The notes under the pieces were generated by a model. That model ran no database searches and was not told the origin of the DNA. It saw only the letters and a list, made by a program, of their open reading frames with translations. DNA of 63,477 nucleotides, counting the filler, from Bigelowiella natans CCMP2755 (lineage: Eukaryota; Protista; Cercozoa), in the NCBI GenBank assembly GCA_000320545.1. It is 6 parts of 6 records of this genome, joined end to end, with 100 filler letters (N's around TTAATTAATTAA, not from the genome) between each part and the next. Parts side by side here need not be neighbours in the genome. Positions count along the whole stretch, not along the records: positions 58,814 to 63,477 come from ADNK01001440.1; 5 more parts are not named here. The stretch is one strand, 5' to 3'. Numbering within the stretch: the stretch's first letter is position 1; each line of letters opens with the position of its first letter. Made by a program: the position numbers and the translations under genes. Positions 1 to 63,477 of the stretch are shown here, in pieces.

Positions 1-19
1 CGATGGAGGCGACGACGAC

Positions 20-51
<32 letters not shown>

Positions 52-194
52 TGATGATGATGATGATGATGACGACAATGACGATGATGATTATAGCTAT
101 TAATCTGAGACCAACGCATGTATTTTCCTTCTCTCATCCCCCTCACCCCCCCTTCCCCCATGCGCTGCTACAATGATATCGTCGCATGACATAG

Positions 195-1623
195 CCGTTG
201 GGGGTGACTGCTGGAATCGGTGCATGGAATTATCCTCTGCAAGGTGTGCGTTGTTGGATGATGACGATGATGATGGTGATGACGACGACGACGACGATGG
301 CGGTGACGATAATGATGACGAGTATCGATCATAATTGCGCACAGTTTGGAGACAAGCGGGGCGAGGGCTCGTCTTCGCTCGCAGCAGTCTCGTCGCCCTT
401 GACGCTATCGTTGCATATTTAACGCACAGCTCTGCATATATGCGTGTGTGTGTGTGTGTTTGTGTGTGTGTAAAGTTGTTTGATCTCCCCTGTTAGGTTG
501 CGTGTGGAAGGCAGCTCCAGCTCTAGCGATGGGGTATCTAGCTGTAGTCGCATGTACCATAAAAATTAATAGTCTTCCCCCCTTCCCAGCTCCTGCTCAT
601 CACTTATCATCGTTGCTCTAGAAATGGAATGGTTTTCAAGCCCAGCGAAGAGACCCCCCTCACCAAAACCCCCTCCCCTCCCCTCCCCTCCCAAAAAAAA
701 GAAGAAAATCATCCAATTATTCAGTATTTGACGGTCGTTCAGCAGCAATATTTAACGCCGCTCTGACCTCAGGTGTGCTCGAATGGTACGCGCGTGTTTG
801 TCCACAAGAAAATGAAGGAGGTTGGCCAACACGTACACACCAATAATATACACAAGGCACGAAGGGTTTTAATGGGTAGATGTAGAGAGCGCAGCAATGA
901 AGGGTTGGTTTGTCATTGCTGTGGACTCTTTTGAGGGTTTCTTCTTCTTCCTCCTCCTTCTCCTCTTCTTCTCTTTCTTCTTCTTCTTCTTCTCTTTCTT
1001 CTTCTTCTGCTTCTTCTTCTTCTTCTCCCGTCGTATCTTTTTGTCATCCCTACTGATGCTCACTCGCTTAGCAATTCCTCGAGAGCCTATTGGCGCGGAC
1101 AAGCTTGCTGCGAATAGGTCGGTGACACAACGCGGAGAGATCGATATCCCAACGAAATTCCTTGAGGGATTCCCTCATTTATGCCCTGAGTGTGATACTG
1201 CTGTTCCAGAAGCTATTTGTCCTCTCTTATCTTCCTCCTCTTTCAATTCTCACCATCACCACCATCACCATCACCATTATCATCATCATCCTGTCCCCCT
1301 CCTGTATTTTCGTTCTTTCTTCTTTGTTCTTCTTTCTTCTTCTTCTTTCTATTTTTGTTCTCTCCTACTTGCTTGGTCTCTATTTATCGTTGCAGGCGAT
1401 CCCCTGGACATGGAAACGCACATAGGCCCTCTTGTTAGCGCAGCGCATCGAGACAAGGTAGTTAGCAGCAGCAGCAGCAGCAGTAGAAGAAGAAAAGGCA
1501 GTACCACGTATTTCCCCCTCACCAATAGAAGTATTGCTTCATATCGTACTGCTACTACTACTACTTGTAGTATTTGTAAATAAAACCCTCTTTCTTGAAT
1601 GGCACAGAGCAGAAAGTAGCGAC

Positions 1624-1662
<39 letters not shown>

Positions 1663-2188
1663 TTGCATGGACGTCAAAGGTCACTGGTTTCGTGGAGCGC
1701 GCCGCCAGCGACGGGTAGTAGCCAGCAGCACGTAGCACCGAGCCGAGAGGAATAGCAGTAGTATAGATGCTGGCAAGATCGCTCGAATGACGCGTTGAGA
1801 ATGCGAAGATGAGAATTATACGGATGAAACCAAAATAACGGCCAAAAAAAAGCCCGCAGAGATTCCCAACGGCGAGCAGTGATGATACCCATCTTGGAAG
1901 CATATCGTCCTCATTGTGCCTCGTTTCTCACCCCTCATCCTCTCCCCTCCATCACTATTACTGCTACAACTGCTACTGCTGCTGCTACTACTACTATCTA
2001 TCTTTCTACATGATGCCATGCCTCTGGCTAATGCATCGTCTTGCTAGGGCGGAGGTCGTTTCGTGCGATAATCATGCGGAATACTTGCGGGGAATTAAGT
2101 CTTCGGAGAGCAAGGGTGGTGACGTCACAGCGTATGCACATAGGATTGTTTCCCCGCACAACATCTCTTCTGTTCACTCGCATTCAGT

Positions 2189-2221
<33 letters not shown>

Positions 2222-2523
2222 GTCACAACTTCCTCTCTCATTCTTACGTGCCCGCGCGGTGCTATAGCCAACCGCTCGCAGTGATAGGCGCATTAGTGGC
2301 AGCATAGTTCGTCATCGAGAATGATTCGCCGGTGATTGTTCTCCTTTGTTTTTCTCTTCCGCCTCCCCCGTGCTGCCACTACCACTTGGCTATTTGCTGA
2401 TGTGCTAGGTCATTTAGCCGGTGGGTTCTTCGTCAGCCCGACGATCATCACCGGGTAGAGCAGGAGCACATCATACCACGAAAGATGATGGCAATTAACA
2501 TCTAGACATGTTGTTCATACGCG

Positions 2524-2566
<43 letters not shown>

Positions 2567-2575
2567 TATATATAT

Positions 2576-2623
<48 letters not shown>

Positions 2624-2632
2624 GAGATATAG

Positions 2633-2674
<42 letters not shown>

Positions 2675-2742
2675 CGCGCTAGTGAAGAGAGCGGCAAAGA
2701 AGAGTCGATTTTCGTCGTTCTAAGCGAAAGAGGCAATTTTAT

Positions 2743-2787
<45 letters not shown>

Positions 2788-2953
2788 TCTCTGCCACCAT
2801 CCCCAACCCTCCTCCTCCTCCTCCTCACTGCGCTCTTATGCAACAAGACGGGCACATCGAGCTTCAGCGGCTCTAGACGCGGGGACAGTGTGGGTGAATA
2901 ACTACAACCTTACCCCTGTGGAGGTAGCATAAAATATACACACACACACACAG

Positions 2954-2995
<42 letters not shown>

Positions 2996-3476
2996 TAGCA
3001 TGCTGTTGGTGTTGCTCTGCCACTCTACCACTGACCCTTTCCGCAGCTCTCACCGCACGCATTCCTCCTCCTCCTCCTCCTCATCATCATCATAACCATC
3101 ATTACCAACACCGCATATCGAAGGATCCTCATTTGCGGCGATTATGAGGAGGGGGGGAGGGGCGAGAGACCGTCTATAGCAATAAATAGATTTGTGGTAA
3201 AACGCAGGTGCCCTGGGGAGGATTCAAGGCCTCTGGAATCGGCTTTGAGAATGGACCTGAGGCCATGGTTCTTACCTGTAGATGCTTTGTTACGCACTCA
3301 CGCATGCACACATGCATATGCGCGTCTCCGCACGGCGTGTTGCGTGACATCGGTGAGATCAACCTAAGAGTGTGGAACTACTATGCTTTGCCTTCATTCC
3401 TATCTCACAGATGCAGTGGACACGCCCGAAAACGGTCTACATCGAGATGGGTGACGTTGATTCGCCTTACAACTAG
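195..3476 (+). CDS. ALDH9: Aldehyde dehydrogenase, ALDH9/betaine-aldehyde dehydrogenase (BetB)-like; multi-exon, 5'-partial, with internal exons missing from the assembly
   Basis: GT-AG exons read: 195-243 PLGVTAGIGAWNYPLQ; 497-532 GCVWKAAPALAMG; ~622-665 NGMVFKPSEETPLT; 773-820 VCSNGTRVFVHKKMKE (catalytic Cys); ~1073-1118 QFLESLLARTSLLRI; ~1396-1457 GDPLDMETHIGPLVSAAHRDK; 2409-2454 GHLAGGFFVSPTIITG; 2848-2923 RAHRASAALDAGTVWVNNYNLTPVE; ~3208-3261 VPWGGFKASGIGFENGPEAM; 3411-3476 MQWTRPKTVYIEMGDVDSPYN*. The GIGAWNYP motif and the EMGDV C-terminus are typical of ALDH9/BetB. Confidence 0.93.
2520..2679. repeat. Compound microsatellite (GC)n(AC)n(TA)n...(GT)n(GC)n forming an imperfect inverted repeat
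   Basis: Read directly; the AC and GT arms are reverse complements and the GC and TA blocks are self-complementary. Confidence 0.9.
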
Positions 3477-4289
3477 GCCTGGAATGATGCATATCTGCTC
3501 AATCGTCGTATCCGTCCATTACACTCGATTTAACTGTAAGGGACTACGCGTTTCCCGGCAAACCGCACGTACAGCGTGCTTATTCACTGTTCACTTGCTC
3601 TGCTCTGCTATTGGCCTTGCGTATATGATGATAAGAGGATCGCTGCAATAAGGCCGACGACTGCATGAGCTGCTGACTCTCTGCTAGCTGCTGCCCTTCT
3701 AGCCTTGAGGTAGTTGTTCTTGGCTATCTAGCTAGCTGTGCGTTATCATGGCTGCTGCATGTACTTTTATTTTTAGACGCCTATAGATGCGCTGAATTCT
3801 TGCTTTGTATAAGTAGTACAAATACAAGAGCAAGCACTAATAAGAAGCCGCTATCTAGCTATATATATAAGTGTACGTGCGCGTGCTGTGATTGAGCTAC
3901 ATAGTGGGTCGACAAGAGATTATATGTGACGTTGCAATTCGATGTTATACGTTTTGCGGCGGGTGCGCGAGATAATACGACCTAGATGATCTGGAATTCG
4001 TGCACTTCATTGCGATGTGCAATTTAGATGCACCGCATAGCAGATCATGTATAATCCTAGACACGCGTATGCACTCCCGCCAATAGTTGTGCGCCAGCAC
4101 GCGCTATGTGGAGGCTATCGCGTGAGATAAGACAAATGCGCGACGGGTGCATAGTATGCAGCACGTAATAACGATACAAACACTATATTAACGATGGCAC
4201 ACAGCAGTGCGAGCTACATATAATAATACAAATGGCGTGATGCTCTATGTCGATTGTTCTCTGTCTCTCTATAGTGATGCGTCTTGTAT

Positions 4290-4767
4290 CTAGTCGCCAG
4301 GCTTATCATTCTCTGCTGTGACGTCAATGCCGAAGCGAAGCAAAACGCGCTCGGGGCATGCTACCATCCCTTCACCTTCCCAGCCAGCAAGCCCCCCTCC
4401 CCCTTCAAACCCTGACGGCACTATGGCATCCAATTCCTGCCCTGCGATCTGACGAACAAGGGCAGACGAATTGTCAATTTCCTCACATCACCTCTTAACT
4501 ACTATCAGCTAGGTCTCTGAAAATCGTCGGCGGTGAGATTTTCATACACGTCAATCCCGCACCGTACCTTCCGCGTCCACTGACCGGTTTGGCCTTCGTT
4601 CGAGGGCCAGCCTCCTGCGCACGGCAATGCAAGCACCACACATATGTATATTATATATTCTTTGTAGTGAAACAAATGCCAGCAGTAAAAAAGGGAGAAA
4701 AGCAGCGCGATGAATCGTGTTGGATTAGCTTCGTTATTACGCCGTTCAGAAGCCTCTCTGCACCCTG

Positions 4768-4800
<33 letters not shown>

Positions 4801-6258
4801 CACAGATTGTTGTCAGCAACACACGCACGTTATTTTATGTACAAGGATAAGGACGAGGAGGAGACAACGGAGATGTGGTGTGTGGTTTGGTGGGGGAGGG
4901 GAATGAGGTGATCCACGGCTTTGATGACGACAATCATCATCACCACCACCATCATCATCATCTCATCCATTGAAACGACGACGACAAAAGCCTGGGAAAA
5001 TCATGCTACCTTCAGCATGTCCTCGGTGCGTCTATCGCTGATAACAGCAGAGAGCGGCATTGAAGACGACGATGCAGATGACGCGTTGTGGTGCCGTGGC
5101 ATGATCGTACTGCGGGTTGATACGACGCTGCCTCGGCGGGTTCGGCTTCTGCTGCGAGTGCCTGATTTCGGTCGGGCTCTTTCCACCTTCGCTCTCATCT
5201 GAGGGGGGGGGGGGGCACGATGTGCATTGCGATGTGTCATCGTTATCTCATGTGTTTCATATATTGGGCGGATGGAAAGCATTCTTCTTACTATCATCCG
5301 ATAAGTACTATTCTCTCGAGGGCATTCGTTACATTTAATCATCACCATCATCATCATCATCATAATCATCATAATACCGCATTTGTGGCGAGGGATGTTA
5401 CTTGCTTCTTCTTCTTCCTCTTTTTCCTCTTCTTGGCGCCGTCCGCAGCGGTTTTCTTCTACATGAAATTGCGTATATGTATAATGTGTGTATATGTGCG
5501 TTTTGTGTCGAGTGTGCCCCCCCCCCCCCCCCCCACCACTTTTGTACGGATGCTTTGCCGCGACCCACTTACTTGTGGGATAGGGCATTGGTTGATAGGG
5601 ATCGGGCGCCGACTATTTCGGCCCTGCGATACCGTCATTAAGCGCGTCTGCCGTCTGGAGAGGAGAAGGGGGGGGGGAATTCATAGTGGCAGCAGTTTGG
5701 TTGATGGACATTATTATCTCGTGTTTGCTATACACACACACACACACACACACAGGTACTTACCCTTACGATATACATCATGCAAGTGCGTGTGTGCGCG
5801 CGAGCATTTTTGTGGAAAGGGAGAGATTTTGACATGTCCCATCATCATCATCACCAATATCATCATCATCATCATCATCACTATCATTCTATCCGCACCA
5901 TGCTCGAGGTTCCCCGCATGCCCCCCTCTTCCTCCTTCAAATCGGAAGATACTGTCAAAGCGGTTGCTCGGGCGCCATCGTCCCTCTCGCCCCTCCCCCC
6001 CTCATCTGCCGCCTTCATCGTTATCGCTGCAGGGCGCTTTGCCTCCGCCGGCGCCGGGGTCAAAGCAGCCTTAAGCTGCTTCTTGTACGGGGTTATCTCC
6101 GGTTCCATCCTCCCGGATTTCGAGGCCACAAATTGGCCGATACGCATGCATGCCTGGAGAGCAAGAAGGAAAGAGGGGTTACGGGGGGGGGGGGGGAAGG
6201 GAGAGCGGGACTCGCCATATTCGTTCGATTACGGTTGCTAGGACGTGATGTGGCATGG

Positions 6259-6292
<34 letters not shown>

Positions 6293-6554
6293 AACTCATA
6301 CCTTCTCATTGAGTCGGAGGTTAAGTTTCAGGTTTATGGGGCGATTGCTGACTGCTGCTGCGGCTGTTGCGTGATGAAGCCACGACACCGAGGACGAGGA
6401 GGACGAGGAGGAGGGCTGCTGCTTCTTTGACTTGCTCGCATCGATCATGTCCTTCGGAGCACAACGCAGAGGAGGAGGAGGAGGAGGAGGAGGAGAGATT
6501 GAAAAATTGCGATGAAGAAAGACGATGACGGGTGAATGTAGCGAGGAGGAGAAG

Positions 6555-6603
<49 letters not shown>

Positions 6604-6740
6604 TATCCGTCCATGATTCTTTGGCAGTAGTGATGTAAACCGTGCGTGTGTGCGTGCGTGCGTGCCCTTAGGACTGTGCAACAATACCCTCCGACTTAAT
6701 GCCTCCAATGCCGCGTTCTTTGCAGCGAGATCTGAGAACA

Positions 6741-6775
<35 letters not shown>

Positions 6776-6921
6776 CGATGATGATGATAATGATAGCTAG
6801 ATAGGAAGACTAGGAAATAATCAACGTGCTGCGAAGAAATTCCCAGGTTAAGAAGAGGAGCAGGGGGAGGCCTGCGGCTATTATTCTATTCTGCTAACAA
6901 AGCACAAAAATGTTTCGTCGG

Positions 6922-6968
<47 letters not shown>

Positions 6969-8233
6969 CTTACTACCAATAGCCCGCATGAGGACTTGAT
7001 GCGGTATCTTGGTATCATTATCACTGACAACCATCCCGAAATCCTGCGCCTTCAGCTTCTGCTCTTGTTTCCCTCCCCCTCCTCCTGCTGCTGCTGCTGA
7101 TGCTGGTGGTGGTGATGATGCTGCTGCTGGTGGTACTTGGCGAAGCCCCTCCCCTTCCTCTTTCGCTCGTTCTCCAAGATCGGCTACAGCCTGATCTTTC
7201 TCGATGTATATGAGGGACTTCTCGCCCTTCTGCTGCTGGTGCAATCTCTGCTCGTCCTCCACCTCCTCCTCCTCCTTCTTCTTCTTCTTCTTCGCCTCGG
7301 TTTCGATGTTGCTCAGCTTGATTGGCCTCTCCATTGCATTGGGGTCATCCATGCCGTTCTTTTGCGCTCGAGCTGTATCTGCTGTCTTCTCATCTCCCCC
7401 TTGCTTCCCTTCTGGTCTCTGCGCGTGTTGTAGCTGCACCCCTCCTCCTCCTCCTCCTTTTGCCCCCGCCTCTCTCAGACCTTTGCCGTCCTTGTCGTAT
7501 CCCCGCCGCAGCCTTTCCAGCGTTTTCTGGATGTGCTCTTTGAATTCTTGCAGGATCTTCGTCGCCGGCATGGGTGACGAGGACGAGGATGGTGACGGCA
7601 ATGGTAATGATAATGATGATGATGATGATGATCCCAACGGCGGCGATGAAGATGATGCCAAGGGCAAAGTCGCAGCCCCATCACCCGGCGACGCATTCGT
7701 CTTCATGGACTTCGTGCTCGTGAGGCCACCCCCCCCCCTCTTCTCGTCCCCCGTTTGCTGTCGCTGCCTAGAGGAGAACGTCTCCTGGGTGGGAGGGTAG
7801 ATAGCCGTGACCGGTGGTGCACTTGCTTCCCCCCCCCCGTCTCTGCCTGCTGCCGGCGCCGCTACAGCTGCTACAGAGGGCGAAGTCGATATTGTTTGCG
7901 TTTCTGTCTGTCGAGGGCTAGTGGGGAACTGGAGCGGCTCAAGCACCTTTACCTGAAGAGGATGCTGATGCTGCGGATGAACAACCTGTACACGAGTGAT
8001 ATCCGTTAAGTTTTTGCGATCGTTGCCGGCTTGGTCTCTATTCTCAGGAGTAGCAGCAGCAGTAGCAATAGCAGTAGCAGCAGCAGCAGCGGAAGAGGAG
8101 CCTCCGCCACCACTCAGGGAGCGAAGACGGCGGCACTCACTGCGCTGCTGCTCCAGCTCGTTTTGAAGCCGCAGCATCTCGCCCACCTGCGAAGAAGAAG
8201 AAGAAGATATAAAATTATTACCACGCATGCACG

Positions 8234-8269
<36 letters not shown>

Positions 8270-8272
8270 ATA

Positions 8273-8311
<39 letters not shown>

Positions 8312-8618
8312 ATATCGTAAGATTGTTCGTTTGGGATTCCAGCTGCTGCTGCTGCTGCTGCGGCTTTTTCTACGCTACATGCAGCTACCCACCAGCTGCT
8401 GGCTCATGGGCGATGCGATCATCGACGAAGCTTGCTGCTGCTGCTGCTGCTGCCTCGCCTCCTCGGTGGCATGGATCCTGGCCTCTAAACCCACGATCTT
8501 GAGCCGCTGCTCCCGCACTTCGTATTCCAGCCGCCGCTTCTCGCTCTCCAGCTCTACGTTCTTTGCCAGCACGGCCTCGGCCTCCTCCTTGGCCTGCGAA
8601 GGCGGTTGATATGGCGAG

Positions 8619-8650
<32 letters not shown>

Positions 8651-9137
8651 CGGATGATGATTTTAAGGGATAGTGAGAAGGAGAAGAAAAAGAAAAAGAA
8701 GGAGAAGGAGATGATAAAAAAAAACGAGATTAGAGAAAGCTGTCAGGCGAAGGACTTCATTGGGACGGCAACGATGTGCACCGCTAATGTTGTTTCTCCC
8801 CCCCCCCCCCCCCCCCCCCCCACTCTTTTTAAAAATATTCGGGGGGGGGGTTTTTCCACACCTGTCGGGCGCCGAGCTCTGCCTGGGATACTTGCTGGAA
8901 CCTGCGACGGTTGGCGAAGATGAAGATAAAGACGAATATGAAGAAGACGAAGAAGAGGAAAATGAAGGGAATCATATGATGCTGTAACACGTTGCAATCC
9001 TTCGTCCGAAAAGAATCGTCGTGGTCGTATCCGACGATCTGCTACGCTACGCTGCGCATTGCATTTGTACTTTCGCTCCGTCTCAGTTGTCTTGCTGCAG
9101 CGCACCATTTTCCCTTCGTGCACACCCACACACACAC

Positions 9138-9168
<31 letters not shown>

Positions 9169-9247
9169 TACAGGAGCACATACACACACGCCATCACACG
9201 AAGAAAGACGCAGACAACGCACCCGCCCCCGTCCCCCCCCACACGCC

Positions 9248-9289
<42 letters not shown>

Positions 9290-9301
9290 CATGTGCACAC
9301 G

Positions 9302-9344
<43 letters not shown>

Positions 9345-9739
9345 TCAGTTCATTCACACAGATTCTGAGCTTCCTCCCGACCCACCCTTGTAAGTTAAAC
9401 ATACAAGAACACAGAGAGGCTTCTGTGTGTTGCCGCTGATGAGGAAAAACCAGGAAACGTGCAAGAGAGAACGAAAACTAGGAATAAATGATGTCCAAAC
9501 GACCTGGATTTGTGCGAATTTGCTCTCAAATCCTGAAAGCGCCGAGGCTCTACGCGCAGCGATGGTACGCGACTCAGCCAATTGGCGCTCCATGTCCTTC
9601 AACTAATGGCAGCAATCCCCCCCCCCCCCCCCCAAACACACACACACACGCGGGCAACACTCATTACAACCTTTGCACGCAAAGTCTCCACGTTATTGAA
9701 AAACGATATGCTATTCTCGTTCGCTGCGCAGATTTTTTG

Positions 9740-9779
<40 letters not shown>

Positions 9780-11012
9780 GGCAACTAATCTCCCCATCGC
9801 TGCAATGATATTCTCTCAAACAGAACCCGTTGCCTGAGAGCGTGCACGGCGAGTTCATTCGCAAGCTTCTCCGATTTATCATCCCCACCCTTCTTGCTGC
9901 TGCTCTTCTCCCCTAGCGTCATCTTCCAGTTTTTCTCTTCAGCATCGTCGTCCAGGTCAATGCCAAGACTCATGGAGTGATAATCACCCTCCCCTCCTTT
10001 GCGAAATGAGTAAGATGGGGACATTGACGCTCCTCCCTCCTCCGGAAGACGCTGAGAAGTTCCTAGTATTTCACCGGTGGTGGAGGCGCCATTGTTTCCG
10101 TAAGCAGACTCCAAACTGGCGAGAGCTCGGGTAGATTGCCTAACAACCCCCCCCCCTTCCTGTGCTACATTGCCTTCGTCGTTGTGTACTTCCCCCCCCT
10201 CCTCCTCCTCTCCTATTCTCTTGAACTTGCTCTGCAGGGAAGCGTACTTCTCAGTCAACGCCTATAGATAGGAGGGGATCGGGGGGAGGGGGGGGGAGGG
10301 ATTTCGTCGTTACAACGCGTTGTAGCATAGCTGCCGCAGTAATAATACGTACTTGATTCTGCTGTCTGACATCATGAAGGCGCGATTTGTAGCTTTGCGC
10401 CTGATGCTTCACTTGTGATACTTGCTGGAAGGTTTCCTGCAGCTTCTTCCTCCCCACTGCGCGCTCCTAAGATTATATCGCGCACGCACGAAGTTGTGAC
10501 ATCACGCGCGGCGCCAGAAGTTCCAGCATGTAGTGTATCATCTGAGAACTAAGGACCTGTTTTAATAGTTTGGCGGCCCTCTCGAGCTCCTTCTCCATCC
10601 CTACCTCGTTCCACGCGTTGTCCTTGGTGTTGCCATCGTCCTCCCGCGTAGCGTTTTGGCGGGAGGAGAAGTAATTTTCATTTTCCTTCCCCACTCCCCC
10701 ATCGATGCCCGTGATATTGCCTGTAGTAGACTGCAGCATCTTGCCGTCGTCGTTCTTTTCAGGAACCGAGCCGGCTTTTGGGGGAGTGAGGACGTTTTCC
10801 GCAAGTGTTCGAATTCGCGATGTAATGCTCTCCCCTCCCTCCTTTCCCCCCTTTCTTCCCACAGTGTGTGAGGGGAAACTAAGCTTGAGCCTGGGCCGTC
10901 TGTTCGGTATCTTGACGCTCTTCAGTGGTTTTATTGTCGTGCCCGGTGTTGGGGGGAAATACGTGCCAGGCGTTCTTAGCCGCAACAAATGCTCAATCTA
11001 GAGCGAACAAGG

Positions 11013-11052
<40 letters not shown>

Positions 11053-11542
11053 TAACATATTATAATTTGTGCGCGCGTATGCGTGCTTGTATTCATTCTG
11101 CATACATTTTCGAGGATCAGCAAGAAGCAGCCGTACAATATGCGTACGTAACCTGTTGAGTCCCCACGGAGGAAACACTGGGTAGAGTCTTAGCACTAAC
11201 ACCAGAGGCGAAACTTGCCATGTCACCCATGCCCTCATCGTTACTATTATTTAGGATCGAGTGCGAAAACCGCTTTATGTGGCGAGAGTTTCCTTCCTCA
11301 AACGATGTTCCGAGGTCGAATTGGACGACAGTCCTGCATTTTACATACGTAGAATGAATCATAATTCCCTTTTTTTCGTTTACCCTCACATCTCCCCCCC
11401 CCCCCCCCCCCCTTTTTGTTTTCTCACTCTCCTCGTTGCCCCTCATCTTCCTTTGTCTGAAAGGAAAAATTAACACACACGCGCCCTTCCCACATGGAGG
11501 AGAGGAGTGTTTATGCGTGTTAATGTCGAGACACTCTTCGTA

Positions 11543-11595
<53 letters not shown>

Positions 11596-12330
11596 GTCTG
11601 TCTGTCTCTGTGTGTGTGTGTGTGTGTGTGTGGGTTCATGTCCAGACACTTTCTGGTAGATGTTTTATCTAATATAGGTAATGTTATGAGCGACCCATCG
11701 GTGGCATTCTTGGTAATGGATTTAGATATCGCATCCATTAGCTCCTGTGATCGCCCCCCTCGTGTCGCTGGGGTTGAGATTGTGTGCTTCTCATCATTTC
11801 CAACGCTTGCCATTGGAACTTTTATGGTTGGCCCTCTGTCCTCGTCTAATTCGGAGTGCACGTGTGCAGATGTAAAACAACAAACCATTCGTCTCGCATT
11901 GCATGAAAGTCCAGAGAATCGTGGGGGTTTATGAGATGACGAAGAGTGTATAACGAGTTCGAGTATGTTTTGGTTTAAATCGAGTGAGACGTCTGAAATT
12001 GTAAAAAAAAAAAAACCTACGGATCTATCCGCCCCCCCCTTACCTGGACGAAGAAGACTCAACCGTTTTTGCCGCGCTTCTGTTCCGATTTCCAGGAGTT
12101 GCAAATCTGGGATCCCAAGTCATCAGGAACTTTCGGAACAAAATGCAGGGGATTTTAAACCAAATTTAGCTGTTCGGAACGCGAGTATCTTCCGCAGCTA
12201 TGAAATGGAGGAGAATAAGAAGAGTCAGAATTAGGCTCTCATTCCGACAGAAATTTTGACAGATATTGTTGTCGTAGGATATAAATCCTTCTTCTCCATC
12301 GACGTTTGCCAAAAAGCATGGCCTTTTTTT
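4290..12330 (-). CDS. Large multi-exon low-complexity/coiled-coil protein of unknown function; ends approximate
   Basis: A chain of same-strand open exons with heptad-like segments: 10473-10988; 10251-10457 KKLQETFQQVSQVKHQAQSYKSRLHDVRQQNQ; 9785-10258; 9354-9602 KDMERQLAESR; 8375-8572 LAKNVELESEKRRLEYEVREQRLKIVGLEAR; 6966-8228 EMLRLQNELEQQRSECRRL; ~6660-6741; and ~5000-5200. The last open exon ends ...AENDKPGD* at 4290. It could be more than one gene. Confidence 0.55.
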
Positions 12331-12530
12331 AATTCAGCGGTATTAGCCCGACGACAAGGAAAAGCACATGTCGCAGTACGCTCGTACGCAAAATTAAAAT
12401 ACACGAGCTCTGAAACTAACGGAAGCACGAACCCCGTCTCCTCCTGTGCCCACCCTTGCAGCTTGGTGTTCAATAAACACTACCAGGCTCTCGGCTAGGG
12501 GTGGGACGAAAAGCAAGAAGCGGGGGGGGA

Positions 12531-13463
12531 ATGATAATGCTGACCATGGAAGACTTCAATGTAATGGTTGTACTCTTGCTCTTACTGGCACCTTGTATTG
12601 CAATCGATGGGAGTTGTGAAGGTGACATGGGGTCTTGCTCTTCGAGCGGAGGGTATGAGGACAGTCAAAAAGGAGGGAAAGAGCAGATTGAAGAGGCAAA
12701 ACGGAGAATAATGACAGCTGCTGAATCAATGCTCTTTGAGCACGGTACGATGTTCGCTAATGTAAGGGAGGGACGCGTAGCCTAACTTTTACATTTGTGT
12801 ACCATGGAAATGTCAGAGACATTCGTGAAAGCAATAAGAATATTAGAGCCTGCGTGCTCGGGACAAACTATGAAGTTGTGTGAACCGTCAACGCGGTTTT
12901 GGCTCAGTGTAGCGTACGAGTCCGTTGGAAATATGGTAATGTCTTGTAGACCACAACAAAGCACGTTGTTCTTGTATTGCCGAGATTTTAACGCTTTCGC
13001 TTCTTCCATCCTCGGCTACAATTTTTTCTTATGACTCGTTCTTTCGTTGCGACCCTTTTCGTCGTCGTCGTCGTCGTCGCTATTTCAGGAGGAAGCCGAT
13101 CAACTTCGAGCAGAAATTGTCCTGGATCTTCACCATCGGATGGCGGCAGATGCTGAACCGCAAGGAGAGGAAGAATATTATCAAGCGATAGGCGTTCTGC
13201 ATGAACTCTGCCCTCACGTTGCGTCTCATCCGTCCCATCTCGATAACATGAAGGTGGTGGCCCGTCTGCCGCTGCATCGCGCTCAGAACACCCATTAGTT
13301 TGGGGTTGTTTCACATGTTTTCCTTCGGGGAGAAAAGGAGATGTTTTGCTTGATGTACCTGCGACACAGCAATGGAGTTGAGACGATCGTCACTGCTTGC
13401 CCTTTGCATGCTTCTCTCCATTGCCTTAGCACCCTGCGAAGAGATAAGTGGGAAAACGATGTA

Positions 13464-13502
<39 letters not shown>

Positions 13503-14663
13503 TCACACATGCGCGCGCGTTCTCTCTCCCCCCTCTTTTAGGAGGCATTTGCATCGAAGAACTTGTCAGGGCTAGAATTACCGAGCATGTGCCACTGGAG
13601 TGATATCTCCGGTGCATACAGGTGGTAGTCTCGTCGCGTGGGGTCGATCATCATATCTTGGGGGGGGTAGTACGTCCTCTCCCCACCATCGCTCTGTGTG
13701 ATTGTGTTCGTGCATCACTGTGTGTTGCGCGGGGGTAAATTCTCCAGGATGCTGGCGACGGAAGCCATCTTGTGCGACGGGATTACAGAGTGCCCAGGAA
13801 AGAACGAGCTGTTCGCGGAGCTGCTGCACGATCCGTATCGTAGCGATATTGGTTCAGCCAACATGCTCTTCACTGCCCAGGGAAGCGCCAGGCCCTTCGC
13901 GCGCAAGATCGCTCGAGGTAGAGAAATAGACGCAATGAAGGGATTGCGCTCTTTTCATCGAGAATGGAACGGAAGCCTCAATGGTGACATGACCGCCTCC
14001 GAAGATGAGGGTTTCTCCTTCCGTTCTTCACTCTATCCATCCACACGGTTTGACCATTCATTTCTTGCTTACTCATCCCTTCTCCCCCTCCCTCCCCCCC
14101 ACAGGCGAAAGCCCAGCTCCCCGCAAAGACTACGACCCCTCTCCAACACCGAGCTGGGCAGACGATTGGAACTTGTGCACGGGACGAGGTGGCGAAGGCG
14201 ATCAGTGTAGTAACAGCGGGGGCGGGGCTAGAGTCCCTAGTAGCAGCAGCAGAAGCAGGTTTGAAGGCGAAGGCGGCGATAACCACAACGACGACGAATC
14301 TCAGCACGACTTTGTGGCGGAAGATCTATGTGACTTGGACAGAAGGTCCAACCTGAGCGCCGAGGAATTTCTCGAAGAATACGCACGTGCGGGGAAGCCG
14401 GTAGTGATAGACGGCCTGCTTTCTGCGTGGCCAGCTACACGATTGTGGACGAAATCTGCGCTTTTGGCGGCAGCGGGGAGCGAGATCATCAAAGTACAGA
14501 AGGTGCGAATATGACATATGTGAGCTGCTATAGTGCGACAGACTACTCAGTTTATATCGAAGATCGCGAAAGAAAGCATGGATAGCTGAGGCATCATATC
14601 ATAGAGAATATGGTGCCCGATAATTAGGCACAAAATATAAATCATCTTTATTTTCAAGTATGA

Positions 14664-14703
<40 letters not shown>

Positions 14704-15251
14704 CTGTAGCTCTACGTACATAGAATTGTTATTACAGAGTAGCGAGGTGACATCGTACGGGGGCGGGAAAATGGACCATCAAGACGACACGCAGACTGCC
14801 TCCTCCTCCTCCTCCTCCTCCTCCTCCTCCTCCTCGGCGACAACGCCTTCAACATTCACTTTAAGAGACTACATCGAATTGATAAGCCACAATGATAGCC
14901 TCTCGGCAAACAACTCGACCTCAGGGGACACATCGTACTTCATCACTAGGGAGAAATTCCCAGGAGTGCTGCAGGCCTTTGAGCACCTCCAGCTCTTTGA
15001 GAACAGGGGCTATTTTCCCTGGGATCAGGAAAGCAGGTGTGAACATGAGCGACGCGAAAAAGGGGAGGAGGGGGAATATCAGCCAAAATGCTGTCATCGT
15101 CGCCTTTAGTTGCCAGTGACAAACTGACCTTACACTATACCGAACGTACGCAGGGAAAAAATGGCTCTGTTCATGCTTGGAGGCCATAATTCCAAGACGG
15201 GTAGTACGCAAGAGACTGACTTAAAAATTGAGAGCCTGTGTGCGCGCGCGT

Positions 15252-15292
<41 letters not shown>

Positions 15293-15699
15293 AGAAAAGA
15301 AAGAGAGAGGGATAGTGGTAAATGCCGCCGCAGATTGCATGGTTTTCCGAGCGGAGAAAAGCTCTTTTCTGAGAATATACACACCGCCGTTTTGCTGCCT
15401 GCTCAGGGTTCCACTTCCACTCAAACACCTACAACGCGTTGATTTTCGGGGTGAAGCAGTGGTATCTCCTGCCACCGGCGTCCAACCTGGGGCACGTTCA
15501 TCACTCATGGTTTGCACACCACGGCGAACTGCCGAGGGGCGGCTCGTCGCACCTTTCGAGGTACAATGCGCTGAGATGCACGCAACACCCAGGGGAAGTG
15601 CTATTCGTCCCTACCGGGTGGAAGCATGCTGTTGTCAATCGTGGAATATCTGTAGCCCTTGCCGTTGAGGTCGGGGAGCAGACGATCACGTCAATTTGA
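12531..15699 (+). CDS. JmjC (cupin-8) domain protein, JMJD8-like, with an N-terminal signal peptide; multi-exon
   Basis: Signal-like N-terminus (VMVVLLLLLAPCIA). Exons read CDLDRRSNLSAEEFLEEYARAGKPVVIDGLLSAWPA...W (14330-14502), MALFMLGGHNSKT, and GFHFHSNTYNALIFGVKQWYLLPP...CTQHPGEVLFVPTGWKHAVVN (15406-15699). Confidence 0.85.
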
Positions 15700-16439
15700 A
15701 GATCGCCTCCCTCCGATCCCCCCCCCCCCCTGCCTACGTACCAGTAGGCTATGATGTAGTCGATCGGTTGGCTAGCATCGCATCGCATGGACTGTGGAGA
15801 CCACAACATGTTTGAGCAGCTTGCTCTTGTCGCTTGTGTGCGTGCATGTTCAATTTTGCTGGCAAGGTATGCATTTTATTGTACTATCTCCAGCGCTGCA
15901 TATGAGACGGATGTAATGAATAAATAAATTACAATCTATCAACAATCACATGTGCAAATAAGCTCGCGGGTGCCCATATGCATGCATAGCCGACACATTT
16001 CTGCATGAGTATGTATGCATTTCATGTGTCATCGGTAGAATTCGTCATTCTTTGCGTACGTGGAGCTTGCATGTGCGGTATAGCCACGTACAGCTTAGCA
16101 TTTCATTCTCGATGCATCGTACCATCGCAGGCCCATTGAATTCGAAGCCGTGCACGACGTGAGAGCGCGCGCGCGCGCAAATTGATTCCAGCAGTAGTAG
16201 TGGCCAGCGCCAAAAAACCTAGCACATTTACATGCGCACGATGCACGCACGCATGCACAATGCAAGCCAGCTGTGTATGTGCACATGATGTCGGCGCAAC
16301 GTCTAATCAAGTATCGCAATACATGCATTAGCAATGATAACAAGTTGTCGCTTACTGCCTTGCTGATGGTAGCAGGGAGATTGATAAGGCCTACAAACAT
16401 CACCACTCCACTGCGTCGATGTCGCAGGATCAGCCGAAG

Positions 16440-17524
16440 GACCGACAACTTGAATGAAGATTCCGCTCGCCGCCATCAGCATTGTCACCAGGCATCAACG
16501 ACTCGTCAGGAGGTAAGGCTTGCATTGGTAGAGGCACTGAATGCGGGTGTAGACGAACTGAGAAAGATGAATGACTCACCCCCCCCCTTCTCCCCCAAAG
16601 CTCTCATAACTACTCATTGCATGTGCAGTACGTCTCACCTTCCTGTAGGAATACACTGCAGCTTCTTTCAAAGGGTAGCAGCTAGTTGACAAAATGGGGG
16701 GGGGGATTGCCAGTGAACGAATTAGAGCATTGTTTGACGAGAAATGACCACAACACCGCCATCAACAAAGCAAAGATGCAAACCCTGTGATTCTCTCCTA
16801 TTCTCCCCCCTCCTTATCGCACTCATCCTCATCACTCTATCAACTACCCATCTAGCCCACCATCAGCATTATCTAACGTCAGCATACCTGTGCTGAGCGC
16901 ACAGGAGAAGGCCATACATCGGCCAATACAGCGCACGAAAGCTGTAGTAGCAGCACGTCTCGACGCCGTATATCACCTCAGGAAGGTAACGCCTAATATT
17001 TCCCAGAATAACCATCATCATTATCACTATCATCATAGGGAGGATATTAATCAGTCATCACTAATTTCCACCCCTTCCTGCGATCTCCCCCCCCCCCCCC
17101 CCCCCCTCCCTTTTTTGTTTTTTTGGTGGAGGGGGGATGAGAAGTTAAATGAGGGGAAATCGTGGATGAGGTACACGGCCACAATGCAGAAAACGACCAC
17201 AACGATAACCTAATTAGCCAGAAGATTATAAGTGTGGAGGAACACAAGTTTCAGGGGGGGGGGGGGAAGGGAGCAGACAGCAAGAGGTCAGACTGCTTGT
17301 GGAAGCAGAGAGAGACGGATCAGGGGAGAGAGGAAGTATTCTTACGATGGCGAAGATGAGAGCATATTTTCCCCATTGGCTGGTGTCCGTCACCTGTGCA
17401 TGGTAGTTATAGTATTGTGAAGAAGCGGCTGATATACATATGAGGATTCATCATCCTTTCGCCCTTGCCAGGAACACCACACACACACACACACACACAC
17501 ACACATAAACAAAATATGTGTGTG

Positions 17525-17562
<38 letters not shown>

Positions 17563-17572
17563 ATTATATACG

Positions 17573-17616
<44 letters not shown>

Positions 17617-17935
17617 AGAGAAGAGAGAACGTACGCAGACAAACACGCACCGTCTCCAATGGGTTCTTTGGCACTGGCGGCACTGAGAGCTCCGACCCCC
17701 CGACGGAACTAGCAGTCCGCGAAGACATTAGGAGAGGGGCAGAAGAAGTGGAGGAGGAAGCTGTGGAGGAGGGGAAATGGTAAGTATCACGGTGGGAACA
17801 GGTATTATCGAGGGGAAGAAACAAGAATATCTTGATTGATTTTTTTTAATCATGAGATGAGGTGGGGGGGGTGGGGACATACAATCCTCTCACGCGCGAT
17901 CATATTAAGGATAATATCATTCTACACGCACACAA

Positions 17936-18008
<73 letters not shown>

Positions 18009-19789
18009 GTATACATTATGTATATCTAAGATGTGATGCGCGCTACAAATCGACCAATTCTAGATGTCGAGAAGTATGCATACTGTACCATCTTATTACC
18101 GTGAAGCAGATGTTGTTGCTGCTCTTCCTGCACGTTCTCCTCGACATCCTGTAGTTCTCTTTGCAGCTTTTCTCTTCCCCGCGCGGCGGAGGCTCCTCCT
18201 CTATGATTCTTGTGTGTTGCCAGTGCAGTCTTCCCGTCGGGTCGCAGCATCCTTGTCGTCTTTGCGGCATCTATCGTGCTGTGGATAAAAACGTAAGAAG
18301 AGCATGGCGAAACCCGCATTGATGAAACTACTAATACTACTACTGCTAACATAACACTACGACTACGGTGAAAACGACTAGGAAGGCAACGACGATAACA
18401 GTACACACCCAATTCTGTCTAGCTCAAAATTGATTTCTTCATCAGCTTTCTGCATCTCTCGCAGGCCGAAGTCGTCATCTCCAGCTCCCTCCACTTCATC
18501 TCGAGGAAGAATCCGCTCGCGTTGATGGTGATGGATTTCGTGAGGCAGGCCAAATCCATCCTCTCTTCCTCCTTGATGAAGCTGATTTGTGCCTTTTCTG
18601 TGCTTGGAACTCCCCTTTATTCCTTTTCTTCTTCTTCTTCTTCGGCGTTTCCTTCTCACGCTGCTGTCAGTATGGTGCTGATTCTTCTTTGGTTGCTCGC
18701 GGCTACCTTCGATGACAATATCATGCTCCTCCTCCTCTTTTGGATCATCACTTGTTAGGATGATTAAGTCCTCCACGTCATCATTTCCATCCCCCCCCTC
18801 CCCCTCCTTCCCCTCTTGGGCATCAGCATCAAAGTAGTCCTCTCTTCTTGCATCCCTTTTCTGGTTTCCTCTCTCAGTCTCGCCTGAACGATGAAACTGT
18901 GGCTGGTAATTCACCACTGTCGTTGGCATATCTCCAGATGATGTCGAGAATGGAAGTTGACCACGTGGAGAGTCATTGTTTTGCTCCTGTCCAGCCTCCT
19001 TTCCTCTTGCCTCTTTTCCTCCTCCTCTTCCTCCTCCTCCTCCTCCTCCTTCAACTGTTCCAGATAAAGAGAACCGCACGCTGCGCGAGCTGTTTTGCGG
19101 GACTTTGAGAGGGTGGGAGAGTTGCAGGCCATTCTTGCCCGGATAGCTGAGGTTGTGCCTCCCCCCCGCTGCAGACACGTGTCTCCCAGTTTCCACTATG
19201 GGAATGTTATAAATTTCGCTATGATCTATCGAAGAGGCCCCAATTCCGCACCGAAACCCGAGGCTGATTTGAATTTGGCAGTCAGTGCGAACGTCTCCTA
19301 CATTCTACATAGAAATACGAAAACAACCTGGCTAGAAAGGCCAGCACAATACATCGATATCCCAGGCTCCCAAAGGCCCTCGCCATGGACTAAAAAATAC
19401 TATGGATGTGTGTGCTCCTCCTCTGGCCCTGCCGTTCTTTCAGAAGAAGACCGGGCCTTGGCCGAACTTGTTCAGGAGGGGAGAGGAAGCCAGGATTCCA
19501 AAGTTTCAAACTTCGCCGCGATTTTCAATTTTTTTCGAAAAATCGATTTTTTCGCTCCTTTTCATGTCGCAGGCCCAAATTCTTGCCCAGAAAAACTTCG
19601 ACTTCAATACCGGTTCCCCCGACAACCATCGGGGGTTCCAGGGGAAAATTCCGATGTTCCTTCTCGGCAAGTCCCATTTTTCCATTTTTCCTGATTCGAA
19701 TTTTTGTTATGGAGTGTAACGTCGATAACGGCTGCTTTCAGCTCCAAAATGGCCTTGGTTTCAGTTGTGAATGCGATTACGTGCTGCAT
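16440..19789 (-). CDS. Hypothetical multi-exon protein, low complexity, with a hydrophobic segment near the C-terminus; ends approximate
   Basis: Long open exon 18378-19300 (acidic and basic tracts), coiled exon ~18100-18280 (REKLQRELQDVEENVQEEQQQ), exon ~17640-17770, then GKYALIFAI|VIVVVVFCIVAVYLIH (TM-like) and RYLPEVIYGVETCCYY. GT-AG boundaries are present but phases are not fully resolved. Confidence 0.5.
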
Positions 19790-20277
19790 GGCACACCGAA
19801 AAAATCATGTGCTATAGAATAGCCCAAATGAATAGCTCAATTTCTTGAAATGGCTGGCATAAGTCCTCTGATATGTCCAAACGATGCAATAATTACACAG
19901 AATTAGGTCGAAGTGAGGATCATCATGACGAGGCTGCTACTGATAATGTCTGAAATGGTGCGCAAATGGTTTTTGGGGCGGCTTTCATTCCGTGATGATT
20001 TTGGCTTAGTTTTGAGGAGTTTTCTATATCGCGACATCGCTTATACAGCTTTTACGGACAAGCAGCTGCGTTCCACCTCCGTAGAAATCATTGTATCGGT
20101 AACAACCTTCCCACCCCCATTTCTGGCATTTGCTTTGCTATTTGTGACCACTATTCCTATGGACTGGTTGAATATAAGAAGTTGGATAGAGGAAGAATGA
20201 AGGGTGCATTTTGGGTGTAAATTTTGTCTTGCGAAGAAATATGTTTCGCCTTTAGTCTCGTTTAACCGCCACCTCTC

Positions 20278-20318
<41 letters not shown>

Positions 20319-20433
20319 TTCTCTTCTCTCCCCAACGTGCAACAATTGCGTGTATAATTCTATATTGGTACAATGAAATATTCTTCGAAAATCTTACACT
20401 CTCTACTCTAAACCTAGGACTGGGAGCGAGAAG

Positions 20434-22452
20434 ATGCTATCCGTTCGCATGGTTCAGAACATGCTGGTTTTGCTAGCGATGTCTGTCCCATTTTCTGCAG
20501 CTCTAAGCTCCAAGGAGCAGGCTCCTTTGGTAAGTAATACCTCTAGCGCGGACTTCTCCTCTATTACAGCAGGAACAGCCAAGTTTGTGCAAGCGGAACC
20601 TGAGTGGGACGAGGAGACTGATAACAACAACAATAATGAACCAACATCCTTCTACATCAATCTGGATCCTAAATTCGACCCGTTGACTGTAGTGAAAAAT
20701 GGTGGGAAGGCACATATCATTGCATCGTGGGTTTTCTTCTCCATCTTCACCCTGCTCGCGTGCTGGTTGGGATACGAAACCTTCAGGAACCGCAAAGACA
20801 TGACAAAGCTCGACCAGAGCCAGACTGCAATCAACTTGGTGCTGGTGGCCCTTATTGGTCTTTGCCTTTTTAGCATCCCCATTTCGATCTTCAACGGCCA
20901 GGGACTCGTCGCCATGGAAGATGGGAAAATGTATCACACAAACGAGAACCAACTCATGTACGATGAGTACTTCGTCCCCTTTATGGTCGTAGGGGCGGTG
21001 CCGCTGCCGGCCTTTATGTCAACTTGTACCTCCCAATGGTACGTTGTCAACCCTAGACAACTCGAGGGTGGTCAGGAAACGACTCCTGGAGGGAAAAGGC
21101 CTCGCCGCCACGAGCTCGACTACCTCAAGTACTACTTCACCGCCTCAATCATCGTCTTCGCTCATTTCCTCCGCAAGAACGTCACGACGGATGGGCTGTG
21201 CGACACGATGACAATTTTTGGCAGCATGCACTGGATGGTAGGATTTGCTATCTTCACGGGGTACAACGCTCCTGTCCGCTACTCTGACTGGATCCCCCGC
21301 CGCACTACGCGGATCTTCGGCTTCATCTTCATCTACCTACTCGCGCAGGCGATGCAAATTTTGTTCGTATACTTGGTCGTGATTCCCATGATCATGGATC
21401 GCCTTCAAGGCGAGGCTATGGAAAACAAAATCCAGGAGGTGAACCCGTTCTGCGGCTACGGCGAAATCTCCGGCTGCTCCCCAGAGTACCTGAGCTTGCA
21501 TGACTTCTCCATGTACCTGGTCTACATCCCCGGGCACTCCCTGTGGTATATCAAGGCGCTTTTCATGTGGATGGTGATGCTCCCTGCGTGGCTCAACCTG
21601 AAGCTGCCGCTCACTTTCGCCTTTGTCGCTTGTCTGAGCAACAAATATTTCGGCAACCGAGGAGTGAACGAGTTTGTAGGAGTCCTTGCCTCCTCCGGAG
21701 CCGCAGACTACTGGCCATTCGTCGTCCTGGGAGGAATGGTGAAGTTCTACAACTACGACACCAAGTTTTACAGCCACATCAAGTCGAAGTCGGGCCAAAT
21801 CGCTGGAGCTGCGGTGATCGCTTTGACACTTTTCTTCTCCTTCGCGTGCCCCTTCAACCTCAACTGGATGAACGCCTTCTTCCCTATGACAGCGGAGTTC
21901 AAGAAGACCCTCCACGATGACATGTGGTGGTACTCTTTCGGTCTGCTTGGCCAAATGGTGTTGTCGTCTGCGCTCGTCGTTGGGATGATCGGCGTCTCAC
22001 CTTCCTACCCATCATACTTCACGAGAGCCGCTGGATTCTCTCTTGGCGCATACATCCTCCACTTTTATGTCGTACTTCCACTCATGGCAACAAACTTCTA
22101 CGACGACGACAGGAACTGGTCCCTGTACCGTCCACTGTTCTGGAAGTGCATCATCCTTGGCGGTGTGACGAGCACCGTTCTTATGCACCCTCCTATCGGA
22201 AAGAAGCTCGCATACCTCGTCGCTCCTCCTATGGGTTGGATGTACGTTAATGATAAGAAGAAGAATAAGGCCGACCCCAAAAAGGCAGCTGCAGAGAAGG
22301 ATTTCGCCCAGTTGGCAAAACAAGGTGCATTTGGAGATATCGTGAACGCATCTCGCGCTTCTTTGTCCGACCTCGACACGCAGAAGGCTAAAGGAAAACT
22401 CCTCTTCGAAGACGAAAAGGACGACATTGTCGCCCCCCTTATCAAAACGTAG
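20434..22452 (+). CDS. Acyltransferase-3 family (OafA/OpgC/NodX-like) polytopic membrane O-acyltransferase; intronless, 672 aa
   Basis: Uninterrupted ORF with a signal peptide (MLVLLAMSVPFSAALS) and many TM helices. Motifs RRHELDYLK...IIVFAH, GHSLWYIKALF and SLGAYILHF match the AT3 consensus (R..LD.LR...VV..H, LWYL, S..YL.H). Codon usage shows a clear C3 bias. Confidence 0.85.
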   Translation: MLSVRMVQNMLVLLAMSVPFSAALSSKEQAPLVSNTSSADFSSITAGTAKFVQAEPEWDEETDNNNNNEPTSFYINLDPKFDPLTVVKNGGKAHIIASWVFFSIFTLLACWLGYETFRNRKDMTKLDQSQTAINLVLVALIGLCLFSIPISIFNGQGLVAMEDGKMYHTNENQLMYDEYFVPFMVVGAVPLPAFMSTCTSQWYVVNPRQLEGGQETTPGGKRPRRHELDYLKYYFTASIIVFAHFLRKNVTTDGLCDTMTIFGSMHWMVGFAIFTGYNAPVRYSDWIPRRTTRIFGFIFIYLLAQAMQILFVYLVVIPMIMDRLQGEAMENKIQEVNPFCGYGEISGCSPEYLSLHDFSMYLVYIPGHSLWYIKALFMWMVMLPAWLNLKLPLTFAFVACLSNKYFGNRGVNEFVGVLASSGAADYWPFVVLGGMVKFYNYDTKFYSHIKSKSGQIAGAAVIALTLFFSFACPFNLNWMNAFFPMTAEFKKTLHDDMWWYSFGLLGQMVLSSALVVGMIGVSPSYPSYFTRAAGFSLGAYILHFYVVLPLMATNFYDDDRNWSLYRPLFWKCIILGGVTSTVLMHPPIGKKLAYLVAPPMGWMYVNDKKKNKADPKKAAAEKDFAQLAKQGAFGDIVNASRASLSDLDTQKAKGKLLFEDEKDDIVAPLIKT

Positions 22453-23223
22453 GGAGTCTACTTTCGAGTCGCTTAGCGTATAAATAAATAATGAAAGATG
22501 AAGGCACATCCCTGTTCCTTATACAGGATATGTGTTGTCCCTGATCACAAACGGTGCAGAAATGAGTCGAATACGCACCGTAAATGAGGAACATGTGTAG
22601 TTCCTCAAAATACAGACCATTTGTTATTTTTTAAAAAATGTTATGATTATTATTCCATCGCAAAAAGATGTAGAAAATGGTACGAACAAAATGTATGTCT
22701 AGACACTCTGAGCATGCGCGATTAGATGTAAGTTTGAGACAGCGCAGCTCCTGAGCGATGCATGAAACACGCACAGCGCACGCAACGCAGCGCTATAGTC
22801 GCTAGGATGAGGCTGCGATCGAATTGTCTTAGTCTAGTACTGTATCGTAGTCTAGTAGTGTCTAGCAGCAGCTATGTATATACAGGCTTGGCTACGATCT
22901 AGCGATGCAGCAGACCTATATACACCATACCCCACATTTCATTTCCCATCTGCATGCCGTCAGTAGGGGAACGACACAAAATTTTCATTTCAAAAATTCA
23001 CCTACTGACGACCTACTGCTGAATAGTAGCTATGCAAAGCAGTAGCTACGTACAGCGTATACATGTGAATGTGTCATTATGTACATACATAAATACGCTG
23101 GTGTTGGCCCTTATAAGCGCTACATGTTACATCTGTGCGTGCGCGCACATACTTACACAAGTCCCCCGCTGTTCTATATAATATGTGCACAACTACAGCT
23201 ATGCACTGCTTTGTGACAGCTCA

Positions 23224-24253
23224 TCACTGTCGTGCGAGCGAAATAATAAGCAAAGTGCTATAACATGTTCTTGCCTGAAGAAGCGGCCGTCGTAATGTCT
23301 TATTTCGATTAACAACGTGCATAACACATGACCGTCGATCAAGATCCTGGGACAGCCTCAAATTCTGTGGTCGCACCCTTGTTTGGATGTCCATAGTGAG
23401 CCGACTTTGTAGGAACGGTGACATTATTCTGATCAGCGGTTATCATTATTATTTCCCATCAGAAAGTAGTTTATTCAACTTCAGTGTCACATATGCCCCA
23501 AAATACAAACGACATGTCCAACCAACCAAACAAACGTATTAGCATAATTAATATGCGTGTGGTGTCGTGTTAAAGTTGTCGTTTTGTTTCTAAATTGTAG
23601 AAGGAGTCCCTATTGAGGAAAGATTTACAATGGTCATGCGTGGTTAAGAAATATCCGGCTAGGAAAGGCCGCACAACGGAAATTTGACTAAATTTGCACT
23701 TCATTGTATTGGTAAGTACCCTTCCTCCTACTCTCTTTAAATCCGTGGAGCCCACGTTCTCCTTCGAGTAGTCAATGTAATGATAAGGTGTAGCCAACTT
23801 TCCCGGCTTCTGAGACAATGTCCGTACAGCCTAGAGAACCGAGAGGTTCAAACGACACAAGGACATCGGAGGGGAGAAAGAAGAGCAACAAAGAACGTCG
23901 ATGAGTTTCGATTTCAAAAAAATTATAAGAGCAAAGAATCTTACATTTCCACGGTAGAGATGATTGATATTGCTCTCGAAATGAACGCCCTCATAAGGAA
24001 GGTCAGGGCTGATTCCATTCGGCGTGTTCTTGATTATCGGATCAGTGTGGGTTTCGGGCCCAAAAACGGGTAAAATACCAGGGTTGCTAGACTTTCCGAT
24101 GGGCTTCTTTGGTGGGATTACGGACATCGTCGCAGAGGTTCCTTGAATAGGTCCCATCGGTTTTTGTGTCTGGGGGTGGGCTTTTGCCACTACGATCACT
24201 AACATCATCATCAACATGGCCATCCCTTTAGTTGATGCCCTTTCAACAGTCAT
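23224..24253 (-). CDS. Small putative secreted protein of unknown function; multi-exon, 3' end uncertain
   Basis: The ATG at 24253 is followed by a hydrophobic signal (MAMLMMMLVIVVAKA|HP) and a Pro-rich linker. ...HLYRGN|gtaaga splices in phase to AVRTLSQKPGKLATPYHYIDYSKENVGSTDLKR. Confidence 0.5.
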
Positions 24254-25042
24254 CGTCAATCTTCTCTGAACAGGGATAGTTCTAATACGCGGGTGGAAAT
24301 ATCCTTGTAACTCCCAAACAGATGCGCTGGGGAATGGTGGTGTGGGGGGCGAGGAGAGAGTTTTAAATATTTCTCTGTGCTCCGCGAATTTTTATTTTTG
24401 AACCTTTAGGCCGATTTATTAAATAAATATTATTCGCGCAAAGACCCAGTCGGCAATGGCTAAGGGAAATAAAAAGGCCAGAAATCAGGTGGTATTCAGC
24501 TCCTGCGACATAGTTTTTTCGCGGGAAAATACCTCCTCCCTTCACGAGCGTCGAAACCCAGTTGTTCTACATGCATACAGGTCTAGATCTACCGGAAAGT
24601 TCCTGAGAAAAAGTGCTAGAGGTAAACACGGAAGTTTTGCTTTGAAAAGTACTTAGATATCTTTGTCGCAGATTATATTTCGCATGGTTTAGACGGCTCT
24701 TCCATCCAAAACTGGATGGTAACCGAACCGAGCCCTCGTGTGTGGAGTCATCGATCTTGTGTGTGTTTCCCCCGAGGGAGGGGGAGAGATGGGAATAAGG
24801 AGCCTTGAGATGAAAGAATATTATTTTAGTGAAGCAAACTGATAAATTTGTTTCACAACTACAGGCTAGAGCTCTCGCCCTTGTGAGAATTCTTAACATC
24901 TAGTGCCATTTCCCGACCCGGATTTAAAAAAGCTGAGCAGCTTTTCCTTCCGCGCATTCTGAGCAACATCGCAAGACTTTCCATCAGCTAAAAATCAGTA
25001 GAGGATCCAGTATTTCGTGGCAGTCTCCCGAATCTCCTGCGG

Positions 25043-25800
25043 ATGGTGAAAAAAGCAGGCGGCAAGAAAAACCAGGAAAGCGTACAAGTATGCGTGCGCC
25101 TTCGCCCTCTCAACTCAAAGGAGAAGTCTAAAAAATGCAAGCAGGTTTCAACCACGACTACACTCTAACCTTTTTCGATGTTCTTGAAATTTTGAGATTT
25201 TGATGTCATTGATGTCACCCATTGCGGGTCTCAAGACTAATTCATAAATGATGCGTTATGTGATTAACAATGGCCCGACCCTTGCACCTCTCTTCAACCG
25301 TACACCAACATCCTGCCGCACTGTAACCACACAACATCCAACGAATTGGAAAAACCTATCTATGCTAGGTATTGTTTGTCAATTCCGACCGGGGAGAAGT
25401 GGCTGTAAAGCATTCCCAGGATTCGGAGGACTACGATGAGATGAAGAGGTTGGTGGTTGCAGACCCCATTCATAATGACTGTCGCATTGCGTTGGCGCTG
25501 AAACACCACAAGTTGGGAGCGTTTGGCCCTAGCCTTCGCCTTCGACATGAAGCGATCCTTTTAGCTGTGGTGACCGTGACATATTATTCTGTCTGTCTTC
25601 GCTCAGATACACATATGACTTTGCGTTCCCCCCCACCGTGACCCAAGAGGAGGTTGGGCCCCTTGATTCGCAAAGGATAGATGTTGATTCTGTGACGTCT
25701 AATGACACCGCTTTTGAGACTATGCTTCCTTTGCCACCGTGCCAGGTTTTTGATCTGACGGCCCGGCCAATCGTAGAGAGTGTCATGGAGGGATACAATG
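25043..25800 (+). CDS. Kinesin motor domain, N-terminal part, kinesin-2 (KIF3/FLA10)-like; truncated by the contig end
   Basis: Phase-consistent exons 25043-25144, 25369-25448, 25607-25652 and 25746-25800 give MVKKAGGKKNQESVQVCVRLRPLNSKEK...VLFVNSDRGEVAVK...RYTYDFAFPPTVTQEEVFDLTARPIVESVMEGYNG, the canonical sequence just before the kinesin P-loop. Confidence 0.93.
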
Positions 25801-25943
25801 GTGCCTACCAAGCTACACGAGCAAAGAAGAAGAAGATGAAGAAGAGAGATTGGCCATTCTTCAGGCTGCCTCTCACACCAATCTTATCCATTTGTGCTTG
25901 CAACGACGTAGAAGATACTTTACTTTCATTCTGAGCTGTTTCC

Positions 25944-26043
25944 NNNNNNNNNNNNNNNNNNNNNNNNNNNNNNNNNNNNNNNNNNNNTTAATTAATTAAN
26001 NNNNNNNNNNNNNNNNNNNNNNNNNNNNNNNNNNNNNNNNNNN
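25944..26043. other. Artificial contig linker (N44-TTAATTAATTAA-N44)
   Basis: 100-bp N run with a central six-frame stop linker, identical to the four other linkers in the window. Confidence 0.99.
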
Positions 26044-26955
26044 TTTTGGGGGGGGGGGGGAGAGAGGAGGAGGGTGATTGAGAGAAAAGAGCTGGCACGG
26101 AAGGAAGCTTGCCTTTCTTTGTCTTAGCATTGACAATATCGCTCTCCCTGGCCTCCTCGAGGTCTTGAATCACGCGCACATCTTTGGAGTGCTCTCGCTG
26201 GGGGTCAGATGACTGACGATAATCCAGAGCGGGGGGGGACACAAGGCCGGACATTGAAGTGCGCACAGCGGAGTTTGCCCGAAAACCTGAGGTATTGAAG
26301 ATAAAACGCGCGCTGAGATGGGATGATGGCGAGGTAGTGTGCGCGCTGGCTTCGTTCGATAGTCCGGAGGGTTGCCAGTACAGCGAGCGCTTGACTTTTA
26401 AGAGCTGCGCGCGCGGGGGCTATACAACGGGGATTGCACAAGAAAGGGGGGGGTCAGCAAGGGCCCATGCAGACGAACGCAATGCGGCTGTCACCACGAA
26501 GCGACAGCGAGCGAGGGGGGGAAGAAATGCAGAGAGCAGGAGGAGGGCGGAGTGGTGGTGGTGGTGGTGGTGGAGAGGGGAGAACAGCATAACCCCGTGC
26601 AAACCTGAGGGACGCAAAGCATTCGTTCCAGCAGGCATGAAGCCGGTGAGCATCGTATGCGCTGGCACTGGCGGGTTCGCCGCCTTTGCAGCGTATGCTG
26701 CGGCTCGATGACGCTCCGAGTGCTGCAGCTCAACCCAGATGTTTCTGTTGTGCAGCACCATGACCAGCTTACTCGCCTCCGCCTCGCGCATTACCTGCGA
26801 GCTGCGACCGCTGCCACCCCTCCTCCTGTTCTTCTTGAGCTTCTTCGGCATCTTCCTCTTTGCCCCCAGGTCGTCTGGAGTATCCGGAACGGAGGGCCTC
26901 CTACGGAAGTGCTGGCCGCTCGGGGGGGGGGCATGAGAGCGCTGCAGGTGTGTAC

Positions 26956-27002
<47 letters not shown>

Positions 27003-27277
27003 GCGGTGTTACATCGCACGAACATGATAGAGAGAGACGATCATGTTTAGCGGTAATACTGATAAGGATGATGATGGAGATGGTGGTTGTGATATGGAAG
27101 AGGATTGGCCAGACTCACCAACGAATTCAATGGCGTCGTAAGTGCTCGACGGGTGCGAGGGCTGCTAAGTCCGGTCTCATCATCGTCTGACATCTGCAGT
27201 GGATCTCTCTTTTCGAAATCCTCCATTTCAACATCTCCCGGGCCTGCACCCGCATCGGCCGGCTTGAATTTGACCTT

Positions 27278-27308
<31 letters not shown>

Positions 27309-27759
27309 TTCTCCGGTGCTTCATCGTGAGTTGCGGCTGCTGCGTTTTCTGGGGATGTTGTATCTTTTGCATCCGAAAAATCGCCCGCAATCAGCTTTGT
27401 TGTCCTAATTGCGGATTCATTCATTGTTTTGTCACCACATAGCAGCGTGTCAGGGGGCTGGGAGCATGGAGAGGGGGTGCGGGGGGGTGGGGGGGGGCGC
27501 GACTGTGCGCGTTTGTGGCGGTGCTATATTTCAGAATTCGTCTCTACAACGACGATGGATATATGTATAATGTTATTGTACTTCAACTTGTATCTTCGTG
27601 GGTTATGGGTGTGTTGTATTCGTTGCGTATGTACCCGTGTGAGAGCGCAGTTTTTGCCTGGCTAAAGAAACGAATCGCTACGAGAGGAATACAATGGTAG
27701 TAAATACATTTATTCTCGCGTTGGCATTCGCTGTACGAAGTTCTCCCCTCTCACTCCCT

Positions 27760-27808
<49 letters not shown>

Positions 27809-29520
27809 GGCTTATAAACGGATGTCGTAACAAAGAAATCGTCGACTATGTATTATTACAATGTTTTCAGTCACAGCTCACCTGTCAGCTCTGCTCTCTT
27901 TATCCACAGAATCCCCAGCCTTGTTTTCTGACAATTTTATGGTTGAAAGGCTTGAGTGGCCGAACGGAGTAGGGGAGGACGTAGAAGCAAAAAAGAGGGG
28001 AGGGGGAGGGGCGGGGGGGGGACAGACCATATCTTCGAGGCATCTATCACAGTTTACGTAATCTTCGTTCCCCATCATTTGTAGCTGGGATATTGAGTCA
28101 ATAAGCGAAACAGATTCGACAAACAAACAAAATTACAGTCAGATCTCTTTGTCTGCATACAGGTGGGGATGAGATCCGTATCATATAATCAAGAGATATC
28201 CGAGGAATAGAAACACTCTTTGCATTGCTCCCCGCCTCTGCCACCACACTCGTCCGAACCTCGTCGATAAACGCCATCACAGCTGCCCTGTGATACTGCT
28301 CCACCATCGTGTTGGGGAAGGGGTCGCCAGCATTGAGCTCACGAATGCTTGTCTCTACTTCGGGGAGAGCATGGGAAAGATCTATGGCGGACTTGGACCT
28401 CCCCATGAGCATCCCTTCAGCAATGCCCCCCGACCCAGCGTGCAAAACCGCATGGCGGAGAAGCGTGCTGCGGCGCTTCGATCCAGCATCGACCACCTTG
28501 ATAACATGATTGTAATGGAAGAGGGAGCGTCGAGAATTTAGTCTTGTACCACAAATGGTGGGTGAGTGTAGAGTGTGGATGTGAAGTGATTCTTTCCCTC
28601 CTTTCCCCGTCTCTCCTGGCAGTCTCGCTACGCACCAATTTCGAGAAAAACGTATCAGGTGAGGAATCAGCTTCGCTTATTCTTTTGATGTCTAGGGCCG
28701 TGTCTGAGCCTGACTCCGGGACTCTGTGTGTAAAACAACGAAGTGAATGAGACAAATATCACGAGGTGTGAAACTGAACAGGTGGAGGGGAGACCTTGGT
28801 GAGAACATGGAAAGCCTGTCCTCAGAGCCCTTCAAGAACTGAAACCGTCTAGTTTACCATCTAAATCCTGCCCATAACATGATGATCCCTCGCGCTGTTT
28901 CTGTAGGGGGAGGGGGAGGGAAGGCAGGTCGATGCTGTGCAATGTAGTCTTAACTGCTTGGATTCTTGTTAGATACGGTAGTTTTCAAGCTAAATTACCA
29001 TATATCCTTTGTCGCTGAAGACATTTGGTGGTCGTTTGACCGAAAGATTCGACAACCCCTCCGAGCCACAAACATCTAAGGAAAAGTGACTAGACTAGAT
29101 CTAGATCTAGATCTTGTCGCCTAGGAACGAATCCTTTCTCTCGGAAACGGTGGTTGCATCTTTATATCTCAATCCGTTTTTCAATAACGTCAAGAGGAAT
29201 AGGTTGTCGCAGGCTATATACATTAAATCTTCGATTTGACGCGCAGCGGTCTTCCGAATCTTCTCTTCGACAACATTCTTCCCTTGTCGCAATGTGCTGG
29301 AGGGGAGACCCGCAGGATAGGTTAGCGGGCTGAACCATCGATTTCTTATGAAATAGCAAGGTTTTCGCTTTATCGACATGAAAATTATCGATATTTATGT
29401 AATTAATGGGAATGTTAGAGTGCGATATGTGCTGGCTCAGGTCTTACTTGGTGCGACCTGACACGTGTCACTATCGTTCCCTTCCCATCGCCGAAAAGAA
29501 AAACCTGTGGAAAAAGGGGG
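26044..29520 (-). CDS. Hypothetical multi-exon protein, 3'-truncated; ends approximate
   Basis: Same-strand open exons ~28550-28755, 28160-28496, 27880-28090, 27100-27424, 26590-26930 and 26044-26410, with natural-looking composition (e.g. EQYHRAAVMAFIDEVRTSVVAEAG). No family recognised. Confidence 0.5.
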
Positions 29521-29821
29521 GGGGCACAAGAACTCGCCCGCTGCTTGATAGTATCGCGCAGGGCAGAGTCACAACGGAGGAGAAGGGAGGAGTTGAACGG
29601 CCATGGAGTCGAAAGGTGATATGACTCCCCATTTTTCTACACACGCTCTCCTTTTGGAACATATTTTTCTGAGCGCGAACAATTGGAGGGGGGTTGGACC
29701 AAGTTCTTCTAGCATGTCACCGTGTGCGTACTAGATTACAGCGAGATTCCGGGAACAGTACTCATATGAAGTGAGAAAACATTCACACATAACGACTGAT
29801 AATAATGGCTCAGGTGGGCGC

Positions 29822-30005
29822 ATGTCCAAGATGCGAATTGTAGTTCTAGGCAGCGGCGCCGTAGAAAGTCCTCTTTGATCGTGAGGCTCACAACCGGGCA
29901 ATTTTTCGAGGACTACGACCCAACGGTGAAGATGGAAGGGATGGAGGGAATAAGATGATGAATGAAAAGTCAAAAGGCAGCTGATTATTAAAAATTCTAT
30001 ATGTT

Positions 30006-30045
<40 letters not shown>

Positions 30046-30545
30046 ACTCGCGAACCTTTTCATCCGTTGATGCGAAATTTCTTCTTTTCTATTGATGGTT
30101 TCAGATTGAAGATTGCCACATGGGCGGCTTGAGCGTAGGTGCGCACGTCTGAGCTAGCGTTCGTCATGTTTCCCCCAACCCTTTTCGAATGCACCTGAGC
30201 ACCGATGCCAATTAGTTTCCTGGAACAAAACCACCCTCCAACCACTCTCCCCCCCCCTTCTCTTTACGTGAATTCTCAGCTTACTATTACATTGTAAGCT
30301 AGAGAGGCGAATGATTAACAAACTGTAACGGATGCACCCTATGTTTGTGTGTGTGTGTTTGTGTGCGTGTGTGTGTGTGTGCAGACGGGCAGCCAGTGCG
30401 GCTAGAGATCTTGGACACAGCAGGGCAGGTTGTATATGGAAGGTTATTCTTTCGCACCGAGATCTCTTGAATGGTTTTTACTAATACCAATGGATGTTGG
30501 TAGAAAGAAAAGGCAACTAGTTTCTGCGAGTTCGGTGTGTGCGTG

Positions 30546-30599
<54 letters not shown>

Positions 30600-31712
30600 A
30601 GGCGGCGCTAGGTTGCAGTGTGCTCTCTATAATTGTTGCTGTTTTGTTGTCTTCATGAAGGGGGACTTTCATAGCTCGTTCCTAGACCAGGTAATACTAG
30701 CGACAGCAATGACAAATCAAGAAGAGAAGATGGGGGTGAAGATAGCGTGTTTAAATTTGTCAGTTTTGATCCTTCGTTTTGTTTCGATAACGTTACTACA
30801 GTGGATAGAGAGCGCCCAGGGAGTCCTGATGGTCTATTCAATCGACAAGTGAGTGTCATCTGGGACCGTTGGGTTGGAGATAGAGACAGGCGGGGGGGGG
30901 GGGAGGGGAGACGAAGGGGGGTTCAGCTTTGGTCTTCAATGAGTAAAGAATATGTGTACAACTCACATCCGAAATGTTCCAAATATGTGCGTGCGTGTGT
31001 GGGGATGGGGTTGTCTGTCCGTATAGTTTTGTGTGTGTGATTATTTGCATGTCGTACATATTCTGCTCGCAGCCCACACTCACTGGAAGAGCTCCACGAC
31101 ATAAGAGACCGAATTCTCCTCTCGAAGGATGATGAGAAATGTATGATTGCATTTGGCACATATTCGCTGCAAACCACGAACTCCTGCCGAACACAACTAA
31201 CCGGCCCTCCCCCATTGCGTATATGGCACATAGTTCCAATTGTACTAGTGGGAAACAAGAGCGACATCGGTTCCAAGAGAATGGTTACTAAATCTCCGTA
31301 CATATGTGATCGCTTTCCGTTTACTTTATTCCTGAAATCGATGAACCCGACAGCGATAACACACGCTTTTCTGCATAGGTTGACGCTGAGGAGGGCCGCC
31401 GTCTGGCGAAGAAGTGGGGATGTGCCTTTTGGGAAACGTCAGCGAAGGATGGAGTAAATCTCGTCAAGCCGTTTGCGGAGGTTGTCAGGGAAATTAGGTA
31501 CATGAAGCAGTGCACAGCGAGCTATCGCACACACACGTTCATGTTCTCTTTCGCAGCAACAGCAAGTGATGCATTCGACTAATATGCTGCGTAGGAATCG
31601 CGAGAGACGGAGAATAGCAGGCAAGCTGTCATCGACCACGTCGGACAAGGAAGATCATGGATGCACGAATGCTTCTTGGTCTGCGTTTATGTCATCTTGC
31701 ACAATTTTGTAG
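29822..31712 (+). CDS. Ras/Rap-family small GTPase with a CAAX box; 1-nt frameshift in the P-loop as assembled
   Basis: Spliced exons read [35 protein letters not shown] | IEDCHMGGLSV | DGQPVRLEILDTAGQ | ...FLDQ | WIESAQGVLMVYSI | PHSLEELHDIRDRILLSKDDEK | PIVLVGNKSD | ...WETSAK... | ...SSCTIL*. The asterisk in the first exon marks the missing G at ~29864. Confidence 0.92.
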
Positions 31713-32100
31713 GCTTGGGCTGCAGTTGAATCAACTTTCGTCACTGCACTCGACCAATGCCAATAATACCCCAAAAAGTAGAAAAAGGATGTCCGGATAA
31801 CACATTTCTGTAAGCGCAAAAAGCAAGTGTGTACGCCAAAAATGTAGCATGATTTACATGTGGCCAGTGTGCTGTATATGTCGTGCACACACTGCACGTG
31901 GGTGCACACGCTAGCACGCGGTAGCTGCTACGCGCTATATATGTCTTGCATGGCGATTTATATGAATGTTGTGTGGACAAATGAACATGGCTGCGATGCC
32001 ACCCAGCTGCACCGCCAGCTCTAGCAACATCTAGAACATGTGTGATAATAGACACAGTAATATGATAATATGATATAATATAATGTATATTTAAAAACAA

Positions 32101-32154
<54 letters not shown>

Positions 32155-32697
32155 CGTTGACAAGTCTATAATTGTGCACTTTGTGCTATGTTCGCAAGCT
32201 AGCGTGCATGCATGCCATTAGTCGTGCGGCGCATGCAGCACGTACGTACGTACGTACGCGCTCGTCAACAGTATCAATATCATCGCAGCTGAGCAATGAA
32301 GGCAATAATGCATGCACACTGTCATAGGCCTTGATGGTGTCGGGCAGAGCACATTGAAATACCCTGTCTATTATTCTCATTTTATAGCATGGTGTATTTG
32401 AGATCGCCAACCTAGCACCAGACTATACTTACGATTGCTCTCCGGCACAACTAGACAACAATGAGCACGTGCGTGAAGCAATAATGCAAAGGCGTACCGT
32501 TTATAGCAAGCTACGCACAAAATAGTCGTAGCAGTTATGCAGGATAATAAAGATACACAGCCTAACAACAGCAATGATTCTCCTGTGATTTAGAATATTA
32601 TAACACAGTCCTGTGCTCATTATATATCTATAAATAAAACATGGTGATCATTCCAAACTTTAACATAGCCCGCGTAGCATAGATGCTGCCTGCCATG

Positions 32698-33531
32698 CTA
32701 TGTCCACTCATCCTCCCATTTGCTAAAGTCTTCCTTCTCCTGTCTGCTCGAGATTTTTTTCCCGCAACACTTTTTGTACTTCCTCCCCGAGCCGCATACA
32801 CATGGCTTATTTGCATTCTTAGATTTTCGTTCGTAGTGCTCTCGAAGGTTCTCTCTGGGGTTGTGCTTGACTTCGATCTTTTCTTTCCTTAGAAAAAAAA
32901 ATGCATTGTGCAAGTGAGAGGAGGTGTTACACGGCATCATCACCAATTGCGAAGGTCTGAAATCACTTGAGTGAGGGCAGTAAAATAGTGTGTTATTTCT
33001 ACTTTCGAGGGCGATTTCTTAGTTCCCCTTCATACTGTTCCGCCGTGAACGTGCCCCTGAAAATGAACATCGGTATGTCAAAGAGTTGGCAGCGTTGACC
33101 TGTACGACTTACGGGAGTCTATAGCCATCGTCGTTCAAAGCTGCGTACGCACTATACGTTCCCTCACTATAAAATAATGAAGCAGTGATGAGGGTTTCAA
33201 GATGCCAGGGAAGAGGGGGGGGGGAGGGGGGTAAAAGAACATGTGCATTCGGGTACACCTTTTGGAGCTGCTATCGTCCTCGCTGCAGATGTGAGAAAGC
33301 ACTATGTAGAAGCTGAAACAAGGGAGAAAAGGTGAGATCTGCAGCGTACGGTTTAAAGGAGACGCACCCCGAAAGCAGCAGGAACATCATCCCTAAGTTC
33401 TGGTCTCTGATCCCGATCCAGTAGAGGGCGACCAGCCATAATGCTGTCTTTGCAATGAGAAACTTGTGCCTCCGAATGGCTTGGCTGATGGGGAATGCTT
33501 GCTTCTTCGCATCCTTTTTTGACCCCGCCAT
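32698..33531 (-). CDS. SAYSD1: SAYSvFN-domain protein (SAYSD1 homologue) with a probable C-terminal SEC-C metal-binding motif
   Basis: Exon 33531-33368 encodes a hydrophobic hairpin (FLIAKTALWLVALYW...GMMFLLLSG|FYIVLSHI). Next comes SEGTYSAYAALNDDGYRLP|GTFTAEQYEGELR (SAYSvFN motif), and an in-frame splice leads to ...NANKPCVCGSGRKYKKCCG...EDEWT*. Confidence 0.85.
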
Positions 33532-33981
33532 AGCTCCGCAACCAATCGGGACGGGCTGCTTTCCCAACGGAGGAAGTTTCTGGGCTCTCTCCCTACAACA
33601 CGAAAGGCGCTCGTGCCGCCATCGTCCTGCTCGAAGGAAGTAGACCGAAGTTCGACATTTCCGACTTCAAGAGATTAAGAAGGGCGAAACGCCTGCGAAT
33701 TACCTGGATTAATTACCCAAATGTGGTTGTCGAATGCCACAAAATCCCGAACATCATCGACAACGTGGTTGGATCTTTTGCATTCAGTTTCAAGTTTGCA
33801 GTTCTGAACGGCTGTGTGTCATGCCATTTTGAAAAACCAGCTAGTTGATTTGCTAGTCACAGTCCTCACTGAAGCCAGTTCGAGTCACTGCATTTCGCAC
33901 ACTGCAAATGCCTTGCAACATTTTGGAAATGTAGTTCGTCATCATTGTTCATTGTGTGTCCCATGCCATGCAGCACTCACA

Positions 33982-34022
<41 letters not shown>

Positions 34023-35325
34023 TCAAAAGCAGCAGACATGTTGTTGGACGACAGGAGGCGGTGGCGCATGTGAGCACAGCAGCATGCCCACTTTGTCCAT
34101 TGCCAGGTACTCGCTGATGAAACCTTTTTTTCTCGTTGCAACGTGCATCCACGCTGGCATGGACACGCGTGCAATTTTTGCTGAACAGGTGTTGTGATTT
34201 TGCACCAGCAGTCATGCACACATGAATGGTCAACGTGCGTGCGAGCTGTCAATGTTTCCGGCTCACTGATGCTGGCCCAGCTAGCCAGAGCTAGCAGAGC
34301 CAGAGAGCTGCGCCTGTGGCCGGCACCAATGAGGGCTGAGTGGCAAACATGCATGTGAGCAAGCACAAGCCAATTCACGCACACACGCAACAAACATGCA
34401 CGCGCACGATGTGTGACGTGTTCATGGCAGCACAGCTGAACTAGCAAGCTCTAGCTCCAGCTGACTAGCTAGCTAGCTAGAGCTGCCATGCTGGCATGCT
34501 AGCACGGCGCTGCCAAACCTAGCAAGTGCCTGGATCCAACGATGCACAGTGTGTCTCTGGAGCCTGTTGACATCATGCGATTCGTGCATGCTAGCTTGCA
34601 ATGACATCTGAATCTCACACAGCACAAGCTCAAGCAGCACGTTTGATGGGTTTGGACTAGCAGACGCAATTCGCACGCACAGCTGACAGTTCTCTGCTAG
34701 CTCTGGAGCTAGCTAGTCTGCTTCGACAACACATTTGAACATGATCTAGGCTGATCTAGGAGATGCATGTCTGAACTCGCACGAGTGACGTCATTCTCAT
34801 CAACATCGCAGTTTTGCATGTCTTCAGTGATTGATGCATTTGCTACACACCAATGCATGTCATATGCCAATGAAGTCGATGAAAACTGCGGAGGAGTTGA
34901 TGAGCTTTCACCCACGTGACAAAGTCTTCTAATGTGTGTTGCTACTAATCGTGGGACAAAACATCCAAATGCGTGAAGCTCTTGCGACAGGAGTCAAAAC
35001 CACAAATTAGTTGGAGACGCTTGTAATTCACACATGACATCTAGCCCTCGATTTTGAACATGCATGTTTTACCAGCCACTTTCTACATATTTTTCAGTGA
35101 GAGGGAGGCGTGATAAAAAAAATCTCTAGAAAAACATGAACAGCAGACGAACTAAACAACTTCAACGCATTGTTTTAACTTGTACCTCCCTCTCCGTAAG
35201 GAAGTAAGATGAGAAAGTAATATTTATTACATTACTTTTGATGGCTGCAACACGACGCCAGCGATAAATGGTCTTTGTGGATCTGATTCTGTATTTGTTT
35301 TTGTGTGCGAGTAGGTTAGAGAAAG

Positions 35326-35981
35326 GTGATGATGTCAATGTCAAGGAGAGGGGTGGTTATGGTGAGTCTGCATCAACTTGCAGACCAATGTGTCATACAA
35401 ACGGACAGTGAATCAAATTTTATCCTAAGATCCCATGATGCACTACTTAAAATATCTTCATATAAACCTGGAAATCAGCGTTGTCGTCCCGAATTCTGCG
35501 TTGTTTAGTTCTTCCAACACATTCAAAATGGAGGAAAGCACTGCTCACTTGATGGCGATGCCACATTTATGTTGTGTTTTCGAACATACGACACAAATAA
35601 GGGAAGGAATGGCATGGAATGGCGCCCTATTATCAACAACTCTATTCAAATTGTGAAGCAAATGTATCGGCTTGATAGTACATGTAAGTCAGATTGTGAT
35701 CTTGAGAAACCCGACAGTAGGTTCCAATGGTGGTAGTCACAAACAAACGAAGAACCATCTCGAATGTTGCAGGGAGAACTAATTACATATCACGAAGACA
35801 ATTGCAGCTCTCTTTCTGGCAAAGTTTACTCTCACGACGACAACATGGTAAGCACATTCGACTCTGCTGCTGTCACCAGGATGTGAAACGAATGAACTTT
35901 GGGGAACTTTAAGAGATAGGAAGATTCGCATGGAAAGAAGGTGAAAAGAACAAAAGACGGATGGAAAGAAATAGAGTAGTT

Positions 35982-36048
<67 letters not shown>

Positions 36049-36146
36049 AGAGGGGGGGGAAATGTCGGAACAAATACAGAATGGCCTTTCTCACTTTCGC
36101 CGTGGAAGAAAAGAGAGAGACAGGAAAACAGAGAGAGAAAAGGAAT

Positions 36147-36209
<63 letters not shown>

Positions 36210-37429
36210 CAGGCAACGAGCCAAATGTTTGAGCATCACAAGAAACCACCCAGCCAGAGAATTCAGCAGTTTGGACGCATCGTAGAGCATGCCTCGCATG
36301 CGAATGTGAACGTCGGAATCACATGACCAATGGACTACCTTCCCCGAACGCCACGAAGCTCGTGTCAGAGCAGACCCATATCTCGAGCAAGCACAGATCA
36401 ACACCGTGCATTGGTGAAAGGCTATGTAGCGCTGCAAATCTGCCTCGCAAATGGCCTTGCGACTTCTTGAACAGTGGCAGCACAACTCCTGAGAAATGTC
36501 TCAGAAACGAGCATGCTTGCCCCCATATCAAGGTACCTTTTGGTCTCGCTCGTGCCTCGCGTGCGAATCCAGCAGCACAAAGCAATGAGGGGAGTTGATG
36601 CCGCATGACCCCCGGAGTGAAGAGCCTTGCAGGGTGGACAAATGTGAGAGCACACGAAGTGAACCATCGACTTTGCACCAATATTGAAGTCGCTCGTCTA
36701 AAAAATGATAAAACCGCCTGAATTCATTAAAAAGAACATCCCGCAGCACACTTGAACTTAGTGTGCTCCAGGTGCAAGTACACCTTGCAGCAAACGTGGC
36801 CCAAATCGCGCGAAACCCCTCACATCCAGGTACAAAAGCAGGCGGAAATGGCGAGTCCTTCCTTTCACCAAGCGGCCCATTTAGACTGATCACATGAGGA
36901 GGTTGTCAGAGGTGTCAGAGGTACCTGTGTTTGGTCAAGAGCGACATGAATTCGATGAAATGTAGCGCAGTATTCGCCTGGTTTAATCCCCAATCTATCA
37001 CATCATCCTGTCACGTCAACCACGTCACGGGATACTTCTTCAAAACCCAAGCAAGACTCGGGACGAAGGAGCCAGGGGATGTTCAAAGCTGAATATCGGG
37101 CGGAATCCATGCTTCGCCATGTGTCGCGCATGTGCAGCCCCAAGCAATTTGGGCTGTACAGGCTGTGCGAAGAGCGACTGTGCAGTCTGGGCGGCTCTGC
37201 TCCAAATACAAGTTTAGATAAAACAATCGGTAGTGATACGAGTTTCGCGCTGCCAGGTACTCGCACGGTCTTGTTGGAAGGAAATTTGTACAAATTCTTC
37301 GGGAAGCAGAAAACGGGAACCTATGCAGGGGGCTGCTTCTTCCGCGACGGGATTCCGACGCTGTCGCAACGCTTCAGAAACGGAACTTGCCTAGGTCCAG
37401 GTGCATCGTTCACCAAAGTTCGCTATTGA
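35326..37429 (+). CDS. Hypothetical multi-exon Cys-containing protein; structure uncertain
   Basis: Open exon-like blocks with GT-AG ends: ~35509-35663 FFQHIQNGGKHCSLDGDATFMLCF, ~35772-35847 GELITYHEDNCSS, ~36310-36531, and 37079-37429. No family recognised. Confidence 0.4.
35986..36210. repeat. Two long (AG)n microsatellites, representative of many intronic (AG)n/(AT)n/(AC)n/(CAT)n/(TTC)n arrays and G/C homopolymers throughout the window
   Basis: Read directly from the sequence. Confidence 0.95.
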
Positions 37430-37512
37430 GAGAGAGAGAGAGAGATAGAGGGTTTGAGGGTGACGGACAAAAGAGAGAGATCAGGGACAGAGAGACGATC
37501 AAGAGTAGTGTC

Positions 37513-39629
37513 ATGGAGGACGATCCCTACAAGAAAAAGAAAGGCAGTCACTCCCGCAAGCAGAGCAGTACGGACTTAACGGACTACTTCTTCTTGAAGG
37601 GTTCATGCGTATTCCAAGCAGCAGAACCGCCGCTGCCAGCAATTTTCTACAACCCTCCTCAAACCACTTCTGCAAATGGCGAAGGGAAAGGTGGTGACGA
37701 TGATGCGGATCAATACAACCCTGACAGCAACCGCGCCTGTGCCGGTGGAGGCTGCTTCTTCGACTTTGACTTGCTGCTTCCACCTGTACCCGACAAAAGC
37801 AATCCGACCTTAAAGTTGAATGAGAAAGGTCACACACCTGGATGCTCTTCCCCTGGTACGCCCGTGTCTGCCTACAGCGGTTCATACAGCAGCGCGACCA
37901 CCCAATCAACGCTGGCGGGGCCCCGCCCCCTCCTCCATGAGCTCCAGAAAGCTGGAGGAGAAGAGGGAGAGGTACGAAGACGACCTTCGCCGAATGAGCA
38001 GGCAAACGCTGCAAATGTCCTTCATCAGAACCATTTCGGAAGCTACTTATCGAAATCCAACGTGCCAGGTACCGCTTTGCTTTGCATGTGTGAGAATTGT
38101 CCACAGCGATGCAGGGCCTGAGTGCACTATTCCGCTTCACATTCGAGTCACATTTTGTCTTTTTTCATAACCGTTGCAGCAGCGGAACCGACGAAGCCGC
38201 TGCAGCTACCGCCCTCGAGTATGCACCGGAACTCCAACACCTCAGATCTCAAGAGGTCCCGATTTAACAACAACAACAACAACAACAGCAGCCCTTCATC
38301 GGCAAGGACAAGGAAGAATTACAGCAACCATCACCATCCCAATTCGTCCTCCCCTCGGCATCCAGGCGGGAGTCCCTGCTTCAAAGGCGGCCGCCTGTAC
38401 GCCCAGCACCTCCAAACGAACAGCAGCAGCTACAGCAACACCGAGACAGCGCGAAGGGCCCTGGGGAACCTGCGCATCCACCCCCCAACGGGCAGCGAGA
38501 GCGACTCGGAGTTCTCCGTATCCGAGGACGCGCACACTGCTGTCTCTGGCGGAATCCGAATGCAGTCGCCCAAACGCAAAGGCCCCACCTCCTCAAACAA
38601 CCAGCCGGGAACGCCGAGGAAGAAAGTGCGCCGTCGGGCCAGTCCACAGTCGACCCCGCGCAAGGGCGGCAGGAGCTGCCGAATCCCGAAGAGCATCCGG
38701 CATCATGGCTCCCCCCTTCTTTCGCCCTCCTCCTTCTCCTCGCACACGGACATTGCGTCTCCAACTACCGCTGCTGACGCAGCGAGCAGCGTCAGTTATA
38801 GCGCGAGAAGCCGTAGTTTCTTTGATACGAGCGGTCTCTTCTCCCCGGCATCCTCGTGTAGCGAAGCGGTAGGTCTGCCTGTCGGTCCGGCGAGCTTCTT
38901 CAACGCTAGTACGGGGAGGGAGACGCCATCGGCTGGCAACAATTCATCGCTGCGACAACCGACCGCTGCAATAGCACCAGACCCCAAGCTCTCGCTCCCT
39001 CACCCGATCTTCCCTCCAGCAGTAACTGCTACTCTTAGAGCACAGGAGGAGGTGAAACAGCACCACCCTTGCTTCCCGGCCAAGAAAAAACATGTTTATG
39101 ATGCAGCAGCGGTTTCAGTTTCCGGAACGAATAACGTCGCTCAAAGGCCCGCTACCACCAGCAGCACCTCCCCCCCTCAGCCAAATGGACTCGTAGTAGG
39201 GAGGGACGAGGAGGGGAAGATTGCAAGTCACCTATCTCAGGAGGAAGATGTTTAAGCTGATTGCAACCTACAGCCCCTGCTCCCCCCCCGCCCCCTCCGC
39301 CCCTGCCTCCGCCACTCACCATCCAGAAGAAAGCGAGCAGCCCGATCATCACGGCAGATAGCCGACGGCACGGATTCACCATCCTCTCCCCCCGCGGCAT
39401 GGAGCGAAAGGGAATTCCGAGGCAGCCGGGGGCCCGGGCCTTCGAGTGCGACTACTGCGGGAAGGTCTGGTCGCAGCGGAGCAACGTCGTCGCCCACGTG
39501 CGCATCCACACGGGGGAGAAGCCGTTTGAGTGCGTGAAGTGCCCCAAGGCCTTCACGCAAAAGTCCAACCTCAAGCGCCATCTAAGGACGCGCCATGGCA
39601 GCAAGTACGAGGACCTCTACGAGAGCTAG
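37513..39629 (+). CDS. C2H2 zinc-finger protein (two C-terminal fingers) with a long disordered Ser/Pro-rich N-terminus
   Basis: Exons 37513-38068, 38180-39192 and 39327-39629 are phase consistent. The C-terminus [52 protein letters not shown] contains two canonical fingers and a TGEKP linker. Confidence 0.92.
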
Positions 39630-40168
39630 CGAATAGTGCCTCGCGGGGGTGTTCGCGAAGGGGGGGGGGGATGGGGGGGGGGGGGGGGGGGGGACTGGCT
39701 ACAAGATAGTGGCGTTGTTGTAAAGAGGAGAGGCATGCCGACTGGGTAGTCTCACCCTCCTCTTCCTTCTTCTTCTTTTTCTTCTTCCTCTCTTCTTCGT
39801 CTTCTTTTCAGGGGTAGGAGCAGATAGCATGGAACGGCAGCTAAGTGACGATGGCCTGCACGTGCTTCCTACCCTAAGAACCTTTTCATCTCTATTTTAG
39901 TAGTTTATCCGGTAAGTCCAACGCAGCTGCCATCGTTGCAGCTTTGCAATCCCGCATGGCAGATATATGCAATGCTATTCGTATTTAGTTTACCCTTTTT
40001 TTTTCCAACATTTGAAAAAGCAAGATCTCTCTCCCCTCACCTCCGCTCGCTCGCCCTCATATAAGTGCAGAGGCGGTTGCAATGACGGCGGATTATTTCT
40101 TCCTTCAGCAGTGGGAGAAGAGCTCACGGATGTTTGTATTTGTGAGAAAGAGAAACGTTTTCAAATTT

Positions 40169-40219
<51 letters not shown>

Positions 40220-40919
40220 TATAATCAATCTATAAACATGTAAATGCTAAAAGAGATATTCGAGTAATAATATTCATCTTTGATTGGAGATCCGATGAAG
40301 GATGGCTAGCTAATTCACCTGCGCCATCACGCGCACGAGTGCGTGCAGTAGTTTCCCAGTACTAACTGGATAGAAGTGCATCGATTTTTATTTAGTATAA
40401 ACATCATTTAACCCAAGAGTGGCTCTGCCCCCTCCCAGCTTTTTAGATTCGGTCTTCTCTACGGCACCAGTCGAAGGGTGGCGCGATTGGGCGGGCAGCT
40501 ACATTTCTCGGCGTCATATACCGAATCGTATCGTACTAAAAACCGAACAACTTTCCGAAATCAGAATAAATAGTATAGCGCTGCGGGGCCAGTGACAAGA
40601 TGCTTTTCCTTCGCTGTGAGGCTGGAATTCAGAGGCTTTCGCTTGAAAAGCCATGGTGGAAGTGTGACCGCCAAAAGTTACTGTTGTCCATCGAGCCGAC
40701 GGCTGCGCATACAGCAGCAGCTTGCTCGAGCATCTTCGCCTCCTTTAGTGAGAATTAATAAAACAGTCGATGAGTAAATGCAGCAAACGATTAATATTCT
40801 TATGAATATTTTAGTGTTGTTTGAATGAGCGTTTGCTGAGCACGGCTACACATGAGCACACAGTGCATTCATACGAACGCTTCCCATACTAGCCTCGGAT
40901 CGCAAGTCGTTAGACTCGC

Positions 40920-41820
40920 ATGCACTTGCAAGCTAGCATGACCTGATAGCTTGTGCCGCGCACTCTAGTCTAGCTAGCTAGCTAGGCTAATTGGCAGTAT
41001 GTAGTGTTAGCTCAGAGCTAGCTAGAGTGATGATTGTGCCATGCTAGCATGATGGCTAGATGGGTAGCTAGATCTAGAGATGGCTAGATGGAACACATCC
41101 AGAAACACTAGCTAGCTAGACATCCTTGAGATGTGCATCTAGCTAGCTGCTAGCTAGCTACTAGCTAGCTAGGCCGACGCCACACTCTGGCACTCTAGCA
41201 CTGCTAGCTATCTAGACTGCTCTCCAGCTCTGCTAGTCTGGTGCTCTACATGGCTAGCTCTGGAGCTAAAGATTGCTAGCTGTCATCAGATCTAGATGAG
41301 ATCGATCTCTTAGACGTGCTAGCGTGCTAGCTGCTAGACAGCATCACCTCGCATGCAACTACTCGGTCTAGCTAGCTAGTACTGCTAGACTGCTGCGCAC
41401 TGATTTCACTCTAGTACTTCATAATCACTGTCTGCTAGTCTAGCTAGCTCTAGAGCTAGTAGTCTGGCGGTCCGCACTACTAGACTATTGAGAGCTAGCT
41501 AGCTAGCGCTGTGGATTGCTGCGCAGCGCGCATCCGTCTAGCTAGCTCTAGCTCTAACAGCTAGCTAGGCGTGACAAACCATGGGAAAATATCTCATTTA
41601 GTCATCATGCATGCATTTCGCTCTAGCGCTAGCTAGCTAGCTAGATACATCGCACTTCTAGATTTGGTAGCGCTTGCATCTTTAGCTGGTTCTGGCTGCT
41701 GTAGGTCTAGTGTCTAGTACACATGTACTCCGCTAGCTAGCGAGCTAGCGCTGCACTAGCTAGCTAGTACTAGCCGGCGTGCCTCTAGCAGCTATAGGCC
41801 TGCCAGCCAATCAAAGCTAA
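40920..41820. repeat. CTAG/GCTAGC-rich degenerate tract
   Basis: A hand count gives about 25 CTAG in 40921-41220, against roughly 1 expected at 1/256 per position. No ORF. Confidence 0.9.
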
Positions 41821-42034
41821 AAAGCTGCTGCAAATGGCAGCATGCTGGTATGGCGCATCTACAGTGCGGAGTGCTACATTCTATATAGTTCTGGCATTGA
41901 GCGCAAATTTTCCAATATTAGTTTGCACGCACAGACAAGCTTGCGCATCTTCATGCAGCTTTTGATACAGGTATTGAGTAAATTAATAATAGATAATCGT
42001 GTTTATGCCAATGCAAACGATCCGGGAGTAGGGC

Positions 42035-42134
42035 NNNNNNNNNNNNNNNNNNNNNNNNNNNNNNNNNNNNNNNNNNNNTTAATTAATTAANNNNNNNNNN
42101 NNNNNNNNNNNNNNNNNNNNNNNNNNNNNNNNNN
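42035..42134. other. Artificial contig linker
   Basis: N44-TTAATTAATTAA-N44. Confidence 0.99.
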
Positions 42135-42157
42135 TCTCTCTCTCTCTCTCTCTACTC

Positions 42158-42224
<67 letters not shown>

Positions 42225-42279
42225 CGTGTGTGTGTGTGTGCGTGCGTCGTACGAACAATATCTCCCCATCCCCCTTCCC

Positions 42280-42708
42280 TTTTCCCATTCAGAACTAATG
42301 CAACCTCTCTACCTTTGAGTCGCATGACAGGGGGGGGATAGCTGCTTGGAACGGCGTGGGAGGCCGTTGCAGCGGTTGCGGCAATGGCCGCAGACGCCCA
42401 CCCCCCGAACGCAGCGTTTGCCGATGTGCTCGAGGGGGGCGGGGAGGAGTGTGCGTATCCGCCGCCCGCACGTTCGTCATATCGATTTGCATGATGACGT
42501 CGGCGGTGATAGTGCTGGTAGTGCTGGCGACCCAAGCTACTACTGTTTCCTCCCCCCGCCGCCGCCCCCTTGGCCACCATCCTTGCCGTGCTGCGCCGCA
42601 CGTTCTTCTCCCCTCCCACGCCGCCACCGTTGCTGCTGCTGCTGCTCCCGGTGCCGAGGCCATTTGAGTCGGAGGAGTGGGGGGAGGGGGAAAGAGGCCG
42701 GCTAAAAA

Positions 42709-42747
<39 letters not shown>

Positions 42748-44289
42748 TATACTAAGTGGATAATCTCGCTACAAAGCACCCGCCCCTCCCCCCCCGCCCT
42801 TCGTTCGTAAACTCAATAGCAAAAGTAGTCAGCGAAAGCTTTCAAGCAACCCCCCTCAACCACCTTCCCCATCATTCCTACACCTCCTCCATGATCGCCT
42901 TCCTCACCTGCATGTCGCGGTAGTTGCTGTCGAGCTCCCATTGCCATTTCCATGGCCATTCCCGTTGCTGCAGAAGGGGGGAGGGGGGGGGGGGGGGGGG
43001 GGTTGAAAAAAGTTGTTAGTTACTGCGCCTAAACGTGCATACGATGATGTGCTTTCAATTACTGTCTATGGTGCGACGCTGTGGATGCCTCCCCATTTCC
43101 AGAAGAGAGAGCAGGAGAGGAGGCGGAGGAGGAGGAGGCGGACCCCTGATTGAGTGTATTGTGATTTATTAGGGGAGTATGGAGGGGGAAGGGGGGGGAG
43201 AGGGGGGGGGGACACCGGCAAAATATCTAAGGACGTATCTGATTAAAGATGCTTAATTTTCGTAACCACAAAGCAAAACTCTTCAAAATATGTAAGCAAA
43301 CTCCAAGGGATTGCTTCTATAGACACGGCACCGCGGAGGAGACAATAAGTTGTGACTTCCGTCTCCTTCCTCCCCAATCCTCCCGCCCCTCCTCTCATCG
43401 GACAAAACTACCGCGAATTCAGTCCGAAAAATACATTTTCAGATGGCCTGGCGGCTAGAAGGGGCAGCGGGTTTATTTTTTGAAAAAAAATCTGATGAAC
43501 CTTGCCATGGCCATTGTGGGAGATAGGTACGATAGTAGCTTCCTTCGCCAGAATTTCTGATGCATCGCAGGCAGGCACTTCCTTTGCGTGGCCATTGTGC
43601 GTTGGTTTGTGGCCGTTGCGGCGAATCTTAGTCTGAGATCCAGCAGAGCCACCATTCCTAAGATAATTCACGTGCAAGACCCCCCCCTTCTCGCTGCCGT
43701 TTATGTGCTGGTGGCCATTGTACTTGCTGCTGTTGTTGGTATTTGTCTTGTGATTGCTACCCCCGCCGTGCAACCCCCTCTCGTGCTTCCGGAGAGAGCG
43801 ATGGTGGCGTTTCTTGGTATCATATGACCTGGTCTCGTCCTCCTCAAGGTTGTCGGGACTGCTCTCGTTCATCATGCACTCAGGAGAGGAGGAGTTATAC
43901 GGATCTTTTAATGAGTTGAGGCTCCTAAATCCTGATGATGCGGCCTCTCTGCCGGTTATCCTGTGGCTTTTCTCAGCGTTAAAGCCCTCTGCGGTGCTTG
44001 ACTTATTTTTGCCGGGGCCGCTGGCTCTCCTCCACTTCGTCCCGCTGTTGAAGCCATTGCGCACCAGATTCTGGCCGCTGAGCTCACTGGCGGGGGGGCG
44101 GTCTTTCCGGTTGTTGTGGTACTTTCCGCTGCTGACCCCTTTGTTCATACCACTCCAGGAGTTTCTATTGCTGCTGTTGTTGTGGCCATTCACCCGCACT
44201 CCTGCATCCCCATTGCCTTCCAATGTTTGGGCAGCCTGAACTAAAATGTTTACGCCGGGCCTGCTACTTACACGCCCCGGCATGCTCAT
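42280..44289 (-). CDS. Hypothetical low-complexity (Asn/Ser/Gly/His-rich) protein, 3'-truncated
   Basis: The 43408-44289 ORF is open to a GT donor after ...SHNGHGK. Further exons lie at ~43000-43150, ~42900-42970 and ~42280-42620. No domain recognised. Confidence 0.55.
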
Positions 44290-45244
44290 GGCTCTGCCAA
44301 CTGATTTCTTTGCAGGTTTCTCCTCTCTCTATATATTTCTTACACTATATAGCCCCTTTTTAGCTTCCCTCCCTAGCGCGATATCCTCTTTCAGGAGGGG
44401 GAGGAGGAGGGGAGGCACAATGAGGGCCGTATGTGTATATTGCTTTTCTTGTGTTTTTTCTTTTTCTTGCACAATGGCAAACGTATTTTCAGACTGGAGG
44501 AGGACACAAGCGGCCCAAAAAAAAAGGAATCTCCAGAAAATACCTCGAATGGAATCCATTTTTACTATATTTGAGACATTTTCTTTTGCCGCTCGCAGTG
44601 GATTAGGCCCCTCCTTGCGGACGTTACTATCCCTAATTCCCAAAACCCCCCTCGAGTCTGATTTGAGTGTTGTCTCGATGTAAAATATCCCGAAGTTTTC
44701 GGGTGTTGGGTGCCGAAGGGAAATAAAAAGGGCCCAGATTTTTGGCGAAAGCTGGGGTTCTGGGCGCCCCCGCTGCCTTGGAGATAACACTGAAATGGAG
44801 CGGATGGTGGCAGGCCAATTATCGGATAGAAATGAGAAAATGCGCCCAGGAACACCCTAAAACCTCCTGCACTCGTCGCTAAAAGCCACTGTGTAAAAAG
44901 CCCTATTCTACGAGAGACATCGAAGGTATATAGGCGTTCGATTTTGTACTGATAGAGCTTACTTTCATGCAAGGAGAGAGAGACATAGGATATCAACGAG
45001 ACATTGTTTTACAATACACACGAGAAAAATTGACAATTTTTCGGCTAGATCTATTTAGCCCCTAATTTCATGCGGTTTTTTTTGAAAACACAGCCTCATT
45101 TGAAAGGATCACAGGCTTCACCAGGGGGGAGATACTGTTCCGATATTTTTGTCATAGCGAATTTTTCGGCCCAAGAAACCCCGCTTCTCCAGCAGAAAAC
45201 CTCCCTTGATTTGGCCCAAATTCCCATTTTGCCGAAAAGATATC

Positions 45245-45280
45245 GTGTGATCTTTTGTGTGATCTTTTGTGTGATCTTCT
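45245..45280. repeat. 12-bp tandem repeat x3 (GTGTGATCTTTT)
   Basis: gtgtgatctttt gtgtgatctttt gtgtgatcttct, read directly from the sequence. Confidence 0.9.
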
Positions 45281-45361
45281 CCATGTCATGGGGTGCCATG
45301 GTTGTCCTTTTACTGCACTGTTTACTGTGAAAGTCGAGTCGCTTGGCCGCTAAGATCGACG

Positions 45362-46718
45362 ATGTCCGACAAACTTACATCATCTACAAAAAGGGTCGAA
45401 ATCCTAGGAAATCCTCAGTCGCAAAATAAAAATATTCTGTAGTTGTGGCGAAGATCTAAGAGTTTCTGTTTTAGAAAATCGGCTCCGAGAAAATCGAGAA
45501 GACATTGAGCACAATTCATCTAATTATCTTTGTAGATCTACGACCATTCCAGACGGTCTTTTTCGAGAGATTGTTAGGTGGGGATACAGTTTCTGCCTCC
45601 TTTGAAGCTACGTCTGAATGAGGAAGTCAATAAGTATCTTTTGCTGCCCAAAGACGGACATCAGATTCTCGATCAAACAGTATTTCCCCCGCCACGCAAA
45701 ACTCAAGAGCTTGGTTCCTGCTCTCCCGCAATACTTACATCCAGCCCCTTTCCTCGAGCAGCTAAGGTGGGCGGTTGATCACTACGTGCAGCTCCAAGGA
45801 AATCTATACACTGTACACGGTTGTACAACGCGACGAAAAGAACTCAACGCGTCATCGTTGGGTGCAACTCACAGGGCCAAGCAAGGTTGCAAAGACCTCA
45901 GCAGCAAAGTATATTGCCCAGCATCTGAAGCTCTACGACATCGAAGGACCTGACGGCGTCTTTTGGGTAGGAACAGCACGTATTATTCACCTACGAACTG
46001 AAAGATCTGTGTTAAGACTGTATTTTCCTGCACGATTCCCACACACAAGTTCCAGGCGGAAAGAGTCGAGACGAAGTGGTGCAAAACTTCATGAAGGCTC
46101 TTCCCGATATGAAGTCTTCGCACATGGAGAAAGTCGAAAAGCTAGTTCCATACGAGAATCAAAAGATTCTTCACGGAATTTTTGGGCCCCGTACTCATGG
46201 TATGTGACAACTCGCTTCTACTTTCTCTTAAATGTAAATTGCTGGCATTTTTAAACAATATGTATCTACCCAGATCATCGATGGCGCAGATAACGTGAAA
46301 GTCGAAGATCGAGCGAAGCTCTTCGAGGATTTAATTGATCTGCCAAGACTACACATACTAACAACATCCACAAAATTCGATCCAGCTGCAGGGCTTCGAC
46401 TCCAATGTATGGCTTTTGTTAGATGCGTGTTGTCGTAATTTTCATTGTGCTTCGCATGTTAATCAGTTCACGGACTTCTTATAACAACAATTAATTCATT
46501 CTTTAATAGAAAGAAAACCTAACGCTGAAGGCTTGGCCCAAGATATTCTTTAGGGATTTTTCCAAGATGAGGGCAAACGATTATTTGGATGATTCATTTG
46601 AGAAGCTGATAGAAGACGGAATTCGGATTGAGCATTTCAGAAAACTGTATGGTACGTTCCACATTTCCATGGTTTATATTTCTTCACAGTTTCATTTTTA
46701 ATTAAGCATTGTGGTCAC

Positions 46719-46761
<43 letters not shown>

Positions 46762-46919
46762 CGTTGGTATCAGCGTCCGAGGATTTCAAAGATAAACACA
46801 AGAATCCCCACATTGCACATCTTGTCGAGAAACGGCACAAGAAATGCGTTGATGTGAACGATGCTAAGACCATCAGAGAAAACAAGGATTACTTGATCGA
46901 CGTGTTCAATGAATTGTGA
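45362..46919 (+). CDS. STAND-class (NB-ARC/NACHT-like) P-loop NTPase, short, with a variant Walker A; apparent frame disruptions
   Basis: WVQLTGPSKVAKTSAAKYIAQHL (Walker A region, 45859-45927), DGVFWV, GPVLM|IIDGAD (Walker B across the intron 46200-46273) and RLHILTTS (sensor-1-like) occur in NB-ARC order. The last exon ends ...YLIDVFNEL* at 46919. The start is uncertain. Confidence 0.7.
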
Positions 46920-48978
46920 TGTCTACGGTGCTTCGTTGATGAATTGACAAACTGAACAATGAGAATAAACGCAATGAAGTTTACTGCAAAGTCTTGATCT
47001 AGATGTTTGTGATTGCACATTGATCGAAGATGGTTTGCCACTTCTAGACTTGGTGGTGATCAGAATCGATGCATCATTTCAATTCTGGAATTTAGGTTTG
47101 TTCATTTTTCAAACCTGACGATTTCAAGTGATCATTGCATCATGTTTTCGTCGTTTTTTGGTTCCACGCTAGCGCGGTGTTTTCCTGAAGATGCGATGCA
47201 ATCCGACGATTGTGTCTACGTGTGGTGTGCGCGCCGTTCATCAACAACTCTGGAGCTGCATTGCCCAAACAGCCAGCGATCTTGCTCTGCACAACCAGCA
47301 TTAGCGCATCACAAATTGAAGCAGTTCATGTTCCTTGCTCACAGCGTCAAGCTGTCATGCTGGAAGTTTCATTTCTCATGACAAGTCTCCTGGAAGTCGC
47401 AAGCTGCATGGCACTTGCAGCTGACTAGCTCTAGAGCTGACGCACGGGCAACAAGCCAACAACAGCGCAGGGGCACTCATCCATCAAGAGCACAAAGATT
47501 GGAATGCCCCGTTGCTTGAAGCAGTTCCATCATTGACCTTCATGCAACCAACGTGACGCTTCGGATCTTGGAGGTGCCAACCAGCCAACCAAGCTCACCC
47601 CAGCACACGAAAGTGTCACGAAAGAAAGAAACATTGAAATGTTGAAACACCAATCACGATTAGACACTCAACACAATGCACAAACAACACGGTGGACAGC
47701 ACACACGCTGCGCTGCTTGTGACGACGTGAAGACGCGCCTCGAACGAGCAACCATGCAGAGCAACAACTGCGACTCCTGTTTCCAGGAACAAATCGGCTT
47801 GTTGCCTTGTCTCTCGCAAAAATCCGCCTGTGATCACCAACCAGGAGCTGTTTTTTACGGGAGAGTTCCTCTTCGCAGTGAAGCGTTGTTCCCATCGAGC
47901 TGATGCTTTTCAGCGGACATGCAGGAGGGAATACGCTGTGCAATTTCCTTCTGCGTCATCGGAAAATTCTCGTCGTAGGACAGATTCGGTCTGGGTTTTA
48001 GGATTTTCTTCGGAAAAACAATCGCAAAATAGGAACAACATCTGGCGGCGACTACCTCCTAGCAGGTGGGAGGAGCAGAAGGGCTTGTGATTAACGATGG
48101 GAAACTGTTGCTCGCATCCTCAGCGAGGTGCGAGGCTTAGAGGTGGGACGCCTAGGAGTGATGGGGGGGATAGCAGCGATGAGGACGGTCGGAAAGGAGG
48201 AGCAGGGGTTCAATCTATCAGGAAGAGATTCACGAAGAAGCAGCAGCAAAGTGAAAGGTAGAAGACGATCGACGGCATGCATCCTTCCTTCGAAGTGCTT
48301 CCGCTAGTTGAAAAATGTGCTCCGACGAAGTGCGCTATCGACTGTTTTGTAGAGAGTGCGCGTGATTTATCTACATATACATACACATATCATATACTCA
48401 TCACATTTACTATTCCTCCATGTGCACTTGTGTGTTTCTGGGGTTGCCGTTATGTCCGTATTACTTGTACCCGCGTAACGTTGAGAGAACGCAATCTTTT
48501 TTGTGACACATAAATATCCAGTAGAGCCCCTTCGTCATCGTCGTCATCAAGGACACACCATAAAAAGGGAAAGAAAGCTGCTGCAACTGGGGGAAACACT
48601 GCCTCTAGAGTGAAATCATGGTAATTGCTGCATTGTTGTGCAAACCACGTAATTTACACACTCGCAGCGCAGTGTACAGGATTCTATATGCGTTTTCTAA
48701 ATAGGTCGAAGAAGCAAGAGCGCACGAAGAACGCGATGAAAAGCAGCGACACAGCAAAGGAGCGAAAATTCAAATTCCAGGTCAACGCACACTAACAGCT
48801 GGCCACGAAAGCAATGCACTACAGCAATTTAAGCGTCAAGATGTACGTGCAATCTCTTCCCCTCCCCCATCTTTATCGGGAGATATCGCGAGCCCAGTAT
48901 GGTCATTCTCCCGCTTTTCTGCATCGAAGGTAAAGCAGACGCCGGATACAAGCAGGGCTGTCGCGCCTCAGGATATCG

Positions 48979-49938
48979 TCAAATCGGCGCAAACCGTTCT
49001 GTTTCAAAAAGAGGTCCATAGACTGTTCCCTCAACCGACGAATCACAGATCTTCATCCGAGCAAATCGTCCGTGGCATATTTCATCCTGCGACGCGCCGG
49101 GCGGCAGTGTAACGATGCAGCCGTAAAATGGCCGCCGCCGCCGCCGCCGCTTTTCCCCTATTTTCACATACAAGTCGCGCTTTCGAATCTCCGCGATATA
49201 GCTTCCCTGCATGGCTGAGGGCGACTAACGTTGACTTTGACTCTGGTTTCACACACACCCCTCCCCTTTGGTTGGCCTGCGTCGTTTTCCCCCACCCACA
49301 CAAACAGGACGATTCGTCGGCAGTGGGGCTAGGGACGGAGGGGAGAAGAAAAATGTTTATCAGGAACGCTGCATCCTTGAATAAGGTAAGGAATCTGCAA
49401 TGATATGAGTATGCGAGCGAGGAAACGCTTTTCACGTATTTTCGCGGGAAAGTGTGTGTGTGGTAGAGGGAGAGGGTTAGGCCTCTATGATGCGTCGTCA
49501 CGTACATTTCTGCTCGCCGAGAGGTCTCATCTCCTCGGTCATTGCCCTGATTACACGAATATCCGGGGGGGGGGTCGGGGGATTAGGGGGATTGCGCAGG
49601 TTGACGAGGATCATTTCGCAGCTATGAAACGAAGAAAGCAGAGATCGATCCCGACTATGGACAAAGAACGCAAGTAGTAGTAGTTGTAGCAGTAGTAGTA
49701 GTAGTCGTAGTAGTAGTAGTAGTAGTAGTAGTAACAGCAGTAGCAGTGGTAGTGGTGGTTATACGATAGCGACAGTAGTGGTGATGGCGTTAAGTCGGAA
49801 AAGAATTAAATCCGCAATGGTACTTGAAGTAGCATCGATGTTAGCTGTGAAGGGGATCGATGACAAGCATTGCCTTTATCTCATTGCGGCATCGACGCGT
49901 CTTAACCCCCCTCCTCTTCCCCTCCCCCTCCTTTGTTC

Positions 49939-49969
<31 letters not shown>

Positions 49970-50400
49970 GTTCTTCTACTTTTTCTTTCCCTCGCATCTA
50001 ATGCCCCCCCCCTCCCCCTCCATCGACAGGAAAAAAGCAACTGACGTGATTAAGAAGATGACGCAGAAGGGGAGGATAGAACAACAGGTAGTTGAGGCAG
50101 CAGGCTCAAAACCTGTTGTTTCCCATTCTTCCGCACCCCCTTCCCCCCCCCTCCCCCCGTTTCCCGCCGCCCTCCTGACTGAGCTCCCCTTCCGTGCTAA
50201 GGCAACACCGGCAGCATCTTCCTCCACCAATTCCTTCGTTCTTTGCCTCTCTCCCCCCCCCCCCCCCCTGTCCTGCGCGTTTCCCACTTCTTCCAGGAGA
50301 TGGAGAAAATCACAAGCGGAGGGGCCCAGTTCGCGGATCTTCTGGAAAAGCAGCTGGACAATCTGACACAGAGCGGATGCGACGGGGATGAGGTGTAGAG
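48979..50400 (-). CDS. Hypothetical multi-exon protein, 5'-truncated by the contig end; may extend further 3' toward ~47600
   Basis: Exon-like open blocks: IVQLLFQKIRELGPSACDFLHLLEE (~50290-50365), ANIDATSSTIADLILFRLNAIT, CEMILVNLRNPP...EEMRPLGEQK, and YIAEIRKRDLYVKIGE...FYGCIVTLPPG...RFAPI*. Confidence 0.4.
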
Positions 50401-50401
50401 C

Positions 50402-50501
50402 NNNNNNNNNNNNNNNNNNNNNNNNNNNNNNNNNNNNNNNNNNNNTTAATTAATTAANNNNNNNNNNNNNNNNNNNNNNNNNNNNNNNNNNNNNNNNNNN
50501 N
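50402..50501. other. Artificial contig linker
   Basis: N44-TTAATTAATTAA-N44. Confidence 0.99.
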
Positions 50502-50546
50502 TTGCCGTATTATTCTCATTGTTATTGTTATTGTTATTACCGGTAG

Positions 50547-50644
50547 GTGAATGCGGTAGGCACTGTGACGAATTGGTGAGTAGTGTAGTAGAGTAGTAGT
50601 AAATAGTAGCAGCAGAAACAGCAGCCAACACAGCGGCAACAATG

Positions 50645-50686
<42 letters not shown>

Positions 50687-50969
50687 GCATTTGCGAAGAG
50701 AAAACTGAACGTGTATCCTTGTGACACCTATTTCTGAGGATATCGATGAAATATATTTGCTTTCCCTTCTCCCCCCCCCCCCCCCCCCCTTCTCTGAATT
50801 TGTGGTACTTAACGTAGGTTGGCAGACTATGTAGTCGTATCGTCATTCCTCACTCTCTCCTCGACTCTCGGTGAGCGTGCAACCTTCGCGATGTACGCTT
50901 CAATATGCTTTCTCTCCGGGATCTTCGTCCTGGTGTACGTTCCTGAGACCAACGGCCTGGCCCTTGGGG
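50547..50969 (+). CDS. MFS sugar porter (Sugar_tr), TM11-TM12 3' fragment; final exon uncertain (possibly to ~51263)
   Basis: Exons 50547-50575 and 50818-50969 read VNAVGTVTNWLADYVVVSSFLTLSSTLGERATFAMYASICFLSGIFVLVYVPETNG, with the NW and PET motifs of sugar porters. Confidence 0.85.
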
Positions 50970-51153
50970 GTAGACTGTTTCATACGACCGCTGCTACTGA
51001 GATTGTTGCTCTTGTCGTCGTCGTCGTCGTCGTTGTTGTTGTTGTTGTTGTTGTTATTGTTGTCGCGGCGTTTGTCGTGTTTTGCTTGTGCCCAATTCGT
51101 TGCGGTCGATTGAGAAAGCTTGTGAGTGTCCGCGATGCAGATGCAGATGCAGA

Positions 51154-51199
<46 letters not shown>

Positions 51200-52355
51200 C
51201 TGCGTGAGACGTGCCGCCAGATCTCCTGGCAGGCCAGAATTTGCTGTTTCCAATGAACCTCTGAGCACAATATGCTTCTCTGCCCTATCTCTGTGTGCCT
51301 TTTCTCCGTTGCTAGACGTGCGTGGCTCCGTGGAGTCCGAGAACGGTTAATGGGATGATAATGCCTACTGATGGCCGCAGTGTCTAGATTGTACATGTGC
51401 TTCGATGAAATACAGGGCGACGTACGTAACAATGCAATCATAACATGTTCTAGATTTTCCCAGTGGTTATGACTGCTGTCTAGCTCTAGAGCTGTGGTGT
51501 GTGCAATGAAACGATCATTCCAAACGGATGATGAAGGTCAGGGTCCTCAGCACGCACATGCTGCTACGCACTAGCTAGCTAGCTAGTGCGCAATGATTTT
51601 GCCAGGGCAATGAGCGCGGCTACATCGCTAGATCGTCTTGGCATTGTATGCATCAGGCAAAGCCCTGCTAGCCTAAGATCAACGTCGGAATGCCACATCA
51701 TGGACAAATGCGTAATGCAATGCACATGTGCATGTACATGCATGCATGAGCACACATCACTTTGTGTCTGTCATCCGCAGCAGAGCTCAAGAGCGCAGAG
51801 CACGTTGTTAGTATGAAAAAGAACATTGTTGGCTAACAAGATGATTTGTTTTTCAACGCACCGATGGCGTTGTTCGCCGAAAAGAGTGTTGAGCCCCTTA
51901 TGCGCGCGTAAGCACAGTACCATGCAATAAAGCAGCAGCGGAAGATCCACATGTGATCGATCAGATACACATCTAAAGGTTTATTGATATAAGTGCATTT
52001 TACATGGATGAGACGGACCGTCGAACACACCACGTCATCAATAACCGCTATCTAGCTATATTGTCTAGATTATTAGCGCCTGCATGCTTGCTCACAATCA
52101 CAACTGTGAACACCGGAAATTTATATCTAACAGACCCAAATAAATGCCGTGTGTGCGCGCCTAAACGATATGCCGCCCCCTGGATCTACGGGACTCTTCT
52201 CTCAATAACGTTAGCACAACAATCATAACTCTAATGTCCCTGTTTTCAATCACACGCTGTGCAACGCTCGCCACACCATCATCGATTGTGGAGCGTACTA
52301 CCACCTAGCGCCGTTAAGGAGCTTCGTCGTCAATATCCCCTGCCATGTCAATGTC

Positions 52356-52913
52356 CTATTCCGGGAACAATGAGGAAGTGCAACCATCAACAAACGGCAT
52401 GCTCTAGCGATCTCTCTCTCTCTCTCTCTTTTTCTCTCTTTCTCTCTCCCCTTTCTCTTCTAAGTTAGGAGAGGGTGTCATCATTATCATCATTATCAGC
52501 AGCAGCAGCAGTACTGTTATTATCATTACCTTCTCCTCCTCCCAGTCTAGGTCCTCGCCTGATGCAAAACAAAACACATAGGAGGGGGTGGGGGAGGGAG
52601 GGGGGGGGGGCAGTTGTTTGTATCACTGATGCTAATGCACAATGCCAACGCGCTCAATCAAATAATGGCGGGTGAGTGGTGGTGGTGGTGGTGGTGGTGG
52701 AGGAGGAGGAGGAGGAGGAGGACACACATACTTTGGTCGAGAGCTTCGTTGTCTTGGATTTCAGATTCTGCTAGCTTGATGTACTCGTTGATGGCGTAGC
52801 GGTCCCAGTCGCAGAGCTCTGTTGGAGGAGGGGAAAGGGGGAAGGGGGGAGGGGGAGGGAGGGACGGAGTGGAGGAATGATAGACCTGAATGAATAAATG
52901 AAGCAGAGATGCA

Positions 52914-52961
<48 letters not shown>

Positions 52962-53445
52962 GTGTGTTTGTGTGTGTGTCTTTCTCTTTGTCATTGTGCC
53001 GTCCACCCACTCCATAATATTGTATTTTTCATAACAATCATTATCATTATTATTAATACAATTACTATAATTTCGTCTGGGCAGTGGCAATACTAGTGGA
53101 TATATCATCCCGTATTATGTAATAGTAACAGAGTAGTTGTAGCAGTAGCAAAAGTAGTAGTAGTAGTAGTAGCATGCTTGTATTACTCGTCGTACTATTA
53201 GGTTGGTTGAGGGGGTCTTAACAACATCAATATCAGCATCATCTTCATCATCATCACCAACAACAACATGAAGAAGAAGAAGAAGAGGAAGAAGAGGAGG
53301 AGCCATAACTACCAGGTGTACTGTGGACTTGATGGATAAGAATTGGGTCTCGCTGCTCTGCGAGGACATGCTGCAATGCCATACGATCGATCAAACATAA
53401 TATCATCATCACCATCATCATCATCATCACCACCACCACCACCAA

Positions 53446-53486
<41 letters not shown>

Positions 53487-53579
53487 ACCGTACGACCTTG
53501 GTGAGATTGAAGATGATGTTAAAGAACTGTGTCGCCATCTTCGTGTTACGAATGTCCCTCTTCGTAAACTTGCTCTCCA
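52356..53579 (-). CDS. PPP2R3: Protein phosphatase 2A regulatory subunit B'' (PPP2R3 family), 3' fragment
   Basis: Exons read ESKFTKRDIRNTKMATQFFNIIFNLTK | HVLAEQRDPILIHQVHSTP | ELCDWDRYAINEYIKLAESE. This matches the B'' C-terminal signature (FNxLFNLNKF...RDPFLIRQ...TDWDRFAxxEYxRL). Confidence 0.88.
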
Positions 53580-53820
53580 CTGATATATCGTCATCGTCAT
53601 GGTGATAGATGATAAGGATGATGATGAGTTTAATTATGGTTCAGTTCTCCATGAGCCCCCCCCCCCCACACCCCCCCAAACCCCCTTTCCTTTTTGTTTG
53701 ATTTTATCTTTTAAGTGTCCAAAGACCGCCCGAGACAACCCCTTGTTTTCGCCAAAAAAGGGGATTATTCGGGTGAAGACAATCGTTAAAATCCTGGAGG
53801 ACAATAACAAGACCACAACC

Positions 53821-53920
53821 NNNNNNNNNNNNNNNNNNNNNNNNNNNNNNNNNNNNNNNNNNNNTTAATTAATTAANNNNNNNNNNNNNNNNNNNNNNNN
53901 NNNNNNNNNNNNNNNNNNNN
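53821..53920. other. Artificial contig linker
   Basis: N44-TTAATTAATTAA-N44. Confidence 0.99.
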
Positions 53921-54000
53921 GGGGGGAGGTTGACTGATAAATATTTTGTGTCGGAAAATGATGTGATATATACATATCTAGATATGCGTGTATATTATAC

Positions 54001-54037
<37 letters not shown>

Positions 54038-54179
54038 TCTTCTTTTCAGAGAGGAGGAAAACTCGCATTTCTTGTTTTCCTTTGTGGGAAAATCTTCACG
54101 GGAAAACATCCATATAATGGGTTTTTACTGGGTAAAAAAAGGTAGACACGCAAATAAATGAATCAAACATGAATACAGA

Positions 54180-54406
54180 ACAACGTTGGTCTTCGTTGCT
54201 TTAAGAGAAGGCAGGCTCTCTAGTTTAATAGAATTCCTACTAAATGACAGCCTGACACCCAACGTTGTGTGTATATAAAGCGAAGCCATCAACAACAACA
54301 TCTGCGTACAATTCTAGCATACAACTCTACTGCTATTAAATACTTACACTGCCTGGAGACCGTAAGATTCCGCATGCATGTATTCATTGAGCAATTGCTG
54401 AAGTGG

Positions 54407-54448
<42 letters not shown>

Positions 54449-54520
54449 GAGAACGAGAGAAGAACAAATACACAGCAATGCTATCGCTTAGTCTTTTATA
54501 TCTTACATAGTCGGACCACC

Positions 54521-54563
<43 letters not shown>

Positions 54564-54743
54564 AATGTGTACATATACATATATGCAAATGCATTTTGAC
54601 CTGAAGTTGCTCGAACGAGCGGACTTCTCTTCTGCTCGTCGTTCTCATGCGCCAAAACGACACTATCAAAGCTGGCAAAATAGGAATTAGGTCAGTGAGG
54701 AACGATGGGGAGGGGGGGGCTAGGGTCAGGGTTTGTACAAATC

Positions 54744-54785
<42 letters not shown>

Positions 54786-55236
54786 ATGTTCATCACGTGC
54801 AATACCCTTCCCCCCCCCCCCCCCCCATACACACACGCGCGCCGTCTCAGCACTACCTCCAAAGGCGGAGAGGTAGAGGTACGAGTACACTAGCCAAGCA
54901 ATGAACCACCACGTCGAGGTCGATTCAGGAAGCTAACGAGCGGGGGGGGAGGGGAAGAAGGCATTGCGATTATAGAGATGTAGGCAACTTAGTTCAGGAA
55001 AATCCCATTGGACGTGCGCTCAGCCGAGTAGCAAAGGCAGGGCCTCCTAGAATTCATTCTCTTCGCTTTAGATTTCGCGCTGCTACGCTATGGAAGGTGA
55101 CGATGAGTGTGGTGGTGATGGTGGCGGTCTTTTTGTGAGTAGTAGCTCTGTCTATGGAACTTACACAAGAGCTCGATCTCGTGTACCAGACGGTCCCGAT
55201 TACTAATTTAATGATGCGAATTGGTTCCACGAGCAG

Positions 55237-55279
<43 letters not shown>

Positions 55280-55409
55280 GACCATTCCTTATCACGGAAG
55301 AAGACGGGCGCTCATTCAAATATTCGGCGCCTCCGCTTGTCCTCTATATCTCCCACTGCGAAAGAGCCAAAGCTATTTCCCCCCATTCTAGCGCACGGCT
55401 AGCATCAAT

Positions 55410-55454
<45 letters not shown>

Positions 55455-56349
55455 AAAAGGGGGGGCATTGCATTACGTACCGACCCACACCCAGATGAAG
55501 GGGTACACGACGTAAAGATTCACTATTGCGAGCGTGGAGGTGGTCACCCGCGCGCAGTTGGACCGGAAAGATCCGAAGAACTGTATCGAAAACTGAAAAA
55601 AACGACGAGGGGAGACGACGCGAGGGAAACGACGGCCAAAAACAGTATAGTTAAAAAAGAGCCACTCTGAGGAATAAATAATCCGATAGGGAAACGTGCT
55701 GCTATATCCGGGTAGAGTCGGCTTCATCTTGCCATAACACAATATGAACTACAACACAACAGCAGCTTCTACTCGCAATTTCTACCTGGAGAAGACGAAA
55801 TCCGATAAATGACCCAAAATCTATTACGAGCCATACCTGTCGAGGAGATATACGTTAGAGGTTCTTTCTGTAATGCAGCATTAGGATCCCCCCCCCCCCT
55901 TCCCTTTTCTCCCCCGAAACCGAAGAAGCACACATATTGCCATAGCCTCGTGGATAAACGTATTAATAAAAGCACAAACACGACGCGTGGTGTACAGGAT
56001 ATACTAAGCAATTCTTCTTACGTTTAATGGATCCCGACAGGTGCTGTACTCTTTCCAATTTATTAGGACGAGAGCAATCATGAGCACGAGGGCAATCAGC
56101 AGAACATAGTCTCGAGGATAGATGATGATATTCTGTGTAGTTTTGAGCACCAAAGAAAGCAAGGGTCGAAGCAATATTAACCACAGGCATCCATCCTCGG
56201 AGAAATCAATTTACCGTAGACATGGTCTTCGCAATCCAGTCTTTAAACAATCCTAATGAAGCAAAGTTTTTACACCAGGCAGGGAAAGTACAGTAGCCGG
56301 AAGAAGTCATTCCATGAGAGAGCATGCGTATCACTAAATTACAGCCCAT
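54180..56349 (-). CDS. Multi-TM membrane protein resembling the N-terminal part of membrane-anchored RING-H2 E3 ligases; RING not in the contig
   Basis: Phase-consistent exons: VLLIALVLMIALVLINWKEYSTCRDPLN | VWLVIDFGSFIGFRLLQ | FFGSFRS...VVYPFIWVWV | VIGTVWYTRSSSC | LPESTSTWWFIAWLVYSYLYLSAFG | ALIVSFW...LQ | QLLNEY...LESLPSLK. The C..PL.VWL and W.VIG.VW...C pattern recalls that family, but the RING itself is unseen. Confidence 0.55.
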
Positions 56350-56989
56350 GGCTCTCTTGACTACCCGTCGTCTCCCTATCCGTTTGCTTTCCCTGTACTA
56401 CGTTTTATTTCTCTTTGAGGGTATCACCCTTCTCCCCACTTTCGCCCATTACCTTGACACTGTCCAAAGTGATTCCCGTCGAGTTTTCTAAATATATCTC
56501 TCTCTTTAGAGAGAGAAGGAAGAAGAAGAGGCCTCTTTTGAAAGGGGGGGTGGGAGACGGATCAGGTAAATAATTTCAGAATTATCAGGGTTCCGGAAGA
56601 AGTCTACTTGAAAGTTTTCATATGCAATTTATATACTGCGACAACATAACAATTCACTTTGACTTAGCTAGTGACTCAAGTATTTTCTGGCCTCTTATTA
56701 GCATCCAGCAACGTCCCGAGATGATGACAAAAGAAAAAATAGCACTGTTGGGACCATTGTTGTGCGTTCGAAGGGAATGCAATGGCGTTTCATAGCAATA
56801 AAGTGCCAAGAGTTATGACGCAGATCAAAAATTCAACGTATTTTCTTGTGTAAACAGGAGCTTTACTCTTCGAATCTCGTATGGAAATTAGAACAAAATA
56901 TATGCGGCCATCATGCAATCCTATATATTTTTATAAATTTAGCAATATTTTATTGTCGTAATTATCATTTGCCCTTCGTTTTTGGCACG

Positions 56990-58522
56990 TCTCCCAGCAC
57001 AGATCTCGTTGCTCCATTGTTTACCCCAGCCCTTATCGAGAGCGACGCGAGGGACATAACGACCCAATAAAGGCAGTGGGATCAGCGAGGCGGCGGTTTA
57101 TTGTCGTATTTCGGATCTAAGCTAGCAAAGGAGGAAGCAATGGGCGTAGGTAGTCCGGAACATGAACGTGCGAACATGCTGAAAACAAGGCTGATTTGTT
57201 TTCGGATATACCAAGGAGTATTCTCTGGGTGCTGCGTCGTCCGATCAAAGGCCACTCCACACCCGCACCCTGAGGAATGGAAGGTCGTGAAGGAGCTCAA
57301 AGCCCCTGCTCACGAGGGCCCGGTCTTCGCGCCTCCGTGAGCCAAACGAGAGCATGCAGCATTCCGAGAGCAATATCCCTCGTTGCCATGACAGTGATGA
57401 TAGTCGCTTCCGTTGGCTTAATCAGGTATCTATACTACACGACAACTCCCGCGACGTATTCCAAGCCTGACATTGCAATCGAGCGCCTCAACGTCGAAAC
57501 GGGAGAAATCACCACCTTCCGCAAGAAGGACGTTGCGAACATGCCCAACGGTACTACCTGAGCATGCCTCGATGCAATGAGGACTCGGAAAATAGCGCGT
57601 TTCACTTTGCGTATTCTTCTTCTCTAACAGGGATGGTCATTTGCCCCCCCCCCTCGGGAGATAATAAAGCGAGCAATGAAGGGTCATCCAGCATCGTCGC
57701 CGAATTCTACACCTGCGAGCAAGGGTTTAAGGAAGCACCCGCTCGAATTACCCGCACATCCATCAAGGCTGATGGCTCGGAGCAGTATTCCGTGATTGTA
57801 GAGGAGAACGAGGCGGAGGGTCTTCATCTCAACTCTCCAAATGACATCTGTGTGTCGGAAATCGATGGAAGTTTGTGGTTTACCGATCCGTCCTACGGGT
57901 CGTTGCAGGTAGAGCAGCGACTCTTTTCCTCACGATAATGCGGAAAACATGCATGCTGAGAGCTGGAGGAGGAGGGGGAGCGTGAAAAGTACGATGCTGA
58001 GACCATTGGCTTCTTGTCGATTCTGGTGATCATTGCATGCGTCCACTAACACTCAGGGATTTCGCCACCACCCGCCCAAGGCTCCTAACGCTATATACAG
58101 ATACAACGCTGATGATGAGGTATAGAAGTAGCACTCGGTGTACAAGCGGCGCTCTCCTGCCCGACCGTCACTTTATCGTGCTTGCGCGCTGTTCTACTCG
58201 CCGCTATCTCATTGCACAGCGACATGACGACTCGCGAGTGCAAATGAGCTTTTCCTTCGTGTTTATTGCTGCATATAGCCAACCAAGCTGCTATATCCAC
58301 GCGTATCATCTGTGGACCCGCACCTCCACTTCCATTCACTTCACTCACATCCACTCATGGCTCTCGCTTTCTTTCCCCCCTCCTCGGACAAATGCACATA
58401 CGAAAGGAGCTCAGGATGGTCGTCGATCTAGGTTATGACGGCGAGGACCACCACAGCAAGAACAAGCCTAACGGCATCTGCCTCTCCCCAGATGAGCGCT
58501 ACCTTTACTTCACGAATACGAG
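56990..58522 (+). CDS. SMP-30/gluconolactonase/LRE (SGL) six-bladed beta-propeller; start uncertain, 3'-truncated
   Basis: Motifs AHEGPVF, YLYYT, NMPN|GM, LNSPNDICVSEIDGSLWFTDPSYG, NAIYRY and KPNGICLSPDERYLYFTNT, carrying the E/N/N metal-site residues of SGL lactonases. Confidence 0.92.
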
Positions 58523-58713
58523 GTAACTGCGTGTTGTTTTTGCTCGTTTTTTTAAATCAAAGAAATGAATAAGCAGAAAGGACAGCAGCAAAAACCAGCG
58601 CGCTGCTTGAAGCCAATCACCCCCCTCCCCCCCCCCCCCCCCCTCTTTTCCTTCGTCCTCCCAAGCTCGGCGTTGACCAAGCTGGGGTTCGACATGTATC
58701 ATAGAAAATGCTC

Positions 58714-58813
58714 NNNNNNNNNNNNNNNNNNNNNNNNNNNNNNNNNNNNNNNNNNNNTTAATTAATTAANNNNNNNNNNNNNNNNNNNNNNNNNNNNNNN
58801 NNNNNNNNNNNNN
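58714..58813. other. Artificial contig linker
   Basis: N44-TTAATTAATTAA-N44. Confidence 0.99.
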
Positions 58814-59098
58814 TCCGTCCATCATCGTCATCATCGTCGTCCTCATCATTATCATCATCATCCTACCTTCTGCATCATATCAGAGTCCTGCATCAGCTTG
58901 TCCATTCCAGCCATAGCGCCCTGTGAGGAGGAGGGGGGGGGGGGGAGGAGGAAAGGAGGGGGCGGCGGAGCCAGCAGCAGAGACGGGAATAATAAGTAAT
59001 TACCGCACATGAATTAAGATAGCGGAGTTTGGACGAAGTCCCACTGCGCGCAAACGCCGGCGATTTGGCTCCTTGTTGCTGTGCAACTAATATCTCAC

Positions 59099-60147
59099 CG
59101 GAGGCATTGCTCCCCCTGCTCCTCCTCCAATTGGCATAGTGCCGGGAGGAGCGCCACCCGCTGCGCCGCCGCCTTGCATGATATCCGTCAAATCTCCCAT
59201 CTTTGAAGAGAGCTTCTCGAGGAATGCTGGGGGGGAGGAAGGAGCACGACCAAGGGGGAGGGGGGGGGGAACATACGAATGTTGCGATATTAATCGACAT
59301 TTATGGACAGAGGGAGCATGTGAAAAGGGGATGATGAAGGAGAGAGAACGAAGTTTGATTGAACTGCATTGCGTGCACTAAGGCTGCCGCTATAACGATA
59401 CGAGGGGAGTAAATCTTTGCGCAGCAGTGATTGACGAAAACACCGCTCGATTTGGATGTCCGATTGGTTTGATATATGCAGGGAAACGCTAACAGTTATC
59501 CTGATGCGCCCACCACCTGGATCGTTGTAATACTTCATCATGGCGTCCATGCCACCAGACTCGAGTTCCGCGAAGATAGCCTGTAGTGATGTATGGGTCA
59601 TTTTTCAGTCTAGTGTACCGCTGTCATATAAGCTCCTTCCGATGTTGATGTATTATTTATATTGCTCAGAGTCGCTCCATATCATCATAACTCCATTCCC
59701 ACCCCCCTCCTTTCCTCCTTATTTTCAATGCTCTTCCGTCGTGGCACTGTTGTTGCTTCCTACCGACATCTCCGGGTCCTGCTTCATGGATTCTATACGT
59801 TTGACAAACTCCGGGTTTTGCATGATCTTCATCTGCTCTTGGACCATGCGCTGGATATCTGGATTGTTCATCGCCTAAGATGCGTAAACAGGAGTCGAAC
59901 CATCGTGATACATAGCTCATACGCGCTACCCATGCGAGAATCTACCATACATGTCGTCTTTCGGCCTAACCTCTTTGTACTGAGCAGCCAAGTTCGGGTC
60001 GTTCATAAGCTTTTCCATGTCGATGGGGTTATTGTTATTCGATGAGTGGCGGCGCATAAGACGGTGGGTGTTGTGGAGCACGTGTCGTGGGGACGAGAAG
60101 TGTGATTGCCTCTGGCAACGAAGTGCGTTGATAGGACCAATCCTATT

Positions 60148-60202
<55 letters not shown>

Positions 60203-60465
60203 TTATATATTGAAACAATGAGCACCTTTTGCATTCTTACAAAGATGTCTGTGATATATACTGCACGTCTATCTATATGTATTTATCCCCAAAGGCAAAA
60301 CCTGTTGCTAGATCTGATGGTGGAGGCTAGAGGTGAGGCAGCACCGCGAATGGACACGAGGGTCATCACGGTGAGGCCGACCAGGGCCGCTAATACAACT
60401 GAAATAACAGCACAGTTCGTATCACATAACATGATCGGAATGTTACCAACCATGCACGAGGTCAT
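59099..60465 (-). CDS. STI1/HOP-DP-domain protein with a bipartite (signal + transit) presequence; probably 3'-truncated
   Basis: Exons read ...ISVVLAALVGLTVMTLVSIRGAASPLASTIRSSNR | IGPINALRCQRQSHF...MEKLMNDPNLAAQYKE | AMNNPDIQRMVQEQMKIMQNPEFVKRIESMKQDPEMS | AIFAELESGGMDAMMKYYNDP | AFLEKLSSKMG. The repeated DP/NP Met-rich helices are the STI1 pattern. Confidence 0.8.
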
Positions 60466-61061
60466 GGAGGTAACACATAACTAGTGTCAGACAATTTTCT
60501 CCTTACACTTCCGCTTGGTACCCCACCCCAATAACCCCTCCGCGACCACCATTGCAAACGGCTATTCTCTCTCCCTGTCTCCCACATTGTCCCATAAAAG
60601 GGGGGCTAGTTTTCAAAAAATTCCGCTCCCGGTCTTGCAACAAAACGATGCAGATCTTCCCCTTCCCATTCGCAAAGGCGTACCCAGGGGGGTGGAGGAG
60701 CGCATTTTCGGATTGTGTACTGTGGGCGAAAAGAGCGTTGCGGCCTGCGAATATGGTTGACGCACATTAGAAATCAAAAGTATTTCACTAGCCAAAAATC
60801 GCCAACGTTCCCTCGGAGATCCCTTCTCGGCTAGCCCTACTGAAGAGCGATCCTGAGAAATTCGCCTAAAAGAGCGGCTGTACCTGGATTTCAATATCTG
60901 AGGCAAGGAAGCAGGAATGTCTTCTTAGGTAATTTCAAAAGGGTTTCTGAGAAAAAGCGGTTGAAGTGTTCGCCTCCTTTGTTGTGCTTTGGATGCTATT
61001 CTTCATTGTCGCACTTTATAAACCGGAATCCATCAGATTTTTTGATTCCGGACGCATCTCG

Positions 61062-62167
61062 ATGGCTGCTTCCGCGTCCTCGGCCCGCAGGTTTTTCTCC
61101 GGCAGCACCGGATCGATCCAGAAAGCTCTCAGCCTTGCGGATACGTCGAACGCGCTCTCAAGGTTGGATGGGATAGCTCTTATTGATGAAATATTACGTG
61201 AAACTGGCTAATGTGCTTGCAGCAGGAATCGCTGTTTAGCCGTGCTTTCACATTGTGATGAGAGCCTCTCATTGTTTTGCTTTTTTCCAGGCTTGTGCTA
61301 CCAGGATCTCGACTGTACATACTAAGGCCCAAAGGGTACGTGCTTGAACATTTCCGAGACCTTTTGGCGGGGAAGAGCTATGTGGATATGTGCTTTCCAA
61401 AATGAGTAGCATCGGGCAGTTGTTTCCCTTCCGCTGGATTAGCGATGATTCTACGAGAGCCACAGCCAATTCCATTGTTAAATACTCCAAAGGTTCGGTA
61501 AAAGCAAGCTCGTCTCTGACCTAGCATCGCTACTTGAAGGGGGGGAGAAAGCCGAAAAACGATTCAACGGTAGCTGGCTACAGAAACACAAGCCCGTCCT
61601 CCTTCGCCAGCCGCAGCAGGTACGAATCGACATATGCTAGTTTTAAGCTTAAGTGATGTTCTAATTCATAATCTGACGCTGGGACCAATGGTGTGTCCAC
61701 TGCTGCAAGGTTGTTGTGACGTTTGACGTCGAAAGCGCTAGCTGTGGCACCAGCCCCCCGCTCCTCTCGCAACTAGAGCATCAGGCACTCCTCCACGGTC
61801 GATGCTTCGTAGCACATGAGATGGTTAGAATTAGGGTGTTGGACAATAAACTGCAAAGTGACGCGGCATGGTATACATAGGGACATTCCTGAAGTTCTAG
61901 CTACCTTGTTTGGCGGTGCAACCTTAATGATGTGTAGCTGTGCTCACGTTGTGACTAACGGTGCGTTAAATCAGGCGTCGATGTCGCCGAGGCGATCGGT
62001 GATTTCGACAACAGCGGAGCTTGTGGAAGTAGTAGCAGCGATGGAGACGACCGTGTGAAGCAGATGGAGAGGGCCTTTTGCTCGCTCTTCCGTGCGCTGG
62101 CCAAAAAGACCGGCAAGGTTCATCAAATTCATGCACGACATTGTGTGATCACACCTATGCACATGAT

Positions 62168-62205
<38 letters not shown>

Positions 62206-62649
62206 GCACGAGGTAGAACAAAAAGCGCAGAAGTGCTTGCAGTGATGACGATACACGGATGGACAGATGGATGCATTGTTGTGGTTGCAGGACTACTATT
62301 TGGGTGAGGAAATAGCCCTGAATATATCTGTCCTACGATACAAAATCATATTGCAGGTGTCTGTGTTGGTCGACGGAATCGATGCACCGTTCTTGCACTC
62401 TACCCTCCCATCATCATCTTCTTCTTCTTCTTCTTCTTCGGTTCTTCCTTCCAAAGATACTACCACTACTGCTACAACTGTGGCCGCCGCGACGGCACAG
62501 GACACGCATGGGCTGATGCGCGCAGCGATAGAGTAATAATAAGCTGCTGCGATAGAGTAATTAATTATCGCCTGTGGGCGAATAAGCTGGTGCTTTGCGT
62601 TGGCTCTGTGTGTTGCGTTCTGGTTGTAGTAGTCGTTGCCATAGCGTGT

Positions 62650-62689
<40 letters not shown>

Positions 62690-63094
62690 AGGTGTAGGTG
62701 TGGGGTGTATGTGGACAAGCAATAGTCATATAGTACATGCACTTTCATGCACATACCAATTCCACTTGCTGTCGTGCACACAGGCTCCACAGCGGAAACG
62801 ACAGCATCGGCTACCTTTTTGCCACTGGTACGTGTGAATTAATATATATTAATATATATATATATATATATATATACATAACATTCAACCGATGTCTAAT
62901 ATATCACCAAGCAGCGATGCAGTGTAGTGCCGTCTCTCAGCTTTCCCTCCTTCGCCCCCAACCCCCCCTCCATCACCGTGACTTGCGCTGCTACAACAGG
63001 GGAGTACCGCAGAGAGGAGTTGATGTCGTACCTGCAGGATATGCGTGATCTAACAATGGACATGCACCTATCGTCGGTAGTAGGCGTCACTGAG
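61062..63094 (+). CDS. AAA-ATPase_like (PF09820-type, bacterial family) protein; multi-exon, continues past the window end; an alternative in-frame ATG lies at 60993
   Basis: Exons 61062-61162, 61291-61335 and 61493-61619 splice to ...LADTSNALSRLVLPGSRLYILRPKGFGKSKLVSDLASLLEGGEKAEKRFNGSWL, which aligns by eye with the family YVDKT...YFLSRPRRFGKSLLISTL..YFEG...LFKGL. Later exons give VSVLVDGIDAPFL (from 62357; family VVILIDEYDKPL) and REELMSYLQDMRDLTMDMHLSSVVGVTE (63000-63094; family ...FVFLTGV). Confidence 0.75.
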
Positions 63095-63477
63095 GTCCCG
63101 TTTGGTGTTAGCACAGACGGGGAGGGGGCAACGAAAAAGGGGGGGAGGGGGGGGGGGGGGGAAAGGGGGGAAAGCAGAGAGACAATTCACACCACCTCCT
63201 CCTTTCCCCCCCCCCCTCCCAAAAACACGGAAGGCCAAATTTTTCCATAAAACTTACACCAATGGGTTGGTGGGGTGCACAGAGGGACATCCTCCTAAAC
63301 CCCACCTTTTCTGGGCCTTTCCCCCTGCCCAAGCGCGCTTTTTATTTACCGAGCTGAAAGGCCCTCCCCGTGAGGTGAAACGCCATGGGTGGGACCAAAA
63401 GGCTAACCGAACCCCTAAAAACCACCCTTCCACCCATGGACACCCCGAAAAAAAAGCGGGGGGGGGGGGGGGGGGGA

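Follow-up and report, generated by a model that had tools for sequence, protein, structure and literature searches.

The AAA-ATPase-like family

Proteins combining PF09820 ('AAA-ATPase_like') with PF08011 (PDDEXK_9) are found in bacteria and archaea and are about 520 amino acids long. In bacteria, as exemplified by L064:968-2521 of Bacteroides sp. GM023 and L012:1505-3055, the motifs YVDKT, RPRRFGKS, PVi.ldf, vvvLiDEYD, rFvF.TG and LNnL.dIsl..GyTe follow one another in this order. Bacterial members, like the eukaryotic homologues described below, fall in no known defence system of PADLOC. Among other nucleotide-binding proteins, STAND switches carry a Walker B motif of the form hhhhDD. PF09820 genes had already been reported in eukaryotes before the present case. 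'AAA-ATPase-like' (IPR018631) genes of psyllids, mealybugs and whiteflies are described as bacterial transfers (PMC10087415, citing Sloan et al., 2014; PMC13732444), and the ESM Atlas holds a largely fungal PF09820 cluster. These insect genes and the fungal cluster belong to host lineages other than that of the gene described here; the mealybug copies are reported among predicted secreted proteins.

The window analysed here is a stretch of 63,477 nucleotides from Bigelowiella natans CCMP2755 (GCA_000320545.1), the last piece of which (58814–63477) comes from ADNK01001440.1. The gene on the plus strand of this piece shares the motif order of the bacterial and archaeal proteins and is a rare eukaryotic representative of a family already known; it does not amount to a novel type of system. 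It is an expressed, very divergent PF09820 gene, the product of which is probably an ATP-binding switch or scaffold with weak or no hydrolysis and may be imported into an organelle. The short list of eukaryotic members of this large and uncharacterised bacterial family is thereby extended by a protist copy rich in introns.

Structure and expression of the gene

The region 61062–63094 on the plus strand belongs to a real nuclear gene of an intron-rich eukaryote; the gene is expressed and has at least eight exons. Its splice junctions, up to then read from the DNA, are confirmed by Logan contigs of runs X1, X2 and X5 from three studies, in which, after cut shifts are applied, seven GT..AG introns are removed (61163–61290, 61336–61492, 61620–61709, 61798–61974, 62118–62356, 62533–62783 and 62828–62999, all on the plus strand). 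The spliced frame is open from the ATG at 61062 to 63094 (819 nt, 273 codons) and ends in phase 0. Word depth over the gene ranges from 6 to 68 across the three independent studies. The spliced transcripts rule out bacterial contamination.

An untranslated part without ATG (61032–61061) precedes the start codon, with contig starts at 61032, 61038 and 61058; an upstream in-frame ATG near 60990 was considered as the start and rejected, as no transcript contig covers it. Exon 1 (61062–61162) encodes the basic, acid-free N-terminus, beginning with MAASASSARRFFSGS, and LADTS (61134–61148) at the position of YVDKT in the family; its end, in phase 2, is set by the joint 61160>61289 (cut +2) in three runs, together with a frame check. 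Exon 2 (61291–61335, from contig joints) encodes (R)LVLPGSRLYILRPK, containing the first half of the P-loop, and ends with two bases of a Gly codon. Intron 2 (61336–61492, 157 nt, GT..AG), which is based on the joint 61334>61492 (cut +1) in X1, X2 and X5, cuts this codon as GG|G between RPK and FGKS. The P-loop is indeed split by an intron, as the preliminary description had claimed, and for this reason it stands in no single ORF. Exon 3 (61493–61619) resumes with FGKS, including the Lys-Ser of Walker A, and proceeds through KLVSDLASLLEGG to LLRQPQQ.

Exon 4 (61710–61797), delimited by the joints 61617>61708 and 61796>61974, encodes the strand VVVTFDVE, which fragment alignment puts at the position of the family's yPVi.ldf, and a variable region. 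Its end at 61797, in phase 1, is an addition to the earlier reading, which had left it unspecified. Exon 5 (61975–62117, from joints) encodes a variable acidic and Ser-containing region and the helix RVKQMERAFCSLFRALAKKTGK ahead of Walker B; in the fragment alignment its end falls on the columns immediately before that motif. Exon 1 and the beginning of exon 5, which MAFFT put in the wrong place as added fragments, were positioned by eye. Exon 6 (62357–62532, from joints) begins with the Walker B sequence VSVLVDGID (62357–62383), followed by a Ser/Thr-rich low-complexity stretch. Some contigs leave this exon at 62479; a single run of raw reads yielded only 8 reads. Exon 7 (62784–62827, from joints) encodes LHSGNDSIGYLFAT(G), corresponding to the rFvF.TG strand of the family, and exon 8 (63000–63094; joint 62826>62999, cut +1) encodes EYRREELMSYLQDMRDLTMDMHLSSVVGVTE at the family's LNnL.dIsl...icGyTe position. 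LFATG spans these two exons and GVTE lies at 63083–63094. The spliced gene has the motif order that had been claimed for it: LADTS, RPK-G-FGKS, VLVDGID, LFATG and GVTE.

A GT follows at 63095, and contigs run about 200 nt past 63094 with sequence absent from the window. The rest of the piece (63095–63477) is G/C homopolymer-rich and is either intron or a low-quality contig end; contig ends are loose at 63139 and transcript depth is 0 beyond about 63180. The C-terminal half of the gene falls outside the window. A gene of this kind, missing from ORF lists, is recoverable by reading the raw sequence.

Relationship to PF09820

The 273 residues encoded here form the N-terminal part of a PF09820 member that has diverged strongly. 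Single exons (33–107 aa) give no match to Pfam at E ≤ 10, and single exon pieces give nothing relevant in NCBIfam. Exon 3 alone, which finds nothing among Atlas features and PDB sequences, retrieves the full-length eukaryotic homologues P0001 and P0002 with 54–56% identity. These score 47.1 and 36.7 bits on PF09820, above the gathering threshold of 26.1, and tblastn shows the homologues to be colinear with exons 2, 3, 7 and 8, with 67% identity between exon 2 and residues 53–70 of P0002 and 62.5% between exon 7 and residues 217–232.

A bacterial profile was built from 69 ORFs, ten of which were tested against Pfam and all found to carry PF09820 and PDDEXK_9; its seeds were picked by the motif FLSRPRRFGKSL, a selection to be kept in mind in reading the scores. 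Among 218 six-frame pieces, exons 3, 8 and 6 are the top three against this profile and lie in profile order. Exon 3 reaches 12.6 bits at profile positions 47–77, including one matched Arg from intron read-through, and exon 8 reaches 6.2 bits at positions 202–226; neither score is attained by any of 10,900 shuffled pieces. Exon 6 scores 1.2 bits at positions 133–158, around vvvLiDEYDkp (3 of 10,900 shuffled pieces reach this). The P-loop RPK-G-FGKS starts at residue 46, and the family form RPxxFGK[ST] stands about 40–45 residues from the N-terminus. In profile–profile comparison (hhalign) the eukaryotic pair matches the bacterial set with a probability of 98.8% (E 1e-16), and all 20 Atlas feature matches of P0005 residues 55–270 are PF09820 clusters. 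The proposed relationship to PF09820 is supported by the two homologues that pass Pfam's threshold and by the colinearity of the exons with the bacterial profile.

Eukaryotic homologues and origin

P0002 (604 aa) is a JGI transcript (3300017015), assigned to Chlorarachnion reptans by a 96%-identical overlap with P0004 of EukProt/MMETSP0109. P0005/P0001 (593/538 aa) come from an uncultured marine eukaryote (GCA_977009605.1 and EMO BON run ERR13954268). The window gene, the C. reptans transcript and the gene of the uncultured eukaryote form one eukaryotic clade. They share 52–67% identity in exons 2, 3 and 7, the motifs RPxGFGK[ST], LLRQP, D[SA][IV]G[FY]..ATG and RD.T.D, basic leaders, and a Walker B without Glu. 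On the other hand, the P0005 gene is intronless whereas the window gene has seven introns, the leaders of P0005 and P0002 are 20–33 residues longer than that of the window gene, and the two eukaryotic homologues are only 34% identical to each other. Weak traces of a middle module, LLfQtGYLT...PNeEV, are present in the homologues (domain score about 0 bits); its Q and G are invariant columns and the module columns are confident in hhalign. The window ends at GVTE, ahead of this region. Word-index protein searches with whole P0002, the P0005+P0002 alignment and P0002 residues 44–275 returned only the queries themselves, and two scans of JGI metagenome contigs gave no relative. The search with whole P0002 also gave a chimeric C. 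reptans transcript.

The eukaryotic homologues share with bacterial PF09820 proteins the invariant D, RP.FGK, D..D, TG and G columns but are only 13–22% identical to them, carry long eukaryote-specific inserts and have lost the nuclease signature; the window gene differs further in its seven spliceosomal introns and in Gly for Glu in Walker B. In a quick tree with 69 bacterial sequences, a sample biased by the motif search, the two homologues pair up on a very long branch that falls outside every bacterial sequence, and no donor is named. The distribution of the family is most simply read as transfer from bacteria, the direction of transfer being drawn only from the rarity of the family in eukaryotes.

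Walker B, nuclease domain and fold

The claim that Walker B lacks its Glu is upheld by the transcripts: bacteria have DEYD and the window gene has DGID. In VLVDGID both Asp are kept, and a Gly codon (GGA, 62375–62377) stands where bacteria have Glu, which departs from the family form hhhhDEYD with its conserved Glu. This is not an assembly slip, since transcript contigs cover exon 6 without a differing letter. The two eukaryotic homologues have DDYD and DDID, with Asp at the position of the Gly, so that the Glu, present in at least 90% of bacterial rows, is replaced in all three eukaryotes. D47, K72, D180 and D183 of P0002 are invariant columns, and the Walker A GKS and both Asp of D-x-x-D are found in every sequence. 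Since GKS and the Mg-binding Asp are intact, the protein presumably still binds ATP; hydrolysis would be slow or absent, because Gly occupies the site of the catalytic Glu and the relatives have Asp there, as STAND switches do in their hhhhDD motif. Loss of this Glu is no proof of lost hydrolysis, since its role could be taken over by another residue, such as the second Asp of DGID. On this reading the protein would work as a nucleotide-dependent switch or scaffold instead of an ATP-driven nuclease.

The suggestion of an ATPase-nuclease finds no support in this clade. PDDEXK_9 (PF08011) gives no Pfam match in either of the two homologues at E 0.1, and ExK is replaced by P..S in P0005 and P..E in P0002, in a region where model confidence is low. 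Only 3–4 of the 15 conserved bacterial C-terminal columns are retained. For the window gene, with its C-terminal half outside the piece, absence of the nuclease would be an extrapolation from these homologues, which share about 50% identity with it in the conserved exons.

AlphaFold models have confident cores (residues 45–270 of P0002 and 55–270 of P0005), from which the homologues are predicted to have an AAA+/STAND-like nucleotide-binding core. The nearest solved structures, with Z of 10–11, are BrxC (9zdx), Avs3 (8dgc), Cdc6/Orc1 (2qby) and the archaeal Walker-type ATPases 2qen and 2fna, which superpose on the core of the P0002 model over 160–225 residues; for 2qen, 2fna and BrxC the following domains superpose as well. 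A fold class can be named, but not a family, because many AAA+ clades tie in Z, and with ORC/Cdc6-type and STAND-type ATPases there is no sequence-level relationship. Neither a bacterial member nor P0002 retrieved a relative of solved structure when searched by sequence against the PDB, and Foldseek against PDB gave only generic P-loop matches with E above 0.005.

N-terminal leader

The first 26 residues of the window protein are acid-free with a net charge of +3, the first acidic residue being at position 27, and RFF|S fits the pattern of an R-3 cleavage motif. In P0005 and P0002 the N-termini are likewise basic, acid-free and disordered in the models, with first acidic residues at 52 and 41, respectively; there the basic leader replaces the ~20 residues with which the bacterial domain begins. 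The mitochondrial-type leader that had been proposed agrees with this composition, but it adds no length over the bacterial proteins. The P-loop begins at residue 46 and the bacterial median is 45, so that the N-terminus appears to have been replaced and no presequence added; a leader of this length could be a diverged N-terminus just as well as a presequence. Import of the window protein into an organelle is possible; as it lacks a hydrophobic signal peptide, the mitochondrion would be the most plausible destination. A plastid-type bipartite leader was considered for this gene and rejected on the same ground.

Alternative readings

A P-loop protein unrelated to PF09820 might resemble the family in motif order by chance, and single exons indeed give no Pfam match. 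The matches are colinear, however, beat the shuffled controls and reach well past the P-loop, and such a coincidence is most improbable. It is also very unlikely that what is transcribed here is the decaying, no longer functional remainder of a gene gained by transfer. The low-complexity Ser/Thr runs of exon 6, the degenerate Walker B and the long branch would suit decay, but the frame is open over eight exons with seven correctly spliced introns, expression is seen in three independent studies and the invariant columns of the family are kept; moreover, homologues in two other eukaryotes share the derived features, which argues for purifying selection. A fully active ATPase with a different catalytic acid, possibly coupled to a nuclease through the unseen C-terminal half, is less remote, though still unlikely. 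It would agree with the universal retention of the Walker A GKS and the two D-x-x-D Asp, and with the P0005 model, in which helices are followed by β-strands at 514–568 with low confidence and E533 and D542 are kept. Against it stand the replacement in all three eukaryotes of a Glu so widely conserved in bacteria, the loss of ExK in both homologues and the failure to detect PDDEXK_9 even at E 0.1.

Localisation is less settled, and a cytosolic or nuclear protein, the 'leader' of which is a diverged N-terminal PF09820 segment and no cleavable targeting peptide, is a serious contender that falls somewhat short of being probable. The window protein is not extended overall at its N-terminus, D/E are absent from the first 15 residues in 20 of the 69 bacterial members as well, a trace of the bacterial PiGiQtF motif may survive in TGSIQKAL, and the P0005 gene adjoins the gene for the nuclear chromatin factor YL1, a weak piece of context. 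On the other side, the N-termini of the three eukaryotic proteins are all basic and rich in Ser/Ala/Arg, with no acidic residue over 26–51 residues; P0005 and P0002 carry 20–33 extra residues, and their leaders are disordered in the models, where a short helix at residues 3–10 of P0005 coincides with the highest helical hydrophobic moment of that protein. Among these readings an ATP-binding switch or scaffold with weak or no hydrolysis is preferred. An extended version of it, in which a bacterial ATPase-nuclease has been domesticated in a small marine protist/algal clade, losing its nuclease and its Glu to become a mitochondrial nucleotide-sensing switch, is very unlikely as a whole. If true, such a switch would be a STAND-like organellar sensor of bacterial origin, for example in surveillance or maintenance of the organelle genome. 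The changes that this clade shows consistently (the catalytic Glu and the nuclease signature gone, the leader basic) provide a testable case of conversion of a transferred enzyme into a non-catalytic or slow switch. The biological pay-off is modest for now, because the bacterial family awaits characterisation, PF09820 genes of other eukaryotes have been reported before, and targeting and activity are only predicted.

Divergent neighbour

The ATPase gene shares a divergent intergenic interval (60466–61031) with a neighbour on the minus strand. As had been proposed, this interval is real: the 5' exon of the neighbour reaches at least 60399, plus-strand contigs begin at 61032–61058, and transcript depth is zero from 60530 to 60997 in any run. 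The neighbour (58814–60465, minus strand) is a separate gene of at least six exons with CT..AC joints. One of its exons matches PF17830 at E 5.5e-5, below Pfam's threshold. According to the exon translations, its product has a hydrophobic N-terminal stretch, followed by a basic Ser/Arg-rich stretch and STI1/HOP DP-type repeats.

Gene structure and expression

The plus-strand gene at 61062-63094 is a real, spliced and expressed relative of the AAA-ATPase_like family (PF09820), in which the Walker B glutamate is replaced by glycine. Transcript evidence comes from Logan contigs of the sequencing runs X1, X2 and X5 (three studies; record type given only as 'RNA?') and one raw RNA run, all mapped on the piece 58814-63477, which has about 49% G+C, (AT)n, (CA)n and (TC)n microsatellites and G/C homopolymer runs. 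Seven plus-strand stretches are skipped by the contigs, each reading GT...AG after the stated shift of the cut, and the contigs are therefore spliced transcripts of a gene on this strand. Their joints delimit eight exons, at 61062-61162, 61291-61335, 61493-61619, 61710-61797, 61975-62117, 62357-62532, 62784-62827 and 63000-63094, which, translated singly with the codon phase tracked, give an open frame of 273 codons ending in phase 0 with GT at 63095. Beyond 63094 the contigs run on for about 200 nt with sequence absent from the window, and thus the gene extends past the end of the piece; the stretch 63095-63477 is an intron or else a contig end of poor quality.

Intron 2 interrupts the Gly codon of RPK-G|FGKS, and no entry in the ORF list contains the P-loop, as the preliminary description had noted. 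The motif order described there likewise holds for the spliced product, as LADTS, RPKGFGKS, VLVDGID, LFATG and GVTE, and the Gly codon of the unusual Walker B (62375-62377) is covered by contigs from X1, X2 and X5, with no variant listed. What was observed there is thereby confirmed, and its interpretation is partly supported.

Contigs start at 61032-61058, depth is zero at 60530-60997, and within the observed transcripts no ATG precedes that at 61062. An upstream in-frame ATG at about 60990, which would add a hydrophobic N-terminus MLFFIVALYKPESIRFFDSGRIS if used, was rejected as the start because it lies about 40 nt 5' of the furthest contig start, at zero depth. In X1 and X2, contigs depart from the window after 62479 in exon 6 (a codon boundary, followed by GT at 62480) and then read TCTGCAGTCATAGAAGACGACAAGCAATGC, which is not in the piece; possible sources are a chimeric contig, a paralogue or allele, or an alternative donor spliced to an exon beyond the piece. 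At 63095-63477, 58925-58945 and 59250-59265 there are long homopolymers of G or C and degenerate-looking sequence, suggestive of poly-G artefacts or contig ends of low quality; transcripts do not follow the sequence from 63095 onward, where every covering read and contig has A>G at 63146. All dinucleotide microsatellites of the piece, (CA)n, (AT)n and (TC)n, are intronic in one or other of its two genes (60143-60301; 62169-62202, 62653-62683, 62842-62880).

Relationship to the PF09820 family

Single exons gave no relevant match to Pfam or NCBIfam, being too short. Exon 3 alone (42 aa), scored against 1.84 billion representative proteins, returned two homologues at 54-56% identity, P0001 (538 aa, uncultured marine eukaryote) and P0002 (604 aa, Chlorarachnion reptans); a third match, a Tudor-repeat protein, was rejected as chance. 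Both homologues score above the Pfam threshold for PF09820 (47.1 and 36.7 bits, respectively, vs 26.1) and are colinear with exons 2, 3, 7 and 8 by tblastn.

A degenerate DNA pattern for FLSRPRRFGKSL found 120 bacterial and archaeal loci, nearly all with an ORF of about 520 aa carrying the motif near residue 40; PF09820 and the nuclease domain PDDEXK_9 occur together in 10/10 of the ORFs tested. In a profile of 69 of these ORFs, whose seeds were picked by the P-loop motif, run against all 218 six-frame stop-to-stop pieces, the first three ranks fall to pieces of exon 3 (12.6 bits, positions 47-77, one matched Arg being intron read-through), exon 8 (6.2 bits, positions 202-226) and exon 6 (1.2 bits, positions 133-158), which stand in profile order. 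A shuffled control of 10,900 pieces contains no score as high as 6.2 bits and three of at least 1.2 bits. When the eukaryotic pair and the bacterial set are compared profile to profile, the probability is 98.8% (E 1e-16), and all 20 Atlas feature matches for residues 55-270 of P0005, a 593-aa cluster mate (90%) of P0001, are PF09820 clusters. When the exon peptides were added to the alignment as separate fragments, exons 2, 3, 4, 6, 7 and 8 fell in successive columns, exon 1 and the start of exon 5 being misplaced by MAFFT.

Eukaryotic homologues and divergence from bacterial proteins

P0002 is a transcript of JGI sample 3300017015; over its C-terminus it shares 96% identity with a Chlorarachnion reptans MMETSP0109 protein. 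This protein, P0004 (EukProt, 779 aa), matches P0002 only in its last ~110 residues, the remainder being unrelated, and its transcript model is therefore probably chimeric. P0001 and P0005 stem from a coastal metagenome of EMO BON and an NCBI assembly derived from it, where the gene is intronless and adjoins a YL1 gene. At the two loci concerned (L121 1350-3131 and L123 1711-3327), the homologue lies 170-330 bp from the divergently transcribed YL1 (a chromatin factor), again a divergent gene pair, with a partner unlike that in the window. Another three word-index searches and two scans of metagenomes added no members to the clade, which reflects the limits of the searches and not its size.

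P0005 and P0002 share 34% identity with each other and 13-22% with bacterial proteins. Columns invariant in all 50 aligned sequences include the Asp of YVDKT, RP.FGK, both Asp of D..D, TG, the Gly of GyTe, a Trp and the Q.G of LLfQtGYLT. Of the columns strongly conserved in bacteria, the homologues keep about half (30/62) within the ATPase part and only 3-4 of 15 within the C-terminal part. The Walker B motif is DEYD in bacteria, DDYD in P0005, DDID in P0002 and DGID in the window.

An ATPase-nuclease, one of the functions proposed in the preliminary description, is not borne out at the level of the clade: Pfam detects no PDDEXK_9 in P0001 or P0002, and ExK is lost in P0005 and P0002, the upstream Glu and Asp being all that P0005 keeps. 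In AlphaFold models of these two proteins built on the bacterial alignment, the ATPase core is confident, the following beta-hairpin/helix module moderate and the C-terminus poor, with a low-confidence helix-strand pattern in P0005 and none in P0002. The closest solved structures, effectively tied at Z 10-11, are BrxC, Avs3, Cdc6/Orc1 and the archaeal Walker-type ATPases 2qen and 2fna, indicating that the modelled core is an ORC/STAND-like AAA+ without a specific family.

The N-termini of the window product, P0005 and P0002 are basic and Ser/Ala/Arg-rich, free of acidic residues for 26, 51 and 40 residues, respectively, and these stretches are disordered in the models. Of the proposed interpretation, a eukaryotic, intron-containing PF09820 relative stands; the mitochondrial-type leader fares less well, since the P-loop of the window product starts at residue 46 vs a bacterial median of 45, so that the leader replaces the first ~20 residues of the domain rather than preceding them. 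P0005 and P0002 have 20-33 extra N-terminal residues.

Proposed mode of action and origin

ATP binding would be kept, given an intact Lys-Ser and Mg-binding Asp, and hydrolysis may be slow or lacking altogether. The clade has probably lost its nuclease function, which would leave the protein acting as a switch or scaffold that depends on nucleotide. In P0005 and P0002, Walker B is of the hhhhDD form typical of STAND switches. Organellar import of the predicted product is possible, at no better than even chances, and would be mitochondrial if anything, as there is no signal peptide. PADLOC assigns no defence system to the bacterial family. Weak PF09820 matches are listed for RADAR, PARIS and Old-tin proteins in a review (PMC10952713).

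The PF09820 family is abundant across bacterial phyla, also occurs in methanogens and is rare in eukaryotes, and transfer into eukaryotes is therefore the economical reading. In a tree, P0005 and P0002 group on a single long branch outside the (motif-biased) bacterial sample; the transfer may be 'old', judging from how deeply the sequences diverge, the seven introns of the present gene and derived features common to three lineages. Bacterial 'AAA-ATPase-like' (IPR018631) genes have already been described from the genomes of psyllids and mealybugs, the psyllid ones as bacterial transfers (PMC10087415, PMC13732444), and one Atlas PF09820 cluster is largely fungal. PF09820 in eukaryotes is thus not a new phenomenon, and the present gene is a new member of an established family, from a eukaryotic clade that has been little sampled.

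Neighbouring gene

The minus-strand neighbour (58814-60465) is also spliced, with exons at about ..58920, 59099-59226, 59517-59580, 59764-59874, 59971-60142 and 60302-60465. Its product begins with a 21-residue hydrophobic stretch AVISVVLAALVGLTVMTLVSI and a basic Ser/Arg/His-rich stretch, followed by DP-type STI1/HOP repeats and a Gly/Ala/Pro/Met-rich tail. It could carry a signal or anchor plus a transit-like region and possibly be of the Tic40/Hop type, the only support for the domain call being PF17830 in one exon (E 5.5e-5).
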